A DNA stretch of 64,000 bases from positions 890,116-954,115 of the forward strand of contig CAWHDT010000005.1 of assembly GCA_963828195.1 (NCBI GenBank), in the 5' to 3' direction. Shown here in pieces: positions 1 to 64,000 of this stretch. This stretch comes from Candidatus Bathyarchaeota archaeon. Lineage in GTDB: Archaea; Thermoproteota; Bathyarchaeia; Bathyarchaeales; Bathycorpusculaceae. How positions within the stretch are numbered: position 1 is the stretch's first letter; the number at the start of each line of letters is the position of its first letter. The notes under the pieces are model-generated. The model searched no databases. It was given only the letters and a program-made list of their open reading frames with translations, and had not been told where the DNA came from. A program made the translations under genes and the position numbers.

Positions 1-1
1 T

Positions 2-481
2 TTAGGCTCAGATTATGGTAACGTTTACGCTTTCAATTCATCCAGCGGCACTATAATCTGGAACTGCACGATTGGCGACGGAACTCTGTCAACTCCCACT
101 GTCGCCGATGGAGTTTTGTACGTTGGTTCAACAGATAATAACATTTACACTTTGAACGCCACAAACGGCGTCGAACTGTGGAGCTACCCCACCAGCGGCG
201 CAGTTGATTCTCCCGCTGTGGTCAACGGAGTGCTCTACGTAGGCGGCGGCAACAACATTTATGCTTTGAGGGTCACACCTACGACGTCTCCTTCGTCTAA
301 GCAGTCCAACCCCCTGCCCATTATAATCGGCGTAGTAGCTGCAGTATTGATTGTTGCCACGGTGGTTCTTTTGACGTCTCAAAAGGGACTGAAAACTAAA
401 ACAGCTAGTTCACCAAATACACAAGACTCTTCATCAATCGTTTCTGGTCAAATTTATAAGGGAAAAATAGCAGGTGAATAG
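2..481 (+). CDS. PQQ-like beta-propeller repeat surface protein, C-terminal part (5' truncated by window) with C-terminal TM anchor
   Basis: Frame open from position 2 (LGSDYGNVYAFNSSSGTIIWN...PTVADGVLYVGSTDNNIYTLNATNGVELWSY): repeated PQQ-type blades, then S/T/P linker, TM helix, basic tail. Confidence 0.85.
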   Translation, partial: LGSDYGNVYAFNSSSGTIIWNCTIGDGTLSTPTVADGVLYVGSTDNNIYTLNATNGVELWSYPTSGAVDSPAVVNGVLYVGGGNNIYALRVTPTTSPSSKQSNPLPIIIGVVAAVLIVATVVLLTSQKGLKTKTASSPNTQDSSSIVSGQIYKGKIAGE

Positions 482-483
482 CT

Positions 484-1647
484 ATGGGTTTACGTAAGAG
501 ACTTAGAGACTTAAGAAATTGGTGTCCAGAACCGCCAACCCCCAAAAAACCAAACAGCTACCTATCGTTTCCCAGAGAAAAAAGTATTCGGCATTCTTTA
601 TGGTTTAAAATTTTGGTTGTAACAGGGATAACTGTCGTTCTTGTGGCGGCATTGTTTGGCTACATGTTTTTCCAAAATGCAGTTTCCCAGCAGCCCGCAC
701 AGAATGTTTACGCGACTAACCCAATCAACGCCATAGTCATAAATGCTGACGGCACGGTTTCGCCGGGGGCTTCGGGCACCATGCCGATTTCAAGCAGCGG
801 AAACGTCTACTACATAAATGGCGCTTTAGAAGACGAACTTATCGTAGAGAAAAACAATATTGTGATAGATGGGTCAGGTTTAGCCAGCACATTTAACGGT
901 AATTACCCCAATCAAAACATCATTCAACTGCAAGGGGTCAACAACGTAACAGTTGAAAATGTCGAAATCAGCCCAGCCTTCTATCTAATCTACCTTGATG
1001 ATGCTTCAAACTGCAAAGTAGAAAACTCGAATTGCAGCCAAATAAACTTGGAAAATTCAAATCACAACGTCATTTTGGACAGCGAGGCCACTTACGTTTG
1101 CAGCCTGCGGACAGCCTCAAACAACACCATCAACAACTGCGGCATCGGCGGCTTTGACATCGAAATGAACTCCAACTACAACGTTTTCTTGAACAACAAC
1201 TGCACCCTGGATAATTCAAACCGCATAACGCTTTATGACGCATCATACAACCTGTTTTTCGGCAACACCTTTGGGACCTGCTTCCGATGGGTATACATGG
1301 GCACCTCCGACAAAGGCGCCACTACAGGTAACCTGTTTGTTGCAAACAACGTCACCACAGGCAAATTAATTATTCCAGACATCTTGGTGGGGAAGAACAC
1401 TTTTTACCACAACAACTTTATCGATTTCGCTTGGAACGGCTCCGCCACCACCGACTCAGCCAACACATGGAGCAGCAACGGGCAAGGCAACTACTGGAGC
1501 AACTATAACGGAACAGGCACCAACGGCGTAGGCACCACACCTTACATCATTGATGCAACCAACCGAGACGATTATCCCTTACTGGAGCCAGTTAATATTT
1601 CACAGGAAAATATTCCAACAGGCTACTTATCAGAGTTAGGCGAGTAG
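484..1647 (+). CDS. NosD/CASH-like right-handed parallel beta-helix membrane-anchored protein
   Basis: N-terminal TM, Asn-ladder repeats (SNHNVI, SNNTIN, SNYNVF), C-terminal NTFYHNNF...GNYWSNY...PYIID..NRDDYPL motif. Confidence 0.85.
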   Translation: MGLRKRLRDLRNWCPEPPTPKKPNSYLSFPREKSIRHSLWFKILVVTGITVVLVAALFGYMFFQNAVSQQPAQNVYATNPINAIVINADGTVSPGASGTMPISSSGNVYYINGALEDELIVEKNNIVIDGSGLASTFNGNYPNQNIIQLQGVNNVTVENVEISPAFYLIYLDDASNCKVENSNCSQINLENSNHNVILDSEATYVCSLRTASNNTINNCGIGGFDIEMNSNYNVFLNNNCTLDNSNRITLYDASYNLFFGNTFGTCFRWVYMGTSDKGATTGNLFVANNVTTGKLIIPDILVGKNTFYHNNFIDFAWNGSATTDSANTWSSNGQGNYWSNYNGTGTNGVGTTPYIIDATNRDDYPLLEPVNISQENIPTGYLSELGE

Positions 1648-1650
1648 TTT

Positions 1651-1687
1651 ATGGGTTCTCGCAACGATTTAGAAATTGGTGTCCATC
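1651..1687 (+). pseudogene. Degenerate remnant of a paralogous 5' end (MG...RNWCP motif)
   Basis: atgggtt...agaaattggtgtcca repeats the start of the 484 ORF (atgggtt...agaaattggtgtcca) with an internal deletion that puts the motif out of frame. Confidence 0.5.
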
Positions 1688-1820
1688 CAGTGCCAAAATG
1701 ATGAAAGATAACCCTGCGAAAGATAATTTTTTAGTTTAATCCTTTATTGTTGATTTTGACGAGCTAAACTTAGCTCTTACTTTTTATATGAAGTACCCAT
1801 TTAACTAAGAGCAGATCAAA

Positions 1821-1913
1821 ATGAAGTCTTCCACCAAAAAAATTTTAGTCATAGGCATTATTGTGCTTTTTATAGCTTCAACCGTAGTGGGCGCGCTCGC
1901 TGGAATAATATAA
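1821..1913 (+). CDS. 30-aa single-TM microprotein (MKSSTKKILVIGIIVLFIASTVVGALAGII)
   Basis: Translated by hand; TTTATAT box about 35 nt upstream; basic N-terminus plus hydrophobic helix; below ORF-track cutoff. Confidence 0.55.
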   Translation: MKSSTKKILVIGIIVLFIASTVVGALAGII

Positions 1914-2029
1914 TTTCCTGCGCATTTCAAATAAATTCTAAAATCTTATAGAGTGCCTTTTCGCTGAAAAATCGACAACGTTTGGGTGTATAAAATTTGA
2001 TTGCATGGACAACCACCACTAAAACCGTT

Positions 2030-2359
2030 TTATGTTTTGCACGTGATGGCGGTTGGAATGATTGTTTTTAACTCGACGAAATACGCCCTCAGCATGCTCT
2101 GCCCTTTTTGTGTGATTCGATATTGCTTTCGGGGTTTTCCTTGGGCGAGCTCCCAGCTTGAAGCGATGAGCCCCTGATTCTGCAGGTGTTTTAGTTCTGT
2201 GTACAGAGTTGAGGGTCCTAATCGTACGCCGAATTTTTTATCGACTGCCTTGAAAAGGGCGTAGCCGTGCAGGCCTCGGTCGGATGTGTCGTTTATTATG
2301 TTGAGCAGGATGCTTTCGAGGATGGCACCGCGGAAGATTTTTTTGTTTAAAGTGTTCAT
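2030..2359 (-). CDS. PadR family transcriptional regulator
   Basis: LHGYAL...LGPSTLYTELKHLQNQGLI...RKQYRITQKG winged-helix signature; divergent from GH5 gene. Confidence 0.9.
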   Translation of the reverse strand: MNTLNKKIFRGAILESILLNIINDTSDRGLHGYALFKAVDKKFGVRLGPSTLYTELKHLQNQGLIASSWELAQGKPRKQYRITQKGQSMLRAYFVELKTIIPTAITCKT

Positions 2360-2610
2360 TTTTCTTTTCTCCTTGAATGGGTTTGTAACCCCAAAAAATT
2401 AGTACATATCTTAAGAGTGACGACTGTAGATATAAAATAATGTTGTAGCTACATGCCTACCACAAGTATTGTAACCCGCTAAACCTATGCGAAGTGGAGT
2501 TCGCAAGCCCTACACCAATGTTGACAAAGTACGTTAATTGATTTTTCAAAAAGCTATAATATACATCCAAGCGATAACGAGCTTCCATAACATCCAAGAA
2601 GGGAGAGAAA

Positions 2611-4725
2611 ATGAAAACACGCGATTTAGGAAACATATTGGCTTCTATAAGTCTTAAGAGGATTGCAAAGCCGTCAGTTCTGTGCATCATCGCAATCTTT
2701 GTCATAAGCACACTTACAGTTTTGGGCTCAACCGGAGTACAGGCAGCAACAGCGACAGCAACGCTTCCGCTGCACACTTCAGGAAGCCAGATACTTAACT
2801 CAAACAACAACCCAGTCTACCTGCGCGGCATGGGCATAGCCGGAATGACGCCCGACCTCATCCTATGGGGAACAGGCGGCGGCGACAGCTGGGGTGACCA
2901 GTGGGGGTCAGCCTCGTCAACAGCAGTAACTCAAACGTTTACGGAGTTGTCAACAGTCTGGGACGTTAACATGATACGCGTCTTTATTTACCCTGAGTGG
3001 TGGATGCTAAACGGCGCTGATGGCACTGCAAACGGGGAAAACGTGCAGAGTTACGTTGAAACCTTAGCTAGTGAAGCTGAAGCAGCCGGTATCTACATTG
3101 ACATCGTGCCCTACCAGTTAACTGCCTGCTCGGGCTCATTTAGCTCAGACCCGTATCTAACACCTAACCAGGCAGGATCCCAAGGACTGCCTATGTGCGG
3201 CAACTGGGACAGTGCAGGGCAAGCATTTTTGAGCTATGAAGAGAGCCAAAACGGCTACGCTAACGAACAGGCATTCTGGACTGCATACTGGACGTCTATG
3301 GCTAACGCATTAAAGGCTTATCCGAACGTGATCTTTGAGGCTTGGAATGAGCCTATGGGTTCATCTACCAACACGGTGACTTCCGGGTACATGACTTACC
3401 TAACCACGATGTACAATGCAATTCGAGGCACAGGCGCAACCAACTTGATTTTCATGCAGTGGAACTGCGGATGGGAACCAAACGTTGGCCAAACACTGGG
3501 CTGGGCATCAGCTATATCTTCAGCGATCGGAAGCCCAACGAATTTGGCTTTTACAACGCACCTCTACTACTACGCGCCCTCTGATCTTACTCAGTTTTGG
3601 GATTCAAGCGGAAGCGACTCTTCAGGCGTTCCTATGACTGAGGCTCAGCTTGAAACGCAGCTGCAGGGCTTACAAAGCGGCATGGACGTCACCGCGCCAC
3701 TGGTCATTAATGAGGAAGGCTCATGCCTATCATCATCCAGCAATACCGCTAATGATGCGACTTGGTGGACTAATCTGCTCACAGCCCAGTACTCATGTGG
3801 AATCGGCGCAGGGGCATACTATTGGCTAAGCAGCAGCGGACTTGGCGGAACCTACGACGGCGAAGAACTACTGACAAGCGGGTACACACCAGATACAATG
3901 GGACAAGAATACATCAACGCATACGCAGCGACAACAACCTCCACACCAACCCCAACGGCAACACCGACACCAACCGCAACCCCGGACCCGACACCAACGC
4001 CAGCACCAACCTCCACACCAACACCAACTCCAACCCCAACACCAAAACCAACAGCAACACCAACCCCAACCTCAACACCCACGCCTACTCCAGTGCCGAC
4101 CGCGAAGCCAACTCACAGACATTCTTCAACAACAGTACCAACTCCAGCGCCAACGGCAACTCCAACCCCCACTCCAGCTCCAACAGCAACACCCAACCCA
4201 ACACCAACCCCTGCACCAACGGCAACTCCAGTTCCCACTCCTACTCCAACTCCTACTTCAACATCTGCTCCAACCGCAACACCCAACCCAACACCAACTC
4301 CAGCATCAACGCCAACTCCAATTCCAGTTTCAACACAAACGTCAACTCCTACTCCAACCCCAGCACCGACAGATAACCCGACGCCTAACGACATCACAGC
4401 ACCTGCGAATTTCCCGACGCCAGTTGTAATCTCTGCACAAATTCCAGAATCAACTCCGTCTCCGCCAATGGAGCCAACTCCACCATCACAAACAACGAGG
4501 ACATCGACATCCCTAGTAGTTCAGCTAAATCAACCTACAACAGCTCCATCGACGCCAGAAAAAACTAAAACTACTTTGCCAACGCACCCAAGACCTGATC
4601 CGAAAATCACGTCAAAACACCTACACCCGCCACACAAACATTACCGCCAAAATGCTCCCAGAAACGCGGGGTACACCTTCAGCAAGTCACGATTTAACAA
4701 TGTCATTTTATTTCTAAAACTCTAA
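2611..4725 (+). CDS. Secreted glycoside hydrolase family 5 (cellulase-family) with long Pro/Thr linker
   Basis: Signal peptide; LHTSGSQI..PVYLRG, NMIRV, IFEAWNEP (acid/base Glu), HLY, VINEEG (nucleophile Glu); long PT-rich tail. Confidence 0.85.
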   Translation: MKTRDLGNILASISLKRIAKPSVLCIIAIFVISTLTVLGSTGVQAATATATLPLHTSGSQILNSNNNPVYLRGMGIAGMTPDLILWGTGGGDSWGDQWGSASSTAVTQTFTELSTVWDVNMIRVFIYPEWWMLNGADGTANGENVQSYVETLASEAEAAGIYIDIVPYQLTACSGSFSSDPYLTPNQAGSQGLPMCGNWDSAGQAFLSYEESQNGYANEQAFWTAYWTSMANALKAYPNVIFEAWNEPMGSSTNTVTSGYMTYLTTMYNAIRGTGATNLIFMQWNCGWEPNVGQTLGWASAISSAIGSPTNLAFTTHLYYYAPSDLTQFWDSSGSDSSGVPMTEAQLETQLQGLQSGMDVTAPLVINEEGSCLSSSSNTANDATWWTNLLTAQYSCGIGAGAYYWLSSSGLGGTYDGEELLTSGYTPDTMGQEYINAYAATTTSTPTPTATPTPTATPDPTPTPAPTSTPTPTPTPTPKPTATPTPTSTPTPTPVPTAKPTHRHSSTTVPTPAPTATPTPTPAPTATPNPTPTPAPTATPVPTPTPTPTSTSAPTATPNPTPTPASTPTPIPVSTQTSTPTPTPAPTDNPTPNDITAPANFPTPVVISAQIPESTPSPPMEPTPPSQTTRTSTSLVVQLNQPTTAPSTPEKTKTTLPTHPRPDPKITSKHLHPPHKHYRQNAPRNAGYTFSKSRFNNVILFLKL
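3925..4390 (+). repeat. Low-complexity (Thr-Pro)n coding repeat
   Basis: acN-ccN tandem codons encoding PTPTATPTPT... Confidence 0.9.
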
Positions 4726-4861
4726 AAAATTCCTTTCTTTTTGGTAAAACCGAAAAAGAGCAATTGGCACGCCATCACTTCAACGTTTCTAACAGGTTGG
4801 GTTTCTGATCCTGAAACGTTAAAATCTTTTAAAATTCAAATAACCGTTGAATTTAGAATAA

Positions 4862-4956
4862 CAAGCCTGGGTGGGTCAGCGATATTTGACGATTTCTCAC
4901 AGCTTAGGGCTCGAAGCCGTCGCCTCACATCATCCCGACCCCTAACAGGGGGCTTG
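4862..4956. ncRNA. Candidate structured small RNA, unclassified
   Basis: GC-rich block in an AT-rich intergenic region; nested stems CAAGCC/GGCTTG, GGGTC/GACCC, GGCT-CGA-AGCC; TTTTAAAA upstream and T-rich tract downstream on +. Confidence 0.35.
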
Positions 4957-5234
4957 GAGAATTTATCTATTTTGTTGAGCCAAAAAGCATTTTTTGCCTT
5001 TTGTTTGCAGTACGATTGACCTATTTTAATGCTGCCTCAAAATTTTGGTTCCACTAGCACAGCGGCAGCTGAAAAAGCCGTTAGTGTGCACGGAATTGGT
5101 GGAAAAAATGTGCAGGCTGCATGTTTGTTTCAAGGCTGTATGCTCTAGATTAACGACATTTGACGAATCTAAATGTTTAAACTGCCGAGGGGATAGGGTA
5201 GTTTTAAGCGTGTTATGTGAGGTGAAAAAGAGAT

Positions 5235-5303
5235 ATGATATTCGAAGAGGAAGATGAATGGGAAGAAGGCGAAGATGAGGAATGGGAAGAGGAAGAATGG
5301 TAA
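5235..5303 (+). CDS. 22-aa hyperacidic Trp-punctuated peptide (MIFEEEDEWEEGEDEEWEEEEW)
   Basis: Strong GAGGTGA Shine-Dalgarno about 9 nt before ATG; TTTTAAG box upstream; below ORF-track cutoff. Confidence 0.65.
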   Translation: MIFEEEDEWEEGEDEEWEEEEW

Positions 5304-5387
5304 ACTAGCCGTAAGGTAATTTCAACATATTTTTCTTTTAAGTTTGAAAAAAAGTCATTTTTAAGCCTGTTTCCGTAATACTTAAAG

Positions 5388-5408
5388 GTATATACGCGTA
5401 GTATATAC
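5388..5408. promoter_or_regulatory. Probable VapBC autoregulatory operator
   Basis: Two palindromic GTATATAC octamers (5388-5395, 5401-5408) between a CTTAAAG TATA-like box and the vapB ATG. Confidence 0.6.
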
Positions 5409-5419
5409 AACGAGAGAAT

Positions 5420-5647
5420 ATGACTCAAACGGTTTTCACTGTCAAAATTCCTGAAAAGCTAAAGAAGGAAATGAAAGAAATCGACGGCATAAATTGGAGC
5501 GAGTATATCCGCGAATGCCTACAAACAAAAGTGAATCAGCGAAAAATGAAAGCAGCCTCCGATAAACTAGATGAAATCCGAAAACGCAGCAAGCCGACAT
5601 CTACCGCGGAAATTGTAGCTTGGATTCGAGAAGATAGGGAACGATAG
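5420..5647 (+). CDS. vapB: VapB-type antitoxin (RHH)
   Basis: VFTVKIPEKLKKEM...INWSEYIRE...IREDRER; directly upstream of a PIN gene. Confidence 0.85.
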   Translation: MTQTVFTVKIPEKLKKEMKEIDGINWSEYIRECLQTKVNQRKMKAASDKLDEIRKRSKPTSTAEIVAWIREDRER

Positions 5648-5654
5648 GCTTTTC

Positions 5655-6080
5655 ATGCATGTTGTAGATGCAAGCGTTGTCGTAAAATGGGTGCTTCCTG
5701 GCGAACCCTATGAGGTAAGAGCATTAAAACTGAAGCAGGATCACTTGTCAGAAATTACTCATTTGTTTGCACCCTCATTTATGCTGCATGAAGTTGCTAA
5801 TTCACTTTGGAAGGCAGTACGACAAGGAAGAATTACTCAAAAGGACGCCTCCGAAGCCTTGGAGGCGTTGAATAACCTGCATGTTAGTTTTCATGAATTA
5901 AATTGGTCAGATATTTCAAAGGTTTTGAACATTGCACTCAAAACGGATCTAACCGTTTACGATGCAGCTTACCTGTATGTTTCAGAAAAAATGAGTGCTC
6001 AAGTAATTACAGCAGATGACAAAATGTATCAGAAAGGAAAGGGGCAGTTTCGAGTGCTACATCTGAAGGATTATTCATAA
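5655..6080 (+). CDS. vapC: VapC PIN-domain toxin
   Basis: VVDASVVVKW, EVANSLWK, LTVYDAAY, ITADDK PIN motifs. Confidence 0.9.
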   Translation: MHVVDASVVVKWVLPGEPYEVRALKLKQDHLSEITHLFAPSFMLHEVANSLWKAVRQGRITQKDASEALEALNNLHVSFHELNWSDISKVLNIALKTDLTVYDAAYLYVSEKMSAQVITADDKMYQKGKGQFRVLHLKDYS

Positions 6081-6135
6081 ATCATTTGTTAAATTTATAA
6101 CCCACATATCTAATTTCATTACTGGACGTTTAACA

Positions 6136-7938
6136 ATGACCCGTATCGCCGTACTCAACCAAGATAAATGCAAAGTCAAAAAATGCAACCAGGTCTGCGT
6201 TAGCTTCTGCCCTATGGTTCGCAGCAGAGTTGAAGCCATCAGGGTTGAAGGAGACAAAGCGGTCATATCTGAAACTCTTTGCAGCGGCTGCGGCATCTGC
6301 GTCAAAAAATGCCCGTTCAAAGCCATCAGCATCGTGAATCTTCCTGACGAACTGGAAAAAGATTGCAGTCACCGCTTCAGCGAAAACAGCTTCAAACTTT
6401 TCCGTTTACCTATGCCTTCACCAGGCACAGTGCTGGGTTTGATCGGGCAAAACGGCATCGGAAAAACCACTGCTCTTAAGGTTTTTTCAGGCGAAATCAA
6501 ACCTAACCTTGGCAAATACGATGACCCCCCTGATTGGCCCGAAATCATGCAGTATTACCGCGGGTCAAGCCTTCAAGATTACTTCCAAAAAATGAGTGAA
6601 AAAAAACTCAAAGTCAGCAGCAAACCCCAGTACGTGGACAAGATTCCCAAAGCTGTCAGCGGCAAAGTCGGGGATCTGCTTGAGAAAGTTGATGAGCGAG
6701 GGCAGCTTGACGCGATTTCAGAGGAACTTGAGCTTAAAACAGTTTGGGATAGGCCTTTAGAGGTTCTTAGCGGCGGGGAACTTCAGCGCGTGGCGGTTGC
6801 AGCTGCTCTGAGCCGCGAGGCAGATGTTTACCTTTTCGATGAGCCTTCAAGCTACCTTGACGTCAAGCAACGCCTTATTGTTGCGAGAGCCATAAGGAGC
6901 CTCAAAGAGCAGCAGAAAACAATAGTTGTCGCCGAACATGACTTAGCCATCATCGATTACCTCTCGGACCAAATCTGCCTCTTTTACGGCGAACCAGGCG
7001 TCTACGGTGTCGTCTCACACGTCCATGGCGTCCGCACGGGCATAAACATTTACCTGCAAGGCTACATTCCAGACGAGAACATAATGTTCCGCAAAGAATC
7101 CATCATTTTCCACGAGAAGCCGCCGACCGCAGGCACCAACCTGGGCGAACCGCTTCTGAAGTGGGAAGGCATGACGAAAACTTTCAAGGGTTTCAAACTT
7201 GACATTGAACCGGGCGAAATTAAGATTGGAGAAATCGTCGGTATCTTGGGGCCTAACGGTATCGGAAAAACCACTTTCGTAAAAATTCTCGCTGGACTCG
7301 AAGAAACTGATGAGAAACAGAAGCTTGGCGAGTTAAAAGTCAGCTACAAACCCCAGTACATTGCGCCCGACTATACGGGCACGGTTGCTGAACTGCTTAT
7401 TAACGTGGCAAAAGAAAACTTTACCTCAAGCTGGTACAAAACCGAGATTGCCCAGCCGCTACGGCTTCAGGTCTTGATGGATCGAAACGTGATGGAGCTC
7501 AGCGGGGGTGAACTGCAAAAAGTCGCCATCGCCGCGTGTTTAAGCCGCAAAGCTGACCTGTATCTTCTCGACGAACCCAGCGCCTATTTAGATGTTGAAG
7601 AACGATTAAACATGGCTAAAACTCTGCGGCGGGTTGTGGAAGCCCACGGCATACCGGCGTTTGTGGTGGAGCACGACGTTGTTACCCAAGACTTCATTGC
7701 CGACCGACTGATGGTCTTCAACGGCGAGCCTGGCGTGAACGGATTAGCTAATCCCCCGACTAGCCTAAGAGGGGGCATGAACACGTTCCTTAAAGAAATG
7801 AACATCACATTCCGCAGAGACTCAGTAACCATGCGGCCTAGAGTAAACAAGGAAGACTCGCAGATGGATAAGTTCCAAAAAGGAATAGGCGAATACTACT
7901 ACACAAAGACAACTAAGCCCGAAACAATCAAAAAATAA
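6136..7938 (+). CDS. rli: Ribosome recycling ATPase ABCE1/RLI1
   Basis: N-terminal Fe-S Cys clusters (CSGCGICVKKCP), two NBDs with GxNGIGKTT and LSGGELQ. Confidence 0.97.
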   Translation: MTRIAVLNQDKCKVKKCNQVCVSFCPMVRSRVEAIRVEGDKAVISETLCSGCGICVKKCPFKAISIVNLPDELEKDCSHRFSENSFKLFRLPMPSPGTVLGLIGQNGIGKTTALKVFSGEIKPNLGKYDDPPDWPEIMQYYRGSSLQDYFQKMSEKKLKVSSKPQYVDKIPKAVSGKVGDLLEKVDERGQLDAISEELELKTVWDRPLEVLSGGELQRVAVAAALSREADVYLFDEPSSYLDVKQRLIVARAIRSLKEQQKTIVVAEHDLAIIDYLSDQICLFYGEPGVYGVVSHVHGVRTGINIYLQGYIPDENIMFRKESIIFHEKPPTAGTNLGEPLLKWEGMTKTFKGFKLDIEPGEIKIGEIVGILGPNGIGKTTFVKILAGLEETDEKQKLGELKVSYKPQYIAPDYTGTVAELLINVAKENFTSSWYKTEIAQPLRLQVLMDRNVMELSGGELQKVAIAACLSRKADLYLLDEPSAYLDVEERLNMAKTLRRVVEAHGIPAFVVEHDVVTQDFIADRLMVFNGEPGVNGLANPPTSLRGGMNTFLKEMNITFRRDSVTMRPRVNKEDSQMDKFQKGIGEYYYTKTTKPETIKK

Positions 7939-8143
7939 ATCAATTAAACGTTATTTCGTTCCATGTAAACCAGTTTCTTCTATTTATACAAGTTTAAAGC
8001 AAAAGTCACCATTTCTTAAGCCGCAGCTCAGTCAAGAATCAGAGGTTTCCCCCAGCAAAGTGCAGTTAACTTAAAGAACAAGCAGCAAATATACTAAACA
8101 ATCTGCAATAGCAAAACAAGGAAAAGAGTGGTGTAAGCAGGAA

Positions 8144-9769
8144 GTGGCTCAAGCAACCTTTGAAGAGATTAGTGCATCTGACTTTTTCTATCGCAATAGG
8201 GACATTGCGGGTTTAACTAACCCTTCACGCGCAGTATTCGTCGCTATACGAGAAATTGTTGAGAACTCCTTAGATGCGGCTGAAAGCCAAAAAATCCCGC
8301 CAGACATATACGTTCGCTTGTCTTACGAAGGAGAAGCAACTAAAGAAACCCAAATCTACAAACTTAGGGTTGAAGACAACGGCAGCGGAATACAGCCAAG
8401 GTTCATTCCATCCGCTTTCGGTCAGGTGCTCTATGGCAGCAAATACAAGCTCAAACAGACAAGAGGCACATTTGGCTTAGGCGGAAAAATGGCCGTTCTC
8501 TACGGGCAAGTCACCACGCATCAACCCGCCTTCGTGACCTCTTCCACGGGGCAAGCAAAAATCTACAGTTTCAAATTAATGATTGACATCCAAAGAAACC
8601 GCCCAATAATTATCGACCGAAAAGTCCTAATCAACAAGGACAATTGGCGTGGAACCATAGTCGAGTTTTCCCTTGAAGGCGACTATCTTAGGGCAATGCC
8701 AAAAATTCTTGAATACTTCAAACAAACAGCTATGGTTAACCCATATGCGAATTTGACATTTGTTGATCCCAAAGGCAGACTCTACAAGTTTACCCGTGCC
8801 ACCTCCGAGATGCCTGAGCCGCCGACAGAAATACTGCCCCATCCATACGGCGTTGATGTGGAACTGCTGCAACGGCTAATCCAAATTACAACCTTTAACA
8901 ACATGGAAGATTTTTTGAGAGGCCACTTTCACCGAGTTGGTGAAGTAACAGCTGTCAAATTTTTGATTTCGGCAAATTTAATTACTTTTTCCTGCAGCGA
9001 ACATGGAAAACTTGAGTATGACCAAATAAACTGGGTTGACAACCGACCTCTTTGCCCAAAATGCAGAAAAGTAGCTCAATCTAGCTCCAAGAATCCCAAG
9101 AAGCTTTCCCATGAAGAAATCGTGCGGTTAATGCAGAACCTAAAGAAGTACAAGGATTTCTTGCCGCCTGACGCCAGCTGCCTCTCACCTTTAGGCGAGG
9201 ATTTGCTCCGAGCAGGCGTTATGAAAGAGCTAAATCCTGAGTACCTGGTGGTTCATCAGCGCAAACCCTCCACTTATTCGGGTCACCCATTCATCATTGA
9301 AATGGCGATTGCCTACGGCGGAGGAGTGCCAAAACGTGGAGCTTTTGTGATTTACCGCTTTGCAAACAAAATCCCCCTGCTCTACGATGAAGCAAGCGAC
9401 GTTTCTTATCGAGTAATCTCCGCCATGAATTGGCGAAGATACAAAGTGGCGCCTGACATGCCAATCGCAATCGTCGTTCATATTTGCAGCACAAAGGTCC
9501 CGTACAAAACTGTTGGAAAAGAATTTATCGCTGACCGCCCCGAAGTTCGCCGTGAAGAAGCCAATGCTCTGCGTGAAGTTGCCCGCCAGCTTCAGCATTT
9601 TCTGTCACGTCAAGAGCACGTTCACATGGAAAAGAAACGTTTGGGGATTTTCAGCAAGTACCTACCTAAAATAGCACAGTTTTCTGCAACATTGGCCGGG
9701 GAAACGCGTGTACCAGATATTGAAAAACTATTGAAGAGTGTGCAAAAATATGGCGCAGAAGAAAGCTAA
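8144..9769 (+). CDS. top6B: DNA topoisomerase VI subunit B
   Basis: EIVENSLDA, VEDNGSGI, RGTFGLG GHKL motifs, RFANKIPL; carries a Zn-ribbon-like insertion. Confidence 0.97.
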   Translation: MAQATFEEISASDFFYRNRDIAGLTNPSRAVFVAIREIVENSLDAAESQKIPPDIYVRLSYEGEATKETQIYKLRVEDNGSGIQPRFIPSAFGQVLYGSKYKLKQTRGTFGLGGKMAVLYGQVTTHQPAFVTSSTGQAKIYSFKLMIDIQRNRPIIIDRKVLINKDNWRGTIVEFSLEGDYLRAMPKILEYFKQTAMVNPYANLTFVDPKGRLYKFTRATSEMPEPPTEILPHPYGVDVELLQRLIQITTFNNMEDFLRGHFHRVGEVTAVKFLISANLITFSCSEHGKLEYDQINWVDNRPLCPKCRKVAQSSSKNPKKLSHEEIVRLMQNLKKYKDFLPPDASCLSPLGEDLLRAGVMKELNPEYLVVHQRKPSTYSGHPFIIEMAIAYGGGVPKRGAFVIYRFANKIPLLYDEASDVSYRVISAMNWRRYKVAPDMPIAIVVHICSTKVPYKTVGKEFIADRPEVRREEANALREVARQLQHFLSRQEHVHMEKKRLGIFSKYLPKIAQFSATLAGETRVPDIEKLLKSVQKYGAEES

Positions 9770-10850
9770 GATAATTGAAAAACAAAACGAAGTCATCGCT
9801 GGTCTACGCGACTTTGGGACCAAAATTTACAATCAGCTAGATCAAGGTGTTTTTCCAACCATTAACATGCCAAGCCGCTCCACCGAAAACATCAATTATG
9901 ACCCAGGGCTTCGGCAATATATTTTTGGTGAGAAAGTCGTCAGCCGCAGCGCCCGCAACATCCGCCACATTAAGCCATTCACACAGCTTGCTTGGGCAGC
10001 AATGTTTAGTAACGAACTTACGAGCCAACGCAAAACCAGCACGCTCAGAGACGTCTACTATTCGGCGCAGGCATACGAGATGACTTTTACAGACCAGCAG
10101 GAATCTAACAACATCATCACTGACCTGGAAACTTTAACGGGGTTTGCGCGAGAAGACTTTCATATTTTTCCAGAGGAACGAAGCGCAATTTTCGGCGACT
10201 TAGATATCGGCTACACAGTTCCCGGATATGAGGGTAAAACTTTGAATTTAACCAGCCACCCAGACGGCGTGCTGATCGGTCCAGCCTTGACTTCAGCGGA
10301 ATTCATAAACACGAAAGCCGACAAAGTCATAGCAATCGAGAAAGGCGCGCTTTTTACAAGATTCATCGAAGAAAACGTTCACAACAAGCACAAGTCCCTT
10401 TTAATCTCGTGCGGTGGACAAGCGCCAAGGCAAACCCGAAGTTTCATCCGCCGCCTCCATGACGAGTTGAATTTGCCAGTTTACATTTTAACTGATGGAG
10501 ACCCCTGGGGAATGCACATCGCCCAAGTCATCATTTCGGGCTCAGCCAACGCGGCGCACCTAAGAGAGCTGAACACGCCTGATGCGGTCTGGAGTGGAGT
10601 TTGGGCAAGCGACATCATCGAATACAAATTGCCCACTGACCCGCTGGATGAAGTGGATATTAAACGGTTATACGAGTTGCAGAAGGACCCAAGATACCAA
10701 AATGACCCGCTGTGGCAAAGAGAAATAAAACTGTTCCTAAAAATAAAGCGAAAGGCAGAGCAAGAAGCTTTCAGCCGCTACGGATTAACCTACATAGTTG
10801 ACGAATATTTACCCACTAAACTAGAAGCCGCCACTGAAAAGAAAAAATAA
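9750..10850 (+). CDS. top6A: DNA topoisomerase VI subunit A
   Basis: STLRDVYY catalytic Tyr region, IAIEK, TDGDPWG TOPRIM; overlaps top6B. Confidence 0.97.
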   Translation: MAQKKAKIIEKQNEVIAGLRDFGTKIYNQLDQGVFPTINMPSRSTENINYDPGLRQYIFGEKVVSRSARNIRHIKPFTQLAWAAMFSNELTSQRKTSTLRDVYYSAQAYEMTFTDQQESNNIITDLETLTGFAREDFHIFPEERSAIFGDLDIGYTVPGYEGKTLNLTSHPDGVLIGPALTSAEFINTKADKVIAIEKGALFTRFIEENVHNKHKSLLISCGGQAPRQTRSFIRRLHDELNLPVYILTDGDPWGMHIAQVIISGSANAAHLRELNTPDAVWSGVWASDIIEYKLPTDPLDEVDIKRLYELQKDPRYQNDPLWQREIKLFLKIKRKAEQEAFSRYGLTYIVDEYLPTKLEAATEKKK

Positions 10851-11026
10851 GAATCCAATATTTTTAGAAAATGTGTTGTAAATAGAAACAACTTTGCTTT
10901 TTCCAAAAAAAAGAAGTTATTATCTAAATCTTAAAAATAAAGAGAAAGGCTGAACAAGAATGTTTCAGTCCGTTCGTTCAATTCTGCATTGTTGATGAAT
11001 ACTTGTTATGAAGCTCAAAATAGTGC

Positions 11027-11461
11027 TTACATCATGGGTGCTGCAACTTTCGCTTGTTTTCCCACCCAAATCTTTACTGTTGCTTCATTGCTCTTCATGT
11101 CGACCATTCCTTCAACTTTAGCTTTGGTGTTGTTTAGCCAGCTGAGCTTTGGCGAGTTTGTCATAAGGGTAACTTCACCCGTGAAATTGTTTTGTTTTCC
11201 GGTGCCTTTGCCCCAAATCATTAGTACGTCGCCTTCTTTGGTCATTTCAATTGATTTGCTTTCCCACTCGTTAGTTCCATCTATCTTCATCTTGACGTCA
11301 GTTGTTTCAACGTGATTTGCCTGATATTTATCACTTTTAGCTTCCCCACTTGAATTGTACTGGACCATTGCGCCGTCTTGACTGAATTCTTTTATTATGG
11401 TAGCATCGGTTTTCTCTTTTATTTCAATTAACATTTCTTTTTTTTCCATTAAAAACGCCAT
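11027..11461 (-). CDS. Hypothetical protein (beta-rich)
   Basis: 144-aa ORF with natural composition; no family recognised. Confidence 0.6.
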   Translation of the reverse strand: MAFLMEKKEMLIEIKEKTDATIIKEFSQDGAMVQYNSSGEAKSDKYQANHVETTDVKMKIDGTNEWESKSIEMTKEGDVLMIWGKGTGKQNNFTGEVTLMTNSPKLSWLNNTKAKVEGMVDMKSNEATVKIWVGKQAKVAAPMM

Positions 11462-11694
11462 TTCATAAAACCCGATGACACAATTTATGCCTATGTGACT
11501 GTGCTAGTGCATCAACGAGGATTTATTGATCTGATCGAGACATTCGCCAAAATAACTGCTCGTTCATGTCTGTAGCGCTAAAGCTCATCAATCCTTTGCT
11601 TATGTTGCCTAAATCGCGTTCGACAACAAATAATTTAAATTACCCCTCTTTGTTTATGTAGCCATTAACACGGAGAGACAGGGCGTTAACATCT

Positions 11695-11904
11695 ATGAGT
11701 GAAGAAGGAGACACATTCTTTGTATCCCTTGCCGAGAAACTAATAGGGGTACTCTTAATCGTAGTCGGCGGCATAATGATTTATCTCACCACGACAACAA
11801 GCAGTTCAAGCGGTCTTGGCGATTTCACGTTATTCTTCGGTGTCCTGAGCGTCATCATGGTTATCATCGGTCTCTTTCTACTTCTTGCGAGACCATCCGA
11901 ATAA
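11695..11904 (+). CDS. Small two-TM membrane protein
   Basis: Two hydrophobic helices; TTTAAAT box upstream. Confidence 0.65.
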   Translation: MSEEGDTFFVSLAEKLIGVLLIVVGGIMIYLTTTTSSSSGLGDFTLFFGVLSVIMVIIGLFLLLARPSE

Positions 11905-12048
11905 CTTCTTTCATTCAGTAACCGGTAATATCCGCGTTAAACCCGCCAAGAAGCGTAATCATCAAGAGCGAAAGTGCTCTCACCAGCTTTATAAACCGAA
12001 AAATCATTATGAGTCGTATATAACTTATTGTGGACAGGGATTTAATTT

Positions 12049-13833
12049 ATGCCAACACGCCAACCAATAGTATGCGTATTAGGACATGTAGATGCGGGAA
12101 AAACCTCGCTGCTTGATGAACTGAGAAAAACCAGCGTGCAAGCGCGTGAAGCAGGCGGAATGACTCAGCATATAGGCGCAAGCTTCTTCCCCGTTGAAAC
12201 GCTCAAACAGCTTATCGGTCCCTACATGTCTAGTTTCAAAACAGGTATAGAAATCCCCGGTCTTTTGATTGTTGATACGCCTGGGCATGAGGCTTTCACG
12301 AACTTGAGGCGCAGAGGCGGAAGCGTCGCGGACATAGCGATACTTGTCGTGAATGCGATAAAAGGTTTTGAAGCTCAAACTTTCGAGTGCATCGATATTT
12401 TGAAAGCCCGCAAAACCCCGTTTATCGTTGCTGTCAATCAGATTGATCGCATTCCGGGTTGGGTGCCTCAGCGCGGCGAGCCTTTTTTGAAGTCTTATGC
12501 TTCCCAATCCAGTTTCGTGCGTGAAGCGGTGGATAACCGTCTATACCAGGTGATGGGTGAGTTTTCGCGTTTAGGTTTCAAAACTGACCGGTTTGATCAC
12601 ATCCGCGATTTCACGGTTAACGTGGCTTTGGTTCCGACCAGCGCAAAAACCGGCGAAGGCTTATCAGAGCTAGTTATGGTTCTGGTTGGACTGAGCCAGC
12701 AGTTTCTCAAGAAACGTTTGGAGACAACAGAGGGCGCAGCTAAGGGTACAGTGCTAGAGGTAAAAGATGAACCAGGTTTAGGCTTAACTTTGAACACTAT
12801 TGTTTACGATGGCACCCTACATAAGGACGATTTGATTGTTGTCGGGGGACGCAACGGGGCGCTTTCGGCTCGTGTACGCGCGATTTTAGTTCCAAAGCCC
12901 CTTGATGAGATGAGGGATCCGCGGGACAAGTTTACTTCAGTTGACTGCGTTTTTGCCAGTGCAGGTGTTAAGATAGTTGCGCCTGATTTGGAGGGCGCTT
13001 TGGCCGGTGCACCATTATTCGCTGTGCCAACCGGTGAAGACCCCGCTAAATACAGTAAGCTTATCACTGAAGAAATCGGCAGAATCAGGATTGCCAAGGA
13101 GATTGAAGGCGTCATCGTTAAGGCAGACACACTTGGCTCGTTAGAGGCCATGGCTGAAATTTTGAAAGCCAACAACGTTCAGGTTCGAATCGCAGACGTC
13201 GGGGACATCAGCAAACGCGACGTGATTGAGGCATCAGTTGTGAAGACGCGTGAACCGTTAGTCGGCGCCATTTTGGCTTTCGGCGTCAAAACTTTGCCTG
13301 ACGCAGCGGAGGAAGCAGAACACAACAACATTCCTATTTTTAACCAACCCATCATCTACAACCTGATAGACGCCTACATTCAGTGGGCTAAAAACAAGCG
13401 CGAATCAAAAAGCGAAGCAGAATTTGAGGCACTTGTCAAGCCGGGAAAACTTATGGTTTTGCCCAACTGCATTTTCCACAGAGCTAAGCCGCTTGTCGTC
13501 GGCGTGGAGGTTTTAGGCGGGCGGTTGCAGCCGAAGTATGGCCTTATGCGCAAGGAAGACAGCAGCGATTTAGGGGAAGTTGACCAGATTCAGGACCAGG
13601 GCAAAGCCGTGCCGGAAGCTAAGGTCGGCATGCAGGTGGCGATTTCGATGGATAAGCCGATTGCGGGCAGGCATATATTTGAAAAAGACATTTTGTACGT
13701 GAAGGTGCCTGAGAAGGACGCTAAAGCATTGTTGACGACACATGCAGATGATTTGACGGCGGATGAACAAGAAGTGCTAAAAGAATTCATTGCGCTTATG
13801 CGTAAGAAAACTCTGTTTTGGGCTGGAGTTTAA
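12049..13833 (+). CDS. infB: Translation initiation factor aIF5B (IF-2)
   Basis: RQPIVCVLGHVDAGKT, TQHIGA, DTPGHEAFTNLRRRGG, KADTLGSLEA. Confidence 0.97.
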   Translation: MPTRQPIVCVLGHVDAGKTSLLDELRKTSVQAREAGGMTQHIGASFFPVETLKQLIGPYMSSFKTGIEIPGLLIVDTPGHEAFTNLRRRGGSVADIAILVVNAIKGFEAQTFECIDILKARKTPFIVAVNQIDRIPGWVPQRGEPFLKSYASQSSFVREAVDNRLYQVMGEFSRLGFKTDRFDHIRDFTVNVALVPTSAKTGEGLSELVMVLVGLSQQFLKKRLETTEGAAKGTVLEVKDEPGLGLTLNTIVYDGTLHKDDLIVVGGRNGALSARVRAILVPKPLDEMRDPRDKFTSVDCVFASAGVKIVAPDLEGALAGAPLFAVPTGEDPAKYSKLITEEIGRIRIAKEIEGVIVKADTLGSLEAMAEILKANNVQVRIADVGDISKRDVIEASVVKTREPLVGAILAFGVKTLPDAAEEAEHNNIPIFNQPIIYNLIDAYIQWAKNKRESKSEAEFEALVKPGKLMVLPNCIFHRAKPLVVGVEVLGGRLQPKYGLMRKEDSSDLGEVDQIQDQGKAVPEAKVGMQVAISMDKPIAGRHIFEKDILYVKVPEKDAKALLTTHADDLTADEQEVLKEFIALMRKKTLFWAGV

Positions 13834-14183
13834 AAGAAAGGTTTCGCCCATGTTTTGTAGCTGAATTTTGTTATTAATTTTCATTTTTGAAAGAACAACA
13901 ACACCCGAAATTCAAATGTTGTTCTTCTCGGCAATCAATATTTCAAAAGAAGAAGCTGGTGAAATCGTTTTTCTTCTTCTTCTTCTTCCGCCCGGTTTCT
14001 TTTTGTTGCCGTTTTTTGGTGCAAATAGTAGGTAGGTCTATAGGTAGGCGGATTTCTGTGCAGGGCTTAATTCAGACTGTTTTTCGGATTTAGTGTTTGG
14101 ATTTAAGCTTAAGGCAGAGAAAAAAATGGTTTAAAGCCTTACAGAAACTGCTTCCGCCCATACTCCGGAGACCAGACACTGAA

Positions 14184-14775
14184 TCACTTAGGCTTTTCTT
14201 TAAAGCATAAAGTTAAAATGCCGTCAATACAGAACGGGAACAGTTCCCCTTCGCTGCCTTGTTTCACACACAGCTGTTTCATGTCGCATTTCGGGCAGAT
14301 TTCGCTGCTTAACTGCGCCGAGCTAATTTCTAAGAAGCTTTTTTCTTTAAGGGTTTCGTATGCGAATTTCAAGTATTTTCCTTCAGCTATCCGTGGGACC
14401 TCATATTTTGCTGCTTCTACCCCAGCTTGGATGGCAAAGTGTTCGTAGAGTCTTTCTTGCGCCTTTTTGGGAGTTACAGCTTTTGCATATCCAAACTATA
14501 TTCTTCTCAACATTTGGTCCATGATATTTTTGTGGCAGCAAATGCTCAAGCGTCAAGTCCGCGGTTGCCCCACAGAAAACGCATTCGTTCGTATACTCCC
14601 GTTCTTTGACGTATTCCCTGATTTCATTCCAACTAATGCTGCCCGACTTAAGCTGCTTAAACTTGTTCATAACAAAACCATAATCTTTCTTGCCGATGCC
14701 AGCTGAATCAGCGATTATTTTCGCGTACTGCCAATAAATAAGGTCCTCAATGGTTTTAACTGCAGCTGGAGGCAT
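14184..14775 (-). pseudogene. HNH endonuclease with Cys-rich C-terminus, split by a +1 frameshift near 14455
   Basis: CVFCG...LTLEHLLP...CKSCNSQKG; removing one A restores ...KGARRLYEHFAIQAGVEAAKYEVPRIAEGKYLKFAY joining the 14184-14372 ORF. Confidence 0.75.
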
Positions 14776-14813
14776 GGATTTTTGTCCCCTTGATTAGATG
14801 AGGATAATAGCAT

Positions 14814-15828
14814 TTACTCTTTAGCTTTGCTTTTCTGCTTTTGTTTATTTTTCTTAAACAGCATAATTTCGTCAGTTGAAATGTTGCAGGCTTCTTGCGA
14901 TATTTTGATTCCACCAAAAAGGAGAGCAAGTGGGCTCTCAACTTCTTTCAGTTCTTCTATGTATTCTTTCGGTATTTTCCTTCCGAGAAGCATGCATGCC
15001 AGTAGCAAGAAGTCTTTATCTTGCTTATCAAAATCGTTTAGAAATGCATACGACCCTATTATTTCCTTTGAGGCAGCTTTTAAATCAAAAGTCACCGTTG
15101 GCTTAACAAAAGCTGATACATCATCTCTGTAAGCGCTGTTCTCGTATCTCTTGGTCAAATTTAGGTAGTGGGTTTTTGGGTTGAAAACTTTGCGAGAACG
15201 GTAGAAATAGTAAAGAAACATCTTTCTTATGATAACTGGATTTGGCTTAAGTTTTGAAATAAAGTACAGGTCGTATATGTCTCTCCCTTTGCTTCTTTCC
15301 ATTAGCGCTCTTAAGTTTAGTTGACGTTAATTCTTCCAAAGTATAAGTTGTTACATTGGCAACTCCATCCGGTGTTTTTATTTGTTTTTGAAGAGGCGGA
15401 AGGATAGGAAAGCGCTCTACATGAGAAATTTCGATTTTAATATTTTGATTGGTGCCAGCAAGGGTTCTGTATCTGGCCTTAATTGTCGTCTGCTCATACC
15501 TGTGTTTTGAGTGAATGATGCAGGCAGTATCATGTTTTTCTAAAAGACTGCATAGCTGCTTTCTGATTGCTTGCTTTTCTTGTAATACTTTTTCTTTAGG
15601 TCCTATATGGTTAAAGTCAAGATCCACTGAAAGCCTCGATGTTGCCCCCAAATACAATTTGTTTATGGCAGTTCCGCCTTTCATAAACAATCGTTCGGAT
15701 AGGAAATCGTTTTGGTATATACCTTGGAGAATTGCCACGAGGCGATAGTCTAATTCCGCGAAAAGCAAATCTGAAAGTCCCTGCTCATCTGCCCAAACTC
15801 TTAGGTCATGACTAGTTAGCTTGAGCAA
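14814..15828 (-). pseudogene. abiEii: AbiEii-type nucleotidyltransferase toxin (type IV TA), split by a +1 frameshift near 15311
   Basis: MKGGTAI...RLSVDLDF, IKIEIS, YTLEEL; removing one A gives TKLRALMERSKGRDIYDL. Confidence 0.8.
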
Positions 15829-15848
15829 ATTGCACCACTACCTTTACA

Positions 15849-17066
15849 TTATATCTCAAGAAAGCCCGCGTTGTTAATTATCCCCCATTTCCTCGATATT
15901 TCACCTTGCATCGGTCCGTCGATGTCAAGACGATAAACCTTAGAGCTGCTTAACGCCAAAAGATCGTTAAGAATTGTCTGGTCAATTTGAATCTTTTTTC
16001 GTTCTCTTAAAAAGTCGATGATGAAACCTATTCTTTGAGCAAGGGCATGGTTTTCAAATTGAGTTATATACTTAACTAACTTTTGCCAATCGAATTTTTC
16101 CGTTGAAATGGCATTTAATAAAATCCTGATTACTTCTGCAATGCCGCTGCTTAGATCTTGCCTATCCGCACAGTCAACGATGGTTTTCTCAATGTCTGAG
16201 ACCTTTAGGTTGATATCTGAGTATTTAGTTTCCTGATATCCGAAAAACCGCGATTTCTTTATGTTGACAAAAACCAGATTTATATTTCCAATTTTTATTG
16301 GCCTCAATTGTTTGAGTACAGCCACGGTGGTTTTAAAAGGCATTTGTTCAGCTATGCCGTGAATGTGCGCAGCACTATAGTAAGCGATATAGTAATCACT
16401 TTGCTTCATCAGTTCACTGACTAAAACCAAGGGGTCAGCAACATAGCTTTTCCTGCCATAAAGTACGTCTGCAGGGATGATTACGTATTTTCCTCTTCCA
16501 ACTCTCTGAGCAGCACCTTGCTTTGCCAGTTTTGACAAAATATTCTTGGCACGCGAATTCGAGATTCCAAGCGTTAATATCAAGTCTTCGACTTTAACAA
16601 CAGTATACCCTCGTTTCAGAAGAGCGAAATATGCGGTCTGTTGTACTGGGCTGAGCTTCACTACAGCATTTCTGCCGTTTTCATTTTTTGCAATATCTTG
16701 CGGTAAACCTAAATCGGCAAAAGTAAGGGTGCTGATATCTATCTTTTTTAGAGTATCCTTTAATTCTGAATTTATCCCCTCGCAAATAAGAAAAACTTTT
16801 GCGTCAGGATTAACTTTTGACAACGTTGATTTGTATTCAACGATTTGTCCTACGCTTAATCTGTTACACTTAGACGCTTTGACTTCGATATAGTAATCGA
16901 TTCCTTTCGAATCTTTCGCATGTATGTCAAAAGTACTATTACTTGTAACCCGCTCATTTTGATTTACCAGCTTGAGACCAGGAAAGAAACGAGGCAAGTT
17001 ATCTGCTAAGTAATTCTCAAGCGCCTGTCGATTTGAATATGGTTCAATCTGACTTTTCATATTCAC
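15849..17066 (-). CDS. AbiEi-type antitoxin fused to an N-terminal NucS/EndoMS-like PD-(D/E)XK nuclease domain
   Basis: N-term LENYLADN...FDIHAKD...YYIEVKA...GQIVEY; then wHTH (LSKLAKQG..QRVGRGKY) and AbiEi C-term (YIAYYSAAHIHG, VSDIEKTIVD, QRIGF). Confidence 0.8.
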   Translation of the reverse strand: MNMKSQIEPYSNRQALENYLADNLPRFFPGLKLVNQNERVTSNSTFDIHAKDSKGIDYYIEVKASKCNRLSVGQIVEYKSTLSKVNPDAKVFLICEGINSELKDTLKKIDISTLTFADLGLPQDIAKNENGRNAVVKLSPVQQTAYFALLKRGYTVVKVEDLILTLGISNSRAKNILSKLAKQGAAQRVGRGKYVIIPADVLYGRKSYVADPLVLVSELMKQSDYYIAYYSAAHIHGIAEQMPFKTTVAVLKQLRPIKIGNINLVFVNIKKSRFFGYQETKYSDINLKVSDIEKTIVDCADRQDLSSGIAEVIRILLNAISTEKFDWQKLVKYITQFENHALAQRIGFIIDFLRERKKIQIDQTILNDLLALSSSKVYRLDIDGPMQGEISRKWGIINNAGFLEI

Positions 17067-17242
17067 TACGCACTTTATATGAGGTTCATTATGTATATAA
17101 AAGGTTTCAGGCTTTCCCTAAATTAATTCAGCATTATCATTTCGCGCTTTCTTTATGCTTGCTGCTTCGATGATTATCTTGGCTATAAACTTCGGGGTTG
17201 AGAAAGCGTTTTATCCCCAAAAAATGGAGGAAACCTTGACTT

Positions 17243-17461
17243 ATGGTGCATGTAGAATACGACCCAAAAGCCGATGCTATGTACATTTGGTTGAGAAAAG
17301 CCAAATATGACATAAGCGAAGAACTAGCAGAAAACGTAGTTATAGATTTGGACAAAAACGGGCGAATCATAGGTATAGAAGGTTTGGATGCTTCAAAGAA
17401 CTTGGGCAAAGAGCTAGTAACTAAAATCATTAATACGGAAAAAATAGCTGCGACAGTTTAG
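17243..17461 (+). CDS. DUF2283 family protein
   Basis: VEYDPKADAMYIWL...VVIDLDKNGRIIGIE..DAS. Confidence 0.85.
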   Translation: MVHVEYDPKADAMYIWLRKAKYDISEELAENVVIDLDKNGRIIGIEGLDASKNLGKELVTKIINTEKIAATV

Positions 17462-17473
17462 ATGACAAATGGT

Positions 17474-17632
17474 TTACATTGCCGGGTTCTTGCGGTTTTC
17501 TATTTCTTCCTTCGTCCAGTCATGAAGCACCAGAGCCATCCAAACGTAGTTGACGTAGGGAACGCCTATCATGCTGGCTTCAAAACTAAGTTTCGTAGCT
17601 ACTGTCAATATATGCTCTTTACTCATCAGCAT
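17474..17632 (-). CDS. Small hypothetical protein (about 50-52 aa)
   Basis: Hand-translated MLMSKEHILTVATKLSFEASMIGVPYVNYVWMALVLHDWTKEEIENRKNPAM; GTGAG upstream. Confidence 0.4.
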   Translation of the reverse strand: MLMSKEHILTVATKLSFEASMIGVPYVNYVWMALVLHDWTKEEIENRKNPAM

Positions 17633-17763
17633 TTTTCTATCTCACGCTTCTTTGAACTGTTTTTAACTTTTGGTTAATAGTTAGATGTCTCAAGAAATAA
17701 ATCTTATCTAGTTAAAATATAGGTTCCAACGGAGAACCCGCTTGATTCTATAGGCTAGAGTTC

Positions 17764-18057
17764 CTAGCCGCCGCCTACTGGTGGCAGAATAGCCAGCACA
17801 TCCCCCTCTTTGAGTTCTGTTTCTAAACCGTTCTGCGTTGATGTGCTGTTTCCGTTAACGAGAAATTGGAGGAAACCTTTAGGTTGCTGCGTTTTGCCGT
17901 CGTAAACATACTCTGCGAAGGGTGTTCCGTATTTTTTGGAGAGCATTTTAAGAACCAAGTCAACAGTAACCTTCTCACCACTAGTAAAATTGAGCGTTTC
18001 TTCTCTTTTGCCTGCGATTTCTCGGAGGCTTGTGAATAAGCGAACTTTAACTTGCAA
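17764..18057 (-). CDS. MoaD/ThiS/SAMP ubiquitin-like sulfur carrier
   Basis: VKVRLFTSLREIAG...FLVNG...LKEGDVLAILPPVGGG C-terminal diglycine; TTG start inferred. Confidence 0.88.
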   Translation of the reverse strand: MQVKVRLFTSLREIAGKREETLNFTSGEKVTVDLVLKMLSKKYGTPFAEYVYDGKTQQPKGFLQFLVNGNSTSTQNGLETELKEGDVLAILPPVGGG

Positions 18058-18344
18058 TATCTCGCCATAATGATATTGACGATTGTAGAAATTAACTTTA
18101 CGAAGCTGAAGTGTAGAAACAGTTTGATACAGCAAAGGCTTAAGCCAAACCAGATGTTGAGTTTATCTTATGTCTTCCAAACCAAAACGTAATCCGAAGA
18201 AACACTCGTTTCGCCCAGCGATGGATGAAGCCAGCAGCCCAATGCACGATGCCCATATAAAAAAGATACGGGAACAAGAAAAAATTTAATCCCAAGCAAA
18301 CCCTAAAGCCTACTGCAACTTGATATTGATAGGCTCGGTTCACT

Positions 18345-18812
18345 GTGAAAGGCTTAAGCGTAAAAATAGTGAAGGCAAACATCGGCGATGCAGAGGAAAT
18401 TTTGGCGCTTCAAAAGTTGGCGTTTCAGAGCGTAGCGAAGGTTCATGGCGGCTTTCAGATTCCGCCGTTGACTGAAACCCTTGACGAGTGGAAGGAGACT
18501 TTTAAGACCCATGTGGTTTTGAAGGCGACATTGGATGAAAAAATTATCGGCTCTGTCAGAGTCTTAGCCAAAGAGGGCACTTGCTTCGTGGGGCGGCTAA
18601 TAGTTAACCCAGACTTTCAGAACCTTGGCGTCGGAACGAAGCTTCTCTTAGAAACTGAGCTTACTTTTCCAGCCTGCGGCAGGTTTGAGCTTTTCACAAG
18701 CAGCAAAAGCGTAAAGAGCATTTATCTTTACGAAAAACTCGGGTACAAACGATTTAAAACCGTGGAAATCACCGACGACCACAAGCTCGTTTTTCTCGAA
18801 AAAATAAGGTGA
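18345..18812 (+). CDS. GNAT family N-acetyltransferase
   Basis: GRLIVNPDFQNLGVGTKLL acetyl-CoA motif, LYEKLGY. Confidence 0.9.
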   Translation: MKGLSVKIVKANIGDAEEILALQKLAFQSVAKVHGGFQIPPLTETLDEWKETFKTHVVLKATLDEKIIGSVRVLAKEGTCFVGRLIVNPDFQNLGVGTKLLLETELTFPACGRFELFTSSKSVKSIYLYEKLGYKRFKTVEITDDHKLVFLEKIR

Positions 18813-18872
18813 ACCGACTTGTTTATCTTTCAAGCCATTTTAGAATAAAGGTAAGCTAAGAGGGGAACCAGC

Positions 18873-19644
18873 GTGAAGTTAAGTTTATCCAACGGCTTAT
18901 TCAGCAAACTCAGCATAAACCAAAATTTAGCGGCGATAAAGAAGCTGGGCTTCGAAAACGTAGAGTTCAACATGAAATCTATCAAAAAGGAACATGACAC
19001 CGACGTTTATCGGGAACAAAAAGCCTTAGCCGCCTCAGGTCTGCACTGCCTGACTCTTCACAGCGCCATCATGCATGTCAAAGACCCCATAGAGGTCCAC
19101 CAAGCGGTTTACTACGGCAAAGTCTCGCTTGAATGCGCCCGCGCCCTCGGGGTTTCGCTGATGGTTGTGCACTCGGACGTTTCAAAGAAGCTGCCGCGGA
19201 ACCTTCGGGAAACCTGTTTGGAGCAGATTTTTAATGACGAAATCAAGCCTTTTGCTAAAAAGTTGGGGGTCAGGTTGGCTCTTGAGAACCTCTCTTACAC
19301 GTTCAACGGGTTTCGGCAAGAATGTTGAGCAGCTTGAAGAAGTGCTAAACGTCATAGACCCCCAGCGTGAAATGGGGATAACTTTTGATTTGTGCCATGC
19401 GCTTGAAAGCAAACAAACAGACAGCCTGCTTGACAAGTATGGGTCACAAGTCTGCAACGTTCACATGGCTAACAAATCACATGTGCCCTTCACCGAAGCA
19501 AAACCCGAACTCACAGCCTTCCTCTCTAAACTCAAAAGTTACAGCTACGGTGGTCCAATAACGTTGGAGCTATCCCACAACAGCACAATTGAAGAAATCG
19601 CAAAAAGCAAAGCCCTCTTCGAAAAGCTACTGGCACAGAATTAA
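18873..19644 (+). pseudogene. Sugar phosphate isomerase/epimerase (AP-endonuclease-2 TIM barrel), split by a +1 frameshift near 19302
   Basis: GFENVEF, MVVH, LALENL then TFDLCH, NVHM, ITLE; removing one T gives LSYTSTGFGKNVEQ. Confidence 0.75.
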
Positions 19645-19681
19645 CACTGCTGAAACAGTTTCGACTGCTTCGGCGCATCAA

Positions 19682-20239
19682 TTATTTTATCCATTTTACG
19701 ACGTTTGGTTTGTCTCTATGTCCTGCGCCTGCTTTGCCCTTTGGGTAGCCAAGGATAAGAGGCACCTGCATTTCGTAGCCGCTCGGAATTACCGCTTTTT
19801 TCAGAATTTCAGGATGTGTCTGGTACAGAATTTCAATCCAGCCCATGTAGCATCCGCCTAAACCCAATTCGTGAGCTTTCAAGAACATGTTCTGCGCGGC
19901 GAGCACGCTGTCCCTTAGGTTAATTTGGCTAAAAGTCTTGTCTGGTTCCGTGCAGATGAAAATCAACACAGGAGCATTATAACAAATAATATCTTTGTCC
20001 GTCTCGAACCGTTCGGCGAAAGCAGGCATCGCTGCCTTTACGGCTTTTTTGGTTTCTTCCGAAACAAACTTTATAGTGTCTTTATTCTCCACAACTATGA
20101 AACGCCAAGGCTGTCTGCCCATTCCAGTTGCTGCCCAAACGCCAGCTTCAAGAACTGCTTCAACAATGTCCTTTGGTACGGGTTGATCTTTGAAAGATCT
20201 GACGCTTCTTCTGCCCTTAATACAATCATCAAGCTGCAT
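19682..20239 (-). CDS. Nitroreductase family protein
   Basis: IKGRRSVRSF, QPWRFIVV, AQNMFLKAHELGLG, LGYP. Confidence 0.92.
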   Translation of the reverse strand: MQLDDCIKGRRSVRSFKDQPVPKDIVEAVLEAGVWAATGMGRQPWRFIVVENKDTIKFVSEETKKAVKAAMPAFAERFETDKDIICYNAPVLIFICTEPDKTFSQINLRDSVLAAQNMFLKAHELGLGGCYMGWIEILYQTHPEILKKAVIPSGYEMQVPLILGYPKGKAGAGHRDKPNVVKWIK

Positions 20240-20400
20240 AGAAAAAAGGAAGAAGGATGAAGTAAATAACTGTTGTGCGCTGCAGCAAAAACGCCTTTTG
20301 ACTATATAAATCCGCCATTTAGCTGGTTTAGCTTGAATCAATCAGAAACCAACTGGATTACCCAGCAAAGCGCAACATTCTGCTTTAATTGATGCCCTTC

Positions 20401-20877
20401 TTAGAATTTCAAAGTTGCCCTCAGACGCCTTGGGTTAACCAAAAGATCAAGCCCATCTAAAGAGCTCGTCACTTGAACGTCAGCCGCTATCAAAGCCTCA
20501 ACAGCACAGCCTTCCCTGCCTGACACGATAATTCCAAGCTTTGCAGCCTTAAGCATCTCGCGGTCGTTCATGCCGTTACCGAAAGCAACAACCTTCTCCG
20601 CTCCAAGCCCCTTAACGTAATCTGCTTTTTGGGCATCCATTTCTTTTTCTGCGAGAATGTGAAGCGTGCAGTTAACGTCTTTTAATTCTTCTTTGGCTTT
20701 TCCAAATTCATCAGAAGTCAAAACCACAATTTTCAAAAACTCTGCAATTTTGTTTAATTTTTGTTTAACCTCAAGCGGCAGGTTGCCATCCACGGCTAAT
20801 GTTCCGTTAAAGTCAGAAACCAAATATTCCAGTTTCAATGGACCAAAACCATGTATATCAATTTCAAGCATAAGCAT
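20401..20877 (-). CDS. HAD-family hydrolase (soluble P-type ATPase-like)
   Basis: SDFNGTLAVDG, LTSDEFG, FGNGMNDREML; third gene of the crcB operon. Confidence 0.85.
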   Translation of the reverse strand: MLMLEIDIHGFGPLKLEYLVSDFNGTLAVDGNLPLEVKQKLNKIAEFLKIVVLTSDEFGKAKEELKDVNCTLHILAEKEMDAQKADYVKGLGAEKVVAFGNGMNDREMLKAAKLGIIVSGREGCAVEALIAADVQVTSSLDGLDLLVNPRRLRATLKF

Positions 20878-20953
20878 CACTACCAAAAAAGTGTCTAGCC
20901 CACTATAAATTTGCTCACATGCGTCGTTCACGGGGCAGTTTTTGAAACGGGGT

Positions 20954-21265
20954 TTATATGACGTAGATGTCTTGGATGGTTACTAAGCCGTTGTCGCCAA
21001 CTATCCTCTTAAGCTCTGGCAGAAGCGGCTCAAGCTTTGACTGCTCATCAATAACCTCTATTATCAGCGGCATGTTAACTGTGACGCCTTCAAGCTTCAG
21101 GGTTGATTTGCCGCGTTTCCCAAACCCGTCAACGCCCGTCCAAGCAGTGGCGCCGCTGACCCCTGCATTTTTTAAAAAATCGATCACTAGATGCTCAAGT
21201 CGTTTGCCGCCAACCTGGTCATTTCTTTTGAACCTGATTATGACGCTCCACATTTTCTGCATCAT
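20954..21265 (-). CDS. DUF190 (PII-like) protein
   Basis: GVSGATAWTGVDGFG...MPLIIEVID; typical crcB partner. Confidence 0.88.
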   Translation of the reverse strand: MMQKMWSVIIRFKRNDQVGGKRLEHLVIDFLKNAGVSGATAWTGVDGFGKRGKSTLKLEGVTVNMPLIIEVIDEQSKLEPLLPELKRIVGDNGLVTIQDIYVI

Positions 21266-21657
21266 CTACTTATCCTCGCCATTAAGATGTTGCCCACCGC
21301 GATTCCGCCTAACACCGCGGTTATAGATAATCCAACGTTGGCAACTATGTTTAGCGCTACCAAGATAAGACGGTTGCTATCCATCAAGTTGGCGGTTTCA
21401 AGAGCAAACGAAGACATGGTTGTGAATGCTCCGCAAAAACCCGTAGCCACAAGCAGCGAGTAGTTTGAATCCAAGTTCAAGGAAATCGCCAAAACCGAAA
21501 ACAGCCCAAGTACAAAGCTGCCTATAACGTTTACAGCTAAAACATTGATGGGGAGTCCAACGATGGTTTTGGGCGATGCAACCATTGCGTAACGCAGAAA
21601 GGCTCCGGCTACTGCGCCAACCGCTAACAGCACGAATTCTATTATCGTCATTTTCAT
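21262..21657 (-). CDS. crcB: Fluoride channel Fluc/CrcB
   Basis: GAVAGAFLRY, NVIGSF, TGFCGAFTTMSSF. Confidence 0.95.
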   Translation of the reverse strand: MKMTIIEFVLLAVGAVAGAFLRYAMVASPKTIVGLPINVLAVNVIGSFVLGLFSVLAISLNLDSNYSLLVATGFCGAFTTMSSFALETANLMDSNRLILVALNIVANVGLSITAVLGGIAVGNILMARISR

Positions 21658-21682
21658 GTTTACCTACCTGTAGTTTGTTTAG

Positions 21683-21746
21683 GTAGGCATTATCAGCAGC
21701 CATCTTTGGTGCGGTTCTGACTCGGGGTCAAGGCTAATGCCATAGC
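21683..21746 (-). promoter_or_regulatory. Fluoride riboswitch (crcB motif), sequence variant
   Basis: Minus strand GCUA-UGGCAU-UAGC ... AACCGC ... GCUGAUA-AUGCC-UAC; loop GGCAU can pseudoknot with AUGCC; ends about 25 nt before the crcB ATG. Confidence 0.85.
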
Positions 21747-21898
21747 GCAGATTTTAGCTCCAAAAAACAAGCGTGCAGCTATTATACTTATTGGCGCCTG
21801 AACGCAGATTTCTGTGGTTAGTCAATAAACTTTGACTACACTTAGTCAAGAAAACTTTACGAGAACCCTTTTAGGAGCAAGCCGTCCCAACAATAAGT

Positions 21899-22783
21899 AT
21901 GAGCAGCAACAGCAAAAGCCTCTCGATTCTCTTCGTTCTTCTCTTAGCAGTTTCGAGCCTAATGATGGCTAAACCAGCATTTGCTCAGACACCCATGTCT
22001 ACAATTCCTTCTGTTCCAGCCTTCACTGTTACACTGACAAACGCATCCTACTATTCGCCCGCAACCTACTACACTGACCCTCAAACAGGTGCGAACATCA
22101 CTGTGCCTGGCTCTTTTTCAAACCTTGAAAATCTTACTTTTACTATTCAAAATCAACCTACCGCGACTTTTTACGTTATCCGATGGACCACACCCTATAC
22201 GGCTGGTTGGAACAACATACATAGTTACTATGATGGACGCGTGATGAATGCAACTCTTGAATCGTCTTCTGGCTCAACAACTACATGGGTTATTTCGGGT
22301 ACATACGGCTCATTCTTGCTGTATGGTGAAAATTCAAGCCAAAGCACCTCGGTGAATGGCTACTCCTTTGCCAATTCAGATGAGATTGAACTTAACTTTG
22401 AGAGTGGAGCTACAATAGAATTTCAGGTGCAAGCGATAAATGGTTCTCCTCAATATACGGACCCATATCCATACTTTGCTGAGGAACAGTACTATATTAT
22501 TGGTGGAGCAAGCGATTGGAGCAACACACAAACCATAGCCATACCTGCTTCTTCTGCCTCTGTTTCACCAAGTCCTACCCCTGCCCCGTCAACTTCAACG
22601 CAAACGCCTACTCCGACGCCAACCTTGACATCTGTTATCAGTGCCCTTAACCCATCGCTTGAATTAATAATTATTATAGCTCTTGTCGTAATCGTGTTCT
22701 TGTTGGTCACCATTATTATCCTAATGAGCAAGCGAAAACCCGTTAATTCAAGCCAGCAAACCGTTTCCAACGGAGGGACGTAA
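21899..22783 (+). CDS. Secreted/surface protein with S/T/P linker and C-terminal TM
   Basis: Signal peptide ..KPAFAQ, PSVPAFT, FQVQAI, SDWSNTQTI, TM plus basic tail. Confidence 0.8.
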   Translation: MSSNSKSLSILFVLLLAVSSLMMAKPAFAQTPMSTIPSVPAFTVTLTNASYYSPATYYTDPQTGANITVPGSFSNLENLTFTIQNQPTATFYVIRWTTPYTAGWNNIHSYYDGRVMNATLESSSGSTTTWVISGTYGSFLLYGENSSQSTSVNGYSFANSDEIELNFESGATIEFQVQAINGSPQYTDPYPYFAEEQYYIIGGASDWSNTQTIAIPASSASVSPSPTPAPSTSTQTPTPTPTLTSVISALNPSLELIIIIALVVIVFLLVTIIILMSKRKPVNSSQQTVSNGGT

Positions 22784-22787
22784 ACAT

Positions 22788-23555
22788 ATGGGCAATATTA
22801 GCAAGGGTTTTGCATTATTCTTTATTCTAATCATGGTCACTTCAAGCCTAAGTCTGATAATGGTTAAACCTGCCTTTGCTCAGACACCTACACCTCAGCT
22901 TCAACCAATACCTTCGCCTTCTGTTCCGACGTTCACCTTGCAGCTTGCTGGTCCTTCTTTTACTGTGCCTACAACTTACTCGTTAAATCAAAGTTCGGGA
23001 CAGATCGTGGCTGACAATGGCTAAACCGTTGAATACAGCTACATAGTAATAACAATTAAAAATCAACCTTTCATGCCCTATGAAGATTTATTAGGAAATT
23101 TCATTTCTCTTTATTATAATGTTCAAATCAAAAACAGTACTACAACCAGTTGGAAGGATATTTACTCACCTGGCATAAATGCGTATCCAACGCAGTCTAC
23201 AGATTCTAATTCCACCAGCACATCAATCCTTGCAATAAGTTTTGCTGGTACCCAAGTCGATATTCAATTACAAGCAATGATTGGATACATTAACAGTTCG
23301 TTCGAATATCCCACCTTTATCAACCCCGTTTATTCATTTGTTGGTCAAACAAGCAACTGGAGCCCAACGCAAACAGTAACTTTACCTGCAAACATTCCCT
23401 TAAGCCTCGCACCTGCTTCGACATCTTCAACTACAACGCTATCTCCAACGCCGACCGTTCCAGAGTTATCAGCGTTAGCAATTTTGCCCATGTTCTTTGT
23501 TGTGTTCTCAATTTTGGTTATTCTCATGGTAAGAAAGCAATCCGAAATTCCATGA
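22788..23555 (+). pseudogene. Paralogous surface protein with VPEL-CTERM sorting signal, interrupted by in-frame TAA at 23022-23024
   Basis: ORFs 22788 and 23073 are in the same frame; same KPAFAQ/PSVPTFT/QLQAMIG/SNWSPTQT motifs as the 21899 protein. Confidence 0.7.
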
Positions 23556-23588
23556 GCGAGCGCTCCTTACAAAATTAAAAATTAAAGG

Positions 23589-24203
23589 GTGAATATGCTG
23601 ATTAATCCTCCAAAGAACTACTTATTGAAAAGCAATCGAATTCTTTTTTCCATCTTAACATTGCTGCTTCTTTGTAGCTTGATTGTTTTTGCGCAACCAC
23701 CCGTTTACGGCCAATCGTCTGGCGCTTACGGCCCAGTTTCTTCCTTTAGCATTATAATGAATACCGCCCCACCTTCTGGGGTTTCTTTCGGAATTTGGAT
23801 TTTCGCTAAGGATTCACAGGGGAATGACGTTACCAACTTTACAGGCACTGTTAATTTGACAATATCTTCTGATGACGGCGGAGTAATTTCGTTGACATCA
23901 GGGAACTTTGGGAGAGGTCAATGGTGGCAACTAGTAACTCTATATTGGCCGGGTCATGTCACAGTCTTAGTTGACGATGGAAATGGGCACACAGGCTTTG
24001 GACAACTTGATGTCCAACCGCCTCTTCCAACTCCTACATCATCGCCCACGCCAACCCCAACACAACCCCCAACGCCAACAATTGCCCCGACTCCAACCGT
24101 TCCTGAGTTATCGTGGTTAGTAATTTTGCTTTTGTTTTTTTCTGTGTTCTCAATTTTGGTAATGCTTAGGTTAAGAAAGCAAGCTCAAGCATCTTCGCCT
24201 TAG
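23589..24203 (+). CDS. Surface protein with VPEL-CTERM (PEF-CTERM-like) sorting signal
   Basis: Signal peptide, Ig-like segment, PT linker, TVPELSWLVILLLFFSVFSILVMLRLRK. Confidence 0.75.
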   Translation: MNMLINPPKNYLLKSNRILFSILTLLLLCSLIVFAQPPVYGQSSGAYGPVSSFSIIMNTAPPSGVSFGIWIFAKDSQGNDVTNFTGTVNLTISSDDGGVISLTSGNFGRGQWWQLVTLYWPGHVTVLVDDGNGHTGFGQLDVQPPLPTPTSSPTPTPTQPPTPTIAPTPTVPELSWLVILLLFFSVFSILVMLRLRKQAQASSP

Positions 24204-24288
24204 CTGCTTCTGTTTTATTGTTGAAAAATGGCTGTTCCGAAACCTAAAATAAGCTGGCGACAAAATTATAGCCATTTGAGGCAGAATC

Positions 24289-25542
24289 TTGTCATCCATT
24301 ATTGAGGACCTCATTGCAAGAAAAATTTTCAATAATCGCGGAGAAGAAACAATAGAGGTTGATGTAATCACCACGGGCGGCTTCGGACGGGCATCTGCTC
24401 CCGCTGGAAAAAGCCGCGGAAAAACCGAAGTGACCTATTACCCTCAGGGCGGAGTTGAGGCTGCCGTAAAAAAAGTTGACGATTTAATCGCGCCTGAGCT
24501 TGCAGGGTTGAACAGTGATTTTCAAGAGGAAATCGACAACACACTGCACGAGTTAGACGGCACCGCAGACTTCAAAAACATCGGGGGAAACACCGCGTGC
24601 GCCATCTCGCTGGCAAACGCGGAAGCAGCAGCGAACTCTCATGGTTTACTGTTATTCCAGTTTATCGGCGGAAACGCGGCGACAACGCTGCCTTACCCAT
24701 TGGGCAACTGCATAAGCGGCGGTGAACATGCACGGGGCAAAGCGCCTGACATTCAAGAGTATTTGGCGTTGCCGCATGGAGCTGAAACGTTTCTTGAAGC
24801 CCAAACCGCCAACACCCAAATCCACCACAAAATCGGCGAGACACTAAAGAAGAGAAACAGCCAGTTTAACGGCGGAAAAAGCGACGAGGGCGCATGGATA
24901 GCCAACATAGACACTGTGGATGCTTTTGACGTTATCGCTAAAGCCTGCGAAGAAGTCGGCAACGAGATGGATTTTGAATGCGGCTTCGGCATTGATGTGG
25001 CTGCTTCCTCGTTTTGGAAGCCTAAGGAAGAAAAATACGTTTACACTAATGAAGGCAAAAAGCGTGACTCAGCTGAACAACTCGAATTCATGCTGGAGCT
25101 GATCGAGAAGTACCATCTTGCCTATGTGGAAGACCCTTTCCATGAGGAGGATTTTGAAAGCTTCGCTGCTTTAACCCGCAAAGCCAAAAACTGCTTGATC
25201 TGCGGGGATGATTTGTTCACTACGAATACTGAAAGGTTAAATAATGGAATAAAGATTAACGCTGGAAACGCCATCATAATAAAAGTCAACCAGATAGGCA
25301 CGGTGTCTGATGCAGCGCAAACGATTGAAACTGCACAGCGGTACGGCTACGACCCCGTCATGTCGCATCGTTCAGGAGACACGTGTGATTGGCACATCGC
25401 TCATTTGGCTGTCGCCTACAACTGTCCCCTAATCAAAACAGGCGTTGTTGAAGGCGCACGCATAGCCAAACTAAACGAGCTAATCAGAATCGAGCATTTC
25501 CTCGGCACAAGAGCCAAAATGGCTGATTTAAAAATACGTTAA
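24289..25542 (+). CDS. eno: Enolase
   Basis: GGEHA, DIQEY, DEG, DVAAS, EDP, GDDLF, KVNQIGT, SHRSGDT, IKTG; followed by rps2. Confidence 0.92.
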   Translation: MSSIIEDLIARKIFNNRGEETIEVDVITTGGFGRASAPAGKSRGKTEVTYYPQGGVEAAVKKVDDLIAPELAGLNSDFQEEIDNTLHELDGTADFKNIGGNTACAISLANAEAAANSHGLLLFQFIGGNAATTLPYPLGNCISGGEHARGKAPDIQEYLALPHGAETFLEAQTANTQIHHKIGETLKKRNSQFNGGKSDEGAWIANIDTVDAFDVIAKACEEVGNEMDFECGFGIDVAASSFWKPKEEKYVYTNEGKKRDSAEQLEFMLELIEKYHLAYVEDPFHEEDFESFAALTRKAKNCLICGDDLFTTNTERLNNGIKINAGNAIIIKVNQIGTVSDAAQTIETAQRYGYDPVMSHRSGDTCDWHIAHLAVAYNCPLIKTGVVEGARIAKLNELIRIEHFLGTRAKMADLKIR

Positions 25543-25556
25543 GTGAAGATGAAAAA

Positions 25557-26315
25557 ATGTCTGAAGACGAAAATAAAGCGAATGAACCAGTAGAGAACGA
25601 AGAGGAAAACCAAGAGGCACCTCTCGAAGAAGAAACTTTCCAAGAGGAACAACCCGCAGAAGCTGAAGAAGAAACCCCGAAGGAAGCCCCGCCTGCAGAG
25701 GAGCTCCTCTTACCGAGAGATACCCTGCTTTCCGCAGGCATCCACATTGGCACAAGGACGAAAACCCTTGACATGGAACCCTTCATTTACCGTGTTCGCC
25801 CGGACGGGTTATTTGTGCTTGACGTTAAAAAAACGGATGATCGAATCAGGGTCACCGCAAAATTCCTTTCACGCTACGAACACGCAAAAGTAGCCGTAGC
25901 AGCGACAAGGCTGTACGCTCAGGAACCTGTCAAAAAATTCTGTGAACTAACAGGTTCAACACCGCTTATCGGCCGCTTTATCCCGGGGCAGCTTTCTAAT
26001 CCGCAGTACCCAGGCAGAATTGACCCTGAAGTCATACTTGTTTCAGATCCAAGAGCAGACGCACAAGCCGTTAAAGAAGCCTCAAAAGTCGGCATTCCAA
26101 TCGTCGCATTATGCAGCACAGACAACGAGTTTTCAGGCGTAGACCTTGTTATCCCAACAAACAACAAGGGCAGACGAGCATTAGCCGTCATATTCTGGCT
26201 ACTTACAAGGCAAATCCTCCGCGAAAGAGGCGAATTAGCCCAAGACAAAGACCCACCAGCAACCATAGATGATTTCGAAGCTAAAGTCACAAGAGAAGAG
26301 GAGGAGGAACCCTAA
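25557..26315 (+). CDS. rps2: 30S ribosomal protein S2 with acidic N-terminal extension
   Basis: AGIHIGT, GRFIPG, DPRAD, IPTNNKGRRAL. Confidence 0.96.
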   Translation: MSEDENKANEPVENEEENQEAPLEEETFQEEQPAEAEEETPKEAPPAEELLLPRDTLLSAGIHIGTRTKTLDMEPFIYRVRPDGLFVLDVKKTDDRIRVTAKFLSRYEHAKVAVAATRLYAQEPVKKFCELTGSTPLIGRFIPGQLSNPQYPGRIDPEVILVSDPRADAQAVKEASKVGIPIVALCSTDNEFSGVDLVIPTNNKGRRALAVIFWLLTRQILRERGELAQDKDPPATIDDFEAKVTREEEEEP

Positions 26316-26319
26316 ACAG

Positions 26320-27171
26320 TTGCCGACGATTCGGCGCCCCACCGTAGCAGGTCAATTTTATGAAGGCGACGCCGAAGCGCTCAGAGCACAAATTAAAAAC
26401 TGTTTCCTCCACAAGATAGGTCCACAGAAACTTCCAGAAGTAAACTTGAATTCTAAGCCGCGAAACATCGTTGGCTTGATTTGCCCCCACGCAGGCTACA
26501 TGTATTCTGGCCCCGTGGCAGCGTCGGCTTTTTACGAGTTAGCCCTAGACGGCAAACCTGACACCGTGGTGCTTCTGGGTCCAAACCACACTGGTTACGG
26601 CGGCGCTTTAAGCTTGATGAATGAAGGCGTCTGGCGGACTCCGCTGGGCGACATAGAAATCAACACTGAAATAGCAAACCAAATAACCCAAGAAACCAGC
26701 CTCATCGACGTGGACGAACTCGCTCACCGCCGTGAACATTCTATCGAGGTCCAGTTGCCCTTTCTGCAGTTCCTCTACGGCAACGCATTCAAGATTGTAC
26801 CGATCTGTTTCTTAATGCAGGATTACGATTCCGCCGTTGAAGTAGGCATGGCGCTTGAGGAAGTTTTAGACGCCACAAACACCGTGGTTATCGCTTCTTC
26901 TGACATGACCCATTATGAACCAGCCAAAACCGCGGCGGCAAAAGACCAAGCTGCACTCAAAGCCGTCACAGACATGGATGCAAAACGCTTCTACGAAACG
27001 GTTGAAGCAAAAAACGTCACAGCCTGCGGTTACGCGCCCATAACAGCCCTAATCACATACGCAAACGGGGTCTGCGCTAAGGCGGAACTGCTGAACTACC
27101 ACAACAGCGGCGACATAACAGGCGACCACTCAAGCGTGGTAGGCTATGCGGCGGTCAGCTTCAGAAAATAA
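26320..27171 (+). CDS. MEMO1/AmmeMemoRadiSam protein B family
   Basis: RRPTVAGQFY, PHAGYMYSG, GPNHTG, EHSIEVQLPFLQ, ASSDMTHY, VVGYA; TTG start inferred. Confidence 0.92.
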   Translation: MPTIRRPTVAGQFYEGDAEALRAQIKNCFLHKIGPQKLPEVNLNSKPRNIVGLICPHAGYMYSGPVAASAFYELALDGKPDTVVLLGPNHTGYGGALSLMNEGVWRTPLGDIEINTEIANQITQETSLIDVDELAHRREHSIEVQLPFLQFLYGNAFKIVPICFLMQDYDSAVEVGMALEEVLDATNTVVIASSDMTHYEPAKTAAAKDQAALKAVTDMDAKRFYETVEAKNVTACGYAPITALITYANGVCAKAELLNYHNSGDITGDHSSVVGYAAVSFRK

Positions 27172-27209
27172 GTGCCTAAAATTTTTGGGTCAAATCGAAA
27201 CTGGATTGT

Positions 27210-27863
27210 TTATATTGAGTCCCATCGGGTGAGGGCTTCTTGCCGTTTCTTTTCGTCTTTAAGCTGCTGTATCTCCTCGAATAAGCTGATTGCACGAGTG
27301 AACTCTGCATCGTATTGTTGAATTGTAATCTGCATTTCTCTGCTCCAGCTCAGAAGATGGGGATAACAGGGAACTATTTGTTTTCCGCCTGCGGGTGTTT
27401 CGAACCAGAATTCTTTGAACGCGCCGGTGTTGCTTTTAGTTGTAATGTTAAAGCCAAATTCCTCTAGCACCGCACCCAAATGCCCCAGTATGTGTCTCAC
27501 AGCGTGGTCAAGAACTTCTGAGTACCTGTCGGCTACCTGCTTATACTTGTCAATTGGGTCATGCATCCCCGGTTTTAGGTGCCACCACAACGCTGGGTTA
27601 TCCAATTCGTCTCGAACTATTTTTTCTGTGTTTTTAACTAATTCGTTGACTTTAGTTTTCATTCTTGCTATTTTTTCTTCGCTCATTTTTAAGGTGATTT
27701 CAGGGGACTTGGTGACGTATTCTTTGGCGGTTTTCCTGTACCATTCAAACGTGAAATCAACTGTCTGTTCAGTAAATTCTTTTTTTAGTTCTTCCATGTG
27801 TGAGCGAAGAGGCGAAAGCTCTGCTTCTTTTCTCTCGATTAAAACGTTTGTTTCTTCATTCAT
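27210..27863 (-). CDS. Hypothetical helical protein
   Basis: 217-aa ORF with natural composition, inserted antisense within the superoperon. Confidence 0.65.
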   Translation of the reverse strand: MNEETNVLIERKEAELSPLRSHMEELKKEFTEQTVDFTFEWYRKTAKEYVTKSPEITLKMSEEKIARMKTKVNELVKNTEKIVRDELDNPALWWHLKPGMHDPIDKYKQVADRYSEVLDHAVRHILGHLGAVLEEFGFNITTKSNTGAFKEFWFETPAGGKQIVPCYPHLLSWSREMQITIQQYDAEFTRAISLFEEIQQLKDEKKRQEALTRWDSI

Positions 27864-28281
27864 TCCCCGGAAACCTCAAACGCCCCATTTTTCGAACACG
27901 TTGCCAGAATATTTCTATATTGCTTAGGTCATAAAAGACTTTTTAACTATCAATTCATCTTTACCGAATAACTGGCCCCACCATTACGTGGGGAGCCTGG
28001 GGGTTACAAAAGTAATCAAGCGGCAAGTCACTATATAACTAAGCGGTTGTTGCATCATGCTGTAACCACATTACCTTATATTTTCTAACCACATAACTAT
28101 GTTCAAGCGAGAAAGGTACGCGGAGATTGCCAGCAAAAGTTGGGCGATCTGGCTGCTGACACGAGACAAGGCGTCTTGCCCACCAAACTTTTATGCCTTG
28201 TCCGTGCAAGCACATGGCTTGACCGACCTAACCTCTCTTTTTGCCCCTCAACACAAGCGTCAAGCTTGCAACATCCACGAA

Positions 28282-28361
28282 GGGATGTTTTTTATTTGGA
28301 TATGCAATAGCTTCCGTTCAAGGTGCAACTATAAATGGGTAAAGGGTCAGGTTGTGGAAAA
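28282..28361 (+). pseudogene. Degenerate duplicate of the mvk promoter and first codons
   Basis: aatagct..aaggtg..aaatgggtaaagggtcagg..ggaaaa matches 28630-28711. Confidence 0.7.
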
Positions 28362-28522
28362 CCATTCGACGAACGCTCTGATAATTAAAGTTTTTTGCCT
28401 TGCTCTTTAGTAGCTCCGCTTGGCTAAGTCGGCAAGTTCTCTTTCTCTTCCAAAAGAAACTTCGGGTCGTGTTTGGTTGGTAATTCAAACAGGGTTGCTA
28501 CGTTAATCCTTCCGATATCGAT

Positions 28523-28573
28523 GTGATACTTAGTATCACGTGATACTTAGTATGATATGATACTTAGTATAAC
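28523..28573. repeat. Three tandem 17-bp palindromic repeats (GTGATACTTAGTATCAC consensus)
   Basis: 28523-28539, 28540-28556 and 28557-28573 read directly. Confidence 0.85.
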
Positions 28574-28683
28574 ATGGTCTTTTACATTGCGCTGAAAGAA
28601 GGATATCAAGCTGCACCTAAGCCCTGAAAAAGAATGTTTTTATTACAAATACGGTAATAGCTACACTTTAAGGTGTAAAGCAA

Positions 28684-29625
28684 ATGGGTAAAGGGTCAGG
28701 CTACGGAAAAGTAATTTTGTTTGGCGAACACTTCGTCGTTCACGGCGTCCCCGGCGTTGTTTCTGCAATTGACTCCACAACTGACGCCGAAGTAAAGAAG
28801 GCGGCAAAAGGAATCAACGTTAAAGACGAGCGGAAAACCGCTAAGGGTTACAGCGAAGAAAAACGGCTCCAGCAAATCGAATCAATCGAGCGAATGCTAA
28901 AAGCCATGGGCATCGACCCGAAAACTGGGCTCGACATTTGGATTGGCGGAACTCTCCCGGGTTTCAGCGGGTTGGGCGCTTCTGCAGCAAGCAGCGTTGC
29001 CATCGCAAGAGCCGTAGCCCAAGAGCTAGGCATGCAAATTTCCGATGAAAAAATTAATCAAATCGCTTATGAGGCGGAGAAAGCCTACGCTGGCAACCCC
29101 TCAGGCATCGACAACACTGCCGCAACTTACGGCGGGTTAATGTGGTTTAAAAAAGACACGGCTGGTGGAGGAGACAAGATTGAAAAGCTGCACGTGCGCA
29201 GGCCAATCGAAATTGTCATCGGCAGCACGGGCAAAGTCGCAAACACCAAAGCCATGGTGGAAGGCGTCGCCGAACGCAAAAAAAAGAACCCGACAAAATA
29301 TGACCCGATTTTTACGCAAGCTGAGAACGTGGCGTTTGCAGGGCGGAAAGCCTTGGAAAATTACGACCTTAAAAAAGTGGGGGAACTTATGAATGAGAAC
29401 CATCGGCTGCTCCAAGAAATCGGGGTATCCAGCAAAGAACTCGACATGCTGGTTGATTTAGCTCGAAAGCAAGGCGCCTTCGGCGCGAAACTCACAGGGG
29501 GAGGCGGGGGCGGCTGCATGGTGGCGTTGACGCCGGGAAAGGAGCTGCAGGGAAAAGTTTTAAGCGCCATAAAATACTTGGGCTTTGAAGTGCTGAGCAC
29601 AAAGATCGGCGTTGAAAAATACTAG
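28684..29625 (+). CDS. mvk: Mevalonate kinase
   Basis: GKVILFGEHFVVHG, SGLGASAA, NPSGIDN, GAKLTGGGGGG GHMP motifs. Confidence 0.93.
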   Translation: MGKGSGYGKVILFGEHFVVHGVPGVVSAIDSTTDAEVKKAAKGINVKDERKTAKGYSEEKRLQQIESIERMLKAMGIDPKTGLDIWIGGTLPGFSGLGASAASSVAIARAVAQELGMQISDEKINQIAYEAEKAYAGNPSGIDNTAATYGGLMWFKKDTAGGGDKIEKLHVRRPIEIVIGSTGKVANTKAMVEGVAERKKKNPTKYDPIFTQAENVAFAGRKALENYDLKKVGELMNENHRLLQEIGVSSKELDMLVDLARKQGAFGAKLTGGGGGGCMVALTPGKELQGKVLSAIKYLGFEVLSTKIGVEKY

Positions 29626-30942
29626 GTGAGCAACTTGGGCTTTAGAAACTTTATAGAAGCGCTGGACAAAAAGGGCGAATTAAAAAGAATCACAAAACCA
29701 GTTTCCACCGAGTACGAGTTGGCTGGGATAATCAGCGCTCTCGGCGAGAAGCCTGTTTATTTTGAGAAAGTGAAGGAGTCAACTTACCCCGTTGTAGCGG
29801 GACTTGTCTCCTCGAAAGAATTAATCGCAGAAGCGCTGGGGATACCCAAAGACAGGTTGCTGCCTAAACTTTCCAGCGCCATCGAGCATCCTGCTCCTCC
29901 GCAAACAGCTGAAAAAGGCAGCTGCCAAGAAACCGTGGAGCCCGACGTTGACTTAACCAAACTGCCAATAATGCGTTACACGGAGAAGGACGGGGGAAAA
30001 TACATTGCTTCAGCAGTAACCATTGTTAAAGACCCAGAGTTGGGCAGAAACATGTGTTTCCACCGTCTGATGCTTAGGGACAAAAACCACTTCGTCGCCC
30101 GCATCGTGGAAGACCGCGGCACCGACACAGCGCTCAAAAAAACAGGCGGCGAACTCGACATAGCCATCTGCATCGGCAACTCAACAGCCGTACTGCTTTC
30201 AGCCGCCACTTCTCTGCCCAAAGGCGTGGATGAACTAGGTATGGCTAATGCGCTGGAAAAAACTGAAGTGGTGAAATGTAAAACCGTCGATTTGGAGGTG
30301 CCGGCGGATTGCGAGTTTGTGCTTGAGGGGCGCATCACCAAAGAGAAGGCTTCTGAGGGTCCATTTCTTGATTTAACAGGCGTCGTTGACCGCGTACGCC
30401 AGCAGCCAATCATAGAAATCAAATGCGTTACTCATCGAAAGAACCCGATTTACCAAACCATACTTGCAGGCAAAAACGAGCACAAGTTCCTAATGGGCAT
30501 GCCAAAAGAACCCACCATCTTCAACGAAGTCAACAAGGTCTGCCAATGCAGAGACGTCTATATCACGCCTGGCGGATGCAGTTGGCTTCACGCTGTGGTG
30601 CAAATCAAAAAACAAAACGTTGACGACGGCAAAAAAGCAATTGCCGCCGCGTTTGAAGGACACAAATCACTCAAGCACTGCGTCATAGTTGATGAAGACA
30701 TTAACATTTACGACCCGCACGACGTGGAGTGGGCTATCGCAACAAGGTTCCAAGCCGACAAAAACACAGTTATTCTTTCTAATCAGCCTGGCTCATCACT
30801 TGACCCCTCAGGCGACTTAACAGAAGGCAAAAAAGCCACCACCGCCAAAGCCGGCTTAGACGTGACTGCCCCGCTTGTGACAACGGGGAAGGGTTTCAAG
30901 AAAGAAGAATACGTAAAAGTGGACTTAAACAGGTACCTGTGA
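29626..30942 (+). CDS. UbiD-family decarboxylase, likely trans-anhydromevalonate phosphate decarboxylase
   Basis: EFVLEG, EGPF, IVDEDINIYDPHDVEWAIATRFQ, SSLDPS; located between mvk and acnX genes. Confidence 0.88.
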   Translation: MSNLGFRNFIEALDKKGELKRITKPVSTEYELAGIISALGEKPVYFEKVKESTYPVVAGLVSSKELIAEALGIPKDRLLPKLSSAIEHPAPPQTAEKGSCQETVEPDVDLTKLPIMRYTEKDGGKYIASAVTIVKDPELGRNMCFHRLMLRDKNHFVARIVEDRGTDTALKKTGGELDIAICIGNSTAVLLSAATSLPKGVDELGMANALEKTEVVKCKTVDLEVPADCEFVLEGRITKEKASEGPFLDLTGVVDRVRQQPIIEIKCVTHRKNPIYQTILAGKNEHKFLMGMPKEPTIFNEVNKVCQCRDVYITPGGCSWLHAVVQIKKQNVDDGKKAIAAAFEGHKSLKHCVIVDEDINIYDPHDVEWAIATRFQADKNTVILSNQPGSSLDPSGDLTEGKKATTAKAGLDVTAPLVTTGKGFKKEEYVKVDLNRYL

Positions 30943-32147
30943 CAAACATGCAGTTAACTAAGCAAGAACAAAAGATGCTTGAAGGCGAAGAAGGCTACGC
31001 AGTTCGCAAAAGCATGGAAATCCTCACTGCACTCGGAGACATTTACGGGGCAAAAAGCCTCATCAAAGTCGGCAGCGTCCAAGTGGCAGGCGTATCCTAC
31101 AGTAACCTCGGAGATGCAGGCTTAGAATTTCTGAATGAGTTGGCAAAAGACGGCAAAGTCCGCGTTCTCACAACGCTCAACCCCGCCGGGATGGATTTGG
31201 AAAACTGGCGTAACCTCGGCATAAGCCCCGAGTTCGCTGAGAAACAAAACCTTGTCATTGACGCTTTTCAGCGCATGGGCATACTGGTCAGCTGCACCTG
31301 CACCCCCTACCTGATCGGCAACCTGCCCCTCTTCGGCGAACACGTCGCATGGTCAGAAAGCTCCGCAGTCACCTTCGCGAACTCGGTGATTGGCGCAAAA
31401 ACAAACAAGGAAGGAGGACCATCGGCGTTGGCTGCAGCATTCGTTGGGAAAACGCCCTGTTACGGGCTGCATCTGGATGAAAACAGAGTTCCCGACATCC
31501 ATGTCCAAGTAAACGCGGAGTTAACCAAGCTTTCAGATTGGGGCGCATTGGGCTATGCGATTGGCAAAAAAGCCGAAAACAAAATCCCCTACATAACAGG
31601 CATAAAAACCACCGATTTGGACGAACTCAAATCTTTCTGTGCTTCAGTCGTTACTTATGGCGCTAAACCGCTCTTCTACATCAAAGGCATAACACCTGCC
31701 GCAGAGCAGCAAACCCCGCCAAAAGAAACAGTGACGATCGACAACGCCGACATTAAAAACGCTTACGACAACATCAACGACCAAGTAAACGACATAGAAC
31801 TGGTTTGCGTCGGATGCCCGCACTGTTCAATTAACGAAATCGCCAAAGTCGCTGAGCTGATTGCGGGTAAAAAGGTGGCTGGCGGCACGGAGTTTTGGGT
31901 TGCAACCTCTCGAACGGCTAAGCAGTTGGCGGATAAGCGTGGCTACACGCAAGTTATCGAGGCAGCTGGAGCCAAATTTGCCTGCGACACATGCATGGCT
32001 GTTGCGCCGCTGAAGGGCAGGTTCAAGTCTTTGGCGACGACGTCTGCGAAAGGCTGCTTCTATTCGAGGCAGAACTTGATGAAAACGAAAATGGGCAGCA
32101 TCGAAGAATGCGTAGATGCGGCGGTGACTGGAAAATGGAGCAGCTGA
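30939..32147 (+). CDS. Aconitase X large subunit (phosphomevalonate dehydratase large subunit)
   Basis: GVSY, TTLNPAG, CTCTPY, WSESSA, VGCPHCS, DTCM, TTSAK. Confidence 0.9.
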   Translation: MTNMQLTKQEQKMLEGEEGYAVRKSMEILTALGDIYGAKSLIKVGSVQVAGVSYSNLGDAGLEFLNELAKDGKVRVLTTLNPAGMDLENWRNLGISPEFAEKQNLVIDAFQRMGILVSCTCTPYLIGNLPLFGEHVAWSESSAVTFANSVIGAKTNKEGGPSALAAAFVGKTPCYGLHLDENRVPDIHVQVNAELTKLSDWGALGYAIGKKAENKIPYITGIKTTDLDELKSFCASVVTYGAKPLFYIKGITPAAEQQTPPKETVTIDNADIKNAYDNINDQVNDIELVCVGCPHCSINEIAKVAELIAGKKVAGGTEFWVATSRTAKQLADKRGYTQVIEAAGAKFACDTCMAVAPLKGRFKSLATTSAKGCFYSRQNLMKTKMGSIEECVDAAVTGKWSS

Positions 32148-32521
32148 AGGGCAGATTAATCTACAAAGGCACTGCAGAGGGCGAAGCACTCGTAACAACC
32201 CAGCCTATATCCTTCTACGGGGGCGTAGACCCGAACACGGGCATCGTGCTGGAAAAGGGGCATGAACTGCAGGGACAAAGTGTGAAAGGCAAAATCTTGG
32301 TGTTCCCAACTGGCAAAGGCTCAACCGTCGGCTCTTACACGCTGTACCGCATGAAGAAAAACGGCGCCGCACCCGCTGGCATGATTAACAGGGAATGCGA
32401 AACCGTTGTCGCTGTGGGCGCCATAATCAGCGAGATCCCGTGCGTTGACAAAATTGACATCTCAAAAATCAAAACAGGTGACAAAGTCCAATTAGAAAAT
32501 GGTACTGTTCGGGTGTTATAG
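32135..32521 (+). CDS. Aconitase X swivel subunit (phosphomevalonate dehydratase small subunit)
   Basis: GEALVT..ISFYGGVDP.TG, GKGSTVGSY. Confidence 0.9.
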   Translation: MEQLKGRLIYKGTAEGEALVTTQPISFYGGVDPNTGIVLEKGHELQGQSVKGKILVFPTGKGSTVGSYTLYRMKKNGAAPAGMINRECETVVAVGAIISEIPCVDKIDISKIKTGDKVQLENGTVRVL

Positions 32522-32574
32522 ATTCTTGGTCGCTTAATTGTTATATTAAGCTTTTAAATAGAAATAGGATATAG

Positions 32575-32880
32575 TTGAAATCAATGAAAACGCTTGACGA
32601 AATAAAAGCCGAGATAGAAACTTTGAAGCCGACACTGAAGAAGCGCTTTAAAGTGGAAACCATAGATATTTTTGGTTCATACGCTAGAAAACAAGCCGAC
32701 GAAAAAAGTGACATTGACCTATTAATAACATATTCAACTATTGATTATGATTACTTTACAATTCTGGGGTTAAGAAATTATTTAAGACGAAAACTGCACA
32801 TGAAAGTTGATGTTGTTTCCAAAGAATTCCTAAACAAGCACATAAGGGACGAGGTACTCAAGGAAGCCATTCCAGTATGA
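32575..32880 (+). CDS. Minimal nucleotidyltransferase (MNT) antitoxin
   Basis: IFGSYAR....SDIDL (GSX10DXD). Confidence 0.88.
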   Translation: MKSMKTLDEIKAEIETLKPTLKKRFKVETIDIFGSYARKQADEKSDIDLLITYSTIDYDYFTILGLRNYLRRKLHMKVDVVSKEFLNKHIRDEVLKEAIPV

Positions 32881-33242
32881 AAAGAGACCACACAGAAAGA
32901 AGCCCTCGCCTTTACTTGACTGAAATTGTCAACGGCATCGAAAAAATAGAAACGTATACTAAAGGTTTGACCCGTGAAGCATTTCTGAAAGACCGACTGA
33001 GAATAGATGCAGTGGATGCAAACATTCGAAACATCGGGGAAGCCACCAGAGTTTTGGCGAAGCACCCCGCCATCAAATCAAAATTCTACTATTATCGCAT
33101 ACCTTACAAAATGTTAAGTGAATTAAGAACAGAGCTTGGACACGAATACTTCAGTTCAGACCCCAACGCCATGTGGAATATGGCAACGAATATCTCGCCT
33201 AACCTGAAACCTCAATTTAAAAAAATCTTAGAAGAAATATAA
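32877..33242 (+). CDS. HEPN (DUF86) RNase toxin
   Basis: IGEA, RTELGHEY (RX4HXY); overlaps MNT stop. Confidence 0.85.
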   Translation: MKRDHTERSPRLYLTEIVNGIEKIETYTKGLTREAFLKDRLRIDAVDANIRNIGEATRVLAKHPAIKSKFYYYRIPYKMLSELRTELGHEYFSSDPNAMWNMATNISPNLKPQFKKILEEI

Positions 33243-33399
33243 TTCAATAATACCGACAAATCACGAAATAATTAAGCACTATAAACAAGCGTAAAGGTTA
33301 CTGTAGAAAAAGGGTAAAATTTATTTGAGTAAGGCTAAAAAAAAGTTGGATAATGAATTACCAACTAAAGTGTGAAAACACTTTTTGTTGATTAAATGG

Positions 33400-34092
33400 C
33401 TATGCTTTTGTCTGGTTAGATGCATCTGCGACACGCGTATGTGTAGCAAGATAGGCGGAAACGATGCCTATCCAGAGAAGGACGGAGACGAGAAACAACC
33501 GTTCAGTTAGCCCGCCTATACGAGCATTCAGGTGTGGGAAAACGAAAGGCAATCCGAATTCAATTACCCAGAAAATTATGACGATTACCGATAGTAGGAG
33601 GGCGATGCGCTTTAAACCCTCAAGCCCTCGACTTTGCTTCATTTTCAGCGAGATTGCCCATGTTCCAAAGGCTCCACCGATGAAAGCTATGATGGCAACG
33701 ACAAGGTGGATTGCTCCATGCCACGATACAAGGGTAGCGGGCACGTCAGTTGGGAACACGGCAAGGAGTAATGCTCCAACCGCCCATACACCCAGCAAAG
33801 ACAAGCCCGTCCGAAAAGGCGATTTTGCGATTCCCTTTACCGCTAAGGCTTGAAGGAAACCAAAAATAAACAAAAGCGAAAGGACTCCTCGATTGAGGAA
33901 GTTTACTGTCATGATAAGCCCGAACTTGCCTACAGCGAGGTCGCTTTCCGCTTGGCTTATTGGGTTATAATGTGGCGGCAGAATCTGAGCGATTATGTCG
34001 AGCACCACGTAGAGAATGATGCCTAAAATGACGCCCCAAAAAAGCTTAGAAGGATCTGTTTTCTTGAATTTATCCAATGCTGGAACCATCAA
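33400..34092 (-). CDS. DUF998 family membrane protein
   Basis: YNPISQAESDL, FPTD, HGAIH, GLTERL motifs; multiple TMs. Confidence 0.8.
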   Translation of the reverse strand: MMVPALDKFKKTDPSKLFWGVILGIILYVVLDIIAQILPPHYNPISQAESDLAVGKFGLIMTVNFLNRGVLSLLFIFGFLQALAVKGIAKSPFRTGLSLLGVWAVGALLLAVFPTDVPATLVSWHGAIHLVVAIIAFIGGAFGTWAISLKMKQSRGLEGLKRIALLLSVIVIIFWVIEFGLPFVFPHLNARIGGLTERLFLVSVLLWIGIVSAYLATHTRVADASNQTKA

Positions 34093-34278
34093 CCAGTAAC
34101 GTGCTCATGTTTATTGCTTTTTTGGAACTCTTTGACGTCTGGCTTATAAGGGAATTAAATTTTCAAAAACATTTACCCCGAACTGGCATGACGGCGGCAT
34201 AACTCAATCTGTGTTGAAGCCATAACCTGCAAGTGCGGCGGCTAGACAAAGTGGCTGTCCTTTATGCCGCAAAAATAA

Positions 34279-34301
34279 TAAAGATTAAGGCTTAATCTTT
34301 A
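34279..34301. promoter_or_regulatory. Perfect 11-bp inverted repeat in a divergent promoter region
   Basis: TAAAGATTAAG-G-CTTAATCTTTA. Confidence 0.55.
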
Positions 34302-34346
34302 ATTGAAATAAACAAATTCTAAATACTTTTGTTACACTTAGAAACC

Positions 34347-34910
34347 ATGGCAGCCAGAGTTATGCAACCACAAGAAAAACCAACAGGCAAAAGCAAAAAC
34401 AGTGAACATAATAGATATTGCTGTTCCAATCCTAATTGTAAGAAAGTCTTCTCAAAGCCTAAAATAATCAAGTATTACGTGTGCCCCTCTTGTCAAACAG
34501 TAATCGACATGCCTTTCGAGGATTCTCCGTTAATTGCCCGAGAAAAACCTGTTCTCGAAAAAAAAATTGTAGCGCCTGAAAACCAAAAAGAAAGCAATCA
34601 AGACGAAAAACTACAATTGATGAAATCCTTAAGGATGCAAGTTTCAGAATTGATCCTTGAGCTGGAAGCAATAATGGACCAACCGTCAACGGGCCAACTG
34701 ACAACAGACCAACAGTCAACAACTGATAATGAATTGGCATTGATGGAAAAACCTGAAGAAAAAGAGATTGTGGAAGAAGAGGAACAGTTAACAAGCCAAC
34801 AGGCAACGGCTGATGATGAATTGACATTGCGGAAAAATCCTGAAGCTTGGATTAGAATAGTGGAAGATTTAGCCAAAAAGAAGGTTGCAGTAGTCTTGAG
34901 ATTCGAATAG
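34347..34910 (+). CDS. Hypothetical protein with N-terminal Zn-ribbon and acidic internal repeat
   Basis: CSNPNC...CPSC; QLTTDQQSTTDNELAL / QLTSQQATADDELTL duplication. Confidence 0.65.
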   Translation: MAARVMQPQEKPTGKSKNSEHNRYCCSNPNCKKVFSKPKIIKYYVCPSCQTVIDMPFEDSPLIAREKPVLEKKIVAPENQKESNQDEKLQLMKSLRMQVSELILELEAIMDQPSTGQLTTDQQSTTDNELALMEKPEEKEIVEEEEQLTSQQATADDELTLRKNPEAWIRIVEDLAKKKVAVVLRFE

Positions 34911-35077
34911 CTCGGAAGATGGATGCGGCTTACAAGTTTTTGAGTTCTCTGCTGCAAAACTTTCCAGGTTTTTTGAAGCCAATAGATTCTTTTGTCTTCT
35001 AAGACACAGCTTTTGTGTTGTTCTCGGTAATGCTTTTCAAGGAGAGCCAAAATATCATATGTAAAGGTGCAAAGAAA

Positions 35078-35881
35078 TTGAACGAGGCGAAACCAGTAAT
35101 TCTAAAAATCGGCGGCTCAGCCATCACCGATAAAACAGGGGAATTAGCCGCGAAAACAGAGATCATAAACCGTTTAGCGGAGGAAATCAAGCGAGCTGAT
35201 CTTGACAACTTGATTATTGTGCACGGCGGCGGAAGCTTTGGTCACCCGACTGCGGCGAAGTACGGCATAAAAGACGGGTACAAGGAAGACCCAACGCAAA
35301 AACTCGGTTTCGCCGAAACCCATCACGTCATGACCGTGCTCAACGGGTTAGTTATGGATGCGCTTATTTGGCATGAAATTCCAGCCATAAGCATCGCGCC
35401 CTCGTCTTGCATGATAACAGAGAATGGCAAGATTAAATTTTTTGACGAAACCGTACTTAAATCAATGGAAAAAATGTTGTTTAAGCCTGTTCTTTACGGC
35501 GACGCTGTTTTAGACGATAAACTGGGCTTCACCATTCTCTCAGGCGACCAGCTGGTTGCTTACTTAGCCATCAAGTATAAAGCTTCAAAAATCGTGGTCG
35601 GCGTCGATACAGACGGCTTGTTTGACTGCGACCCGAAAACTAACCCCAACGCTAAACCATACAAACACTTAACGTTGGCGGAACTTAAGCAGATTCAGCC
35701 AAAGCTTGGGAAAGCCCAGGGCACAGATGTCACAGGCGGCATGGCGGGCAAAATAGCTGAACTTATCCCAGCCATCGAGCAAGGAGTCCGCGTTACCATT
35801 ACAGGCGCTACAAAAGGCTTATCCATTTACCGCGCATTAACGGACCAAAGCGTTATGGGCACCGAAATCGAGAAGGCGTAA
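35078..35881 (+). CDS. ipk: Isopentenyl phosphate kinase
   Basis: ILKIGGSAITDK, VHGGGSFGH, SGD, DVTGGMAGK; adjacent to fni. Confidence 0.93.
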   Translation: MNEAKPVILKIGGSAITDKTGELAAKTEIINRLAEEIKRADLDNLIIVHGGGSFGHPTAAKYGIKDGYKEDPTQKLGFAETHHVMTVLNGLVMDALIWHEIPAISIAPSSCMITENGKIKFFDETVLKSMEKMLFKPVLYGDAVLDDKLGFTILSGDQLVAYLAIKYKASKIVVGVDTDGLFDCDPKTNPNAKPYKHLTLAELKQIQPKLGKAQGTDVTGGMAGKIAELIPAIEQGVRVTITGATKGLSIYRALTDQSVMGTEIEKA

Positions 35882-35882
35882 C

Positions 35883-36983
35883 ATGGCTCAAGAAACAGGT
35901 AAACGCAAAGCCGACCACATAAAAATCTGCTTAGAAAAAAAGTCACAATCAAAAAACGGCTCCTCAGGCTTAGGAGACATCCAGCTGGTTCACCGCGCCC
36001 TACCTGAAGTAGATAGACAAAAAATCGGCTTATCCACATCTTTCTTTGGCAAAAAATTTTCAGCCCCGCTGATTGTTGGCGCAATGACGGGCGGAACAGA
36101 AGAAGCAACAAAAATTAATGCTTCAATCGCCGAAGCCGTTGAAAAGCTTGGGTTAGGCATGGGTGTGGGAAGCCAAAGAGCAGCCATCGAAAACGCAAAA
36201 CTTGAAAAAACCTATTCAGTTGTGCGTAAAAAAGCGCCAAATGCCTTTTTAATCGCAAACATTGGTGCAGTGCAGCTTGTATATGGATATGGCTTAAAAG
36301 AAGTCAAAGCAGCCGTGGAAATGATAGATGCTGACGCGTTGGCTATTCATTTAAATCCGGTGCAGGAAGCGCTTCAGCCTGAAGGACAAACCAATTTCAA
36401 AGGTGTTTTAGCGCGAATCGGTGAAATCGCAGGTGAACTTGACAAACCCGTTATTGTTAAAGAGACGGGCTGCGGTTTTTCAGCGGAGGATGCGAAAGCT
36501 CTTGAGGCGGCTGGCGTGAAAGCCCTCGATGTTGGCGGTTTCGGGGGAACAAGTTTTGCAGCTGTTGAATATTCCCGTTCAGTGAGCCCGAGTAATGCAG
36601 GGGAAGTTTTCTGCGATTGGGGCATACCTACAGCCGTAAGCCTTATTGAAGCAACCCAGAGTGTGAAGATTCCCGTTGTTGCTTCAGGCGGGGTTAGAAG
36701 CGGCTTAGACATTGCTAAGTCTTTAGCTTTGAATGCAAGTTTAGCCAGTGTTTCTCAGCCGGTGCTTGAAGCCGCTGTCAAAGGGGCAAAGGAGACTCAG
36801 CAGTTGCTTTCAGGTTTCATTGACCAATTGCGCACTACAATGTTTCTTGTGGGCGCTGAGAACCTTGAATCCCTAGCGAAGGCGCCTTTGGTGATTGCTG
36901 GCAAAACTGCAGAATGGCTCAACATCCGAGGCTTTGACACTGTGAACTATTCGCAGAGGAGCAAGGTAACAGTTGAATATTGA
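35883..36983 (+). CDS. fni: Type 2 isopentenyl-diphosphate delta-isomerase
   Basis: RKADHI, MTGG, GVGSQR, HLNPVQE..QPEG, VKETGCG, GGTSF, ASGGVRSGLD. Confidence 0.96.
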   Translation: MAQETGKRKADHIKICLEKKSQSKNGSSGLGDIQLVHRALPEVDRQKIGLSTSFFGKKFSAPLIVGAMTGGTEEATKINASIAEAVEKLGLGMGVGSQRAAIENAKLEKTYSVVRKKAPNAFLIANIGAVQLVYGYGLKEVKAAVEMIDADALAIHLNPVQEALQPEGQTNFKGVLARIGEIAGELDKPVIVKETGCGFSAEDAKALEAAGVKALDVGGFGGTSFAAVEYSRSVSPSNAGEVFCDWGIPTAVSLIEATQSVKIPVVASGGVRSGLDIAKSLALNASLASVSQPVLEAAVKGAKETQQLLSGFIDQLRTTMFLVGAENLESLAKAPLVIAGKTAEWLNIRGFDTVNYSQRSKVTVEY

Positions 36984-38043
36984 AAAGTTTCTTGAAGAAA
37001 AAGCCCCATTGATCGACAAAACAATAGAAAAATACATTCCAAGATGCTTCACCAAAGACGCCGTGCTCTTCAAAGTTAACCCGCCCATGTACAGCTACAA
37101 TTTAGAGCCATTAAACAGGGCAATTGCTGAACCCATCTGGGACATGCTTGACCGAGGCGGAAAAAGGTGGCGCCCAGCGCTTTTCCTGCTCATATGCGAT
37201 GCATTGGGCAAAAAACCGGATTGCTGCTTGGACTTCTCAATTATACCCGAAGTCATACACAACGGAACACTAGTTATCGACGACATTGAAGACTCCTCGG
37301 AAATGCGACGGGGCAAACCGTGCACACACAAAATCTTCCAAATGGACATCGCCGTCAACGCTGGAAACGCCATGTATTATCTGCCTCTTCTCCCGTTAAT
37401 GGCGCAAAAAACACAGCTTACCGCCGAAATTGAACGTGACGTTTACGAAGTTTACGTGCAGGAGATGATTAACCTCAGCATGGGGCAAGCCATGGATATT
37501 GCATGGCACAAGGGCATCGCAAACGCCGACAAGCTAGGCGAAGAAGATTACTTGCAGATGTGCGCTTACAAAACAGGCACTCTTGCCCGTATGTCAGCGA
37601 AAATAGCGGCTGTAATAGCAGGCGCCGACAAGCCGCTGGTGGAAAAACTCGGGCGTTTCGCTGAAAGCATAGGCGTTGCCTTCCAAATGCAGGATGACAT
37701 TTTGGATGTAACAGGCGTTGAATTCGCCAAGAAGAAAGGCGGCGTCGGGCAGGACATTACTGAGGGAAAAAGAAGTTTACTGGTTATTTATACGCTAAAA
37801 AAAGCCGATGGCGCTGACAGAGGACGGCTTCTTGAAATTCTTAATATGCATACTTCCGACCAAGCTCTACGTGACGAGGCAATCGCTTTGATGCAGAAAT
37901 ACCAAGCAGTAGAATACGTTAGGAGTGAAGCGGAGAGGATCGTGGATGAAAGCTGGATTGAAGCGGAAAAGCTTTTGCCGACGCCGCAGGCTAAGGAAAA
38001 ATTAAAACAGTTCGCCGAATTCTTGATTAAAAGAAACAAGTAA
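36973..38043 (+). CDS. Geranylgeranyl diphosphate synthase
   Basis: GGKRWRP, LVIDDIEDSSEMRRG, GQAMD, KTG, FQMQDDILD. Confidence 0.93.
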   Translation: MNIEKFLEEKAPLIDKTIEKYIPRCFTKDAVLFKVNPPMYSYNLEPLNRAIAEPIWDMLDRGGKRWRPALFLLICDALGKKPDCCLDFSIIPEVIHNGTLVIDDIEDSSEMRRGKPCTHKIFQMDIAVNAGNAMYYLPLLPLMAQKTQLTAEIERDVYEVYVQEMINLSMGQAMDIAWHKGIANADKLGEEDYLQMCAYKTGTLARMSAKIAAVIAGADKPLVEKLGRFAESIGVAFQMQDDILDVTGVEFAKKKGGVGQDITEGKRSLLVIYTLKKADGADRGRLLEILNMHTSDQALRDEAIALMQKYQAVEYVRSEAERIVDESWIEAEKLLPTPQAKEKLKQFAEFLIKRNK

Positions 38044-38063
38044 CTTATGCGAGCGTAAAAAAT

Positions 38064-39815
38064 TTGGCACTTGAAAATGACTCAGAACTGAAAGAGCTTA
38101 TTCGCAAAGCTGCATTGCTCAATGCCGTTTCGCACGACGGCAAAGCGCAAGCAGGCGCGATGGTTGGCAAAATCTTGGGCGAAAGGGCAGACCTCCGCTC
38201 TAAAATAAAAGAGCTCTCGACAATAATCAGCACAATCGTAATCGAGGTAAACAGCCTCTCCTTTGCAGAGCAAAAAGTAATTGTTGAGAAAAATTGGCCT
38301 GAAACACAGAAGAAAGAAAAGCCCGAAGAAAAACGTCTTTCGCCGTTGCCTAATGCAGATAAGTATACTCAGATTGTGACGCGGTTTTCCCCAAACCCTG
38401 ACTGCGTTTTGCATTTGGGTTCAGCAAGAGCTATACTTTTGAGCCACGAGTACGCCCGCATGTACAACGGCAAATTCATCTTGCGCTTCGAAGATACAGA
38501 CCCCAAAATCAAAAGACCCTCACTAATTTTCTATGACAGCATAAGGCAGGATTTGAAGTGGCTTGGCTGCAAAGTTGACGAGGAATACATCCAAAGCGAC
38601 CGACTACCCATTTATTACGAATACACGGAACGGCTGATTCGCAACGGCAACGCCTACGTTTGCGAGTGCCCGCCTGAAGAATTCAGAAAAAAAACCATAG
38701 CTAAAGAACCCTGCCCATGCAGAATTCTGCCGTCATCAGAAAACTTGGAACGCTGGAACCGCATGCTCAGCGGCGGATACGCTGAAGGTCAAGCGGTTGT
38801 TCGAGTTAAAACTGATTTAGAGAATCCCAATCCCGCAGTCCGCGACTGGCCGGCGCTGCGCGTCATTGACACAAAAAAGAATCCGCACCCGCGAGTCGGA
38901 AGCAAATACATCGTTTGGCCCCTCTACAATTTAGCCGCCGGCTTAGATGACCACCTTATGGGCATGACACATATCATCCGCGGCAAGGAACATTACACTA
39001 ACATGGTTCGCCAAAAATACATGTATGAGCATTTAGGCTGGACGTACCCCGAAGCCATCCATTACGGCAGACTAAAAATCACAGGCACTTTCCTTAGTAA
39101 ATCAAAAATTATTCAGGGCGTAAAAGACGGCATCTACACCGGTTTCGATGACCCGCGCCTCGGCACTTTTGCGGCGCTGAGAAAGCGGGGAATCACCCCT
39201 GAAGCCATCAAAAAAATGATAATCGACGTGGGAACAAAATCAAACGACGTAACGCTGAGCTGGGAAAACCTGTACTCCTACAACAGAAAAATCCTCGACG
39301 CAGCAAGTAACAGGTACTTCTTCGTGCCCGAACCCGAAGAACTTAAAGTTTTGCATATGCCGAAAACTTTCGATGCCAAGCTCCCTTTGCACCCTGAAAA
39401 ACCTGAACGGGGCTTCAGAGTGTATGCGCTTGCTCCAAAGGGCGAAGAAAAATCAGCAACACTTTGGGTTTCAAGAAAAGATGCCGAAACGATGGAGAAC
39501 GGCAAAGTAATCAGGCTTATGGAATTATTTAACGTCAAAATCGACGGCAAAACAGGTAACTCGGTGACGGCGACGTTTTCCAGTGAATCCTATGAAGATG
39601 TTAGAAAAATCAAAGCTCCCCTAATCCAGTGGATACCCAAAGGCGAAGAGTTCCCTTGCCAAGTGGTTATGCCAGACGCCTCATCTACCCAAGGCTTCGC
39701 CGAGGCTGCCTGCAAAAAGTTAAAGCCAGACGCTGTAATACAGTTTGAACGCTTCGGATTCACGCGGATAGATGAAGTGAACCAGAAACTAATCGCTTAC
39801 TACGCCCACAAATAG
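38064..39815 (+). CDS. gltX: Glutamyl-tRNA synthetase (archaeal)
   Basis: TRFSPNP..LHLGS, LRFEDTDP, THIIRGKEH, LSKS, QFERFGF. Confidence 0.96.
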   Translation: MALENDSELKELIRKAALLNAVSHDGKAQAGAMVGKILGERADLRSKIKELSTIISTIVIEVNSLSFAEQKVIVEKNWPETQKKEKPEEKRLSPLPNADKYTQIVTRFSPNPDCVLHLGSARAILLSHEYARMYNGKFILRFEDTDPKIKRPSLIFYDSIRQDLKWLGCKVDEEYIQSDRLPIYYEYTERLIRNGNAYVCECPPEEFRKKTIAKEPCPCRILPSSENLERWNRMLSGGYAEGQAVVRVKTDLENPNPAVRDWPALRVIDTKKNPHPRVGSKYIVWPLYNLAAGLDDHLMGMTHIIRGKEHYTNMVRQKYMYEHLGWTYPEAIHYGRLKITGTFLSKSKIIQGVKDGIYTGFDDPRLGTFAALRKRGITPEAIKKMIIDVGTKSNDVTLSWENLYSYNRKILDAASNRYFFVPEPEELKVLHMPKTFDAKLPLHPEKPERGFRVYALAPKGEEKSATLWVSRKDAETMENGKVIRLMELFNVKIDGKTGNSVTATFSSESYEDVRKIKAPLIQWIPKGEEFPCQVVMPDASSTQGFAEAACKKLKPDAVIQFERFGFTRIDEVNQKLIAYYAHK

Positions 39816-39826
39816 AAGATGAAAAC

Positions 39827-40135
39827 ATGAGAAAACTCGATAAAGCAATAATTTGGCCAATCTACTTCGACGTTTCAAAATCAAGGAAAAAAGGGCGGCG
39901 TGTCCCAAAGAACTTGGCAGTGCAGTTCCCAAAAATCACGGAAATCAAAGAAGCAGTTGACAAACTAGGCCTCAAAAACGAAGTAAAGTTAGAGGCTCAT
40001 TTCCCCAAAACCCATTGGGCAAAAACTGGAATGCTGCTTGTTGAAAAGAAAGAATCTAAAGAAAAAATAATCCAGAAAATAGCAAAACAACTAGTGAAGA
40101 TTAAAAGCGCAGCTGTTCAACCGAAGAAATTTTAG
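39827..40135 (+). CDS. srp19: Signal recognition particle protein Srp19
   Basis: IIWPIYFD..KSRKKGRRVPK. Confidence 0.93.
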   Translation: MRKLDKAIIWPIYFDVSKSRKKGRRVPKNLAVQFPKITEIKEAVDKLGLKNEVKLEAHFPKTHWAKTGMLLVEKKESKEKIIQKIAKQLVKIKSAAVQPKKF

Positions 40136-40527
40136 CTTTTCTCTTTAGCAGCCATTAAGACAGCGTTGATTACGCCGTCTTTGCCTGGTCGGCTGGTGAC
40201 TTTTGCAGATCCCAACGCGGTTTCTATTTCTGCGCCTTTAGTTATTACGCCTCTTCGGTTGTAGTCAACGTTTGCGCCGTTTCTGACAACTCGTGTAATT
40301 TCGGTTTTCTCTGTTTTGCCGCTTTTAGGATCAGTTACTGAAGCAGACTTGTCGCTTAGAACTTTGACTCTTATGTTGCCGCCTAAGCCTCTGGACATTT
40401 TCCTTCGGGGTGCACCGAGAATTGTTTCTGCTGGGTACCCGCCTGCCTCGTACTTTTTCTTTGACCTGTAAGCTCTTTTTTTGCCGCCTGTAAGTTTTCT
40501 TTTGCGTAAACTGCTATGCGAAGACAT
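40132..40527 (-). CDS. rps8e: 30S ribosomal protein S8e
   Basis: KRKLTGG, GGN, RRGVITKGA, VTSRPGKDGVINAV. Confidence 0.96.
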   Translation of the reverse strand: MSSHSSLRKRKLTGGKKRAYRSKKKYEAGGYPAETILGAPRRKMSRGLGGNIRVKVLSDKSASVTDPKSGKTEKTEITRVVRNGANVDYNRRGVITKGAEIETALGSAKVTSRPGKDGVINAVLMAAKEKS

Positions 40528-40751
40528 AATCTACATTTCCTTTTCGATAATATCTGATTCGAGTAGTCAGTAAAACCGCTAATTTCCATATAAACATATC
40601 CATTTTAAGGCACTTCTTCTCCTGCAAAATTGAACTTCTTGCCCAGTTGAACTTAGAAAATACTTGCCAGAAACCCAAAGGGAGACCATCGGGTAAGGAT
40701 TTAGCGACAAGGGAAAAGAGCGATTTGAAGACTCAAAATTCCGTTTTCCTT

Positions 40752-40991
40752 TCAGCTCATTTTAGAAAGCAGAAGCGTGGTAGTTTCTTTCTTAGATTGC
40801 GCAAGCGCAACGAAAGCGTTTAGAAGACCTTTCTTAGAAGCATCCAGAATTTCAAGTGAAACAAGCTTGCCAGATTTGTCACAGCCAACGATTACGTCAT
40901 TATCAAGCAATTCTTCGTCAGCTAATGCGCCTTCTTTGACCTTAACAGTAAGAACATCTGCTTCTGCATCATACTTTATTATCGAAGTCAT
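40752..40991 (-). CDS. DUF2283 family protein
   Basis: YDAEADVL...DKSGKLVSLEILDAS. Confidence 0.8.
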   Translation of the reverse strand: MTSIIKYDAEADVLTVKVKEGALADEELLDNDVIVGCDKSGKLVSLEILDASKKGLLNAFVALAQSKKETTTLLLSKMS

Positions 40992-41020
40992 TTTTCCGAC
41001 TGTTTCCTTTGCTTTCGCAT

Positions 41021-41623
41021 TTATGTTTCTTGGTAGTCTTTTAATGCGTCGCCGAAAATGCGTTTTAACTCTTTCTTCATTAAGCTGGCATCCTGGGTCA
41101 ACCCGAAGTAATCCGCAAAATACTCAGTGGTTTTTAGCGCCATGGAGCGTCCGCTTCTTTCAGCCACAATCAACCCCATATCCTTGAGCAGCTTCACATG
41201 GCCGTAAGCATGTTGCCCCCTAACATCAATTACTCTTTTCTGAGAAACAGGCTGCCGCCAAGCAATGTAGGAAAGAGTTTTTAGGGGTCCCGAAGAGAGA
41301 AGGGGTCTGTTTACAAGTTTCTTTATTAACGGTGTATAGTCGGCTTTCACCTGCAGGACGTAACGTTCATCTTTTAGGGCTAAAATTTCAAGCGCCGTGT
41401 TCCTCGCCGCATACTGCTGCATTAGAGTTTCAAGGTATTTTTGTACCTTCTTCTTCGAGCGGCTGCCTATAACTTGGCATAACTCGTTGAGGTCCAGTGG
41501 GCGACCAGCCACGTACAGCGCTGCCTCTAACAACGCCAAGCAATGAGCTTTCCGCTCGACATCCTGCGCCTGCTCCAAATCAAGGTTTGAATCAGCTGCT
41601 GCTTGTTCCTTCGGCTTTTCCAA
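41021..41623 (-). CDS. scpB: SMC-Scp complex subunit ScpB
   Basis: LEAALYVAG, LKTLSYIAWRQPV, TTEYFADYFGL. Confidence 0.93.
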   Translation of the reverse strand: MEKPKEQAAADSNLDLEQAQDVERKAHCLALLEAALYVAGRPLDLNELCQVIGSRSKKKVQKYLETLMQQYAARNTALEILALKDERYVLQVKADYTPLIKKLVNRPLLSSGPLKTLSYIAWRQPVSQKRVIDVRGQHAYGHVKLLKDMGLIVAERSGRSMALKTTEYFADYFGLTQDASLMKKELKRIFGDALKDYQET

Positions 41624-42302
41624 CGTTCAGTTTCCCCACGGCAATGTATAATTCTTCTGTCTCTTCATTCTGCCATAAACTTACTAAACCATCCTGAGCT
41701 AAAAACAAGAGATAAATAAACATTCTTAAAGCTTCAATTCTTGTTGCGCCCTTCGATAGGGTTGAGAAATCGATTATGCCGGCACCCTTCACTTTCTCGC
41801 ATAAAATAGCATACAACTTGTCAACCTGCAACTCAAGCTCAGCGATAAACTTGTCAAACTGCGGCATCAAATCTGTAACCGCTGGAAGGATAGGATGCTG
41901 CTCCATCGTATGGTCCAAATGAAGCAGTTTTTCGCCCTTCAGCACATCATCTAAAACCTCAAGTAAATGCTGTATAGTGGTGGATGTCAACTCGTGACGC
42001 AGTGGCAAGAACAGAGGCGGTGGAACAAAATCCTGCGGTCCCTTAGACGGCAATGCAGGTGGCTCTTGCAGTGAAAGAAGCAACTTTGACTTCATCAAGT
42101 AAATAAGCGCTGAAGAATCTAATGCTACACCTGAGGCTCGGAAATCAACTTTATCCGTCCGCTCCATCTCAGCAAGAAACGAACGCAGCAGGTAAGAGAT
42201 GTTAACGTTCCACGGGGTAAGCTTCTCAAGCTTGCTTACTTCAAACAAAATGTTCCAGGGTGGCCGAAGATAAAACGGCTTTCTCAGCGGCGACGTTGAC
42301 AT
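41592..42302 (-). CDS. scpA: Kleisin ScpA
   Basis: PWNVNI, LMKSKLL, FIYLLFLA; between smc and scpB. Confidence 0.88.
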   Translation of the reverse strand: MSTSPLRKPFYLRPPWNILFEVSKLEKLTPWNVNISYLLRSFLAEMERTDKVDFRASGVALDSSALIYLMKSKLLLSLQEPPALPSKGPQDFVPPPLFLPLRHELTSTTIQHLLEVLDDVLKGEKLLHLDHTMEQHPILPAVTDLMPQFDKFIAELELQVDKLYAILCEKVKGAGIIDFSTLSKGATRIEALRMFIYLLFLAQDGLVSLWQNEETEELYIAVGKLNVGKAEGTSSS

Positions 42303-45300
42303 CAGCTTGGTGCCTCCGGTGGAAACTTTGCAGTGACAACATTGGAGACCCCGTTGCGTTCGTAGACCCCGTAGACTTTCTGCGCCTTGTTAACCATTTC
42401 AGGGCGCAAACTGATTACTATAAACTGCATTTTCGCTGCTTCTTCGAGAAGCACTTCTGCTAGCTTGGTCGTGTGGTAAGCGTCCAAGTGCGCGTCAACT
42501 TCATCTAAGATAAAGAAGGAGGCTGGCGTGAACTCTTTCAGCGAAAATATGAAGCTGACCGCCGAGACTGAACGTTCGCCGCCGCTTGCCCCACTCACGA
42601 CTATTGAGGGTTTGTTGGGGAACTGCACAATCATATCTATGCCCCCAGTGAAGGGTTCGTCTTGGTTTTCAAGCTTAAGCGTAGCTTCTCCGCCGCCTGT
42701 GAGTTTGGAGAAGTACTGTTTGAGGCTGGTGTTGATTTTTTCGAAGGCGGACATGAAAACCTTGCGTTTTTTCGCTTCGATTTCATCCATGAACTGTACG
42801 ATGGCTTGTTTTTCTTTCTCTAACTCGTTTAAGCGCACTGACAATTCCTTGTAGCGGGACAGTTGATCTGAGTAGTGGGAAAGTGCAAGTTGGTTTATGG
42901 CGCCTATTCTCTCCATTTCAAACTGCATCATGCGGATAGTTACTTCTGCTTCCGCAACCTGCTTCTGGCTTGTTTCTAAGGGCTGTTCGTAGCCGAATTG
43001 GCGGAGTTGAGATTGAAGCTGCTGGAGACGAAGCTGACTGGTTTCTATGCTTAGCTGCTGTTGATTCAGCAGTTTATCTGCTTGTTCATACTCGAAATCA
43101 AGCAACCGCAGCTCCGCGTCAATAGAGTCTATTTGGGAAGTGAACTTTTTGGATTCTTCACGCGCGGAAAAGACAGCGTTTGAAAGCTCGACGCGGCTTT
43201 TTTCGAGCTCTTCGATTCCTTTCTTTAAAGACTCGCGCTCTTGAAGTGCGTCTGCAACTTCTTTCTCAAGTTTTTTCTGTTGCTGTTCAACTTTAACTAT
43301 CTGTATTTTGATGTTCTTGTACCCGTTTCTTAGAACCCTGTCAAATTGTGACTGATAAGTGGAAATCTCCGTTTGGGTTGACCCTGAGTTTTGACGAAGC
43401 TTGTTTAGTTCTTCTCCCAGTTTTTCCCGCTGAACTTCGAGTTCTTGAATGTGGGTCACATCGGTTTTCAATCTTAAAGCGGCGATCTCCGATTGCAGTC
43501 TCTGGTCTGTTCTTCTTATGCTATTTCGCTCATTCATGTAAACGCTCATGCGCCCTTTGTATGCTGCTGCTTCACGTTCAAGTTTGCCGCCGTACTTTTC
43601 TGTGTGGCGAATGTTGAATTGGGTTCTTTTGACGCTTCGTTTGATTCTCACTATTTCCCTGTCTAAGGTAGCGATGGATTCTGAGAGGCGTGTCATTTCG
43701 ATTTTGCTTCGGGTGATTTCTTCTTCGATGCCCGTAATGTCTGTTCCTCTTTGGGTAAGGTGCGTTTGGAGGGCTTTTACAGCTTCATCTAAGCTTTTCA
43801 GGGCGTTTTCGCTTGGAATTATAGTTGAGAAATCTATTGGCGCACGGTAATAGCCGCTTTCAAATGCGCCAGGTTCATACAAGTCACCGTTGATTGTGAC
43901 GGCTCGGTAGCCCTCGTTTGAAAGAGCAAAAGCCACCTTGTCGTTTGAAACAACTACTGTGTCCCCGAAAACATAGTTTACTGCCAATTCATAGTTGCTC
44001 TCATACTTCATGAAGCTTGCGAGGGCACCTATCACGCCTTCTCTGCTGGGTGTCCCTTTGTTTTTTGGGTTGATAGCTCCCTGCAGCGGAATAATTTTTA
44101 TCCTGCCCAGCTTCATGCGCCTCAGCGTCTCAGTACAGGTGAAGGCTGAATCGATGTTCGCTACAACCAAAGCGTCAAGCCAACCCGTCGCCGCCGCTTC
44201 GATAGCTTTCTTGTAGTTTTTATCGATTTTTATCAGGTTACGCAGCCTGCCGTAAACCCCGCTTATCGCACCGACATTACCCATTTCCTCTATGCTTCTC
44301 AGAGCTTTTTCTTCAGCAGCTATGGTTGCCGCAAGGTCTCTTTGAGTAGCAAATTCGATAACCGCATCTTTAGCTGAGCTGGCGATTTTTTCGGCGTCAG
44401 TGATTTCTTTTTCCACAGTTTCTTTCTGGATTTTTTTGCGTTCAATCGTGTGTTCAAGATTTTTAAGCGAGTTTTTCTGGTCCTTCTGAACTTGCTCCAG
44501 CTCACCCAGCGACTTCTCGATTTCAACGAGACTTGTTTGGAACTTTTCTTTTCGCACGGTTAAGTTTTTGAGTCTTCCACTGCACAGGCGCAGGGCGGCT
44601 TTATCTTTGGTGTATTCTGAGCGCAGATACGCAAGCCGCTTGACGTGGTTTTCGATTTCAGCCTGCTTTAACCGTATCTGCTGATTATTATCGTCTAGTC
44701 CTCCCCAAAGCTGCGCAGTTTCTTTAGCCGCTGCCTCATGCTCTACTTCCTTTTGAGCCATCATGTCCTTGATTTTCGCGTATTCACTGCGGAAGGCACG
44801 GATTTTCAGCCGGTTTTCCCTGATTTCCTTCCTGATGTTTTCTTGCTGGAGAAGGTTGTTTTCGCCCACCCGCTTCAAACTTTCAAGGCTGCCCTGCCCC
44901 GAATTAATTTTGCTGTTTAACTCTGTGAGTTTAGATTTTAATTCTCCAATCGTTATTTGGACCTTAAGAACTTCCGAACCGCCCTGTTCAAGGTTTTCGC
45001 CGCTGAGTTTTCGCCAGTCAGATTCGATTCCATGTCGTTTAGACCTGCGCAGGTCACGTTGGTCTTTTAATTTGTCAACTTTGGTCTTCACTTTTTCGGT
45101 TTGGCTGTTTGATTCATTTATTTTCGCGTTTAGTTGTGTTATGTCGCTTGAGATTTTGATTGCTTGGAACTTTTTGGTTTCAGTTTGGATGAAGTTGTAC
45201 CGTAGGAGCTGGTTGCGTTCGCGTTCTAAATCGTCGAGGCGTTTTTGCACTTCGTCGATTCTGCCCATGGCTGTGCGGATTGAAATGTCTGCGGCGCGAA

Positions 45301-45853
45301 GTTTCTCCTCAGCCTCCGCCTTCTCAGCGTCGTATTGCCCGATTCCAACGAGGTCTTCAATGATTCTTCGGCGTTCAAGCGGGTTAATGTCAGTTAACCG
45401 AGTTAGTGTGCCCTGCGGGATGATGTTTTGGCTTATGCTGCTGATTGAGCTCATGGAGAGAGTTTCTGTGATGTAGGTCCTAGACATTCTTCTGCCGTTT
45501 AAGCGGTAAACACTTTGACCGTTCTTGTAGACTTCGCGTGAAATCGTGACGGTAGTTGTGTCGACTGGCATTGTCCCGTCTGAATTGTCAAATTGGATAA
45601 CTACTTTAGCCATTTTTGCTTTTTCTTCGCCTGTTTTGCCTGAGCCGTGAAAAATCAGTTGAGCTGCGTTTTCCGCGCGGAGCCTCCTTGTGCTCAGTTC
45701 TCCAAGCGAGAAAAGCACGGCGTCCATGATGTTGGATTTTCCGCTGCCGTTTGGTCCTGTTAAGGCTGTGAAGCCTTTGTCCAAACCTATTTTGACGGTC
45801 TGGGGCCCAAAAGACTTAAAGCCTTTTAATTCGATTTTTTTTATGTAGGGCAT
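42302..45853 (-). CDS. smc: Chromosome segregation protein SMC
   Basis: GFKSF, GPNGSGKSN, coiled coils, hinge (GVYG, GRIKIIPL), SGGERS, LDEVDAHLD. Confidence 0.97.
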   Translation of the reverse strand: MPYIKKIELKGFKSFGPQTVKIGLDKGFTALTGPNGSGKSNIMDAVLFSLGELSTRRLRAENAAQLIFHGSGKTGEEKAKMAKVVIQFDNSDGTMPVDTTTVTISREVYKNGQSVYRLNGRRMSRTYITETLSMSSISSISQNIIPQGTLTRLTDINPLERRRIIEDLVGIGQYDAEKAEAEEKLRAADISIRTAMGRIDEVQKRLDDLERERNQLLRYNFIQTETKKFQAIKISSDITQLNAKINESNSQTEKVKTKVDKLKDQRDLRRSKRHGIESDWRKLSGENLEQGGSEVLKVQITIGELKSKLTELNSKINSGQGSLESLKRVGENNLLQQENIRKEIRENRLKIRAFRSEYAKIKDMMAQKEVEHEAAAKETAQLWGGLDDNNQQIRLKQAEIENHVKRLAYLRSEYTKDKAALRLCSGRLKNLTVRKEKFQTSLVEIEKSLGELEQVQKDQKNSLKNLEHTIERKKIQKETVEKEITDAEKIASSAKDAVIEFATQRDLAATIAAEEKALRSIEEMGNVGAISGVYGRLRNLIKIDKNYKKAIEAAATGWLDALVVANIDSAFTCTETLRRMKLGRIKIIPLQGAINPKNKGTPSREGVIGALASFMKYESNYELAVNYVFGDTVVVSNDKVAFALSNEGYRAVTINGDLYEPGAFESGYYRAPIDFSTIIPSENALKSLDEAVKALQTHLTQRGTDITGIEEEITRSKIEMTRLSESIATLDREIVRIKRSVKRTQFNIRHTEKYGGKLEREAAAYKGRMSVYMNERNSIRRTDQRLQSEIAALRLKTDVTHIQELEVQREKLGEELNKLRQNSGSTQTEISTYQSQFDRVLRNGYKNIKIQIVKVEQQQKKLEKEVADALQERESLKKGIEELEKSRVELSNAVFSAREESKKFTSQIDSIDAELRLLDFEYEQADKLLNQQQLSIETSQLRLQQLQSQLRQFGYEQPLETSQKQVAEAEVTIRMMQFEMERIGAINQLALSHYSDQLSRYKELSVRLNELEKEKQAIVQFMDEIEAKKRKVFMSAFEKINTSLKQYFSKLTGGGEATLKLENQDEPFTGGIDMIVQFPNKPSIVVSGASGGERSVSAVSFIFSLKEFTPASFFILDEVDAHLDAYHTTKLAEVLLEEAAKMQFIVISLRPEMVNKAQKVYGVYERNGVSNVVTAKFPPEAPS

Positions 45854-46221
45854 TTAGTCTTTATCCTCACGGCAAGCAGTCTACACTATATTATTTTAAC
45901 ATCTCATCAACATACGTATAAAAGCTTATAGCATTGGGGCTCGAGTTCACACTAAGCGTTTCAAAAACAAATTGTGGTTTTGGAATAAAAATAGGACTGC
46001 AATGTCAAAAACATAAACGCCCGCTTAGAAACAGCTGGGAAGACCAACATCCCCTGGGCCAATCCGATAATTTTTCTTATTTTTAAGGCATCCAACTTTA
46101 CATTTCCGTATCTGTGCAGCTTAAGCGCGATTATGCCTATTTCAGGGTTTATTAATCGATTTTAGACGGAAAATTAATATTATGCGCATGTGCATGGGTT
46201 TAGGAAACGTTGGTGACGTAA

Positions 46222-46428
46222 TTGAGTTTTGGAACAAAAATTTTTAGCGGCGTTCAAGAAGTGTTGGTTTTAGCGTTAATGATTGCCGCCGTTTTTGCGC
46301 TTTTCTACGTTGACATGAGCATCACGCTCAAAGTAGGCATCGCAGTGATAGTGTTCTCAGTAATCTTCCTAATGACGTTGGCGACCCAAATTCTTCGACA
46401 GCAAAAAGACACCAAACCCGCTGCCTAA
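46222..46428 (+). CDS. Small two-TM membrane protein
   Basis: GGTGA RBS, TTG start, two hydrophobic helices. Confidence 0.65.
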   Translation: MSFGTKIFSGVQEVLVLALMIAAVFALFYVDMSITLKVGIAVIVFSVIFLMTLATQILRQQKDTKPAA

Positions 46429-46465
46429 AACACGCTTTCACTTTCACTCCACCCTCCCCTGTTCT

Positions 46466-46486
46466 GCAACGTCGTTTCGACGATGC
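46466..46486. promoter_or_regulatory. Palindromic operator abutting the TATA box of the inactive RadA-like gene
   Basis: GCAACGTCG-TTT-CGACGATGC directly followed by TTTAAAA. Confidence 0.5.
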
Positions 46487-46542
46487 TTTAAAAAGGGTTC
46501 AACGCGCAATGCTGCTTTGTCTATAAACAGGGAGAACAACAG

Positions 46543-47262
46543 ATGTCTCAAAGTTTAATTGTCAAACCTGCAATGGCTCAGCCACTATTTTCTTTAAACA
46601 TGCCAGGTGTAGACGAGCTTTTTCCAGGATTTGCACCAGGCGACTTCGCCGTGCTTTACGGGTCGCCATCCGTTATTTCATTAACTTCTTTGCTCTGCAT
46701 AAGAGCGCAGTTGCCAGTGCAGCTTGGCGGCTTAGGAAGCAACGTTGTCTTCATCGACGGCGGAAACACGTTTAGGCTCTACAAAATCGCCCGTTTAGCC
46801 CAACTTCACCAGCTTAACCCAAGGCAAGTGCTTGAACGCATCTTTATTTCAAGAGCGTTCACAGCTTACCAGTTAACTTCTCTTATACTGGATAAACTAG
46901 AGGAAACCATAAGAAACTACGACGCCAAACTCGTGGTCATTTCAGACATAGCTGGATTCTTTTTAGATAATGACATTCCAAATGAAGAGGCGCAAAGAGT
47001 CTACAGCCAAATCATCAGTTACCTTTCAAGCTTTGCCAAAAAACACCAAATAATCCTAATTGCAACTTACCTTCCCTACTCTGACAGCCAAAGAAACAGT
47101 CTACTTCAAGAAGTAACCTGTTCAAAAGCAAACACAGTATTATCTTTCACCAAAACCGCCTACACGCGAGAAGTGGCATTGGAGAAGCACCCATTTTTCG
47201 TTTTAGGCACCGCTGAACTCCCATCCGAAAACCTGACGCTGACCGACTTCATGGGCCCCTGA
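46543..47262 (+). CDS. Inactivated RadA/Rad51-like protein (degenerate Walker A) with C-terminal PIP-like motif
   Basis: QLPVQLGGL, VFIDGGNTF, RAFTAYQL, LVVISD; P-loop is YGSPSVIS (no GKT/S); ends ENLTLTDFM. Confidence 0.78.
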   Translation: MSQSLIVKPAMAQPLFSLNMPGVDELFPGFAPGDFAVLYGSPSVISLTSLLCIRAQLPVQLGGLGSNVVFIDGGNTFRLYKIARLAQLHQLNPRQVLERIFISRAFTAYQLTSLILDKLEETIRNYDAKLVVISDIAGFFLDNDIPNEEAQRVYSQIISYLSSFAKKHQIILIATYLPYSDSQRNSLLQEVTCSKANTVLSFTKTAYTREVALEKHPFFVLGTAELPSENLTLTDFMGP

Positions 47263-47377
47263 CGAACAGTTGAGTAATTGTAAAAAACGCGGCTGAATTC
47301 TCCTTTTATTTCTTGTAGGCGTCATTCGTACATTTTTAAGAAAAATTATTGGAAATCAATTTGTTTTTTAAAAAAAG

Positions 47378-47406
47378 TTATGAACAAGTATTAACTAGCT
47401 TTATAT
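47378..47406 (+). promoter_or_regulatory. Island box 1 plus TATA
   Basis: TTATGAA-CAA-GTATTAA at 47378; TTTATAT at 47400. Confidence 0.7.
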
Positions 47407-47450
47407 TTATCTGAACACTCCAATTGGTAAAATCAAAATCGGTGTTATTA

Positions 47451-47561
47451 TTGAAGAAAACTCGAAAAACCAGCCGGAACATTGAAGAACAGATTATTGT
47501 CGATGCTCAAGGAAAACCACACAGCATCTTTCAAAAAAGAATTTTTAAGAAAAAGCAATAA
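47451..47561 (+). CDS. 36-aa basic microprotein (MKKTRKTSRNIEEQIIVDAQGKPHSIFQKRIFKKKQ)
   Basis: TTG start after TCGGTGTTA, downstream of box 1 promoter. Confidence 0.45.
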   Translation: MKKTRKTSRNIEEQIIVDAQGKPHSIFQKRIFKKKQ

Positions 47562-47763
47562 ATACTTAAACGAACGAATTTTAAAATAGGCAGTTTTCTC
47601 TTCTTTATTTTGTTCCAAGCCGTTTCTTGTTACTGATTGTTGGTTTTTTCTCCGATTTCACCCATTTTTCCAAAAAAATTGTGTAATTTATTCGTTTTTT
47701 TTAAAATATTTGGGTGCTTTGATAAGGTTAAATGGAGTTTCTTAAAAAAAAAGGAAAAAGGGA

Positions 47764-49368
47764 TTAAGTTTTTTTCCAGAACTTGATTGTTCTGGATTTG
47801 GTGGTTTTGGTCGCGGTTGTGTCATCTTCGTCTTTGCCTGGGAATGGGAACAAGCCAGAGGGCTTAGATTTTGAGTTAACGCGGAAGTAGATTAAGCCTA
47901 TTGCCAACCATATTGCGGTGCCTGCGATGGCAAAGATACCTTCTGATGATGAAGCTCCTCCGCCGGCAAAGCTAAGATACACAATAGTAGCCATCATGAC
48001 GGCGTTAGCAGCGAAGCCTGCGATTGGAACTACCTTGCGTTTCAGTATGTTGCTGCGTTCTTTAGTGAATGCGATCAGTGCCACGATGTTTGTTATTCCA
48101 TACAGTAGGAAAGTACCGAAGTTTGATAGCAACGTAATTGACGTCAGGTTCGTTATTGTCAGTACTCCGAAAGACCCTATAGCAGCCGCAACCGCTGTCA
48201 TCACCCAAATTCCGATTGCTGGAGTGGCGTATTTTGGGTTCAGCTTGCTGAGTTGATAAGGCACTTCAGTGTCTCGGCTGATCGCGTAGGTTACTCTAAC
48301 GCCGGTGTTCATGCATGCAAGTGTAGTGCCTAATATTGCAGCGGCCACAATCGCCGCTATTATTAACTCCAGTGTGAATCCGTTGCCGCCGAGAAATACG
48401 TTTCCGAGGTTGCGAACCATATCGCCGATGGGGGCGCTTGAGACTGCGGCAGCGCTAAATCCTCTGTATACTTGGCCATTTTGCGTTATGGTGTAGCTGC
48501 TGTTCATCCATGCTTCAGCGCCGAAGTATTCAAACAGATAAGCAAAGGCCCCTTGGATAATCAATGACAGAATGATTGCTTTTGGAACAACTTTTGGGTC
48601 TTTGGCTTCTGCGGTGTATGCTGTTGCGGATTCGAATCCGACTAGTACTAAGATAGCGATGGTCGCTTGAAATAGCACAGTGCTAATGTCATGAGGTGTA
48701 ACTATTCCGCCAAGACTAGAGAACGTGAAGGATACATGCTGTGGATTTGTAAAACGGAAAACTAATGCCATGCTAGTTATGACGACCAGCATTCCGATTT
48801 GAACTACGTTAAGGAGAACGTTCGTTTTTGTTGATCCTTGAATTCCGCGGTAAGCAATGGCGCCTGTGACAACTGCAAATAAGCAGGCTATTGCGATTTC
48901 GCCTAAGGGTGAGATGCTGAAGCCAAGTACCGATAAAATCCATGTTAGCAAGATGGACATTGCTGCAACCATGACTCCTGGATAGACCCAGTAGTAGAGG
49001 TGAGATATCCAGCCGACCCCGAACTTTGCGTTTCTCGCTGAAGTGTTGCTGGCTCCGTTGTCTAGTAAGGCTCTTTGAGCAAAGTAATATGAACTGCCGG
49101 GACCCGCATCGGGGTAACGCCGCGCTAACCATGAATAAGATGCGGCAGTTAGGAACGCCAAAATTAATGCTAGTGTGAGGCCAAAAAATATGTCGTTGGC
49201 GGTTGAAGCGCCAGACGGGGAGGTCTGTGCGGCGTTTATCTGGAAAGTGAGCCATAAGAATGCTCCTGGAGCTATTAAGGCCATGGCGTTTATCGTTATA
49301 CCGCCTAGGCTGAGAGTTTTTTTCAATTGGGTCTTTTGCGTCTGTGTGCCTGTTGAGTCAGTAGAGAT
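47764..49368 (-). CDS. APC-superfamily (amino acid/cation) permease
   Basis: About 12 TMs; YPDAGPGSSYYF, VGFESATAYTAEAKDP, RVTYAISRD, KYATP; start is either TTG 49326 or ATC 49368. Confidence 0.9.
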   Translation of the reverse strand: MSTDSTGTQTQKTQLKKTLSLGGITINAMALIAPGAFLWLTFQINAAQTSPSGASTANDIFFGLTLALILAFLTAASYSWLARRYPDAGPGSSYYFAQRALLDNGASNTSARNAKFGVGWISHLYYWVYPGVMVAAMSILLTWILSVLGFSISPLGEIAIACLFAVVTGAIAYRGIQGSTKTNVLLNVVQIGMLVVITSMALVFRFTNPQHVSFTFSSLGGIVTPHDISTVLFQATIAILVLVGFESATAYTAEAKDPKVVPKAIILSLIIQGAFAYLFEYFGAEAWMNSSYTITQNGQVYRGFSAAAVSSAPIGDMVRNLGNVFLGGNGFTLELIIAAIVAAAILGTTLACMNTGVRVTYAISRDTEVPYQLSKLNPKYATPAIGIWVMTAVAAAIGSFGVLTITNLTSITLLSNFGTFLLYGITNIVALIAFTKERSNILKRKVVPIAGFAANAVMMATIVYLSFAGGGASSSEGIFAIAGTAIWLAIGLIYFRVNSKSKPSGLFPFPGKDEDDTTATKTTKSRTIKFWKKT

Positions 49369-49495
49369 CTATTTTCCCTCCTCGGAGCGTCAAGCTGAAA
49401 ATATCGGAAAGTAGCGATTTGCCTTTTTTAACGAGCAGCGTGTCGTGCTTTCTGCTTGATTTTTTTACATTTGGAGATTCCATTCTCTTTTTCAT
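49358..49495 (-). CDS. 45-aa basic microprotein/leader ORF upstream of the APC permease
   Basis: MKKRMESPNVKKSSRKHDTLLVKKGKSLLSDIFSLTLRGGKIDLY; TCGGTGTTA upstream as for the 47451 ORF. Confidence 0.45.
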   Translation of the reverse strand: MKKRMESPNVKKSSRKHDTLLVKKGKSLLSDIFSLTLRGGKIDLY

Positions 49496-49538
49496 CTAGT
49501 AACACCGAACTATTGGTACATAAAGCAAGTTTAGGGAA

Positions 49539-49577
49539 ATATAAACCTAATTAAGATTTGTTCATAATAATTATGAT
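49539..49577 (-). promoter_or_regulatory. Island box 2 plus TATA (APC operon)
   Basis: Minus strand ATCATAA-TTA-TTATGAA-CAA-ATCTTAA (box starts 49567); TTTATAT starts 49545. Confidence 0.75.
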
Positions 49578-49863
49578 TGACTGTAAGTATTTCCATAAAA
49601 ACAATAAATTTATGCACAAAAGCCCATTAATTGACTTATTCATTGCGCAAAAAGAAAAAATTGAATGCAGGGAGATAACTTGTTTTGAGGCGGCTCAATC
49701 AATTTCTTTAAAAAAGAATATCAACAGATCTCGGATTCCACAATTTTTTCTTACTAACTTTAAGCGCCGTACAGCAATTTCGGTGCCATAAATGACTTTG
49801 TGAGGAAATTTGAAGAGGCAGCTTAATTTTAAAAACTTAGAAAATGTTGCTGAGCGAATAAAC

Positions 49864-49971
49864 TCAGGAGGGTAGTTTGCCATTTTTTATTTCTGAGCGA
49901 AGTCTGTAGCCGATTGTTGCTATTGAACCGAATATAACACATGTCCAGACTAAATCTAATAATCCCAACAT
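49864..49971 (-). CDS. 35-aa single-TM microprotein, KdpF-like size (MLGLLDLVWTCVIFGSIATIGYRLRSEIKNGKLPS)
   Basis: Hand-translated; paralogous to the 56327 ORF; under box 3 promoter. Confidence 0.65.
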   Translation of the reverse strand: MLGLLDLVWTCVIFGSIATIGYRLRSEIKNGKLPS

Positions 49972-50023
49972 TCTTCCACTCACTTGTCATTATATTGAAC
50001 AATTTTTGTTGGAGCATCAGCCT

Positions 50024-50062
50024 ATATAAATGTAATTGTGAAGTGTTCATAACTTTTATGAA
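50024..50062 (-). promoter_or_regulatory. Island box 3 plus TATA
   Basis: Minus strand TTCATAA-AAG-TTATGAA-CAC-TTCACAA (box starts 50052); TTTATAT starts 50030. Confidence 0.75.
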
Positions 50063-50340
50063 AAACAAGAATACTGTGCAATCAATTTTAAAAGAATTAG
50101 ACGTTTGGCTTGGAAATTTTAGTTTAGTTGGGCATTGGACTACGCCCGTCGTATGATAGAAAGCAGAAACCCTTTAAGGTTCTTTTCTTGAGAGAGAAGT
50201 CAACCGTTTCTTTTTGGCAAGAAATCTGTAATTCAGAATAATATCTTTTCAACATGTTTTCTTGGCTCCACGGTTATGAAGCATTCATGTTTTCAATTAT
50301 ACACCGTTTTCATGTAAATTGGTTCAATTTTTCTGAGAAA

Positions 50341-50369
50341 TTATGTGCAAATCACAAATAGCTTTATTA
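50341..50369 (+). promoter_or_regulatory. Island box 4 plus TATA (probable lrp-kdpABC promoter)
   Basis: TTATGTG-CAA-ATCACAA at 50341; TTTATTA at 50363. Confidence 0.7.
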
Positions 50370-50420
50370 GGTAAAGACGTTATGAGTTAGAAAGTTAAGG
50401 AGAAGAATAAATTGCAGAGC

Positions 50421-50529
50421 TTTACGACCCTGTTTCAGATGAGAACTGGATCAGCGGCTTTCGCTTTTCTAAATCGAAGCTTTTCGATTGAGAAGCGGGC
50501 AAAAGTTGAAGGGATTTCACAGTCGTAAA
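50421..50529 (+). ncRNA. Candidate structured 5' leader of the kdp operon (overlaps a 38-codon TTG ORF 50412-50528)
   Basis: TTTACGAC/GTCGTAAA closing stem enclosing CTGTTTCAG/CTGGATCAG and CGCTTTTC-AATCGAA/TTCGATT-GAGAAGCG hairpins. Confidence 0.4.
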
Positions 50530-50560
50530 AACGCGCGATTAGCGAATTATGGTGATTTAT

Positions 50561-50659
50561 ATGAAAAATATGTGCACTGAATGTTCGTTGCGAAATGCTC
50601 TTGGAGATAGCATTGATTCAACAGTAGAGATCATTTCCCTTGCGGAAAGGATAGTTTAA
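50561..50659 (+). CDS. 32-aa ORF (MKNMCTECSLRNALGDSIDSTVEIISLAERIV)
   Basis: GGTGA RBS; stop ends 2 nt before the Lrp-domain ATG. Confidence 0.45.
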   Translation: MKNMCTECSLRNALGDSIDSTVEIISLAERIV

Positions 50660-50661
50660 TT

Positions 50662-50952
50662 ATGAATCGGTTGTTGGCATCTGTTAACATATTCGTGGAG
50701 CCGTCCCAAAAAGATTATGTGTTGACAGCTCTCGCCGAACTCAAAAACATCGAAGAAGTCTACGATGTGGCGGGAGAGTACGACATAGTTTCTTTAGTTT
50801 CTGCCTCTTGCGTTGAAGAGTTCAGGGATGTGCTACATAAGAAGATAATGAAGATTAAAGGCATAAAGAGCACTATTGTAACTATAATTTTGCAGCCTCA
50901 CAAAGGGCCAAGATGTTTAGCCGTAAAAGCTAATACTTCAGTTGCAAAATAG
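50662..50952 (+). CDS. Stand-alone Lrp/AsnC ligand-binding (RAM) domain protein
   Basis: EVYDVAGEYDIV...IKGIKST; no HTH. Confidence 0.88.
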   Translation: MNRLLASVNIFVEPSQKDYVLTALAELKNIEEVYDVAGEYDIVSLVSASCVEEFRDVLHKKIMKIKGIKSTIVTIILQPHKGPRCLAVKANTSVAK

Positions 50953-51011
50953 ATAAAAGGAGCGGAAAGGAGCCATAGTGAATAAAAATGTTTTCTGGAG
51001 TTTCGGATTGA

Positions 51012-52670
51012 TTGATAAATGCAGTTCAAGCGCTGGCAGTCGTTCTAATTATCGGTGCAGCATTAGTTTTAGCGAAGCTTATAGCGCCATACCTAGTCGC
51101 AGTTTATAATCGGAAACCAAGCCGTTTAGACAAAATATTTAATCCAATTGAAAACTTCATTTACAAAATCATCGGCGTAGACACAGAGCAGACAATGGGT
51201 TGGAAGCAGTACTTCCTAGCAGCCCTATATGTGAACATTGCTATGATCATCATCGCCTTTCTAATCATGGTCTTCCAAGGCAGCTTACCCCTTAACCCCA
51301 TGCATTTCCCCGACATACACCCAGACCTTGCCTTCATGCAAGCAGTCTCCTTCGCAACAAACACAGACCTTCAACATTATAGCGGCGAAGCCACATTCTC
51401 TTATCTTAGCCAAATAAGCGTCCTCCAATGGCTTCAATTTGCCTCCCCAATCACGGGAATATGCGTAGGCATCGCATTTATCCGAGGATTAATCCCCACT
51501 TCAAAAGACATGGGTAACTTCTATGTTGACTTTACCAGATCTATTACAAGAATTTTCTTGCCCCTAGCCTTTGTAGCTTCAATCGTCCTTCTCGCTTTGG
51601 GTGTGCCTCAAACTCTCAGCGGCTACACTACATTGACGACTATCCAGGGAGCTTCACAAACAATTCTATCTGGACCTGTTGCTTCCCTAGACGGCATAAT
51701 GCAATTGGGCACAAACGGCGGCGGCTTTTACGGTGCAAACGCTGCGTACCCCTTCATGAACCCATCCCAATTCACGGACGTCATCATGATACTGCTAATG
51801 CTTCTGCTTCCTCTAGCTTTGCTCTTTGTTTTCGGCGAAATGATAGGCAAAAAACGCGAATCGATACCGCTTATTGGGGGCACTTTGATTCTTGGCGGAG
51901 CTTGTCTAGCTTTAGCGTTTTCTCCATCGCTTCCCGCGGTTGGTCCGGGAATTGAAACTCGGTTCGGCGGTTTCTCTTCCACTTTGTGGACTGTAATAAC
52001 AACCATGTGCACAACTGGCTCTGTTAACGCTTCTCTTTCAGGTATTCATCCTCTGGGGATAACTTCTGGTTTCTTGGGGATGTTCATTCAGTCGATTCCA
52101 GGCGGGAAAGGAGTTGGAATGATGTACATGGTAATGTTCGTTTTAATTACCGTCTTCGTTGTTGGGTTGATGTCTGGAAGAACCCCTGAATACCTAAGCG
52201 TCAAAATCACTGGCCGCGACGTAATGCTCGTCATGGTGGCTTTCCTACTCCACCCCATTACCACACTAATTCCAACAGTGACGGCGTATGCTTCGGGCGC
52301 AGCGGCATCCATTGGCGTCAACGGAAGCTCTACAGGTTTCACACAAATCCTTTGGGAATTCACGTCCGCAGCGGCAAACAACGGATCTGACTTCCTGGGC
52401 GCCCAAGCAAATACCCCATTCTTCAACATAGCTTGCGCCATCGTCATTTTGGTAGGACGTTATGGTCCAATTCTAATCTTGCTTGCACTCTCAGGCTCCA
52501 TGATCGGGCGAAAACGAACTGGCACCACCACAGGACTCAAAACCGACACATTGCTGTTCACCGTGGTTCTAGTTGTCAGCATAATCATACTTGTAGTGTT
52601 ATCCTTCTTCCCGTTCTTGGCGATTGGACCAATTTCATCATTCTTCGGAGGGTTAAAGAATGGCTTCTGA
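51012..52670 (+). CDS. kdpA: K+-transporting ATPase subunit A
   Basis: SFATNTDLQHYSGE, MGNFYVD, LGTNGGGF, GLMSGRTPEYL, SAAANNGS. Confidence 0.96.
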   Translation: MINAVQALAVVLIIGAALVLAKLIAPYLVAVYNRKPSRLDKIFNPIENFIYKIIGVDTEQTMGWKQYFLAALYVNIAMIIIAFLIMVFQGSLPLNPMHFPDIHPDLAFMQAVSFATNTDLQHYSGEATFSYLSQISVLQWLQFASPITGICVGIAFIRGLIPTSKDMGNFYVDFTRSITRIFLPLAFVASIVLLALGVPQTLSGYTTLTTIQGASQTILSGPVASLDGIMQLGTNGGGFYGANAAYPFMNPSQFTDVIMILLMLLLPLALLFVFGEMIGKKRESIPLIGGTLILGGACLALAFSPSLPAVGPGIETRFGGFSSTLWTVITTMCTTGSVNASLSGIHPLGITSGFLGMFIQSIPGGKGVGMMYMVMFVLITVFVVGLMSGRTPEYLSVKITGRDVMLVMVAFLLHPITTLIPTVTAYASGAAASIGVNGSSTGFTQILWEFTSAAANNGSDFLGAQANTPFFNIACAIVILVGRYGPILILLALSGSMIGRKRTGTTTGLKTDTLLFTVVLVVSIIILVVLSFFPFLAIGPISSFFGGLKNGF

Positions 52671-54840
52671 TGATGCGAAAACTTCGGTGCCCGTAAAAAG
52701 TGGCGAATCAGCCTCTGGAGGAATGGTGCTCTCTAAAAAAGTGCTGATTGACTCGTTAATCCGTTTAAGCCCTAAATCACTGCGCAAAAACGTAGTGATG
52801 CTGATAGTTGAAATCACCTTCTTCATTGTGGCAGCAATGGCTATCGTTCCACAGGCTTTCGGGTCAGTAGCCAGCGTCAACCTACGAGGCTTCTATATTG
52901 CGGTCGCCGCAATTCTCCTTCTAACAGTTTGGTTCAGCACACTCTCCGATGCCCTTGCTGAGCAACAGGCAAAAAGCACAGCCGGCGCCCTGCGAAAACT
53001 GGAAACTGAAGTGCCGGCCAAAAAAATTATAACAGAAGAATGGACGAGAAAGATAGTCGATGTGAAATCGACTGAACTGCGAAAAGACGATCTTATCCTG
53101 ATTGAAAAAGGAGACGTTGTTCCCCTAGACGCTGACATACTGGAAGGAATTGCCATGGTTGACGAGTCACTTGTGACGGGCGAATCCGCTCCGGTTCGGA
53201 AGGCACCCGGAGACTCACTTATCGGAGGCTCACGACTAGTCAGCGATACCTTGACCGCAAAGGTCACGACGAATCCTGGCGAAACCTTCATTGATCAAAT
53301 GATAAAGATGGTTGAATCCTCCAAGAGACCAAAGACGCCCAACGAAGTTGCAATAACCATCGTGCTGATTGGATTAACCGCCATCTTCACCATCATAATA
53401 CTTACCTTGCTAGGCGTGTCAGTGGCGCTGGGTTTGGGCGCTGACCTCTCCGTGCTAATCGCACTTTACGTTTGCCTCCTCCCAACAACCATCGGCGCTT
53501 TGCTTCCAGCTATTGGACTTTCAGGAATGTCCAGACTCTACAAGAGTAAAATAATTGCAAAGTCCGGCAAAGCTATAGAAACCGCTGGCGACGCAGATGT
53601 CGTTCTCCTCGACAAAACAGGCACCATCACTGTGGGAAACAGGCAAGCAATTAAGTTCGTACCTATGGAGGGATTCACCGATGAAGAAGTGGGAGAAGCA
53701 GCTTTTCTTTCGTCATGGCATGATGATACTCCCGAAGGACGCAGCATACTCAAACTCGCATACGAGAAAGGTTTCCTACCAAAAGAACTGAACTCTCTCG
53801 CACTTTCAGAAACTTACCCGTTCTCAGCCAGCACCCGCACAAGCGGAGTAAAAATAACCAACGTAGGCTTAACGCTTCCAAAAGGCGATAAATCAGGACG
53901 GGACCGACTGAGAATCAGAAGAAAATCCTCAACAATAACCGATCAAAGCGTTGCAGCAACTATTGAGCCTGAAATTGAAATCTTCAAAGGTGCTCCAGAA
54001 TCGCTTAAAAAAATTGTAGATTATATTCCTCCAAACTATGACCTTATCGTGGACGGGATATCTGCGGAGGGCGAAACACCTATAGCTGTAGCAAAAAACC
54101 GCCAAATCATCGGAATAATCAGGCTGAAAGACGTACTAAAAGAAGGCATAAAAGAAAAAATTGCGGCGCTTAAAGTAATGGGGATACGCCCCGTTATGAT
54201 AACTGGGGACCAACCGCTCACTGCAAAAAATATCGCGACCGAGGTTGGAATCGACGAATATGTAGCGCAGGCCAAACCCGAGGACAAGTACAACATCGCC
54301 AAGAAGGAGCAAGCTGAAGGCAGAATCGTCGCAATGATCGGCGATGGAAGCAATGATGCCCCAGCCCTTGCAGCCGCCGACGTGGGTCTCGCCATGAACT
54401 CAGGCACAGAAGCTGCTAAAGAGGCAGCGAACATGGTTGACTTAGAATCGAACCCAGCAAAAATAATTGATGTTGTCATGCTTGGAAAACAGTTGCTTAT
54501 GACTCGAGGCGCCGTTACTGCTTTTAGCATAGCCAACGACGTATCCAAGTACTTCGCAATCATGCCTTTTATCATGGCAACAGCCATTCCATCGCTAAAC
54601 GCTCTGAACATCCTACATTTATACAACCTGCAAAGCGCCGTCCTGTCAGCTCTCATATTCAACGCTATCGTCATTCCGCTTTTAATTCCGCTTGCCATGC
54701 GAGGAATCGCTTTCAAACCCACAAGCACCATGAAGCTTTTCCTCAAAAACACTTTAATCTACGGTGTGGGCGGCGTTATTGTGCCATTTGTCGGAATTAA
54801 ATTGATAGATCTATTCCTTGGAGGAGTACTTCACTTTTAG
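52660..54840 (+). CDS. kdpB: K+-transporting P-type ATPase subunit B
   Basis: TGESAPV, CLLPTTIG, DKTGT, MITGD, GDGSNDAPAL, TAFSIANDVSKYF. Confidence 0.97.
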   Translation: MASDDAKTSVPVKSGESASGGMVLSKKVLIDSLIRLSPKSLRKNVVMLIVEITFFIVAAMAIVPQAFGSVASVNLRGFYIAVAAILLLTVWFSTLSDALAEQQAKSTAGALRKLETEVPAKKIITEEWTRKIVDVKSTELRKDDLILIEKGDVVPLDADILEGIAMVDESLVTGESAPVRKAPGDSLIGGSRLVSDTLTAKVTTNPGETFIDQMIKMVESSKRPKTPNEVAITIVLIGLTAIFTIIILTLLGVSVALGLGADLSVLIALYVCLLPTTIGALLPAIGLSGMSRLYKSKIIAKSGKAIETAGDADVVLLDKTGTITVGNRQAIKFVPMEGFTDEEVGEAAFLSSWHDDTPEGRSILKLAYEKGFLPKELNSLALSETYPFSASTRTSGVKITNVGLTLPKGDKSGRDRLRIRRKSSTITDQSVAATIEPEIEIFKGAPESLKKIVDYIPPNYDLIVDGISAEGETPIAVAKNRQIIGIIRLKDVLKEGIKEKIAALKVMGIRPVMITGDQPLTAKNIATEVGIDEYVAQAKPEDKYNIAKKEQAEGRIVAMIGDGSNDAPALAAADVGLAMNSGTEAAKEAANMVDLESNPAKIIDVVMLGKQLLMTRGAVTAFSIANDVSKYFAIMPFIMATAIPSLNALNILHLYNLQSAVLSALIFNAIVIPLLIPLAMRGIAFKPTSTMKLFLKNTLIYGVGGVIVPFVGIKLIDLFLGGVLHF

Positions 54841-54852
54841 GAAGCAAAGAAC

Positions 54853-55323
54853 ATGACAAATAAACAAAAACGAAAATGGAAACTGAAGAGTCTGAGACCG
54901 ATTATAGGTTTAACAGTGGTTTCGCTGTTGATTTGCGGAATACTTTTCCCACTTGTAATCACAGGCATAGGCCAAGCTCTCTTTCCCTATCAAGCGAACG
55001 GCGAACTTGTTCAGCTTAACGGGCAAAATGTAGGATCTGCTCTTATAGCTCAAAACTTCACTTCGCCCATGTTCTTCGAAGAAAGAAACGAGTCACAGTC
55101 AGCGTCAGGCGTAGACCCCGACATCACTCTCCAGCAAGCTTACTCGCAAATACCAGGAATAAGCAGTGCAACCGGAATTTCTGTCGGGTCCTTAACAAAT
55201 ATAGTGAATCAGAATCAGCAGGGAACGCTTTGGATCTTTGGCAGCCCATATGTTGACCCGCTGCAGCTTAATCTGCTGCTGATAAAAGATTACCCTTCAG
55301 TTTACAGTAACTTCACAGGGTAA
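54853..55323 (+). CDS. kdpC: K+-transporting ATPase subunit C (short form)
   Basis: LFPYQANG, GSALIAQNF, SASGVDPDIT. Confidence 0.92.
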   Translation: MTNKQKRKWKLKSLRPIIGLTVVSLLICGILFPLVITGIGQALFPYQANGELVQLNGQNVGSALIAQNFTSPMFFEERNESQSASGVDPDITLQQAYSQIPGISSATGISVGSLTNIVNQNQQGTLWIFGSPYVDPLQLNLLLIKDYPSVYSNFTG

Positions 55324-55503
55324 TATTCAGCCTTGGCAAACCCCAAGATTTGCTATGAGCTAAAACAAGCGATAGCCTTTTTAACATATGTCCAATTTTT
55401 CTACATATAGATCGTCTGTTTGTAACGTAAATGATGGAAGAACTATCTGCATGTAAGATAAAGTATAAATATTGGAAACTGATGTTCAATTGCAACGACC
55501 CAT

Positions 55504-55797
55504 ATGCCAAAGCTACTAGCATTCGTAGATATATTTGTTGAATCTCCAGAAATGGATCAAGTATTAGCCTCGCTTGCCCAATTGGAACACCTCGAAGAAC
55601 TATACGAAGTCACCGGCGAATTTGACATCGTAACCCTGGTATCAGCCGCCGACATAGAGGAATTTAGAGATATTCTCAAAAACAGGATAATGAAAATAAA
55701 AGGTGTAAAAAGCACTGTAAGCTCAATCGTCCTGAAAGCGCACAAAGGACCAAAATGCACCGAAGATAACGCCCCCGCAGCATCTTCATCCGTTTAA
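55504..55797 (+). CDS. Stand-alone Lrp/AsnC RAM domain protein
   Basis: LYEVTGEFDIV...IKGVKST..HKGPKC; paralog of 50662. Confidence 0.88.
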   Translation: MPKLLAFVDIFVESPEMDQVLASLAQLEHLEELYEVTGEFDIVTLVSAADIEEFRDILKNRIMKIKGVKSTVSSIVLKAHKGPKCTEDNAPAASSSV

Positions 55798-55901
55798 GAA
55801 AAACAGCGCTCTTTTGGATTCAGCACAGCATTTTCTTTTAAGTTGATTCTTTTTTAAAAATTAGAAAAAAAGATTTGGAAAAATTGGCTTTCTGTCTAAA
55901 G

Positions 55902-56144
55902 TTACATTGGTGACAGGACGATGGATGTCTCGGTACGGATTACACTGGGGTCTTTTTCGATTATTTTGTAAACAACTTGGTTTATGTCTTCGAGCGCTGG
56001 AGCTTCTAAAACGATTATTGCGTCATATCGACCGAAGATGGCGTCGGCGGAAACGATGCAGGTCCCTGTGACTTTTTCTTTTATTTTCTTAACGACGTCT
56101 AGTGATGTGCCTGGTTTGGTGCTTAAGAGTATGTATGCTTTCAA
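55902..56144 (-). CDS. Stand-alone Lrp/AsnC RAM domain protein (divergent subtype)
   Basis: KAYILLSTKPG...IFGRYDAII...VIRTETSIV. Confidence 0.85.
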   Translation of the reverse strand: MKAYILLSTKPGTSLDVVKKIKEKVTGTCIVSADAIFGRYDAIIVLEAPALEDINQVVYKIIEKDPSVIRTETSIVLSPM

Positions 56145-56244
56145 TTTTTTTTACCTCTTTTTTCCCTTTTTTCGTTTTACATTAACAGTATTAACGTATT
56201 ACCACATATAAATTTTCTGCTAATTTTAGACGTATGTCGAGTCT

Positions 56245-56283
56245 TTATGAAATATTATGAACAAATCACAACTGCATTTATAT
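56245..56283 (+). promoter_or_regulatory. Island box 5 plus TATA
   Basis: TTATGAA-ATA-TTATGAA-CAA-ATCACAA (box starts 56255); TTTATAT at 56277. Confidence 0.75.
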
Positions 56284-56326
56284 TTAGCCGAGCAAGTAAC
56301 TAATTATAAAATAAAATGGTGAAAAT

Positions 56327-56425
56327 ATGTTTGGAATAATCGATTTAGCTTCAATAGCCACAATCATCGGTTCATTTGCCTTTATCGCATACAGCATCAA
56401 ACTAGAACTCAAAATCAAGGCCTAA
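56327..56425 (+). CDS. 32-aa single-TM microprotein (MFGIIDLASIATIIGSFAFIAYSIKLELKIKA)
   Basis: GGTGA RBS; paralog of 49864-49971. Confidence 0.65.
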   Translation: MFGIIDLASIATIIGSFAFIAYSIKLELKIKA

Positions 56426-56771
56426 CAAACGAAAACTCCATTGCACCCTCAAAGCCCACACAAATCATCAACTCGAAGACCCAGAAACGCACTCCCTAGG
56501 TTTTCAGTCTTACAAAAGCTAATCGCCCCCTTTTTTTAGCCATAAATTTATTCTATGATACCCATGCCCCCCAGAAACTTTGCAAAAACTAAATGTGGGC
56601 ATCAGCACATATTTTTTAATAAAACAATAAAAACGGTCCAAATGACTGCGCTGACTCGCTAAATAGCTAATTTAGCGTTTGCGACTTATTTGAGAAATCT
56701 TTTAATCTTTGACCGCAATTATTCATCTTAGCGGATTACATCCGAAGAATTTAACCTTAAAGGTGATTTTC

Positions 56772-57662
56772 ATGAAAACAGCATATAAATTAGCTATACT
56801 TTTTGTTGGCTCGCTAATGTTCTTAGCAGCTTTTAGCTCAGCGTTTGCTCTTCCTGGTTCTATGACTATGCCGGCAATGGTTCAATTGAGCTATAGTAAC
56901 AGCAATTGGTACAGTTCAAACTGGAGTGGATACGCAGTAAATGCTTCGGCTGGCTCGGTGACCTCTGCTAGCGGATCATGGATTGTTCCCACAGTAAGTG
57001 GAGGCACGGGTACCGCATACGCTGCGTTCTGGACAGGTATTGACGGCTTTAGCTCAAGCACAGTTGAACAAATAGGCACTATAGCGCAAAGTAGCAGTAG
57101 CTTCAGCTTTAGAGGATCAAAAACAACCGTAGCTTACTACGCTTGGTACGAGTTCTACCCTCTCGAGTCAATTCAAACAATAACCACAGCAACCACACCA
57201 ACAGGAACTCCGGCCACAGTAATGCCCGGCGACATAATCTCTGCAGCGGTGACTTACGTATCTGGCACCACATTTACCCTGACTATTAATGACAAGACTC
57301 GAGGATGGACCTTTACCACGATGGGAAGCCAACCAGGCGCAACTGAGTCTTCAGCAGAGTGGATTGCGGAGGCACCCTCGTCAAATATGGGAGTATTGCC
57401 ACTGGCAAACTTTGGTCACGTTAACTTTGGAAAAGACTACACGTCTACTGCAATGACTTGCTTTGCTACGGTCAACAGTGTTTCCGGCGGCATTGGTTCC
57501 TTTTTACATGGAAGTTCTGTTGCAAGCTCTACTGAAGTTCAATCGTTAACAATGGCCACTGAGATGGGCTTCGGCAGAAACGTCATCATTGTTCCTGAAG
57601 CTACGCCATCAGCACTATCATCAGACGGAACTAGCTTTTCAATTACGTGGGACAGAGCTTAA
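56772..57662 (+). CDS. Secreted glutamic peptidase, family G1 (eqolisin)
   Basis: Signal peptide; SSNWSGY, WTGIDG, VEQIGT (catalytic Q), YAWYE, SAEWIAEAP (catalytic E). Confidence 0.9.
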   Translation: MKTAYKLAILFVGSLMFLAAFSSAFALPGSMTMPAMVQLSYSNSNWYSSNWSGYAVNASAGSVTSASGSWIVPTVSGGTGTAYAAFWTGIDGFSSSTVEQIGTIAQSSSSFSFRGSKTTVAYYAWYEFYPLESIQTITTATTPTGTPATVMPGDIISAAVTYVSGTTFTLTINDKTRGWTFTTMGSQPGATESSAEWIAEAPSSNMGVLPLANFGHVNFGKDYTSTAMTCFATVNSVSGGIGSFLHGSSVASSTEVQSLTMATEMGFGRNVIIVPEATPSALSSDGTSFSITWDRA

Positions 57663-57839
57663 GGCTAATCGCTAAGAATTAGCGAGCTAACCCCTTCTTT
57701 TTTTGCAAGCATTGATCGAATCTTCATTCATTATTCAAAATCTTCTTTTTTGACAATTGTCCTTTTAATCTCTAATTATCGAGTAATTATTTTAGCTTTT
57801 TAATTTTTTACTAAACAATGATTAAGTAAAATTAATAAG

Positions 57840-57868
57840 TTATGAACAATTCATAACCACACTTAAAT
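57840..57868 (+). promoter_or_regulatory. Island box 6 (perfect palindrome) plus TATA
   Basis: TTATGAA-CAA-TTCATAA at 57840; CTTAAAT at 57862. Confidence 0.75.
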
Positions 57869-57944
57869 TATCGGCAGACCTCAATCTTTACTGAGGAACA
57901 TACATGTGCTCCTTTAAACTTCGGAAAATGGGTCGCGCATTAAG

Positions 57945-58238
57945 TTGAACCAATTCTTAGCCTCCGTGAATATTTTCGTTGACCAATCTCAGAAAAACAA
58001 CGTACTAAACGAGCTCTCAAAGCTTCAAAATGCCAAAGAAGTCTACGAGGTAGCAGGAGAATACGATATAGTTTCGCTTATCTCCGCGCCTACCCTTGAG
58101 GAGTTTCGAGATGTCTTGCAGAAACGGGTTATGAAAATTAAGGGAGTAAAAAGCACCATAACCACCGTGATCCTTTGTCGTCATGAAGAGATTATTGTTA
58201 AGGAAGCGAAAAACGATGCCGGTCGCCGCTTGACCTAA
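57945..58238 (+). CDS. Stand-alone Lrp/AsnC RAM domain protein
   Basis: EVYEVAGEYDIVSL...EEFRDVL...IKGVKST; paralog of 50662 and 55504. Confidence 0.88.
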   Translation: MNQFLASVNIFVDQSQKNNVLNELSKLQNAKEVYEVAGEYDIVSLISAPTLEEFRDVLQKRVMKIKGVKSTITTVILCRHEEIIVKEAKNDAGRRLT

Positions 58239-58253
58239 TAGGGAAGGAAAAGC

Positions 58254-58412
58254 ATGCATAAATGTCCAAAGTGCGGCACTGAAATGGAGTCAAAGGGTGA
58301 AATTGAGGAGTCAGGCCAGCCTCAAAGTACTTTTTTCCAGTGCCCCAAATGTAAAAACATTGAGCTAAAAGCAAAGCACTTCAACAATTGGTTCCGTCTA
58401 GACTACCCTTAA
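58254..58412 (+). CDS. 52-aa CPxCG-type zinc-ribbon protein
   Basis: MHKCPKCGTEM...FFQCPKCKNIE; hand-translated. Confidence 0.7.
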   Translation: MHKCPKCGTEMESKGEIEESGQPQSTFFQCPKCKNIELKAKHFNNWFRLDYP

Positions 58413-58648
58413 CTAAGCTATTGTGGGCGTCCACTTGGATTTGAACTCGGATCTGCCGTGAAATTGCTTGCTGCATCATCCAAGCTTCGAGAAAGGGACT
58501 CGCGAGTGATGCAGTCTATCGTGAGCTAATTAGTTGAGAAAAGAAACAACGTAGAGGAAAATATCCGTTTTACAGGCTGGCGAGTAAGTGATAAACTTTT
58601 CAGGAAGCTAGCGTATGTTTACAATGTTCAAAACCCAAACTATGGAGG

Positions 58649-59266
58649 ATGTACAGTATTCCTATTTACGCCGACTTCCACAATCACACAACTTTCTCAG
58701 CTGACTCCACAACTCCGCCTAAGGTCCTAGTGGAATCCCTTAAAGCCCACCCCTATGTAAAAGCAGCCGCAGTAACCGACCATGACACGATAGCAGGCTT
58801 AAAGGAAATCCGAGAACTCGCGGCACCCTACCCAGACATCCTAATCATTCCAGGAGTAGAAATCGCCACGCGACAGGGAGACGTCTTGGTTTTGGGGGCG
58901 CAGGAGTTGCCGCCTAAGCCTTGGGATATCGAAGATATTGTAGACTTCGCTCGGGCAACGGGCTGCGTTACTGTCGCGGCGCATCCGTTTCGGCAGTTCG
59001 GTTTAGGCGATGAAGTTGCGGACAGCGGTGTGGATGCAGTCGAAGTCTACAATGGCGTGTCCTCGGGGTTGGCTAACAAGAGGGCATTGGACGTTGCCAG
59101 AAAGCTGAGGTTACCTGGAGTTTCAGGGAGCGATTCGCATCAGCCTTCAGAACTGTTTTCTGTGTGCACTCAAGTCCAAGCCTCGCTAAAGGTTGATGAA
59201 ATCTTGGATGCTGTAAGGAAGGGACATGTTTCAGCGTTGCCTGCCGGGAAGCCGGTGCGTTTTTAA
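58649..59266 (+). CDS. PHP-domain phosphoesterase
   Basis: DFHNHT..SAD, VTDHD, PGVEI, AHPFR, EVYNG, GSDSH. Confidence 0.9.
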   Translation: MYSIPIYADFHNHTTFSADSTTPPKVLVESLKAHPYVKAAAVTDHDTIAGLKEIRELAAPYPDILIIPGVEIATRQGDVLVLGAQELPPKPWDIEDIVDFARATGCVTVAAHPFRQFGLGDEVADSGVDAVEVYNGVSSGLANKRALDVARKLRLPGVSGSDSHQPSELFSVCTQVQASLKVDEILDAVRKGHVSALPAGKPVRF

Positions 59267-59309
59267 CGACGCCCCACGTTTGATTTGCTTAAGATACAAA
59301 AAATTAAGT

Positions 59310-59357
59310 TATCTTTTCATATTTTTTTATTATCTTTCTGTATCTTTTTATATCTTT
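59310..59357. repeat. Five TATCTTT-like heptamers at about 10-bp period
   Basis: Starts at 59310, 59320 (TATTTTT), 59331, 59341, 59351. Confidence 0.5.
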
Positions 59358-59496
59358 TAAAACCTTTTTACACCATAACCAGCAATAGATTCAAAACCTA
59401 AACTAAAAAAGCAACCCAAAACATGCTTTTCCTGAACGAGAAGAGATAGCCTATTTTTTGTATAACAAAAATGGCAAAAGAAGCAAAATAGGCTTG

Positions 59497-59514
59497 TGGT
59501 GGGGCCGCTGGGTT
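59497..59514 (-). mobile_element. att site: 3' fragment of a tRNA (tRNA-Pro-like)
   Basis: Minus strand AACCCAGCGGCCCCACCA, matching the T-stem/acceptor/CCA end typical of archaeal tRNA-Pro; about 45 nt past the integrase stop. Confidence 0.7.
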
Positions 59515-59558
59515 CCAGTCGTGCACACGTTAAAAGGTACCACATCTTTAGCGTTATT

Positions 59559-60995
59559 TTAGGTAACCTCCTTGCGGATAAGCTCTTTAAGTTGCTCAGC
59601 AAGTAATGATAGCTGATGATTCTGGGTCTGGTCTGATGCTTCGGTTATGTTTCCTCTAAACATTGCGTCTTTGGTAAGTATTTCTTCTGGGTTTCCGCCC
59701 CATGAGCGTATGATCTCCTTTAGCTGGTCAATGCGGTTTACTTCGGTTTTTGATCTTATTGCTATCCCAGAGGTTGAGTAGAGATTTCTTAGAGTCTCGA
59801 TTCCTAAGCTTTGGACATCGGTGTATGTGTCGATAGTGTGTCCCATCATGTATTCAACTAATTCGGGGTCAATCTTTGCGATGCTCATTTGGCTTCGGAA
59901 GAATTTGCGTAGGCTATGAACTCTTACGCTATACATCCAGCTGTTAGGTAGTTTCTGTGCGATTTTTTCGCCGACTACAAGTTCGTGTATTATGTCTCGT
60001 ACGGCTTTTTCGGTAACGCCTAAGACCTTGTCTGCTATGCGGCTGTTACGGATAAGTGGGGATTCGTCTGTTAGCTGCTCGGGCGGGAAATACCTGTTGC
60101 CTCGTTTTCTTTCTCCGATGTAGCTTTTTAGTAGGCTGCAAGCTTCAGCGCCAAGGAACGTATCGTAGTCGTGGTATTTGCCCTTGGTTATTTCTGCTTC
60201 GACATGAACATGGATAGGTATGCGATTTGCTTCTAAGTCCTCGCGCACGTGACGGTATTTGAGTTTTACAAAGGTTCCTATACGGAATCCGCCTGTAGCT
60301 ATGGCTGCGATGATGAAGGCTTCTCGGGTGGCGGAATTATCAAGCATTGTGGCTATTTCTTGGGGTTTTGGCGCTCTGTCTTTGTAGGTTACTTTGCGTT
60401 TTAATGGTTCGTCGAGTTCAACTTTTTTGACGCCATTTGCTCGGTAAAAGGTTTTTACTGCTTTAATGCGGTTGCATACAGCATTGGGTGCTAGACCTGC
60501 ATCTTGAACTTCTGCTAGATAATCGAGTAGAAAGCCGCAGTGAACTTGAACGCGTTGCGGGTCAGGTATGGCACCAGCGGGTTTAACGTCAGCTATTATT
60601 GTGTCGGGGCTGTGTCCTAGCCACTCAGCGTATTTTTTTAATTTTGTTGAGTACATAAGGCAGCTAGCTTTTGAGGCTGAACAGTGGCGCAGAAAATGTC
60701 TTGCCATTTTTTGCATGCTTTCATATTCGAAAATATAGGGAATTATGCCTGGTTGATGCTCGATACAGCTGCGTACGATGTAGTCGACGAGTCCTTTCTC
60801 TTGGGCGGCTAAGATTTTTTCGAGTTTTATAGTTACTGGTTTTCGTAGACGGTAGCCGTTTAAGCTTTTTTCGATGGCAACGGTGTCGCCTTGGATTATC
60901 AGCGGTAGGTTGAGGCTTTTTAGTTCTTCAACAGAAAGTTTATGGTTTCGGGTTATAGGAGAGGTTACGGTAGCTTTCGCTATAGATATGGTCAA
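59559..60995 (-). CDS. int: Tyrosine recombinase/integrase (intact, not split)
   Basis: GGFRIG (R), ITKGK (K), HSLRKFF (HxxR), MMGH, DTY (Y). Confidence 0.92.
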   Translation of the reverse strand: MTISIAKATVTSPITRNHKLSVEELKSLNLPLIIQGDTVAIEKSLNGYRLRKPVTIKLEKILAAQEKGLVDYIVRSCIEHQPGIIPYIFEYESMQKMARHFLRHCSASKASCLMYSTKLKKYAEWLGHSPDTIIADVKPAGAIPDPQRVQVHCGFLLDYLAEVQDAGLAPNAVCNRIKAVKTFYRANGVKKVELDEPLKRKVTYKDRAPKPQEIATMLDNSATREAFIIAAIATGGFRIGTFVKLKYRHVREDLEANRIPIHVHVEAEITKGKYHDYDTFLGAEACSLLKSYIGERKRGNRYFPPEQLTDESPLIRNSRIADKVLGVTEKAVRDIIHELVVGEKIAQKLPNSWMYSVRVHSLRKFFRSQMSIAKIDPELVEYMMGHTIDTYTDVQSLGIETLRNLYSTSGIAIRSKTEVNRIDQLKEIIRSWGGNPEEILTKDAMFRGNITEASDQTQNHQLSLLAEQLKELIRKEVT

Positions 60996-61462
60996 AGTTG
61001 TTTTTTCTCCTTCGCTGTTTTTCCCGGAGTATTTGTGACTCCGTGAGTTTTTCGCTCCGATGGTCGGAACGCATACTCATCATTAACTGTAGGCTTTGCT
61101 GAATTTAAAACCCATTTTAAATTATTTTGTAATAGAAGAGGAGTTGCTTCCACGATACAGTTTTTCAAAATAATAAGCCCATTAACATTCTTGTCACGAC
61201 TTGGAATAGCCCGATCATTCTCAAGAAGTAACAACTCGCCGGTTTCCCCTTTTACCCAGCCAACAGTCTCACGCTCTATCGCTTCAGCTTTGGGACTTTG
61301 CATATTTTTAAAAAACACATGATCTTTGTATCGAACATAGACGAGTGGGCATAGGGGGCTGGCGACGTCGGACATGGTAGCATCCGACTTACAGTTATTT
61401 GAACCGGCTTTGGTGCCAAATATGCAATCTGGGGTAGATGCATTATCCGTAAGCTCAGCCAT
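60992..61462 (-). CDS. Hypothetical MGE protein (small beta domain)
   Basis: VYVRYKDH...ETVGWV...LIILKNCI; overlaps integrase start. Confidence 0.65.
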   Translation of the reverse strand: MAELTDNASTPDCIFGTKAGSNNCKSDATMSDVASPLCPLVYVRYKDHVFFKNMQSPKAEAIERETVGWVKGETGELLLLENDRAIPSRDKNVNGLIILKNCIVEATPLLLQNNLKWVLNSAKPTVNDEYAFRPSERKTHGVTNTPGKTAKEKKQL

Positions 61463-61500
61463 TCCCTCCCACCTTTCAATAACTCATCTTTTTCCCGAAG

Positions 61501-61740
61501 TTAATTTACGGATTTAAGTTTGACCTTTTTGAGATCTTCGCGTTTGACTAGTTCCCAAGGAACATGAGCGACTAGTCCGCAGCCCTTATAGCGGTAGAAA
61601 AATTCAATTTCGCAGTGTTCTGAAGGAATTAAGCAGGGTTTGTACATTTTTACGTAACATGCGCATGCGTCGCCTAGGCAATCGCTGTTTTCCTGCTGTG
61701 GATTAGCAGCGGCAAAAGGGCAAACTTTAGGATTTTCCAT
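61501..61740 (-). CDS. Cys-rich hypothetical protein
   Basis: CPF...CLGDACACY...CGL; GGAGG RBS. Confidence 0.65.
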   Translation of the reverse strand: MENPKVCPFAAANPQQENSDCLGDACACYVKMYKPCLIPSEHCEIEFFYRYKGCGLVAHVPWELVKREDLKKVKLKSVN

Positions 61741-61979
61741 TAGCTTACGCCTCCGCTCGCCCCTTTGCTAAAGTCTTCAAATTCCGTCTTGTGAATCATA
61801 AACACTGGTGCATGATACTTGTGCGGGTCACCGGGTCGTCTTTCAGTTTTAGGAACCTTGTGGTCGCGAGGGCATTGCAAAAATATGTTGCGCTCTGTCT
61901 CGTAGACTTTTTCGGTTTTACCTGAGCAAAGCGTGCATCTAAAATTCTTGCTTTTCAAAGCCGCTATGCCTCGCGACAT
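61740..61979 (-). CDS. Zn-finger-like hypothetical protein
   Basis: CTLC...CPRDH; translationally coupled on both sides. Confidence 0.6.
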   Translation of the reverse strand: MSRGIAALKSKNFRCTLCSGKTEKVYETERNIFLQCPRDHKVPKTERRPGDPHKYHAPVFMIHKTEFEDFSKGASGGVS

Positions 61980-62134
61980 ATTGTTTTTTGGTATTTTTCG
62001 GATAGTCTTCTTAAGCCATCTTTTATGGCTTCAGTTCTGCTTGAGTAGCCATGCGCTCCAACTAAGGGATCTAAGATTTCATCGACCAAGGTTTTTGGCA
62101 GCTTTACTGTTACGTACACTTCTTTCTTGCCCAT
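61964..62134 (-). CDS. 56-aa ribbon-helix-helix (CopG-like) regulator
   Basis: MGKKEVYVTVKLPKTLVDEILDPLVGAHGYSSRTEAIKDGLRRL; AGGTGA RBS; missed by ORF track. Confidence 0.85.
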   Translation of the reverse strand: MGKKEVYVTVKLPKTLVDEILDPLVGAHGYSSRTEAIKDGLRRLSEKYQKTICREA

Positions 62135-62255
62135 TTAATCACCTATTAATAATAGCATAATAAAAGGGGTTCCACTTAAGCGTTTATTGCAATCTATTAG
62201 TAATATATTGCCACCAAGCGAGTAATTTATTAACAGGAATTGTTAAATAATAACC

Positions 62256-62273
62256 TTAGTAATGCATTACTAA
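62256..62273. promoter_or_regulatory. Perfect 18-bp palindromic operator between divergent RHH genes
   Basis: TTAGTAATGCATTACTAA; also TTAACA-N5-TGTTAA at 62230-62246. Confidence 0.6.
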
Positions 62274-62280
62274 TCAAATC

Positions 62281-62685
62281 GTGATTGAGTTGCCAAAGAG
62301 AATAGAGAAAGACCCCATAGAAGGAAACTACACAACAATCAAGCTGCCAAACGATATAGTTGTTGAAATGGACAAGTTAATCGGCAAACACGGATTCAAA
62401 AGCAGATCCGAAATAATAAAAGACGCCCTAAGAGAACTTTTAAGCCAGTACAAAATGGCAGAAATGCCGCGCTTCGAACACTACAACATCGACGCAGACG
62501 GCGCAAGAATAACAGACCGCAAACTCCACATGATAGCAGACATCTACTTCAAACCAGAAGGGATATTCTGCGACTTAGACAAAAGCAACGACTGCGAACA
62601 CATCGACTTTGCCCTAACAGTCCCAGCAATCCAAGAAATAATCAGAAAAAAAATAAAAGAAGGATGGAAACTGCCCGACGTTTAA
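62281..62685 (+). CDS. RHH regulator with C-terminal SWIM-like metal-binding domain
   Basis: YTTIKLPNDIVVEMDKLIGKHGFKSRSEIIKDALRELL; CDLD....CEH. Confidence 0.82.
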   Translation: MIELPKRIEKDPIEGNYTTIKLPNDIVVEMDKLIGKHGFKSRSEIIKDALRELLSQYKMAEMPRFEHYNIDADGARITDRKLHMIADIYFKPEGIFCDLDKSNDCEHIDFALTVPAIQEIIRKKIKEGWKLPDV

Positions 62686-62796
62686 CAGCCACTCTGAGCC
62701 AAAAATCTCAAGAGCATGCGTTACAAGTCAGGATGTCTCTTAAGCAGCCAGGTCTTTTTACGCTCATGCCCCGCGTAAGTGAACCGACAGCTTGAT

Positions 62797-64000
62797 TTAG
62801 CGGCTGCCTTTTTTCGCAGCTTTTTCTTCCTCTGTTACTTCCTCTATGCCGTTCTCAGTTATCTTGTAGATTTCTTCACCCTCCGGCAGATACGGGCTTG
62901 AAACTAGTCTCGCAATCCGTGTCGATCCACTTTTCGGCTTACGCAGGTAAACCCGCGTTTGACTTGTGTGGCCTACAATGTTTCCGCCGATCGGATGTAT
63001 AGCGTCGCCGAAGAACTGGTCCGGTTTAGCCATAACCTGATTCGTTACGACCGCCACGCAGTTAAACGCTCTTGCTAAGGAGATGAGTTTGTGCATGTGC
63101 TTGTTTAGTTTCTGCTGTCTTGGGGCTAACATTTCTCTGCCCAGGTACTCATTTCTGAAGTGCGCGGTGAGAGAGTCCACGATTATTAGTTTTATGTTGT
63201 TTTTCTTGATAATTTCATCGGCGTTTTCTAAGAGAAACATTTGATGATCAGAAGTGTAAGCCTCAGCGTAAATGATGTTTTTAGCTACTTGCTGAGGATC
63301 CAGACCTAAATGCTCTGCTATCTGCACTATACGTTCGAGCCTGAAGGTTGTCTCAGTGTCGAGGTAGAGTGCGCCGCCGCCTAAGCCGCCGCGTTCAGCA
63401 GGCAACTGCACATTTACGCATAGTTGATGGCACACCTGGCTTTTGCCGCTATCACATTCGCCATAGAACTCCGTGATGGTTTGTGTTTCTAAGCCGCCAG
63501 CCAAAAGGTTATCTAAAGCTTTGATGCCGCTGGTCAAACGCTGAACAGCCTGTCTTCTCTTGAAAAGTTCATCAGCCCTCACAAAGGAAAGACCCATCGT
63601 GGAACGTGCTGCACTAATTATTTGAAAAGCCTTCTTCTCGCTTACTCCAACCGGCTCAAGTTCTCGTATCGTGGCCATCGCTAACGATTCAACCGTGTGA
63701 TAGCCGAGTTCCTGGAGTTTCTGCGCAGTGGCTGGACCAACACCCGGAAGGTCTTCAATAAACTGGTATTGGCTCTTGGGCGACTCAGTTTCTTCTTCAG
63801 GTTCCTCTTCGATCAATTCTGGCTCTGCTATTTCTGGTTCGGGTTCAGCTGCTTTGTTTATGGCAGGTTCTTTTGGTTCTAACTTCTTTTCTTTCTTCTC
63901 TGGTGCAGTTTCTTCTTCATGTTTTTCTTCTGTTAATTCTTCTACTACTTCTGGTTCTTTTGGTTCATCTTGTTTGACTGCTTCAACTGCTGGTTCAACG
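62797..64000 (-). CDS. radA: RadA recombinase with long acidic N-terminal extension (5' end outside window)
   Basis: IEDLPGVGPATA HhH, EFYGECDSGKSQ, IVDSL, RQQKLN, TNQV, GGNIVGH; frame stays open and E/P/K-rich to the window end. Confidence 0.9.
   Translation of the reverse strand, partial: VEPAVEAVKQDEPKEPEVVEELTEEKHEEETAPEKKEKKLEPKEPAINKAAEPEPEIAEPELIEEEPEEETESPKSQYQFIEDLPGVGPATAQKLQELGYHTVESLAMATIRELEPVGVSEKKAFQIISAARSTMGLSFVRADELFKRRQAVQRLTSGIKALDNLLAGGLETQTITEFYGECDSGKSQVCHQLCVNVQLPAERGGLGGGALYLDTETTFRLERIVQIAEHLGLDPQQVAKNIIYAEAYTSDHQMFLLENADEIIKKNNIKLIIVDSLTAHFRNEYLGREMLAPRQQKLNKHMHKLISLARAFNCVAVVTNQVMAKPDQFFGDAIHPIGGNIVGHTSQTRVYLRKPKSGSTRIARLVSSPYLPEGEEIYKITENGIEEVTEEEKAAKKGSR

Follow-up and report, generated by a model that had tools for sequence, protein, structure and literature searches.

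A 17-base near-palindromic box, held at a fixed distance from the TATA box, marks about 20 promoters in the genome of a Candidatus Bathyarchaeota archaeon, six of them in the window, the 64,000-nucleotide stretch of DNA analysed here. This cis element is real and sits at a locked position against the BRE and TATA box; the composite of box and TATA box has been kept throughout the genus and its family, and nitrogen genes (amt, amt-glnK, glnA, asnB, nifHBDK and amino-acid permeases) predominate among its targets. Direct observation covers the box, the constancy of its spacing, how far it is conserved, which genes make up the regulon, and the fact that a gene for a ribbon-helix-helix (RHH) protein co-occurs with boxes and often adjoins them. 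In the explanation that we consider probable, a one-component RHH factor uses the box as its operator and brings these promoters under a nitrogen-status signal.

The preliminary description of the window had placed the box at six sites, each followed by a TATA-like heptamer starting 22 nt after the box start, and its coordinates, strands and offset were confirmed at all six (Table 1). The heptamers are TTTATAT at four sites and TTTATTA and CTTAAAT at one site each, and the 17-base box ends exactly 5 bases 5' of the TATA box. With up to two mismatches to the originally given pattern, both strands of the window hold 14 matches, against a mean of 2.62 in 100 shuffles, none of which reached 14; three of the six sites were also grouped as one family by an independent repeat finder. 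No additional site in the window has a TATA box at +22 (weaker matches at 32745, 50274 and 51754 are without it); the box is not confined to this locus, however, since 13 of the 19 box and TATA composites found genome-wide lie outside the window. The expected enrichment and spacing preference are borne out on the genome scale: among 167 matches to the pattern, a YTTWWAW heptamer starts at offset 22 in 17, compared with 0 to 3 at each other offset between 17 and 45, and the reversed genome yields 110 matches with none at offset 22. The extra upstream half-site is real as well, positions -11 to -4 being conserved over the 19 genome sites as TTTCATAA or TTTATGAA type. At these sites, conservation is found only within -12 to +29, and the information content drops to about zero right after the TATA box.

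Table 1. Box-bearing promoters and associated genes in the window.
Feature	Coordinates	Strand	Remarks
Site 1	47378..47406	+	Degenerate box TTATGAACAAGTATTAA, 5-nt spacer, TATA box TTTATAT; followed by 45-codon ORF
45-codon leader-like ORF	47424..47561	+	TTG start; homologue 5' of APC permease in relative G013
APC-family amino-acid permease, 520 aa	47764..49326	-	Near-identical paralogue behind another box, contig C5:357400
45-aa leader ORF	49358..49495	-	5' of APC permease; conserved in G016
Site 2	49539..49567	-	Box TTATGAACAAATCTTAA, spacer, TATA box; promoter of leader ORF and APC permease unit
35-aa single-TM microprotein MLGLLDLVW...	49864..49971	-	Variant of 32-aa family; orthologue behind box in G016
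Site 3	50024..50052	-	Box TTATGAACACTTCACAA, spacer, TATA box; upstream half-site TTCATAA at 50056-50062
Site 4	50341..50369	+	Box TTATGTGCAAATCACAA, spacer, TATA box TTTATTA; promoter of RAM-kdpABC unit
Stand-alone RAM (AsnC_trans_reg) protein, 96 aa	50662..50952	+	Directly 5' of kdpA
kdpABC	51012..55323	+	kdpA 51012-52670, kdpB 52660-54840, kdpC 54853-55323
Second stand-alone RAM protein, 97 aa	55504..55797	+	59% identity to first RAM protein; without own box
Third stand-alone RAM protein, 80 aa	55902..56144	-	Divergent in sequence; divergent from site 5; without box
Site 5	56255..56283	+	Consensus box TTATGAACAAATCACAA, spacer, TATA box; upstream half-site TTATGAA at 56245-56251
32-aa single-TM microprotein MFGIIDLASIATIIGSFAFIAYSIKLELKIKA	56327..56425	+	Start 72 nt past site 5 box start
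Site 6	57840..57868	+	Perfect palindrome TTATGAACAATTCATAA, spacer, TATA-like CTTAAAT
Fourth stand-alone RAM protein, 97 aa	57945..58238	+	
Zn-ribbon protein, 52 aa	58254..58412	+	Homologues in only 5 of 41 genomes, one behind a box in G023

The gene assignments of the preliminary description held, namely four HTH-less AsnC_trans_reg proteins, KdpA, KdpB and KdpC, the APC permease and the Zn-ribbon protein, and the RAM-only proteins and microproteins are real members of the regulon. The RAM and kdpA pair stands behind a box in four relatives as well (G002, G003, G013 and G023), and the 32-aa microprotein is the most widely conserved target, present at 11 of 75 sites in relatives, plus two variants. 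Across the order, the composite was matched 238 times, in 65 of 301 genomes, compared with 3 matches for a backward-pattern control; in a first sample, the box occurred in 20 of 24 same-genus genomes and in none of 16 genomes from other families.

The genes behind boxes in this genome include glnA together with an Asn-synthase-domain gene, nifH-B-D-K, cobQ, two APC permeases, kdp and a P-type ATPase. The glnA with a box encodes an accessory paralogue, and the sole amt found has no box. Counting the first annotated gene behind each of the 75 sites in relatives gives Amt (6), CitMHS, with or without TrkH (6), APC permease (6) and RAM with KdpA (4), then AsnB (3), GlnA (2), NifH (1) and P-type ATPase (1), with thiL at 4 sites and only small or unannotated ORFs downstream of about 21; amt-glnK is also among the targets when this genome and its relatives are taken together. 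The regulon extends to cation transporters (kdp, TrkH and the P-type ATPase), stand-alone RAM proteins and a large number of microproteins, and the nitrogen reading is diluted by thiL, cobQ, kdp, the P-type ATPase and the sites with small ORFs only.

The most likely docking partner of the box is an undescribed RHH regulator, often encoded right beside boxes in relatives. This protein of about 185 aa, with an N-terminal RHH and a C-terminal V4R/H-NOX-like domain, tracks the box far better than any full-length Lrp/FFRP. In a hand tally over the same 301 genomes, with those lacking a strict box match counted as box-less, 58 have both box and RHH gene, 7 the box only, 15 the RHH gene only and 221 neither, a table that overstates independence because the genomes are related. 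Within the genus, the gene is present in 37 of 39 box-bearing and 4 of 18 box-less genomes. Among the 7 genomes with the box only are G005 (92% complete) and G022 (95% complete), with a profile search finding no RHH gene either. At 14 of 30 in-genus loci, the RHH stop codon is closely followed by a box in the same direction, with a divergent arrangement at one more; the co-directional arrangement recurs at 11 of 20 loci of other genera and families, as also in G035. Such RHH-adjacent boxes drive Amt (G042 and G083), Amt with P-II (G035), a microprotein with an APC permease (G157 and G184) or, in 7 genomes of other genera, a 256-aa KaiC/GvpD-like ATPase as first gene. In the present genome, the RHH orthologue is encoded outside the window (contig C7:325509-326072) and has no adjoining box, and a divergent paralogue lies beside nifH. 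The RHH gene may be no more than a common neighbour of boxes, or one of their targets.

The protein matches Pfam RHH_1 at 25.9 and 36.7 bits (cut-off 20.5), and its best sequence match among solved structures is CopG, with an E value of 0.006 over only 41 residues. Within the genus, the RHH segment hardly varies, matching a box that is invariant; in family f11, the strand NPKRVTVALD replaces NPTRITVAFD and position 8 of the box changes from C to A. The predicted homodimer scored 0.82 (best of 3 controls 0.00; pLDDT 89; at least 97% of contacts shared between runs), on a scale whose mark is reached by 20 of 30 proteins solved as one-chain pairs and 1 of 23 solved as single chains, and this pass may reflect likeness to RHH dimers already solved. 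Structural alignment relates the C-terminal domain to H-NOX (Z 8.8, rmsd 3.5, 99 residues), YslB (Z 8.2), Bet3 (Z 8.0) and the sensor domains of DmpR and PoxR (Z 7.2 and 7.1), Z values of 7 to 9 being borderline by the tool's own marking.

That the RHH protein binds the box, whether it activates or represses, and which signal it answers to are what we infer from these observations. The factor, of a Bathyarchaeia-like lineage, would contact DNA through its N-terminal RHH, and RHH dimers would sit on as many as three half-sites of 7 bp, with a spacing of 10-11 bp (-10, +1 and +11). The promoter-proximal dimer would end 5 bp 5' of the TATA box, where contact with TFB/TBP is possible; such contact would explain the invariant spacing. 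The C-terminal alpha/beta domain, of V4R/H-NOX/Bet3 type, would sense the signal, most likely nitrogen status. The factor would thereby control genes of nitrogen acquisition and assimilation (amt, glnA, asnB, nifHBDK and APC permeases), along with those for cation uptake (kdpABC, TrkH and P-type ATPase), for stand-alone RAM proteins and for single-TM microproteins of several families. Of the RHH proteins characterised so far, the majority act as repressors; here, activation is somewhat more likely than repression.

The preliminary interpretation, only partly supported overall, had looked to a full-length Lrp/AsnC (FFRP) activator, which would bind the box as a dimer or octamer and be tuned by RAM-only subunits. 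The palindrome, its AT-rich centre, the extra upstream site and the few base pairs to the BRE are as described for Ptr2, LysM and Ss-LrpB (PMC2995911), and Sa-Lrp of Sulfolobus is glutamine-responsive and binds the glnA, gltB and gdhA control regions (PMC3584215). This genome has 29 RAM-domain matches and two full-length Lrp genes behind boxes (Lrp159 and the one beside nif), and a clade-B Lrp gene lies directly 5' of the amt box in 6 genomes. Such a binder is nevertheless unlikely, as none of the Lrp clades fits the distribution of the box: in the 25 genus genomes sampled, B occurs in 9, C in 7 and D in 2, in different box-bearing subsets and with differing recognition helices, whereas the box stays identical. 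In five box-bearing genomes (G001, G004, G010, G022 and G024), the housekeeping clade A is the sole Lrp clade, and box-less genomes have it too; clade C keeps synteny with PhoU-PHO4 and not with boxes, and a Cys-tailed Lrp is absent from box-rich genomes. The original assignment to potassium or acid stress, which would make the nitrogen genes incidental members, is quite improbable. What stands of it is that kdpABC is a target, and the main one in the window, that relatives carry boxes before kdp (4 sites), CitMHS with TrkH (6 sites) and a P-type ATPase, and that KdpD, as had been supposed, was not found in a search of this 96%-complete genome. Potassium specificity does not stand, the box also preceding glnA, asnB, nifHBDK, amt, amt-glnK, cobQ, thiL and APC permeases. 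Amt, Amt with P-II, GlnA, AsnB, NifHBDK and APC permeases form a larger and more widespread share of the targets, these nitrogen-type targets are the neighbours of the RHH gene in other genera and families, and the box sets of many genomes are without cation transporters.

The absolutely fixed TATA spacing and the overlap of the box with the expected place of the BRE would suit an extension of the core promoter that a specialised TFB or TBP paralogue recognises much as a sigma factor would. We regard this as highly improbable, given that 85 other candidate promoters show nothing conserved 5' of TATA and that a near-palindrome of 17 bp, accompanied by a third half-site in helical phase, points to a binder that is dimeric or oligomeric. 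It is scarcely credible that the sites all stem from a single promoter cassette that was spread by duplication or a mobile element and not selected as an operator. Some sites are clearly paralogous, 2 and 5 having near-identical twins with the same downstream genes (C5:357400 and C5:361359), and a phage-integrase-family gene flanks the window cluster, yet conservation ends sharply at -12 and +29 where flanks and downstream genes differ, the same box with the same spacing precedes unrelated genes in the 65 genomes, which span at least 10 genera, and the cluster borders have no tRNA or long repeat.

The operator of a putative RHH factor can be set beside several known systems. In methanogens, NrpR with PII (GlnK) governs an archaeal nitrogen regulon over nif, glnA and amt. 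These target genes are alike, but NrpR operators lie downstream of the TATA box and the present box upstream; searches of this genome found neither the NrpR domain family (PF01995) nor P-II, and of 41 genomes sampled from the order just 2 gave a P-II match. NikR and other RHH regulators with a C-terminal sensor (CopG/Arc/MetJ superfamily) share the N-terminal RHH_1, the predicted symmetric dimer and a ligand-type C-terminus. The nickel domain of NikR is ACT-like, however, unlike the V4R/H-NOX/Bet3-type fold seen here, and the RHH protein has no match to the NikR family in Pfam or NCBIfam. With KdpD/KdpE, the system has the target operon kdpABC in common, but kdp here shares its operator with nitrogen genes and is predicted to be co-transcribed with a stand-alone RAM protein. 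The ATPase behind the RHH-adjacent box in 7 genomes matches the P-loop family of GvpD, of the GvpE/GvpD system of haloarchaeal gas vesicles, which by analogy with the role of GvpD suggests a pair of regulator and ATPase modulator; this genome has no orthologue of it. Like the putative RHH factor, the glutamine-responsive Sa-Lrp of Sulfolobus acidocaldarius (PMC3584215) and haloarchaeal Lrp exert nitrogen and amino-acid control in archaea without classical bacterial systems, and lrp adjoins glnA in Haloferax (PMC8229911); the sections of both sources considered here report no defined position-locked operator, and the Lrp clades of the present genomes do not follow the box. The BRE-adjacent geometry remarked on from the outset is that described for archaeal activators, with a dimer site a few bp 5' of the BRE, a highly constrained position and auxiliary upstream sites, features shared with Ptr2, LysM and Ss-LrpB (PMC2995911, relevant sections). 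The same sections call natural Lrp sites "quite degenerated", whereas the operator described here has far higher information content, is tracked by an RHH protein rather than by Lrp and serves a much larger regulon.

All six copies, exact or degenerate, of the 17-bp near-palindrome TTATGAA-N3-WTCAYAA that the preliminary description had reported in the window are present, and alignment on the box places a TATA-like heptamer exactly 22 nt after the box start at each of them, as had been claimed. With up to 2 mismatches allowed, the pattern matches the window 14 times, compared with 2.62 expected, a count reached in none of 100 shuffles, and three of the six sites were grouped as one family by an independent repeat search. 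Across the genome (2.83 Mb, 44% GC, 9 contigs, 96% complete), the same search gives 168 matches (167 in a pre-filtered recount). The heptamer YTTWWAW lies at offset 22 in 17 of the 167, against 0 to 3 at every other offset from 17 to 45; none of the 110 pattern matches in the reversed-genome control has the heptamer at that offset. The observation is confirmed, but the box is not confined to the window and recurs across this genome and in relatives.

Collectively, 19 composites, each consisting of the box, a 5-nt spacer and the TATA-like heptamer, were collected across the genome (Table). Their alignment shows conservation between -12 and +29 only: an upstream half-site of the TTTCATAA or TTTATGAA type occupies positions -11 to -4, the box reads TTATGAACAAATCWCAA, the spacer is weakly conserved and the TATA element is conserved. 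From these aligned positions, the half-sites are 10-11 bp apart. The TATA element starts at box position 23 at all 19 sites and in all pattern matches in relatives. In 85 other candidate promoters nothing is conserved in the 22 nt preceding TATA. The scores of the 19 sites on a position weight matrix built from them are circular, the sites being the training set; informative are the gap to the next genomic matches (18.3 and 14.7 bits, with no other match above 18.3) and the empty reversed-genome control.

Table. Boxes, clusters and genes discussed in the text. Window positions refer to the stretch (C5:890116-954115); C numbers denote contigs of the assembly (C5, CAWHDT010000005.1) and L numbers loci.
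Feature	Position	Strand	Genes behind the box, or remark
Site 1	window 47378	+	leader ORF
Site 2	window 49567	-	leader ORF and APC permease
Site 3	window 50052	-	35-aa microprotein
Site 4	window 50341	+	RAM-kdpABC
Site 5	window 56255	+	32-aa microprotein
Site 6	window 57840	+	RAM protein and Zn-ribbon protein
Nine composites	C5:351-366 kb
One composite	C5:875022
Three composites	C7:184.8-186.3 kb
One composite	C8:130615
Box subtype TTRTGAACATTTCTCAA	C8:130615-131750; C5:352789; C5:355261
Second box-rich cluster (L001)	C5:351000-366500
Single-TM microproteins	window 56327-56425, 49864-49971; C5:361189-361287, 875172-875333, 350818-351003		also in many relatives
Peptidase A4 protein	window 56709-57662	+	between sites 5 and 6
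Zn-ribbon protein	window 58254-58412
Phage-integrase-family gene	window 59562-60995	-	478 aa
nif cluster (L002, L137)	C7:178959-184647		nifH-nifB-nifD-nifK, then a homocitrate-synthase-like gene
nif-side full-length Lrp (L002)	C7:185548-186012		154-codon frame
nif-adjacent RHH paralogue	C7:185031-185525		165 aa
Candidate RHH regulator	C7:325509-326072		~185 aa
Cys-tailed Lrp	C3:298131
176-aa protein	C8:131223

Outside the window, composites lie ahead of the nif cluster and of cobyric acid synthase, and a second APC permease gene also has one. Another precedes a type I glutamine synthetase gene, which has an Asn-synthase-domain gene behind it and asnB close by. One more stands before a second 32-aa microprotein and, beyond it, a 926-aa P-type ATPase. 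Two involve Lrp genes: behind one, an 81-codon ORF overlaps the beginning of the full-length Lrp159, and behind the other, a second Lrp is followed by an RHH protein. NifH (433.3 bits, cut-off 394.35) and NifD (570.4, cut-off 486.05) pass their NCBIfam thresholds, NifB and NifK fall just below theirs, and nifEN was not seen in the cluster. The expectation that kdp is independent of KdpDE stood up to a search for KdpD (PF02702), which gave 0 matches in this 96% complete genome, the control search having matched 6 of 14 named genomes. The NrpR domain family (PF01995) and P-II (PF00543) likewise gave 0 matches at the same completeness; P-II was found in only 2 of 41 genomes sampled from the order.

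The four stand-alone RAM proteins of the window (80-97 aa) match AsnC_trans_reg at 32.7-62.3 bits (cut-off 25) and have no HTH; the nearest solved chains are the stand-alone RAM proteins 2djw, 2zbc and 2cvi. A RAM gene with kdpA lies behind the box here and in 4 relatives, making RAM-only proteins targets of the regulon. The RAM repertoire of the genome is unusually large, with 29 domain matches, about 12 stand-alone genes of 77-111 codons and several double-domain proteins of 330-365 aa. The second box-rich cluster, partly paralogous to that of the window, carries an APC permease gene nearly identical to the window's, again with its leader and box, as well as the second 32-aa microprotein, whose box is also the same, and a further divergent RAM-only gene; this points to a recent segmental duplication. 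Box-controlled single-TM microproteins fall into at least four families (MFGIIDLASIA..., ...YYNxKYRKF..., ...FGVGSLxxAFAxYT... and ...LTAFKxISxCTxFAxDR... types); since one of them precedes a P-type ATPase, they may be pump subunits. The peptidase A4 (scytalidoglutamic-type) protein of the window has a signal-like N-terminus and no box of its own, and the phage-integrase-family gene lies just past the box cluster. We rejected an origin of this cluster as an integrated element, since neither a tRNA gene in the window nor long direct repeats on its flanks were found.

The operator is conserved among close relatives. The 29-nt composite pattern, with up to 2 mismatches, was matched in 20 of 24 other genomes of the genus and in 0 of 16 from other families of the order, with two matches to a backward-pattern control. 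A wider draw of 301 genomes of the order gave 238 matches in 65 genomes versus 3 control matches; nearly all box-bearing genomes belong to one family (f1) and represent at least 9 genera. To describe the targets in relatives, we extracted 3.5 kb around all 75 matches, kept for each the first two ORFs that begin no more than 2.2 kb downstream and encode at least 60 aa, and scanned the resulting 135 ORFs against Pfam. The first annotated gene encodes Amt, a CitMHS-type transporter (followed by TrkH where seen) or an APC permease at 6 sites each, RAM with KdpA at 4, an AIRS-domain protein (ThiL in NCBIfam) at 4, AsnB at 3 and GlnA at 2; NifH with a NifB-like gene, a P-type ATPase, and a Zn-ribbon protein with peptidase S51 occur once each. 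A 32-aa microprotein family accounts for 11 of the 75 sites, plus 2 variants, 7 carry the box subtype TTRTGAACATTTCTCAA before a 176-197-aa protein of no assigned family, and at about 21 nothing but small or unannotated ORFs follows. Among the recognisable targets, nitrogen acquisition and assimilation predominate, and cation transport comes second. The box subtype comes with a conserved leader (...AGAGCAAAACAAAA...GGGATG) and a small peptide (MxDLA...PFxFxG), in relatives at L023, L037, L065, L070, L079, L086 and L087. A further arrangement, kept in 6 genomes (L032, L036, L039, L043, L048 and L074), runs from a clade-B Lrp through box, amt, box, CitMHS-type transporter and an unannotated protein of about 100 aa to TrkH, the TrkH end having been seen in L036.

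Which protein reads the box? The preliminary description favoured a full-length Lrp tuned by the RAM-only subunits, and the search it had proposed found 12 single-domain full-length Lrp-type genes in this genome. Among the 25 genomes of the genus, however, no cognate Lrp clade is present wherever the box is. A quick tree sorted the homologues of Lrp159 in 41 genomes into well-supported clades: clade A occurs in almost every genome, box-less ones included; of the 25 genus genomes, 9 carry clade B, 7 clade C and 2 clade D, with B and C never together. Five box-bearing genomes have clade A only, and the recognition helices of clades B, C and D are unlike each other although the box is identical. 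Lrp159 itself (clade D) is found only in this genome and G016 and was rejected as the general factor; clade C was rejected too, its genes sharing synteny with PhoU-PHO4 at 5 of the 6 loci inspected. Clade B lies immediately upstream of the amt box in 6 genomes, but 16 of 25 genus genomes lack it; it may be a local co-regulator rather than the general factor. The Cys-tailed Lrp, likewise rejected, is missing from the box-rich G013, G016 and G020 and present in box-less families. The frame of the nif-side Lrp has its conserved N-terminus (IDKLDIQILNML...) upstream of any ATG, GTG or TTG, which may reflect a non-canonical start, a frameshift or an assembly error. Outside the Lrp family, the Zn-ribbon protein was dismissed as a DNA-binding partner of the RAM proteins, having homologues in only 5 of 41 genomes. 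The 176-aa protein belongs to a family that is single-copy in 23 of 24 genus genomes, box-less G006 and G017 among them, was not found outside the genus and matches no Pfam or NCBIfam family; it is a target with a box subtype and no evident regulator.

A better candidate emerged from the 165-aa RHH-like protein encoded between the nif-side Lrp and nifH, which, used as a query, led to an orthologue group of about 185 aa. In the first sample, this group is present in 19 of 24 genus genomes and, outside the genus, only in G035; its gene is missing from all three box-less genomes and from two box-bearing ones (G005 and G022). Among the 301 genomes, the RHH gene occurs in 73 and the box in 65; by a hand tally, 58 have both, 7 the box only, 15 the RHH gene only and 221 neither. 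The gene is found in 37 of 39 box-bearing compared with 4 of 18 box-less genomes within the genus, and in 20 of 25 compared with 4 of 66 in other genera of the family. All these counts overstate the evidence because related genomes are not independent.

Gene and box are also frequently adjacent. Within the genus, a co-directional box follows the RHH stop codon by about 60-450 nt in 14 of 30 loci, and in one more the arrangement is divergent; a small single-TM protein is encoded behind these boxes. Among 20 loci of other genera and families, 11 have a box, again 5 nt from TATA, behind the RHH gene (nine by pattern, two by eye), followed by Amt (G042, G083), by a microprotein and an APC permease (G157, G184) or, in other genera and family f11, by a 256-aa KaiC-type ATPase with GvpD P-loop similarity (G078, G160, G168, G175, G190, G226 and G261; loci L236, L237, L239, L242, L244, L246 and L249), of which no orthologue was found in the present genome (best tblastn E 0.035). 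In G035, of family f12, the RHH gene is followed by a box and then by amt and glnK. The RHH strand of family f11 is NPKRVTVALD vs NPTRITVAFD elsewhere, and its boxes carry A vs the otherwise near-invariant C at position 8, which hints that strand and operator co-vary.

The RHH segment is nearly invariant in an alignment of 21 sequences and matches Pfam RHH_1 (cut-off 20.5) at 25.9 bits in this genome and 36.7 in G035, with the nif-adjacent paralogue below at 17.4. In the Atlas, the closest cluster is an RHH_1 family without a name, listed only as 'hypothetical protein' or CopG-domain protein; most of its members that have records come from Candidatus Bathyarchaeota. In the monomer model (mean pLDDT 70), confidence is limited to residues ~73-180. 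A model of the homodimer reached 0.82, against 0.00 for the best of 3 controls; among proteins of solved structure, 20 of 30 one-chain pairs and 1 of 23 single chains attain this mark. Contact agreement between runs was at least 97%, the partner pLDDT was 89, and the predicted interface includes residues 3-13 and 15-48; RHH dimers being already solved, the score may reflect likeness to known structures. The C-terminal half has no Pfam match. Structural alignments of this part (99-121 residues, rmsd 3.5-4.4) retrieved H-NOX (Z 8.8), YslB (8.2), Bet3 (8.0), the DmpR/PoxR sensor (7.2/7.1) and MJ1460 V4R (5.7), values below 8 being rated as a possibly common arrangement; the matches to H-NOX, YslB, Bet3 and the DmpR/PoxR phenol sensors would make up a coherent, if borderline, set of small-molecule sensor folds.

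On this sequence evidence, the box-bearing genes probably constitute a nitrogen-centred regulon that includes cation uptake and is run by a new RHH-sensor regulator, a reading that replaces the K+ and Lrp interpretation of the preliminary description. RHH proteins are mostly repressors, and a site this near the BRE could also exclude TFB. The candidate RHH dimer site would end, without exception, 5 bp ahead of TATA, and an auxiliary site lies one turn farther upstream. The same site geometry beside TATA is described for archaeal Lrp-family activators that contact TBP (PMC2995911), and because of this match we lean slightly towards activation. An argument for activation from a weak BRE was discarded as too weak, as the 85 other candidate promoters have just a slight A preference at -4/-3. 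Judged by the target genes, the signal is probably nitrogen status, and less probably K+ or another signal.

A farther-reaching version of the nitrogen-centred reading, which we regard as improbable, is that an RHH-V4R one-component sensor replaces NrpR/PII as the master regulator of nitrogen in Bathyarchaeia of the Bathy-6 type and in some sister families, deliberately coupling NH4+ and K+ acquisition. Expression of amt, glnA, asnB and nitrogenase would then be turned on jointly with Kdp, TrkH and a P-type ATPase that has 32-aa single-TM subunits, because these pumps would scavenge NH4+ besides K+ or offset the accumulation of glutamate; the RAM protein cotranscribed with kdp would act as a PII-like, amino-acid-sensing brake.

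Bathyarchaeia are an abundant group not yet in culture. The literature searched held no published work on their transcription regulation and no description of the box operator or of an archaeal RHH nitrogen regulator; the Bathy-6 genome paper (PMC11697101) reports nitrogenase and has 0 occurrences of 'transcription', 'Lrp' or 'kdp'. Our results supply a high-information operator, already usable to predict co-responding genes in uncultured archaea of this type, a putative regulon of about 20 promoters, among them that of the recently reported archaeal nifHBDK, and a concrete candidate regulator. The present genome resembles those Bathy-6 genomes in its nifHBDK order without nifEN, its B12 synthesis genes and its PQQ-domain proteins. 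If the proposed regulation is true, nitrogen and potassium uptake would be linked at the level of transcription, the system would offer a clean model of a bacterial-type RHH protein communicating with TBP/TFB at fixed geometry, and a third solution to archaeal nitrogen control would stand beside NrpR/PII and Lrp.
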